Positions 1 through 32,740 of a DNA stretch of 32,740 nt are shown here, piece by piece. Each line of letters opens with the position of its first letter. Position 1 is the first letter of the stretch. Source of the stretch: Ministeria vibrans ATCC 50519 (taxonomy: Eukaryota; Protista; Filasterea). The stretch lies in the NCBI GenBank assembly GCA_943704425.1, contig CALSCP010000656.1, positions 58,457 to 91,196 of the forward strand, given 5' to 3'. The position numbers were made by a program, and so were the translations under genes. Below the pieces are notes generated by a model that had not been told where the DNA came from, did not search any database, and saw only the letters and a program-made list of their open reading frames with translations.

Positions 1-94
1 GGGGGGGGGGAAGCAAGTGATAGAAAGAGAGATCGAAACCAAATCTTGTGGTCCTGTTATTTACTAACTCATTTGATTCACTTCTTCCTTGCAG

Positions 95-1674
95 CAAGGA
101 CAGTATTCCTCCGCCGCCACCGGCGGGTCACCAATGGAAGGAAGTTGTGTGCAACCCAAGCGTGACCTGGCTGGCTGGCTGGGTGGAGAATGTGCAGAAC
201 CAGAACAAGTATGTTATGTTGAGTGCCATGTCACGTGTCAAGGGCGAAAACGACAAGAAGAAGTACGAGAAGGCGCGCGAGCTGAAGAAGTACATCAAGG
301 GTATTCGCAGACAGTACACAATCGACATGAAGGTACAAAAACTATAGTGTGGGTGCATCTTTTCTCATGCACTGACTTTTCTTCTCTAACACACACACAC
401 ACTTTCTTTCTCTATGTTCCTCTGTGTTCATCTCTCTCTATCACTTTGTTGCTTTCTCCCTCCTCTCTCTATTACTTTGTTTCTTTCTCCCTCCTCTCTC
501 TCACTTTGTTTCTTTCTCCCTCCTCTCGTTATCACTTTGTTTCTTTCTCCCTCCTCTCTCTCACTTTGTTTCTTTCTCCCTCCCTCCCTTCTTTCTCTCT
601 CTCTCTCTTCTTTTTTTTTGTAGGACAAGCAAATGGTGACCCGTCAACGCGCAACTGCTTTGCACTTGATTGACAAGCTTGCGCTGCGTTGTGGCAATGA
701 GAAGGACACTGAGGAGGAGGCGGACACGGTTGGCTGTTGCTCGCTGCGCTGTGAACACATTGACTTGCTCGATGGAAATGTTGTCAAGTTTGATTTTCTG
801 GGAAAAGACAGGTATCAACTTTTCTGACTCTCGACCTTTCCCTCGTGCTCACACTTCGTTTTCTGTAGCATTCGGTACTACAACGAAGTGGAAGTGGCGC
901 CGGACGTGTACAAGAACCTGAAGATCTTCAAGAAGAACAAGGATCCGTCAGACTTGCTGTTTGACCGGCTGACAACGTCGTCGCTGAACAAGCATCTACA
1001 CTCACTGATGGACGGACTGACGGCCAAGGTGTTCCGTACGTACAATGCGAGTGTGACGCTTGAGGAGCAGTTGGATGCGCTGACAACGACCGACGCAACC
1101 GTCGAGGGCAAAGTGGTCCAGTACAATGCGGCAAATCGCGCTGTAGCGCTTCTCTGTAACCATCAGAGGGCCGCACCAAAGACGTTTGACGCGCAAATGG
1201 AACGCATTGACGAAAAGATTGCCAACGTCCACAAAGAGGTACGCATTTCTTTTGTGAAGGGGGAGGGAGAGGCACATCGTGCAATATTGCTTCTTACACA
1301 CGCTTGTCGTGTAGACGAAAGAGGCGAAGAAGGAACTCAAGGCAATGGTCGACAAGAAGGGCGCGGAGCGCGAAAAGCTGAAGAAGAAGATTATGCGATT
1401 GAAGGAGAGGGAGTCGAAGATGGAACTGCTGAAGGAAGACAAGGTAAATGGTGGTCACCCCACTCGTTCGCTTACTTACTGACTGTTCTCCCCTCTGACT
1501 CAGATGGATAACAAAACAGTCGCACTCGGTACGTCAAAGCTCAACTACTGCGACCCGCGCATCACTTTTACGTGGACCAAAAAGCACGAAGTGCCTCACG
1601 AGAAGGTCTACAACAAGACCCTGCGCCAAAAGTTTGCCTGGGCCAACACTGTTGATAAGGACTGGCGATTCTGA
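95..1674 (+). CDS. TOP1: DNA topoisomerase IB, 3' portion (5' exons lie before the window)
   Basis: Exons 95-332, 624-811, 869-1238, 1315-1443, 1504-1674, all GT-AG and in frame. Motifs: [55 protein letters not shown], and catalytic-Tyr motif [13 protein letters not shown]. Ends WRF-TGA. Confidence 0.97.
441..585 (+). repeat. Intronic pyrimidine-rich minisatellite, about 5 units alternating 31 and 29 bp (TCACTTTGTTTCTTTCTCCCTCCTCTC..)
   Basis: Units start at 441, 472, 501, 532 and 561 inside TOP1 intron 333-623. No spacers between units. Confidence 0.9.
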
Positions 1675-1722
1675 AGAGTTGGCAATGTTTGTGATTGAGA
1701 GTGAATGAGTGAGAGTATATAT

Positions 1723-1726
<4 letters not shown>

Positions 1727-1782
<56 letters not shown>
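1727..1782. repeat. (TG)n microsatellite between the convergent TOP1 and IFT172 3' ends
   Basis: Perfect dinucleotide run. Confidence 0.95.
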
Positions 1783-1784
<2 letters not shown>

Positions 1785-1918
1785 TGATTGAGTGTCGTTA
1801 GAGGAGAGACAATGAATGAAAACCCGACTCAAAAACCAATATTAATTCAATAATAATCAATTAATAAATGGGTAATGTCTTGTTCTTCAATAATAATAAT
1901 CAATCACAACACACGGTT

Positions 1919-7886
<5,968 letters not shown>

Positions 7887-8017
7887 CCCTTGAAAAGACG
7901 TTGTTGACGAAGAGATCGAGAGACCCAAAGGGTTTGAGCGAGCAGAGGAATATGAATAATAATTCTTTTTATTAATTTATTTTATTTTGAATACAATAAT
8001 GTTGAAAAAGAGTTTTT

Positions 8018-9468
8018 CTAATTAGTTCCAATCCGGAAACCATACTGACGCGTACCCCTCCCCCGCACCACGGCACGGTTGGGCTGCTCGGTAAACACAA
8101 TATCAACGACATCAGCGTCCTCGTACACACGGAAGAGGCCCTCGGGACAGTAGGTGAGGCGTCGGGGGTTGTCGCACGCCAGACCCGTCAGCAAGTCCAG
8201 TCGTTCTCCGCCACTCGTCAGCACACTCACTGTCTCGGTGCTCGGCGGGATCCGTTCGCCCGTGCGCGCATCGCGACCCACATTCAACGCATCAGGATGT
8301 GTCACCTTGGTGAGTCCCACGAAACCCTGCGAGCCGGCAAAGTAGCCGGTGCAAAAGGATTGCAGGCCCTGACTGTTGCCTGGTAGAGTCACCAGGGTGA
8401 TATTCAGATAGGAAAACCACTCAAACTGCTTGCGTTCCTCACTCCACAGCTCAATGGGCTCGTCAAGGGTGATCAGTAGAATGAACAGAACGTCCATCGC
8501 AGCCCAATGTCGCAAGTCCCATCTAAATGAGACCACATGAACAAAAGTCAACACACTCTTTGTCAACACACCCTTTATGTCTCTGTGTCTGACTCGATCT
8601 CTCTTACGAATGATCGCGAAACATTCCGCCGCCCAAAGTTGTCGTCGTAGTCCCATCAAGAGTAATGGAGCCCTCAAATTCACCGTATTGTTCCATGTGG
8701 CAGCGCGAGACACGCGAACGCTGTGAGACGGCAGAGAAGAAGGCGCGCGACCACCTGTCTGATGCAAGGTTGGTGCCGAGCAGTCGCGCATCCTCGTCGC
8801 GCCCATACACGTAGTCTGGCGTGCGTGCGGTAAACGTGATCTGCATCGAGACGGCAACTTGGGAGCCGCTCTGCGATGTCACAGGTCCATCTGAGAGGGC
8901 GAAAAAAAAAAGAAAAAGAGGGTGTTTGTGGTTTGGAGATCATCTAACAAATAACAAACAATAACAGTGCGCAATTCAAGGACATACCGTATGTCAGTCG
9001 CCAGACGCTCAGGGGCGCCTCGCACTCAAACGAAAGCCCAACACACTTTAACGTGTTGTTGGTCATGGCCGTGGGGATGCTGTCGCGCTCGACGGCGTAG
9101 CTTGTGCCGTCCAAGTGGACACAAAGAAACACAAAGGAGAGCGCGCCGGAACTTCCGCGCCGCGCCATCCGCGCCAGAACGCGATTCCCGGTGTGCCGGT
9201 CCTCGCCATTGAAGTAGTAGCTCTCGTTCCACCACTGGCTCGCTTCTGGCTCGTGAAAGCCCTCAAAGGCGGCCGGTACGCGGCGTTTCTTGCTTTCGCG
9301 TCGTTTGCCCAAACTTGCCAGAAAGATTGCCACTGAGTTCTTCCAGCGAGCTCCTCCGTACGGGCCCATCACACGACCAAGTGCATCCTTTTGCGGCGAA
9401 GGGGTTCCTCGCGCATACAAGATGAGCGCACAAGCAGCAGCGAGTGCAGTGACAAACAGTGCGATCAT
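8018..9468 (-). CDS. Uncharacterised 422-aa protein: N-terminal signal/TM anchor plus WNESYYF...RDHSW domain (probably AttH/CrtC/tocopherol-cyclase-like beta-barrel)
   Basis: Exons 9468-8988, 8890-8608, 8522-8018 join in frame. Splicing of the second intron creates FRDHSWDLRHW. Hydrophobic start MIALFVTALAAACALILY. Also HMEQYGEFEGSI. The family call comes from motif recall only. Confidence 0.7.
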
Positions 9469-9562
9469 GACTAAACTAATTGTTAAAAGTTGAAACTGTC
9501 CAAAGTTAAAAGTTGAAACGTTAGTCATATTCGTCAATTTTTCTCAGGTTGTTTTTGAAAAC

Positions 9563-11272
9563 ATGTGGCGATCGGTAGTGAGTGTGGTCGGACGAGCTTC
9601 GGTGCGGCCGCTAGTCTCGCACGCGTCTTTGCGCTGTGCTGGTCGTGCTGTCCATGTGAACGCGCCAGGCGCGCGAATTCCCATCCCTAGGCGATTCAGT
9701 GGTGTCTGTGGGCTTGGTGGAGTGGGTAAGACCCGCTCAGTGACTTGCAAACGACTTATCTTGCTTCTCCTTTAACTTTCCGGCATTTTCTTTTTTTTTT
9801 TCTTTTTTTTTTTTCTCGTTTTCGCTTCTGACGTCTCTCCCAGTCGGCATGCGCTCGCTACACTCTACTTCGGCACGCGACGCAACCAAACGAGACTACT
9901 ATGAAGTGTTGGGCGTGCCAAAGAGCGCCACCGACGTAAGGAACATCCACAAAACGACAGAGAATGAGAGAGAGAGTGTGTGTGTGTGTCTCAGAGACCC
10001 ATAGTAATAATTTCTCTCTCTTTCCTTTTCTCTCCTTTGTGTGTAGGCGGAAGTCAAAAAGGCATACTACGTTAAGGCGAAACAGTACCATCCCGACACG
10101 AACAAGGATGCAGACGCTCAGAAGAAGTTCACAGAGGTCGCGGAGGCGTTTGAGGTGTTGCAGGACCAAGACAAGCGCAAGATGTACGATCAGTACGGAC
10201 ACGGTGCGGAGGACTTTACCAACAGCAGCGGTGGCGGCGGCGGCGGAGGCGGGCATCCGTTTGGTGCTGGGTTTGATGGGCACGGTAGTTTCACGGACGC
10301 CGAGGACCTCTTCCGACAGTTTAGCAGCATGTTTGGACAGCAAGGGTCCGATCCATTTGGTACGTCGTCGGGCGGCTCGAAGCGCGAAGGATCGCATTTG
10401 CAGGTGAATCTGCGACTCAGTTTCAACGAGGCAGTACATGGGTGCACCAAGGACATTTCGTTCATGGGGCAGGCCAAGTGTTCGCCGTGCTCCGGCACGG
10501 GTGCCGCCAAGGGCACCAAACCCACCAGGTGCAGCAACTGCAACGGCCAAGGCTACGAGTTTGTCACCAGCGGCTTCTACCGTGTCCAGTCGACGTGTCG
10601 TGCGTGCGGAGGCGAAGGCGAGAAGCTCACCGACCCTTGTTCGTCCTGCCGCGGCACAGGGCGCCTCAAAAAGGCACAGACAGTGGAGTGTGTCATTCCA
10701 GCGGGTACCCACAATAGAATTTTGTGTGTGTGTGTGTGTCTGACAGTGATGGGTTTAGGCGTTGACAATGGTACGGACATCCGCTTGGCGGGTCAGGGCA
10801 ATGCGGGCACTCGCGGGGGACCTGCCGGTCACCTCTATGTCCATTTGGAGGTCACTCCCAGTCCCGTTTTTACTCGAAAGGGCTCGGATGTCTTTATCGA
10901 CCAAAAGATATCCATTGCACAGGTGAAAAAAAAAAACAGAGAGACGCAAAGAGAGATTCATATGTTACTAATACTGAATTATGTTGAAAGGCTGTCTTGG
11001 GCGGAAGCACTCACGTCCAAACAATCAACGGCGAAATCAAACTCAAAGTAACAAAAGAATATAATTATGATGATATTTTATTTTGTTCTTATTGTGTTCT
11101 TATTATTGATGTTGTTCTTATTATCACTTACACAACGTTATGGCTCATTTAGATTCCAGAGGGAACGGGACATGGCGAAAAGCTGCGACTGAGGGGCCGA
11201 GGGATCCGCAAACCCAACTCAAAGAACTCAGGCGACCAGTTTGTCACGTTCCTCATTGACATTCCGACGTAT

Positions 11273-11346
<74 letters not shown>

Positions 11347-11664
11347 TTTATAGTGACAATGATGAGTCTTGTTTTATTGACTCACACCTCTTTTCTTATT
11401 TTCTTATTTAGGCGTCTTTCGACTGCACAGCAGACGGTGTTCCAGCAACTGGCGCGACTGGAGAAGCGCAAAACGGGCGATGTGAACATGGGCTCATCCT
11501 CATCTTCGTCGGCCTCCGCTTCTTCCAATGGTGCCGGAGGATCTGGTGCATCCAAGAACGGAAAGAACGGTGCGACCGACGGGTCGGGTGGGCTGTTCCG
11601 TCGCCTCAAGAAGAAGATTGTGGGCGAGGAGAACAACGAAGAACCGCAAGCCAGACACGGTTGA
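9563..11664 (+). CDS. DNAJA3: Mitochondrial type I DnaJ/Hsp40 (DNAJA3/Tid1/Mdj1-like), about 500 aa
   Basis: Exons 9563-9725, 9844-9935, 10047-10704, 10759-10922, 10991-11047, 11153-11268, 11412-11664. Arg/Ser-rich presequence ending RSLHSTS, J-domain DYYEVLGV...YHPD, G/F region, four CxxCxGxG motifs, C-terminal IPAGVDNG and GDQFV. Confidence 0.93.
11274..11344. repeat. (CA)n microsatellite in the last DNAJA3 intron
   Basis: Direct sequence. Confidence 0.95.
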
Positions 11665-11866
11665 GTCAAATGGGTCACTCACTTCGCACACATATACCAC
11701 ATCACACACTCACACTCCTTTGTAAAGTTCAAATATATTCCCTTTTTTTTCAACTTTTTTTCTCTAAACTCTCCATTTACAACAATTCTCTTTTAACCTG
11801 CTCTCCGTGGCGGTCGGTGGCTCAGTCTCCCTCGTCTCCCTGGCGTTATTTCTGCCCCCCAGCGCA

Positions 11867-12832
11867 ATGAGTTGGTCCTGGACGAATTCACCCGACAGTC
11901 CGCTCGACCTGCCGCCCACGGGCATGGGCCTCACCGCCTTTAACCTGGGCCAACAAGAAGACCTTGATGGTAAGAATCATCGCAAAATATCGCCAGATAA
12001 TCACCTCCTGTGTCCACGTTTAAAAAATCGACAAAATGACGCGTTTTCGTCTCGTTCGTATCGTTTCATTATCGTTTTTTTTTCTTTTTTTTTTCGACAA
12101 TTCGAAGATTTTCTGTCGCAAGCTCCGATAGATTCAGCCTTTCGGTTTTACATGTATATTTCTATTTCGTGTGTTGGTTGAGAGATCATGAAAGTTCCAG
12201 AGACAGAAAAAAGAGACGGAAAACAAAAAAATGTTGTTCGTCACCCTCAAATCAACACTATCTCATCTACAGAGGTTTTCGACAATCTTATCGCCAATTC
12301 CGACCGGCCACTGTTGCACACGGCTGGTGATGCGGCCCAACCTGAATCGGCTACGGGTCAAGCGGGAGTGAGTTTTGATACAGTTGAAAATGACCAGTCG
12401 GCCAACTCGTCAACATCCCAAATCACCCCACAGCTATCGTCGGTGTTACTGGCACCGCCCTCCGTCGTCGTCGACTCGGCCACACCCCAGGCGCAGCACG
12501 TTCAAGCCCAATCTGGCCCTGACGAGGACCAAATCACCCAAGAACACTCTGAGCCTGTCATTGGCGCTCCAGCAGGTGTTTCCGCACAAGCGTCCGGTAA
12601 TAAGACGCGCAAAAAGAGAGAAAAAAGACTTGATCTGCCCTCTTGTTTCTCCACAGCTGGCGTTAACGTTGATGCGTTGCAGAGGAGCTTTCCCAGCCTT
12701 CAGGTTCTTCCACGCGCCCCTGTGGTTCAGACTCTTCCATTCAGCCCAGGCTCCGACGATGAAGATGACCCCAGTGATGATGATGCCATTGAGCGCGTTA
12801 TGAATAGCGGCACAAACTCAAGTAAGCGAAAC

Positions 12833-12869
<37 letters not shown>

Positions 12870-14004
12870 TATTATTATTATTAATTTTTATTATTATTAT
12901 TATTATAATAATCGCGTCTTATTAAAATTTTAACGCAGGGTTTTTTACAAGTCAAAGCTTGTCGAAAATCATCATGTCGAAACTACCACAGCAGAGTGAG
13001 TTTGAGACAAAGCCCTTTCGATTCAATGAGACGCTGCCAAGCAACACGTCAAGTGCATCACGTACCGCGCGTGGCAGCCATTCATCCGCACTGCACGAGA
13101 GATTTAGCCCATACAACGCCACAGGACGAACACCAGCGAGTCGCCATGCTTCGACAACGTCCTTCTCGACCGACAACCTGCACGAGCATGATACCAATGC
13201 GGGTTCTGACATGAGGGAGCCAGCATGCGCGCAGACTTATATGCCCGAGCTGCAGACCTCCCCAAATAGCACCGGAAACGACAATTTGACTAACCCCAAT
13301 GTTGTCGTTGGATGCGATCACTTTCTGCCCTTCATTGTTCGCACGGTTGGAAACAAGCGCGATAGCAATTACTTACGTGGCATTGGAATGGTAAATCACG
13401 TCCAGGAGACGGTTCGTATGCACATCTCCTGTCTTACCACAATTCCACGAAAGGTAAAATTATAATAATAATAATAACAATAATAATAATAATAAGACGT
13501 ATTATTATTATTATTAATTATTTGTACCACTTAATATTGCAGAGCGTTCGAACGCCACTAAAGGGCGAGGACGTGCTACACGAAGCACTTGCAGAAGACT
13601 CTGGCATGGTATCATTATTTCCAACCTTTACATCGTGGGCGAAAATCATGCAAAATGAGTGTGTGTGCGGACCGGCCCGCAACGGCGACACCAAGCTGAA
13701 CATCAATGTGTCGGGTTCGCGACCGCTACCAACACTCAAAGTTGCACGTGTGTGTCCTTCCGACCCCACGCAGGGTGTGTTTGCCTTCACCTGCTCTCAA
13801 TTGCGCAAGTGCGGATCTCTTCCTTTACCCCCCGATGGTTCCCACTACCAAATGGTGAGCTTTTTCCGCGCACCACGGCTCTCTTCGGCACACTGGGCCC
13901 AGTACATGGACAAAAGCACGGGCGTTCATCAGCGCTTTCCACTTCTTGGCTATTTTGATGTGACGATCATTCATATGCTACGATACAAAATCGAACGGCA
14001 GTAA
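11867..14004 (+). CDS. Orphan 542-aa protein: long acidic/Ser/Pro-rich N-terminus with basic NLS-like KTRKKREKR, and an about 230-aa Cys-containing beta-rich C-terminal domain
   Basis: Exons 11867-11969, 12273-12821, 12939-13453, 13543-14004 have phase-compatible GT-AG introns and link four separate ORFs into one frame (1629 nt). Confidence 0.75.
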
Positions 14005-14280
14005 AAAATAAGTCATTATAAGAAGTCAGGAACAAAGTCTAAATCCTGAATGCAGAATAAGAGGAATAGAGGACAGTGACAACTGACAACACCTACAAGT
14101 CACAAGTGAGACGACTCAGACGACACGTGCATTTGTGTTCTGTGGTGACTGTAATAAATTAATACAATTATATCAATAATCAACATTCAATTGAGAACAC
14201 ACTCCTCTTTACTCTCTTTCGCACTCGCCCGCCCCCCTTCGCCCTCCCACACGCACGACACAGGCCCCTCTCGCCTGTTC

Positions 14281-14487
14281 ATGTCCCAAGTAGGCTGTCC
14301 CCGTGCCCTCCACCACACAGCCAGTCTCATCGCGTCTCTCCTTCCGTCTCCTCTTCTCCTTCTTAGGTCTCACGCGCTTTTTTGGATCAAGCAGTTGGAA
14401 ATGTACGCTCCGTCTCCACCATCGCGCGTCGCTGGGCCATCCCGCGTCCCTATAGCACGCCTGCACTCTCGTCAGCTCACGCAACTT

Positions 14488-14528
<41 letters not shown>

Positions 14529-14873
14529 TTTTTTTTATAGCGCATTCGCATTCGTCTGAGCGACGGACGACTCCTCTGCGGCCTTCTTGCGTGCACCGAC
14601 CGCGACTGCAACCTCATTGTGTCGCACACCGTCGACCTGCGCCACCGTCTCCCCAAGGCACCCGCAGACAGCGCCAAGGACATCCGTAGTCTTGGCACGG
14701 TTATGATCGCTGGCGTCCACATCGTCTCTCTTGATCTTCCTTCCGACTTTGCCCCGTCAGCAGCAGCAGCAGCCGCCGCCGCCACCACCACCACCTCACC
14801 CACACCCGACACCCACTCGTCCACCTCCCCTTGCTCCTACTCTCCCGCCACCGCCGAAGACCAATGCAAGTAG
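14281..14873 (+). CDS. NAA38: Sm-like NatC auxiliary subunit NAA38/LSMD1/Mak31, 125 aa
   Basis: Exons 14281-14289, 14367-14402, 14541-14873 give MSQVSRAFLDQAVGNRIRIRLSDGRLLCGLLACTDRDCNLIVSHT...RSLGTVMIAGVHIVSLD. This matches the NAA38 pattern [26 protein letters not shown]...RVLGLAMVPGHHIVSIE. A low-complexity A/T/S/P tail follows. The two micro-exons are less certain than exon 3. Confidence 0.88.
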
Positions 14874-16312
14874 TGGCGCAGGACTCGTCGTCCGCCGCCC
14901 GATGTGCGCTCGTCCGCTTTCGTGGCGGAGCAACCACCCTCGAAACACCCGGCTACCTTGCCTACACCCACCGGGCAACTCTGCCCCACCTTACCGCCGA
15001 CAATCTCGCTCTTTTACCGCCCCCTTCAGCAATCAATTTTACCATTGCAAGTTGTGTCGAGAAGCCATCGCTAGACATTCTCAATGCGTATGGTCGAGGC
15101 ATCGCTGAATTCACTCACCTTGAGGTACAACTTGTTTAATGAGAAAGAGAGAGGGAGAGCAAAAGAAACAAAGTTGAGAGGGAGAAAGAAAAAAAAACAA
15201 AAAAAGGAGAAAGACACAGAGTGATAGAAAATTTGTTTTTGTGTTAATGACTATTGACGATCTTTCCTCTCACTCTAGCGCTACCCATCGCTTCTGAGCA
15301 TCCACGACATGTGCCGTGATGTACCCTCACAGTCATCGCGCAAGACGGGCGTGAGCGTCGAGGGCGCGTGTGGGCGCCGTCTCATCACCGTCGACCATCT
15401 CATTGCCACCTCACGTGCGTTCCACCCCGACATAATCGTCTCGCCAGGCGATGTCCTTGTCCCTGGACCCGCCACCACCAAACGTAACACCACCTCTGTG
15501 ACGCGTACGAGCGCATTTCTTGCAGAGACCCTTGATCGTCTTTCGGAGCAGCAGACAAAACCGCTCGTGTTTGCATCGATTGTGGGCCACACTAGCGCAC
15601 CCTTTCGCACTCAGTCTGCCACGAACGCAGCACAGCACGCGTCACAGCTCACAGGGTTCTTTATTGAAGGCCTTGCTCGTCACCCACTTCTGACGCACAC
15701 ACAGCGTACCGAGCTTCTCCGTGAGACTCTCAGTGTGCTCCCGCGCGACACTCACCTCTGCGCCGCCGATGGATGCAGCCACCCACGCGCCATTGTCGAC
15801 GCCATCGCGTGCGGTGTCGATCTGTTTGACTCGTTCTACGCCCACGAAGCTACCGAACGCGGCGCAGCCCTTCTCTTCCCCATCTCCGTGAACAGCAGCA
15901 GCAACAGCGGCAGCAGCACTAGTACTAGTACTAGTGGTAGTAGCAGTAGTGACACACTCGACCTGACTGACCCGTCCTTTGTCACGGACATGCGGCCCAT
16001 TCTGCCTCACTGCCCCTGCCACGCATGCACCAACTACTCCCGCGCCTACATTCACCATCTCCTTCTTACAAAAGAACTTCTGGCAGGTGTGCTCCTCTCT
16101 ATGTAAGCCACTCACTCTCACACACACAAACCATTCACTTACTGTCAAACCTTTGTTCTAGGCACAACTTGCACCACTTTGGCTCCTTTTTTGTCTCTCT
16201 TCGCTCTGCTATTTCTTCTGGGTCCTTTGACTCTCTCCGTACTCACATCCACTCTTACTTTGACTCACTCAACGACAAAAGCAGCTCACAAGAACAAAAA
16301 GAAGAAGAGTAA
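14864..16312 (+). CDS. QTRT2: Queuine tRNA-ribosyltransferase accessory (non-catalytic) subunit, 411 aa
   Basis: Exons 14864-15124, 15279-16102, 16162-16312. N-terminal AR...LETPGYLAYTHRATLPHLTAD; GVDLFDS; Zn site CPCHAC...YIHHLLLTKELLAGVLLSMHN. It lacks the QTRT1 catalytic DSGG motif. Confidence 0.92.
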
Positions 16313-16766
16313 AAGAAATGAACATAAAAATATATCGTTATCATCCATCTCTTAAATGGTATGTGTAAAGAAAGGCGTTAAGAAACACCGGTGGGCGAAA
16401 TAGGGGGGGGGTTTTTTTGGGTTTTTTTTTGTGTTTTTTTGTTTTTTGTGTTTGTTTTTTGTTTTTTTTTGTTGCTTTTTTGTGGTGTAATAATATATCA
16501 CTTACCTCACTTACCAAATTTGTTGTTTTCGCCATTTCCGGTCGGTTCCAGACCACTGTCGGGTGTTGGTTGGTCGTTGCACAACGCACACACATACACG
16601 TATAACACACAAGTGTGTCGTGTCCCAAAGTAAAAGCGCGTCACTCAGTTTCATTCGCTCTTTGTCGTTTGTTTTGATCACCCCCAAGTCAAAACATTGA
16701 GAGGAAAAAACAAAGCGAAAAAAAAGAAACGAAAAAGAGGAGCAGCAGTGAATAGAGCAAAAGCAT

Positions 16767-18612
16767 TTAGCGGATGGTAGAGCGAGCGAGCGCGGACGAG
16801 TGTGCCGAGGGGCCTTGGGCCTTCTTGGCCTTCTTGGCGGCATCGGCCTCGAAGCAGCGCCAGAAGCGGAGCGTCTCGTCGCCGGCAGCGCTGACGACGG
16901 TGCTGCCGTCGGGGCTCATGGCCATGTGGAGGACGCGCTGGGAGTGGCCGAGCAGCTCGGCGACCTTGACCAGCGAGGGGTACTTCCAGACGGTCAGCTG
17001 GTTCTTGGTGAAGCCGTGGCCCGAGACGAGCTCACGGTGGTCGCGGCTCCACATGAGCGAGCACACCTGGCTCTGCGTGTCAATGCTGTTGACGCACGCG
17101 CCCGTCGACGTGTTCCAGAAACGGATGTGGCGGTCGGCAGTGCCACCGCCGGTCGCCAACAGGTTCTTCTGCCAGGGGCACCAGGCGAGCGCCTTGATGG
17201 CCGCCTGATGAGCGTCAATGGTGAACTTGGGGCTCTCGTAGCGGCCCTGCTCCCACAGGTTGAGGAGGTTGTCGTTGCCGCCTGACGCGAGCATCGTGCC
17301 GTCCTCGCTCCACTTGAGGCCACAGACTTCCTGCGAGTGGGCCACAAGGCGGTCCGAAACGTGCGCCGCAACGCGCACATCGTGGTTGTGGATGTGGCCG
17401 GTGCGGCTGCCGCTGCTGAGAATGTGCTGGTTCCAGGCGAGTGCGCCCACACGGTCCAGATGGCCCGTCATGGTGCGCACACGGCGCTGACGCTCAACGT
17501 CCCACAGCTGCACCTCGGCGTCGCTGGTGCCGACGGCGAGGAACGAGCCGTTCTTGATCCACGACACAGACGTGACGTAGCTGTCTTCGCTCGAGTCGAG
17601 CTGGCACAGGTTGACTGTCTGGCCGGTTGACGCGTCCCACACGTAGACGGCCTCAGCCAGCGCCACTGCCACCTGGTTGTTGCTGTTCCAGTCCAGCAGG
17701 TTCAGGTAGTAGTCGTCAAGAATGCCGGGCGCGTCCAGAGTGCGCTCAGACACGGTCGGGATGTTGCGAGTAGGCTGGTTGGTGGGTGGAGACGACGGGG
17801 ATGAGTGCCACAATGTTTATTTTCGCGCGCTCTCTCTCTGACTCCACTAAGCGCTTACCTTAACCTTGGCTCCGGACTTTTGTGCGCTGTACAGCACACG
17901 GAGCTGGTTCTGGTGTCCCTCCTTGGCGGCGGGAGCCTTCTGCTTGAGAGCCAGAATCTTGGCGGAAGGTTCCTCCGACAGCATGTTGTCCGCGAGCGTC
18001 TGCTTGAAGAAGGCGCTCGACGGGCTGTGGGGAGCCTGGCGCGGCGAGTTGCTCTGGCTGTTGCTCTTGGGGCTGTTCTCCTTGGTGACGCTGAAGTGCG
18101 CAGCGGTCATGTTCATGGAACTGCGCGACGGAATAAATCGGTCGCTGCCCGAAGGAGTGCGGTTGCCCTTGGGAGTGCGGGCGGACGCGCTGCGCGGCGT
18201 CTTGTGCGGGGTGGTTGCCTCAGCGCGACGAGGAGTGTTGACCTCCTACGTGTCAATAAAAGAAAAAAAACCAGAAACGACGTCAGAAACAATCGACAAA
18301 CAAAAAGCGAAAAAAAAACGGGAAAGTCGAAAGGAGCATAACTACGAACGCATCGACGAACAAGACACGGTGCATGCACCCCACAATAGAGGGTTGTGTG
18401 TATTGCCCCGATCCACTGTGCGATTTAGCTTTGGGAAGACAGAAAAGTGGGCAAACAAAAAAAAAAATCCGATGGCAAACTTTGCGTTTTTTTTTTCTTC
18501 TTTTTGTTTGTACCTGCATCTTTCGCTGCCAGCGCGGGGCGGGGGCGTTGCTGATGGGAGCATCAAAGCGCATGGCCTCGTTGACGTCGTTCTCAATAGG
18601 GTTAAATGCCAT
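16767..18612 (-). CDS. CDC20: APC/C activator CDC20/Fizzy, 497 aa
   Basis: Exons 18612-18514, 18245-17859, 17774-16767. PAPRWQRK, multiple TP sites, C-box DRFIPSR, KEN, MAD2-interacting KILALK, LRVLYS, WD40 (LDAPGILDDYYLNLLDW, HSQEVCGLKW, GDETLRFW), C-terminal IR tail. Confidence 0.97.
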
Positions 18613-18856
18613 TTTATCTAAAGGTGATTAGGATTTTTCGTTTTTTTTTCTTTTTTAAAGGTGGTTGGAAGAGTGTTTCACAAGTAAAGTGAAACAGAGT
18701 CGCGATGGGTAGTCGTTAGTCAATAAAGACGAGGGGGGGTATTTTTTTTCAGAGTGGTGTTTGAAAAAAAAAGTGAAATGTCAAATGAATATTGAATATC
18801 GAATTCATTTGGTTGGTGATCAGAAATCAAAATCACTCATCAGATTTTTGTTTGCA
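18613..18856. promoter_or_regulatory. Putative bidirectional promoter between CDC20 and EXO1 (244 bp)
   Basis: Divergent ATGs at 18612 (-) and 18857 (+). Contains TTTGAA (18760-18765) and the inverted repeat TGTTTCAC-N7-GTGAAACA (18674-18696). Confidence 0.6.
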
Positions 18857-18962
18857 ATGGGTATCTCTGGACTCTTACCATTACTGAAACCCATCACAGC
18901 ACAGAACATCTGCGTAAGGCCAACTCAAAGGGTCGTCTCGCCCCCACACTAATGGTGCGCCC

Positions 18963-19009
<47 letters not shown>

Positions 19010-21911
19010 GTTTCCAAACCCAACGAATAGGTTTCCGAATATCGCGGACTTCGCGTTGCGATCGATGGGTTCGCCTGGCTCCACAAAGCCTGCTATGGGT
19101 GTGCACTGCAGCTGGCCACCAAAGAGAACACCGATGCGTACCAACCATTGATCGTGTTTTTGAGCTCTTCTCAAGTGTGATTGTGATTGTGATTGTGTGT
19201 TGTTTCGTCTGTGTGTCTGACAGGTACATCACCTACTGCATGCGCCGCATCGCCATGCTCAAGCACCACGGAGTGATCCCTGTGGTTGTCTTTGACGGCG
19301 CCAAGATCGAGTCTAAGGGCAAGACAGACTCAGCGCGCAGAGAGTAAGATTTTTTCCCTTTTGGCCTGTCAGTCTGTCAAAAAAAAAAAAAAAAGAGAAG
19401 AAGAGACAAAAGAGACAAAAATACTCCTCGCTGCGCACCGTCTTCAATCTGCACTTTCTCAGGGTGCTCTTTGCACCGTCATGCTTGAGTCTGCCGACTC
19501 AGGACATTCTCCTTGTTTGTGTGTTTCATATTTTTCATTTGGTGTTTGTGAAACAATCGTCTGACTCTCAATTGTGCTGTTACAGACGCAGACAGGAGCA
19601 ACGCGACCTGGGCCACGCCATGCTGAAGGAAACAAGCGACCCCGACGCCGTGCGCAAGGCGACGCTGCACTTCCAGCGCGCCATCAGCATCACCTTCGAC
19701 ATGACACACTCGCTGGTGCAGGTAGTGCGTCTCTTACCCACACACACACTCTCTCTCACTCACACACTTCTTATCGTTCTTCTTCTTCTTCTTCTTCTTC
19801 TTCTTTTTCTTCTCTTTGTGTGTGTATGTGTGCTTTTGCCTTGTTTCTCTCTTTCCCAGCGCCTCCGTAACATGCACGTAGAGTACATTGTGTCGCCGTA
19901 CGAGGCTGATGCACAGCTTGCGTATCTGTACAAAGAGAAGATGGTGTCGGCCATAATTACGGAAGACTCCGATCTGTTTGTCTACGGCTGTCGAAGAGTT
20001 AGTCACTTTCTTTTTTAAGATTGCCACACTCACTCATCTACGTGTTTTTTTCTGTGTACGCATGGACATAGTTACTGTTGAAGATGGACGAATACGGCAT
20101 CGCACACGAGCTGCACCTGGGCGCCAAGCACAACGCGCCCTTTGACAGTACCTTTGATCTGAGCACCTGGAGCGAAGAGTCCATCCGTCACATGTGCATC
20201 CTTGCTGGCTGCGACTATCTCGACTCACTGCCCGGCATTGGTCTCAAGACTGCCTATAAATTGTTGAAAAAGGCCAGAGACGTTCCAGGAGTAATCACAC
20301 AATGTCGTGCGTTTGTTCACTCACAGTCTCTTAATTGATTGTTGCTTCCCTTTCTTGTTAGGTACTGCGACTGCTTCAAGAGAAGGGCACGACCATCCCA
20401 TCCAACTACCTGGACAATTTCATGCGTGCCGACCGCACCTTTCTCTTCCAGCGTGTATACGATCCGCGTACTCGTCGCGTTGTCACTCTCCATGAGCCAC
20501 CCAGTGATCTCGATGTAGACTCGTTGCAGTACATTGGAAGGTATAAACTCGCTCCCCTATCAATCCAGCTCAGTCTCTCTGTCACTTTTACTCCTCCTAG
20601 TCACATTCCCGACGATATCGCCCCTGATCGTGCCAGCGGCCTTATCAACCCATACACTGACGAGCGGGTGCCTTTCAATGATGATCGTCTCGACAAGGAA
20701 AAGCTCTCGCGCGAGTTCACCACAATTCATGCTCGCGCCTCCTCCTTCCATCGTGTCTACGATCAACCCGTACAGGATCGCTCGCAAACAACACTCACAC
20801 GCTTCTTTGCTGCTTCTCCATACACCACATCAAGATCACCACCACCAACAACATTATCATCATCATCAACAGCAACAACAACAACATCGACAACAACAAC
20901 AACAACAACAACAGCTGTTGATTCTTCAAGTGTCTCAACAACACACGAGTTTTCAGAGTCCGCTGAAGAGACCATTGCAAGTGCGACTCTCTTCCAATCG
21001 ACCACATCCCAGTTTGCTGCCTCCAACACAGCCACCACGAGTACCAAACCTAGCAGCACTACGGCAGTATCCGCGCCCCTCATTCACACCAGCTGGGCTC
21101 GCGTCTCGCCTTCACCTGTTTCCACGAAGACTGCTTCTTCATCGACAGTCAACCCACCGCGCAAACGCTCTCTCTCTCCTCCTCCCCCCACCTCCAACGA
21201 ACGTCCTCGTGTCATTAGTCGCTTCTTTGAGCGCGCTACTCCCAGTGTCCCCGCACCACGCACTCCAACACCACCGTCTCCTGCACTACTCACCCACAAT
21301 CTTAGCAATGGTAGCAGCGCCAGCAGCAGCAGCAACAGTGCTAACGGGAACATCTCCTCCGTCTATGGCACAGGTCCCTATGTACCTTCTGTGGCTCCCG
21401 CCACCACTACCAACACGCGTGGCCTGGGCCTGCGCTCGTCGTCATCGTCCTCGGCCGCCCCCGACTGGCGCACTCGCTCCTACCCGTCTAGCTCCCCTTC
21501 GCCTTCCGACATTGCCGCAGACACCTCTCCCACAGGCACAGGCACATCCACGACGACATCCTCGCCACGGCCATCTGCACTCGAAACAGTACTGTTCACT
21601 TCTATCTATTCTTACTTTCATCCTCTTTCCTCTTTTTTCAGGCCATGAAATTCGCTGCACCTACCAAATCAAAATCAAAACCACCGACTCCACGTACAAG
21701 TCAAATCGATGATGATATCAATACTCATAATGATTATGATTTTCCCTTTTCAGTATTGCGCCCGTCTCCTTTTCGACAAATCAACCCCACTTCGTCAACG
21801 TCTGGTGAAAAGCGACTAACTCTCGGCATGCGCCGCCAGTCTGCCCCTCCTTCCTCTCTGTCTGCCTCGGCAACCATTGCGTCTCTCAGACAGTTCCAAT
21901 TCAAGAAGTGA
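18857..21911 (+). CDS. EXO1: Exonuclease 1 (XPG/Rad2 family), about 717-737 aa
   Basis: Exons 18857-18913, 19031-19137, 19224-19343, 19586-19721, 19860-19997, 20072-20290, 20362-20540, 20601-21588, 21642-21911 (possible extra in-frame intron 21694-21753). [75 protein letters not shown], then a long disordered tail. Confidence 0.96.
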
Positions 21912-22036
21912 GCATGTGCGTGTGTGGGTGTGTACACAGCTTGTAAATATAATTAAAATAGTGTATCTTTCATTCAAAGTATCTCTCGTTCTTTCTTCTT
22001 TCTCTCTCTCTCTCACTCTCTCCCTCTACTCACACT

Positions 22037-22240
22037 CTATGAATCCATAAGCTTGAGCTTCAGAAGTTTCTCGCTGAAAGGAAGACGGTCGGGAGTTGTT
22101 CCCTTGATGCGGTACTCGTCAAGTTCGCTGGCACTCGCTTGTTCCAGCGAATCCTATGCAGCGCAGAAAAAGAATATTATTATTAATTTATTTTTATGAT
22201 TTAATATGAGACACACAATAATAATAATAATAATAATAAC

Positions 22241-22271
<31 letters not shown>

Positions 22272-24160
22272 GTATTATTGTTCATGTTAGTGTTATATAC
22301 CCCATCGAGCCAAGGCTTGACCCACGGACGGTCCAACACCCAGTCAGGCACCACCACTTCCAGTCCAGGGTTCTCAGTCTATCAATTAATAAAGATTATT
22401 ATTATGATAATCAATTCAAACGTCTTGGTTATTGTTTTGGTCCGTGTCAATGTGACAATTATGCTGACCCACCTGTAAGCGAATGATGTGGCGCTTCTCA
22501 AGCAAAATGCGTTGACGGTATGTGTTCAAATCTTGCTTGTTTCGGTCCAGCAAATCCAACTGCACATGAATAGGAAACGACAATGATTAATTATTCCTGT
22601 TCCCCAATTCTATACCCCTCTCCTCTTACTTCGTATTTCAAAAGAAGACGCTCCAGTTGAACCTCAACAGGCGTTCCGCGCACATCCTGCTCCTTGGTCA
22701 GTTTGCGTTCAACCGCGGCCTTTTGCAGAGCAGCAGAGGAGCGGACAAATGGCTTGACGTCAATCGCCGGATCCCCAGTAATTTCTGCGCGGAGATTCTC
22801 CACCTCCTGTTCAATTTCGACACGCTCTCTGTCTCCATGACGAAGGTGACGACGCGACGAGCGAAGCTGCTCTTCCTTGGCGGCGACAGACAGTGACATG
22901 TCCTCGTACATCTCCTCTTCGATGTCGCCCTCCATAAGATCCGTCGTGTACAGCAAATCAGCCAGTCGATGCTCAAGTGCATTTGTGCTCCTCTCGAGTG
23001 CCGCAACCTCCTACACAACGCCAGGTAAATTAGATAAAACAAAAAAAGATGACTCCGTGTTATTATTATTATTAATATTAATAATAATAATAATACGACC
23101 CAAATTAAATTGTAAGCACAATGCCGTACCTCTTCTGCCAGACGTAAGTTTGATGTATCCTGACTGATTGTGGCCTCAATCTCCCCAATGGACTGATCTC
23201 CAGCAGCGCCACCGCCCGCCGAGTTGAACAGTGACATTTTCTTCGATCGCAACTTGCTCAGTCTTGTTTGCATTGTCAGCACCTCACCCCGACGCACCTC
23301 AAGGGCCCTTCGCTTGTCCTACGGCACCAAAAAGAAAAGCAAACATTTTTTTTAGAAAATCTCTGCAGCAAAATAATTGCAAAAATATAAATAATTATTT
23401 GTTTTCCTCTGCTTACAGCAACTTTGATCTTGGTCTGTGTGATAAACTGTCGGATTTCCGCAATTTGCTCACGCTCGCGGATTTTGCGGGGATGCTCCCA
23501 CACGGTGCGTCCATGGCTATGGTCAATGTAGTACACAAACCCATTCTCATCGGCCCATCTCTGCCAGCCAATGGGAATCTCATCGCCAACACACTCGTCA
23601 ATGTGAGCCTTGCGAAGTCCCTTGATGCGCGGATCAACCCAGCTTGTCGTGTGTTTGTGGTGACTACAATAACAAAACAGATATAATATTAATACTAATT
23701 ATTATTATTATTATTAGTATAATTATTATGGGCGTGAGCGGAACGAGTCAGGTGCAAAGTGTAGTGTAACATTGTGCTTTCTGCTTCTTACTCAAGGTAG
23801 TAGAGTCGACCTGTCTTTGCATCCTTCCGGACTTCCCAACCGTCGGGAAAGGCACCCAGCTGGCCACGCAAACGCTCTTCCTCTTGTGCAATCTTTTGCG
23901 AACCACCCGGCTCCATCTCATAGCGTGGAGTGCGGCCTTGCATTGAACGACCCGAAGTAGTGCGGGCGGCGGGTGCATGCGGCAGAGTGGTCGAGAACAT
24001 CTCAAGGCTCGTGGAGGTCGCAAGCTGGGTCATCTCGGGTGGAGCGACGTATGCAGGCACATTGTCGGAGCCTGTCGACGTGCCCGCGCCCGCGGGTGGT
24101 GCAGTCGCGGGCGGCGGCATGGCAGCAGCAGCAGAAGCAACAACAACAGGAGCAGCAACG

Positions 24161-24217
<57 letters not shown>

Positions 24218-25355
24218 CGCGCTTGCGCCAACTGAGCACTCTTCATTGCCTCTGCACGTTTCTTCTCCTCGTTGTTGCGCGCTGCCCTTTCAAGCTCCGC
24301 TATTAAAAAAGGGTTTATTAATACGTTAAGATTCTGTCACGAGAGAGTGCAAACTTGTAGTTTGACTTAAAAAACGTAAAACAAACCTCGCATTTCCGGG
24401 TTGGAACGAAGCTCCAAGTCGACGACGGCGCCGGCCATCTTGAGGATCTGCACCGCCTCCGTGTGCGTCAGGCCCTGCATGTTTGTCCCATTCACTTTGC
24501 CAATTTCGTCGCCGCTGTGAATGGTGCCGAGCTTCTCCGCAGCACCTCCAGCAAACACCCGGCTGATTACAATGGGGATGTTGTAGTCTTTGCCGCCCTA
24601 TGATAATAGAAAATGGCGTAAGAATGATTTTTTTTTTTTCCTCGCTGGAAGACACTGCACATCTTTTCAGATACACAGCACGACTGCCCCTCCCCCCGAG
24701 GCGTTCAGGCCCACACGGCAACGCGGGAGTGGGAGGGGCAGCATGTGCAGCGGGCGTGCCGTCCTGTAGACACTTCCAAGCACTTGGACGGTATGTGTCA
24801 AACAATTGTAAGAATCCGTTTTACACGTTGAGGAAAAAAAGGACAAAACAGACTCTCGTGCGGAGCGAAACTGCGCTTGCACACCCGCCACATGACGGCA
24901 CCATAACCACCATAATGGTGTTGCACACAGCAAGACAGACTTGGTTATATTTCGTTGAAAGAGAGTCGTTTTTTTTTTTTTTTTTTTTTTTTTTTTTCAA
25001 AATAGTGCAGAGCGAACGAGAAGCCGGCTGGAGAGGAAGGAGGGGCGGGAGAGCACGGGAGGCGTGCCGTGGGGCGTCAGGAGGACTGCTAAGGCAGGCT
25101 CCGCGCAGAAGGGAGAGCCGCGCGGCTCGCAGGAAGGCGTGCGGGGCGGCATACGGTGTGTGTGTGGGGNNNNNNNNNNTTTATCAAAACATCAAATTCA
25201 ATATCTTTTGTGTTAGGGCAGAGGGAGACGTAAAAAACGGTTGTGTGTACTTTGATGGAAAAGTCCAAGCCTGTGTCGCCCTTGACAAGGCGCACAAGGC
25301 GAAAGGGCTCTTCGTTGCTTGGGGGCGTGCTCAAGGGTGCTTCCAATCCGTCCAT
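22037..25355 (-). CDS. KIBRA/WWC-like scaffold with N-terminal PDZ: PDZ-WW-WW-coiled coils, no C2 domain, 640 aa
   Basis: Exons 25355-25251, 24597-24387, 24299-23792, 23663-23417, 23318-23130, 23010-22630, 22559-22473, 22378-22301, 22153-22037 (1923 nt, in frame). PDZ GLDFSIKGGKDYNIPIVISRV...GDEI. Tandem WW with ECVGDEIPIGW linker, REQ coiled coil, HGDRERVEI, PDWV, C-terminal LPFSEKL. Confidence 0.82.
25170..25179. other. Assembly gap (N run) in intron 1 of the PDZ-WW gene
   Basis: Run of N. Confidence 0.99.
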
Positions 25356-25655
25356 ATTAATTTTGTATTAAAAGAAAAGAAAAGAGTAAGATTATTTTTA
25401 TGGATTTTATGATAAGACTGATCTCGTTCGTTTACGTTTAAACATTGAACTGATAACAACGTACAGAAGGGAGAGGTTTGAGAACTCTTAAGTCTTAACA
25501 TAATCATTACCCAACGAGAAACAGACTGAACAGCCACGTTTGGCTTTCGCACAATATCATATTTTTGTGAACTCTCGCACACCAAACGTTTATTATCTTT
25601 CTTCTCACGAAAAAAACACACTCTCTCTCACTCACAGCGCTGAATTCACTCACAA

Positions 25656-29005
<3,350 letters not shown>

Positions 29006-29914
29006 GCTTGGGGACAGCGATACAGCTAGAAGAGACAAGAGAGTGGTCAATTTTTGAAAAGTATAACAGAAAAAAAAAAAAAAAAAAAAAAGACAAAGAA
29101 CGACTGGTAAGAGCACATCTTTGAGGTTAGGCAGCTTGGCGAGCGCGGGAGAGACCCTTGGAGAGGCATGCCGAGTGGGCCTCAGGGCGACGGCAGCCTG
29201 AGAATGTGCCACGGCAGCGCAAGAGACGATGGACAACAAGCAGAAGCGATTTATTTCTGATGCTGCGTCGTTCCAGGGGCTGATGCAGCCCTTTACAGCA
29301 AGGGACGAGTGCGCGATGCGTGCATGTCAATAGGGGGGTGCAGGGGGAGGGGGAGGGGCGAAAGGAAGGCGGAAGGAGAAATGTCCATTGACAGATCGCA
29401 AAGGAAAGAGGAAAGGGTGCGCGTGAATGAAGGAGTTGGTGCTGTGATGATCGTACTCGATGGCAGGAAAAGAAGAAATCAGAGTGGTCAGTGCGACTCA
29501 GTGGTGAGTGGCAATTTTTGATTATCAAGATAATCACCTTAAGCTTGGTGAATTACTCCTCGTAATTATGATAAATCATTGTTGGTATAAGTCGGGATAG
29601 ATCCTTGAATTTGATATGCAGTCAGGTGAGTCACAGAGTCAGCAGTGCGCCGCATGACGCGCGTCACTCAGCGCGTGCCAGTCTGTTGAAAGAAGTCAAT
29701 TGGATTGGACGACTTATCTCTTTTCCCTGTCTGGCAGCCTCCCTGCCCTCTCAACTCCCACGCCTCAAGAGGCAAGAGGCAAGAGGCAAGAGCCACCCTC
29801 CAGGGCAGGCAAGTTGCTGTAAGTTGAATTGAGATGCCAATAGGGATTGTCATTCCATTGTGATTAGTGAACTGAACTCACAAGTCACATTTAAATATTA
29901 TATAACATAACAAA
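29006..29914. promoter_or_regulatory. Divergent intergenic/5'UTR region between beta-adaptin and ARP3
   Basis: Divergent ATGs at 29005 (-) and 29915 (+). Contains TGAGTCA (29627-29633), the 12-bp palindrome TGACGCGCGTCA (29655-29666) and CCAAT near 29837. Confidence 0.5.
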
Positions 29915-29991
29915 ATGGCTGGTCGATTGCCTGCGGTTGTCATTGACAATGGCACCGGGTAAGCTCTTATCCTGTTCAGCCGCTTCGTTTC

Positions 29992-30022
<31 letters not shown>

Positions 30023-30602
30023 TTTTTTCTGTGTGTGTAACTGTGAACATTGCTATGCGTTTCATCGCAAGAATCCGGGCGCTGGCAACGGCCGCGTTGG
30101 GACCATCCGTGCGTGCACATGTCCAGCGACACACTGCCGCGGATTGCAAAGGAGATTTGCCTTCTCTCTCTTCTCTATCTCTCTCTCTCTCTCTCTCACT
30201 CTCTTTTTTTTTTTTTTTTTTNNNNNNNNNNNNNNNNNNNNNNNNNNNNNNNNNNNNNNNNNNNNNNNNNNNNNNNNNNNNNNNNNNNNNNNNNNNNNNN
30301 NNNNNNNNNNNNNNNNNNNNNNNNNNNNNNNNNNNNNNNNNNNNNNNNNNNNNNNNNNNNNNNNNNNNNNNNNNNNNNNNNNNNNNNNNNNNNNNNNNNN
30401 NNNNNNNNNNNNNNNNNNNNNNNNNNNNNNNNNNNNNNNNNNNNNNNNNNNNNNNNNNNNNNNNNNNNNNNNNNNNNNNNNNNNNNNNNNNNNNNNNNNN
30501 NNNNNNNNNNNNNNNNNNNNNNNNNNNNNNNNNNNNNNNNNNNNNNNNNNNNNNNNNNNNNNNNNNNNNNNNNNNNNNNNNNNNNNNNGAGTGTGTGTGT
30601 GT

Positions 30603-30656
<54 letters not shown>

Positions 30657-32366
30657 TGACGAGTGTGCTTGTGTAGGTGTTGATGACCTGGATTTCCACA
30701 TTGGCGACGATGCTGTGGCAAACGAGCATTCTTATGCGCTGCACTATCCGATTCGTCACGGAATTGTCGAGGACTGGGACCTCATGGAGGTAAGCTGCTG
30801 AAGGAACACGTCGCGGAGCAGGCGACCCCAATCGCGTGCGTGCTCAACGGTCTTGTGTATGATGTGTTGTTGAGTAGCGATTTTGGGAGCAGTGCATTTT
30901 CAAGTACCTGCGTGCCGAGCCGGAAGACCACTACTTTCTGCTGACGGAGCCGCCGTTGAACACGCCAGAGAACCGCGAGTACACGGCGGAGATTATGTTT
31001 GAGTCGTTCAACGTGCCCGGTCTGTACATTGCGGTGCAGGCGGTGCTGGCGCTGGCTGCGTCGTGGACCAGCCGACAGGTCAGCGAGCGCACCCTCACCG
31101 GCACTGTCATCGACTCGGGCGATGGTGTGACTCACGTTATTCCTGTTGCAGAAGGCAAGTCTTCATTATGATCAGTATATAAAGTATTTAGAGTGTATTG
31201 ATTGTGGCGCGCCACTTAGGATATGTGATTGGCTCGTCGATCAAGCACATTCCCATTGCGGGCCGCGACATTACGTACTTTGTGCAGCAGATTCTGCGTG
31301 ACCGCGAATCGCAAATCCCCCCTGAGATGTCGCTTGAGATTGCCAAGCGCATCAAAGAGACCTACTCGTACGTGTGTCCCGACATTGTCAAAGAGTTTGC
31401 TAAATACGATGCGGAGCGCGACAAGTGGGTCAAGACGCACCACGCAAAGAACCCCGTCACACAGGTACGACACACAAGTTTTTCTTTGCGTGTGTGTAGC
31501 ATTGTGTGTTTGCGTATGACATTGTGTTTGTGTCAATACGCGCTTATTCTACTCTTCACCTCTGTTCTGAATGTCTTTTGCTTAGGTTCCTTTCTCTGTT
31601 GATGTGGGTTACGAGCGTTTCCTGGGCCCTGAAATTTTCTTCCATCCCGAGTTTTCCAACGGCGAATTTACTACGCCCATCTCAGAGGTCGTGGACACAG
31701 TCATTCAAAGGTAAAGAGTTAGGAAAAAAACGAGGAAGGCGAAAGAAACAGAGGGAAAGGAGAGAGAAAAAGAGAAAAAAAAAAGTGTGTGAGAGAGAAA
31801 AGAACAAAGTGAGATAATCTATCTTGCGTGCAATGGATTTTGACTGTGCTTATGATCGTGTCTGTGTAGTTGCCCCATTGACGTGCGACGTGGGTTGTAC
31901 AAGAATATTGTGCTGAGTGGTGGCTCGACCATGTTCAAGGACTTTGGTCGTCGTCTTATGCGCGACGTCAAGCGCAGTGTGGATGTCAAGCTGAAGCGCA
32001 GTGAAGTTCTTTCAGGAGTAAGACAAACAAAACGATGAATGCGTGTGGAATTGTGCATGTGACTTACATTACTTTCGTTGTGTGTTTGTGGTAGGGTCGC
32101 ATCAAGCCCAAGCCCATTGACGTGCAGGTCATCACGCACCACATGCAGCGTTACGCTGTCTGGTTCGGTGGTTCCATGCTCGCCAGGTAAAAAAAAAGCC
32201 ATTTTCTCGAACTTGATCAGCGCACTTTTATACCATCACACTCACTTTTCCTCCCACTCACTGCAGTACACCCGAGTTCTATCAGGTGTGCCACACCAAG
32301 GCCGACTATGACGAGCATGGGCCGCGCATCTGCCGTCACAATCCCGTCTTTGGCACAATGAGCTAA
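29915..32366 (+). CDS. ACTR3: Actin-related protein 3 (Arp2/3 complex); exon(s) after exon 1 presumably fall in the N gap
   Basis: Exons 29915-29958, [gap], 30677-30789, 30878-31154, 31220-31464, 31586-31710, 31870-32017, 32095-32186, 32267-32366. [91 protein letters not shown]. Confidence 0.97.
30222..30588. other. Assembly gap (N run) flanked by poly-T and (GT)n; expected to hide the ARP3 YTKxGxAGN..P exon
   Basis: Run of N. The conserved ARP3 segment between DNGTG and GVDDLDF is absent elsewhere in the window. Confidence 0.95.
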
Positions 32367-32557
32367 GCGAATTCTCCTCTCACACACTCTCTCTCCATCT
32401 CTCTTCTCTCCTGCTCTTTTTTATTTGTGCGTGTTTTTTTTTGGTCATTGGCCGCTCTCAAGTAAAAAAAAAACACAGCTAACCGAATGTTTGAAAATGC
32501 CTATCAAGAATTGTGGAGACATTTTTTTTGTTGCCGTCCCGTTTCAGACAACACATT

Positions 32558-32740
32558 TTAAAACTTTATGACAAGGAATTCCTCACGATCCACAGTGGTT
32601 GTGCCATCAGCAAAGACATTGGCGACACCCGACGCGTACGCGACCCCCGACGACTGGTCCACCACAATGTCGGCGACCTGCTCATCGGCGGGCGTGCCAA
32701 AGAGCGTGTGTGCCAATAATGTCCCCGTTGCTTGCGTGCA
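32558..32740 (-). CDS. 3' end of a gene running off the window; beta-propeller-like blade
   Basis: Open frame from the window end: CTQATGTLLAHTLFGTPADEQVADIVVDQSSGVAYASGVANVFADGTTTVDREEFLVIKF-TAA. It is GC-rich and followed by AT-rich UTR-like sequence. The FGT..DE...IVVD..G..Y..G pattern resembles beta-propeller repeats. Confidence 0.6.
   Translation of the reverse strand, partial: CTQATGTLLAHTLFGTPADEQVADIVVDQSSGVAYASGVANVFADGTTTVDREEFLVIKF

What the first reader, a model, noticed from the sequence alone, without database searches (positions are those of the whole stretch)
14281..16312. NAA38 and QTRT2 overlap by 10 nt: candidate eukaryotic bicistronic (or fused) locus
Seen: a complete spliced NAA38/LSMD1 ORF ends at TAG 14871-14873. 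The QTRT2 ATG is at 14864 (..GAC CA-ATG-C AAG TAG), in the -1 frame, so there is no intergenic DNA, polyA signal or AT-rich spacer. Every other tandem gene pair here has one. The NAA38 start context is weak (ttcATGt, versus purine at -3 for CDC20, EXO1, ARP3, DNAJA3 and beta-adaptin). The spliced NAA38 CDS contains only one internal ATG before the QTRT2 start. The QTRT2 frame is already open from 14735, just after the Sm domain, across a (CAG)n(GCC)n(ACC)n tract. Inference: one mRNA makes two unrelated non-catalytic auxiliary subunits (NatC N-acetylation and queuosine tRNA modification) by leaky scanning or termination-reinitiation. Alternatives: an LSm-QTRT2 fusion made by a cryptic intron 14756-14859 (GTCAG..GAAG, which restores frame), a frameshift, or a 1-nt assembly error.
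Basis: partly seen in the sequence, partly recalled or inferred. Interest (0 to 1): 0.85.

Follow-up and report, generated by a model that had tools for sequence, protein, structure and literature searches.

The report
Two overlapping genes on one mRNA
In this small eukaryotic genome, the genes for NAA38 (a protein-acetylation helper) and QTRT2 (a tRNA-modification helper) overlap by 10 bases and lie on one spliced, polyadenylated RNA path, a likely new example of a eukaryotic two-protein mRNA, though translation of both proteins from it is not yet shown.

Summary
A three-exon NAA38-like ORF (14281-14289, 14367-14402, 14541-14873; TAG 14871-73) and a three-exon QTRT2-like ORF (14864-15124, 15279-16102, 16162-16312) overlap by 10 nt in different frames.

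- **Sequence:** DNA contigs (X18) and RNA contigs (X1) are collinear with the window, so a 1-nt assembly error is ruled out.
- **Transcript:** One 1749-nt RNA contig runs from 14224 through both ORFs, with all five introns removed, to a poly(A) tail at 16347.
- **No fusion signal:** There is no 14756-14859 joint, no second poly(A) end and no slippery heptamer. There is almost no poly(A)-signal-like hexamer between the NAA38 stop and the 3'UTR.
- **Copy number:** Both genes are single-copy in the genome.
- **Weak arguments:** The ATG paucity is not significant (P=0.39). The "open QTRT2 frame" is only C-rich composition, since all three frames are open there.
- **Limits:** Contigs cannot prove single molecules or exclude an internal QTRT2 start site. 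Nine QTRT2 loci or transcripts from eight other organisms have no NAA38 upstream.

Verdict: a probable bicistronic locus and a new member of a known kind (green-algal, MOCS2-type). The mechanism, leaky scanning with or without reinitiation, is inferred. The scan's first readers flagged seven other candidate bicistronic loci in this genome. None were tested here.

The parts
14224..14280 (+). Minimal 5' UTR of the transcript (58% C), with no ATG
   Evidence: X1 RNA contig record 2 starts matching at 14224. The 29 loose letters before it are antisense LSU rRNA, so that end is a chimera. ATG scan, composition.
14281..14289 (+). NAA38-like exon 1 (ATG TCC CAA); first AUG of the mRNA, weak context (T at -3, T at +4)
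   Evidence: Joint 14289|14367 (GT..AG) seen in X1 and X6.
14367..14402 (+). NAA38-like exon 2 (12 codons, helix before the Sm fold)
   Evidence: RNA contigs X1 record 2 and X6 record 19; sequence.
14403..14540 (+). NAA38 intron 2, ending in a (CT)12-T17 tract
   Evidence: Absent from RNA contigs. Record coordinates of X1 record 2 leave exactly 6 letters for 14541-14546.
14541..14873 (+). NAA38-like exon 3: Sm/LSm domain (14541-14741), then a 43-residue low-complexity tail and TAG
   Evidence: Pfam LSM at 24.6 bits, cut-off 23.4. Best solved-structure hit is human NAA38, 7mx2_C, E 2.9e-10. Translation.
14703..14705 (+). Only ATG between the two start codons; in the NAA38 frame, G at -3; encodes a Met also present in human NAA38
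   Evidence: alignment.
14742..14863 (+). C-rich (54% C) (CAG)n(GCC)n(ACC)n tract; NAA38 tail and QTRT2 leader at once; stop-free in all three frames
   Evidence: Its composition matches the NAA38 5'UTR, not the coding exons.
14864..14873 (+). 10-nt overlap: QTRT2 ATG (14864-66) to NAA38 TAG (14871-73)
14864..15124 (+). QTRT2-like exon 1 (87 codons)
   Evidence: TGT Pfam positions 3-72. Residue 21 aligns with human QTRT2 residue 23, so this ATG is the expected N-terminus.
15125..15278 (+). QTRT2 intron 1, purine- and A-rich; the only place with poly(A)-signal-like hexamers between the ORFs and the 3' end
   Evidence: Joint seen in X1, X5 and X6. Hexamer scan. RNA depth there is 0 in X1.
15279..16102 (+). 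QTRT2-like exon 2 (TGT core, Zn motif CxCxxC..H, Ser-rich insert at about 15885-15945)
   Evidence: Pfam TGT E 6e-42. QTRT2 structures E about 1e-31 against QTRT1 about 1e-8.
16103..16161 (+). QTRT2 intron 2 (59 nt)
   Evidence: Joint 16102|16162 seen in X1, X5 and X6.
16162..16312 (+). QTRT2-like exon 3 and TAA stop
16313..16347 (+). 3' UTR and the only poly(A) site observed (16347)
   Evidence: Loose ends of 24-25 A behind 16347 in X1 and X5. AGTAAA, CATAAA and AATATA lie just upstream.

Best explanation
The locus is one transcription unit. A roughly 1.7-kb spliced, polyadenylated mRNA runs from at or before 14224 to 16347 and carries two complete ORFs that overlap by 10 nt.

**Shown:**
- The first ORF is NAA38, the Sm-fold auxiliary subunit of the NatC N-terminal acetyltransferase. 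It starts at the first AUG.
- The second ORF is QTRT2, the non-catalytic subunit of the queuine tRNA-ribosyltransferase. It starts at the third AUG.
- Both genes are intact, overlapping, single-copy and collinear on one RNA contig, with a single observed poly(A) site.

**Inferred:**
- NAA38 is made by ribosomes that start at AUG 14281, which has a very weak context.
- QTRT2 is made by ribosomes that scan past AUG 14281 and AUG 14703.
- Ribosomes that terminate at TAG 14871-73 and restart 7 nt upstream at AUG 14864 may also contribute.
- The C-rich NAA38 tail is probably former UTR or spacer sequence, drawn into the NAA38 ORF when the two units merged.
For: - **One RNA path:**
  - X1 record 2 (1749 nt) covers 14224-14289, 14367-14402, 14547-15122, 15277-16102 and 16162-16347, followed by A24. 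It has 0 other letters and 0 gaps.
  - Flanking intergenic bins and intron bins have depth 0 in X1, so the contig is RNA, not DNA.
  - Neighbouring transcripts end at 14081 and resume at 16488.
- **Word shares:** Runs X1-X4 hold 0.67-0.68 of the words. By my arithmetic on the exon lengths, about 0.68 is expected for the fully covered spliced transcript.
- **No other 3' end:** Poly(A) loose ends occur only at 16347. There is no AATAAA. Only one near-variant occurs in 1075 nt of QTRT2 exons after the NAA38 stop.
- **Gene identity and start site:**
  - NAA38 and QTRT2 identities rest.
  - The QTRT2 N-terminus is collinear with human QTRT2 to within 2 residues.
  - Both genes are single-copy.
  - A Mak10/NAA35 gene and a second TGT-family match are present in the genome.
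- **AUG layout:** AUG1 has pyrimidines at -3 and +4. Only one AUG intervenes, and it encodes a Met also present in human NAA38.
- **Precedent:** Green-algal bicistronic loci have weak ORF1 contexts, few upstream AUGs and sometimes overlapping stop and start codons. They are translated by leaky scanning (PMC11291117; PMC7896298).
Against: - **Contig limits:** A contig across two genes does not prove single molecules (tool caveat). Overlapping transcripts would assemble the same way, and contigs drop rare isoforms.
- **Bridging rests on one study:** In X5 and X6, both low depth, no shown contig bridges about 14787-14980.
- **No start-site data:** An internal QTRT2 start site cannot be tested here.
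- **AUG contexts do not fit neatly:** AUG 14703 has a good context (G at -3) and would trap many leaked ribosomes. The QTRT2 AUG has a weak context (C at -3, C at +4).
- **Weak statistics:** AUG paucity is not significant (P=0.39).
- **No reinitiation motif:** There is no TURBS-type UGGGA motif.
- **NMD risk:** The NAA38 stop lies upstream of two exon junctions, which would invite nonsense-mediated decay in organisms with EJC-dependent NMD (general knowledge).
- **Not conserved where tested:** No conservation of the arrangement was found in the other organisms examined.
Confidence: 0.55

Rival explanations
1. These are nested or overlapping transcription units. The long RNA serves NAA38 only. 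QTRT2 is translated from a shorter monocistronic mRNA whose start site lies inside NAA38 intron 2 or exon 3, ideally between 14706 and 14863, which would give an AUG-free leader. Both share the poly(A) site at 16347.
For: - Contigs cannot see start sites.
- In X5 and X6, the shown contigs stop by about 14786 and resume at 14981-15006.
- In X5, contig depths rise from 4.8 on the NAA38 part to 7.9-10.6 on QTRT2. The tool warns against ranking by depth.
- The tract 14742-14863 has the composition of the NAA38 5'UTR (C 54% against 58%) and shares TACTCTC with the region just upstream of 14224.
- AUG 14703, with its good context, makes pure leaky scanning inefficient.
- QTRT2 transcript contigs of five other organisms carry no LSm ORF upstream of QTRT2.
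Against: - No direct evidence for an internal start site.
- The region is GC-rich coding sequence, unlike the AT-rich promoters I read elsewhere in the window.
- The holes in X5 and X6 lie in a masked, 65-71% GC low-complexity tract at depths of 1-5, so they are expected anyway.
- A shared 7-mer in C-rich sequence is weak evidence.
Confidence: 0.35
2. The locus makes an LSm-QTRT2 fusion protein. The route would be the cryptic intron 14756-14859, which restores the frame, or a -1 ribosomal frameshift in the overlap.
For: - The QTRT2 frame is open from 14735.
- Removing 104 nt would restore the frame (arithmetic).
Against: - No 14756-14859 joint appears in X1, X5 or X6. The X1 contig is collinear through the tract.
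- All three frames are open there because of composition.
- There is no XXXYYYZ heptamer.
- The QTRT2 N-terminus at ATG 14864 matches the human N-terminus.
- None of 10 unusually long TGT homologues carries an LSM domain.
Confidence: 0.04
3. The overlap is an artefact: a 1-nt assembly error or indel in the low-complexity tract creates it or hides a fusion.
For: The tract is a triplet-repeat, low-complexity region, which is prone to errors.
Against: - RNA contig X1 record 2 (14547-15122 = record 1037-1612) and DNA contig X18 record 6 (14547-15187 = record 38-678) are exactly collinear with the window, with 0 gaps and 0 other letters.
- No indel row falls in this region (table 4).
- X18 may be the source sample, but X1 comes from a different study.
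Confidence: 0.01

Closest known systems
Green-algal nuclear bicistronic or polycistronic loci (Chlamydomonas, Chromochloris, Auxenochlorella), translated by leaky scanning (PMC7896298; PMC11291117)
   Same: - Two unrelated conserved proteins sit on one capped, polyadenylated mRNA.
- ORF1 is small (125 codons here) with a weak start context.
- Few AUGs lie before ORF2.
- The inter-ORF distance is very short or negative.
- No IRES-sized spacer is present.
   Different: - The organism appears to be an opisthokont or holozoan-like protist, not a green alga. The best QTRT2 identity found (38%) is to the holozoan Syssomonas.
- One intervening AUG has a good context.
- The ORF2 start context is weak.
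- Single-molecule and translation evidence is lacking here.
- The NAA38-QTRT2 pair was not found in the literature searched.
Animal overlapping bicistronic genes such as MOCS2A/MOCS2B (my own knowledge, not tested here)
   Same: Two ORFs overlap in different frames on one mRNA, with the downstream ORF reached by leaky scanning.
   Different: MOCS2A and MOCS2B are subunits of one enzyme. NAA38 and QTRT2 belong to unrelated complexes, so no stoichiometric logic is evident.
Viral termination-reinitiation at overlapping stop and start codons (calicivirus VP1/VP2, influenza B M1/BM2, RSV M2-1/M2-2; my own knowledge)
   Same: The restart AUG lies a few nucleotides upstream of the stop codon of the preceding ORF. 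Here the distance is 7 nt.
   Different: No TURBS-type UGGGA motif lies upstream. This is a cellular gene. Reinitiation after a 125-codon ORF (56 codons if started at AUG 14703) is normally inefficient.
SL trans-spliced operons (nematodes, tunicates, kinetoplastids; my own knowledge)
   Same: Co-transcription of adjacent unrelated genes.
   Different: There is no intercistronic spacer or acceptor in front of QTRT2. The mature RNA contig still contains both ORFs. The apparent 29-nt leader on the contig is an rRNA chimera.

Membership tests
Eukaryotic bicistronic mRNA (leaky-scanning type) | Both complete ORFs lie on one mature, spliced, polyadenylated molecule | tested here: inconclusive
   One 1749-nt RNA contig with a poly(A) tail carries both ORFs. 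X1-X4 hold about all exonic words. Contigs do not prove single molecules, and the bridging comes from one study.
Eukaryotic bicistronic mRNA (leaky-scanning type) | No separate 3' end or poly(A) site for ORF1 between the ORFs | tested here: met
   The only poly(A) loose ends are at 16347. There is no AATAAA and only one near-variant in 1075 exonic nt. Rare isoforms cannot be excluded.
Eukaryotic bicistronic mRNA (leaky-scanning type) | No separate transcription start for ORF2 | not testable with these tools
   Contigs carry no 5'-end information, and the one read-laying run was used.
Eukaryotic bicistronic mRNA (leaky-scanning type) | Weak initiation context at ORF1 | tested here: met
   The context is ctgttcATGtc, with T at -3 and T at +4. 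The four other starts read in the window have a purine at -3. That is a small sample.
Eukaryotic bicistronic mRNA (leaky-scanning type) | AUG-free or AUG-depleted path from ORF1 start to ORF2 start | tested here: inconclusive
   One AUG (14703, G at -3) lies in 365 nt. Shuffles of the exon 3 part give 1.9 expected, P=0.39.
Eukaryotic bicistronic mRNA (leaky-scanning type) | Both proteins are actually produced from the one mRNA | not testable with these tools
   This needs Ribo-seq, mass spectrometry or reporters.
NAA38 / LSMD1 (NatC auxiliary subunit) | Sm/LSm fold, with closest similarity to NAA38 rather than to spliceosomal Sm/LSm proteins | tested here: met
   Pfam LSM at 24.6 bits, above the 23.4 cut-off. 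The best PDB hit is human NAA38, 7mx2_C, E 2.9e-10; the next is SmB at 9e-7. The margin is moderate.
NAA38 / LSMD1 (NatC auxiliary subunit) | A partner NatC subunit is present in the same genome | tested here: met
   Mak10/NAA35 (PF04112) matches at 84 bits on C1980. NAA30 was not searched.
QTRT2 / QTRTD1 (accessory subunit of eukaryotic TGT) | TGT fold, closer to QTRT2 than to catalytic QTRT1, with the Zn motif CxCxxC..H | tested here: met
   Pfam TGT E 6e-42. QTRT2 structures score E about 1e-31, against QTRT1 at 8e-9 to 5e-7. CPCHAC...H aligns with the human CSCYCC...H. Named hits are QTRT2. Active-site residues were not examined.
Termination-reinitiation (TURBS type) | UGGGA-type 18S-complementary motif upstream of the stop/start overlap | tested here: not met
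   No TGGGA in 14600-14870.
Programmed -1 ribosomal frameshift fusion | Slippery X XXY YYZ heptamer within the region where both frames are open | tested here: not met
   No XXXYYYZ heptamer in 14735-14872.
SL trans-spliced operon | Spliced leader on transcripts, or an acceptor ahead of the downstream gene | tested here: not met
   The 29-nt non-genomic 5' end of the contig maps to antisense LSU rRNA. No joint lies ahead of 14864.

The most novel reading that the evidence does not exclude
This locus would be one of a family of overlapping-ORF bicistronic mRNAs in this genome. First readers flagged at least seven more candidates, including LYR-Smr with TAATG and SMIM12-GGPS1 with ATGA. On that reading, routine translation of two full-size conserved proteins from one mRNA, by leaky scanning or stop-start coupling, is a regular expression strategy in a unicellular opisthokont lineage, as it is in green algae.
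Probability: 0.25. Interest if true: 0.7.

Novelty: new member of a known kind. Interest (0 to 1): 0.5.

Why it matters
Bicistronic nuclear mRNAs that encode two conserved, unrelated, full-size proteins are well documented in green algae. Elsewhere they are known mostly as scattered cases.

This case is clean. The ORFs overlap, both genes are single-copy, and RNA evidence supports the transcript path. It comes from a compact genome of a protist that looks related to animals. That would extend the phenomenon and give a simple test system: change the first AUG context and measure both proteins.

It also matters for annotation. Gene finders that forbid overlapping coding sequences on one strand will truncate, fuse or drop one of these genes. 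The biological link between NatC acetylation and queuosine modification is probably accidental, arising from loss of a spacer, rather than functional.

Tried and rejected
- **Spliced leader:** The 29 non-matching letters at the 5' end of the RNA contig map once in the genome, inside antisense LSU rRNA. This is a chimera.
- **ATG depletion as a leaky-scanning signature:** not significant.
- **"QTRT2 frame open upstream" as a hint of fusion:** all three frames are open, so it is composition.
- **-1 frameshift:** no slippery heptamer.
- **TURBS motif:** absent.
- **Conserved LSm-TGT fusions:** none in 10 long TGT homologues.
- **Conserved adjacency:**
  - Nine QTRT2 loci or transcript contigs from eight other organisms were examined (L002-L005, L009-L011, L013, L015).
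  - None has an LSm gene upstream.
  - The 63-aa "gene" before QTRT2 in L011 is just QTRT2 exon 1.
  - The partial ORF in L013 is unrelated.
- **Close relatives:** None could be reached. The best hits are only 31-38% identical, and records of this genome appear to be withheld.
- **C-rich 5'UTRs as a general feature:** not so. The other upstream regions I read are AT-rich.
- **Literature:** No paper links NAA38 with QTRT2 or bicistrony. My guess at the species, Capsaspora, is unverified, and searches on it found nothing relevant.
- **Spliced models:** These were searched exon by exon, by reference.
Full report
**1. What is in the sequence**

- **ORF 1:** exons 14281-14289, 14367-14402 and 14541-14873, with TAG at 14871-73.
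- **ORF 2:** starts at ATG 14864, with exons 14864-15124, 15279-16102 and 16162-16312 (TAA).
- **Splice sites:** all four modelled introns begin with GT and end with AG after a pyrimidine tract.
- **Frames:** ORF 1 exon 3 is in frame mod 0 and ORF 2 exon 1 in frame mod 2. The two coding sequences share 10 nt in different frames.
- **No spacer:** GC stays at 0.62-0.71 from 14700 to 14950. There is no AATAAA anywhere between 14200 and 16300.

**2. What the two ORFs encode**

I searched the models exon by exon, by reference.

ORF 1 looks like NAA38:
- Exon 3 passes the Pfam LSM threshold (24.6 bits against 23.4).
- Its best solved-structure match is human NAA38 of the NatC complex (7mx2_C, E 2.9e-10). 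Spliceosomal SmB follows at 9e-7.
- The Sm domain ends at about 14741. The human protein ends about 10 residues after the aligned part. Here 43 low-complexity residues (Ala, Thr, Ser, Pro) follow before the stop.

ORF 2 looks like QTRT2:
- Exon 2 hits Pfam TGT at 6e-42.
- It matches the solved QTRT2 accessory subunits at about 1e-31, against about 1e-8 for catalytic QTRT1. The Zn motif is preserved.
- Named database hits are QTRT2.
- Exon 1 residue 21 aligns with human residue 23. ATG 14864 is therefore where a QTRT2 N-terminus is expected, and no N-terminal extension is needed.

Both genes are single-copy in the 29.7-Mb genome. The only other TGT match is weak (43% identity over 48 residues, inside a 379-aa open frame) and may be the catalytic QTRT1. 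A Mak10/NAA35 gene is also present. Both proteins are therefore presumably needed and must be expressed from this locus.

**3. RNA and DNA evidence (runs)**

Run X1 behaves as RNA. Introns and flanking intergenic bins have depth 0, and neighbouring transcripts end at 14081 and resume at 16488.

X1 holds one 1749-nt contig that matches 14224-14289, 14367-14402, 14547-15122, 15277-16102 and 16162-16347, followed by 24 A. It has no mismatch and no gap.
- The six letters missing between record positions 1612 and 1619 correspond to 14541-14546, which lie in a masked repeat.
- All five introns are therefore removed.
- The path is continuous across the stop/start overlap.
- The only poly(A) ends seen are at 16347, in X1 and X5.

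X1-X4 (one study) hold 0.67-0.68 of the sampled words. By my arithmetic on the exon lengths, about 0.68 is expected for the fully covered spliced transcript.

The DNA-like run X18 and the RNA contig are both exactly collinear with the window through the low-complexity tract. This removes the assembly-error explanation. No run shows a 14756-14859 joint.

Caveats:
- Contigs do not prove single molecules, cannot show start sites and drop rare isoforms.
- In the two low-depth runs from other studies (X5, X6), no shown contig bridges about 14787-14980.
- That stretch is 65-71% GC and partly masked as a repeat, so the gap proves nothing either way.
- Bridging therefore rests on one study.

The 29 extra letters at the 5' end of the X1 contig looked like a possible spliced leader. 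They map to a single place in the genome, inside the antisense strand of LSU rRNA. That end is a chimera.

**4. Where could an NAA38-only mRNA end?**

After the NAA38 stop, the 1075 nt of QTRT2 exons contain a single one-mismatch variant of AATAAA. The last 186 nt before the real poly(A) site contain six. Only QTRT2 intron 1 is A-rich, and its RNA depth in X1 is 0. The simplest reading is that the NAA38-bearing mRNA is the long RNA that also carries the whole QTRT2 ORF.

**5. How QTRT2 might be translated**

Between 14224 and 14864 the mRNA has two AUGs.
- AUG 14281 has T at -3 and T at +4. The four other start codons I read in the window have a purine at -3.
- AUG 14703 is in the NAA38 frame with G at -3. 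It encodes a Met also present in human NAA38, so it may be constrained by the protein.
- The QTRT2 AUG itself has C at -3 and C at +4.

Leaky scanning past a very weak first AUG is plausible and has direct precedent in green algae (PMC11291117). The good context of AUG 14703 argues against high efficiency.

Ribosomes terminating at TAG 14871-73 could restart 7 nt upstream. Viral stop-start coupling shows this geometry (my knowledge). No UGGGA-type motif is present here.

- The ATG paucity has P=0.39.
- The upstream-open QTRT2 frame is shared by all three frames, which are stop-free from 14735 to 14870 in a tract that is 54% C and 12% T.

There is no slippery heptamer for a -1 frameshift.

**6. 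The main rival**

The main rival is an internal start site for QTRT2 within NAA38 intron 2 or exon 3.
- The tract 14742-14863 has the same composition as the NAA38 5'UTR (C 54% against 58%; coding exons are 35-37% C).
- It shares the 7-mer TACTCTC with the region just upstream of 14224.
- This is weak. Other upstream regions in the window are AT-rich, not C-rich.
- The tools could not test start sites. I give this rival 0.35.

**7. Comparison and conservation**

None of 10 unusually long TGT homologues has an LSM domain. Nine QTRT2 loci or transcript contigs from eight other organisms show no LSm ORF upstream. They include two fungi, an assembly carrying a 1115-aa TGT protein, and metagenomic or metatranscriptomic eukaryotes.
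- A 63-aa call in front of QTRT2 in L011 is only QTRT2 exon 1.
- The partial ORF in L013 is unrelated.

The closest homologues reachable are only 31-38% identical. The highest identity is to the holozoan Syssomonas. Conservation in true relatives is therefore untested. As far as tested, the arrangement looks lineage-specific, most simply the result of losing the spacer between two tandem genes.

No paper in the library links NAA38 with QTRT2 or bicistrony.

**8. Earlier notes of the scan**

Other first-reader notes on this genome list seven more candidate bicistronic or stop-start-overlap loci. I did not test them. They are leads that motivate a genome-wide check and are not support for this case.

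**9. Verdict**

- **Observation:** confirmed.
- **Interpretation:** partly supported. One spliced, polyadenylated RNA path carries both intact ORFs. Fusion, frameshift and assembly error are disfavoured.
- **Open question:** translation of QTRT2 from that RNA, and its mechanism, are inferred.
- **Classification:** a new member of a known kind (eukaryotic bicistronic mRNA), of moderate interest.

Noticed in passing
window 14224 (5' end of X1 RNA contig); L001:1501-1529: The RNA contig carries 29 non-collinear letters at its 5' end. They match antisense LSU rRNA on another contig of the genome. This is an rRNA-mRNA chimera in the assembled run, not a spliced leader.
   Followed up: yes
window 15863-15965: A Ser-rich AGC/AGT repeat insert in QTRT2 exon 2 (SSSNSGSSTSTSTSGSSSS) falls in the gap of the human QTRT2 alignment. 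Its words recur elsewhere, shown by depth spikes and branching contigs in all runs.
   Followed up: partly
window 14742-14863 and 14224-14280: The NAA38 C-terminal tail and the NAA38 5'UTR share an unusual composition (54-58% C, 15-16% G) and the 7-mer TACTCTC. Other upstream regions in the window are AT-rich. This may be a remnant of a former QTRT2 leader or core promoter.
   Followed up: partly
window 14497-14537 and 15140-15215: NAA38 intron 2 ends in a (CT)12-T17 tract. QTRT2 intron 1 is a purine-rich (GA/A-run) tract. The two show strong, opposite strand asymmetries.
   Followed up: no
L011:2802-3070: In a metagenome contig, the gene caller split QTRT2 exon 1 off as a separate 63-aa gene, 5 nt before a TTG-started QTRT2. 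This artefact mimics a tight gene pair.
   Followed up: yes
L013:1-230: A metatranscriptome contig carries the end of an unrelated ORF 75 nt upstream of a QTRT2 ORF on the same strand. It could be an operon, a readthrough or a chimera in another organism.
   Followed up: no
L004 (P0010, 1115 aa): The best-scoring TGT homologue is an annotated 1115-aa protein with the TGT domain at 749-1109 and no Pfam match in its first roughly 750 residues. It is either an unusual fusion or a merged gene model.
   Followed up: no
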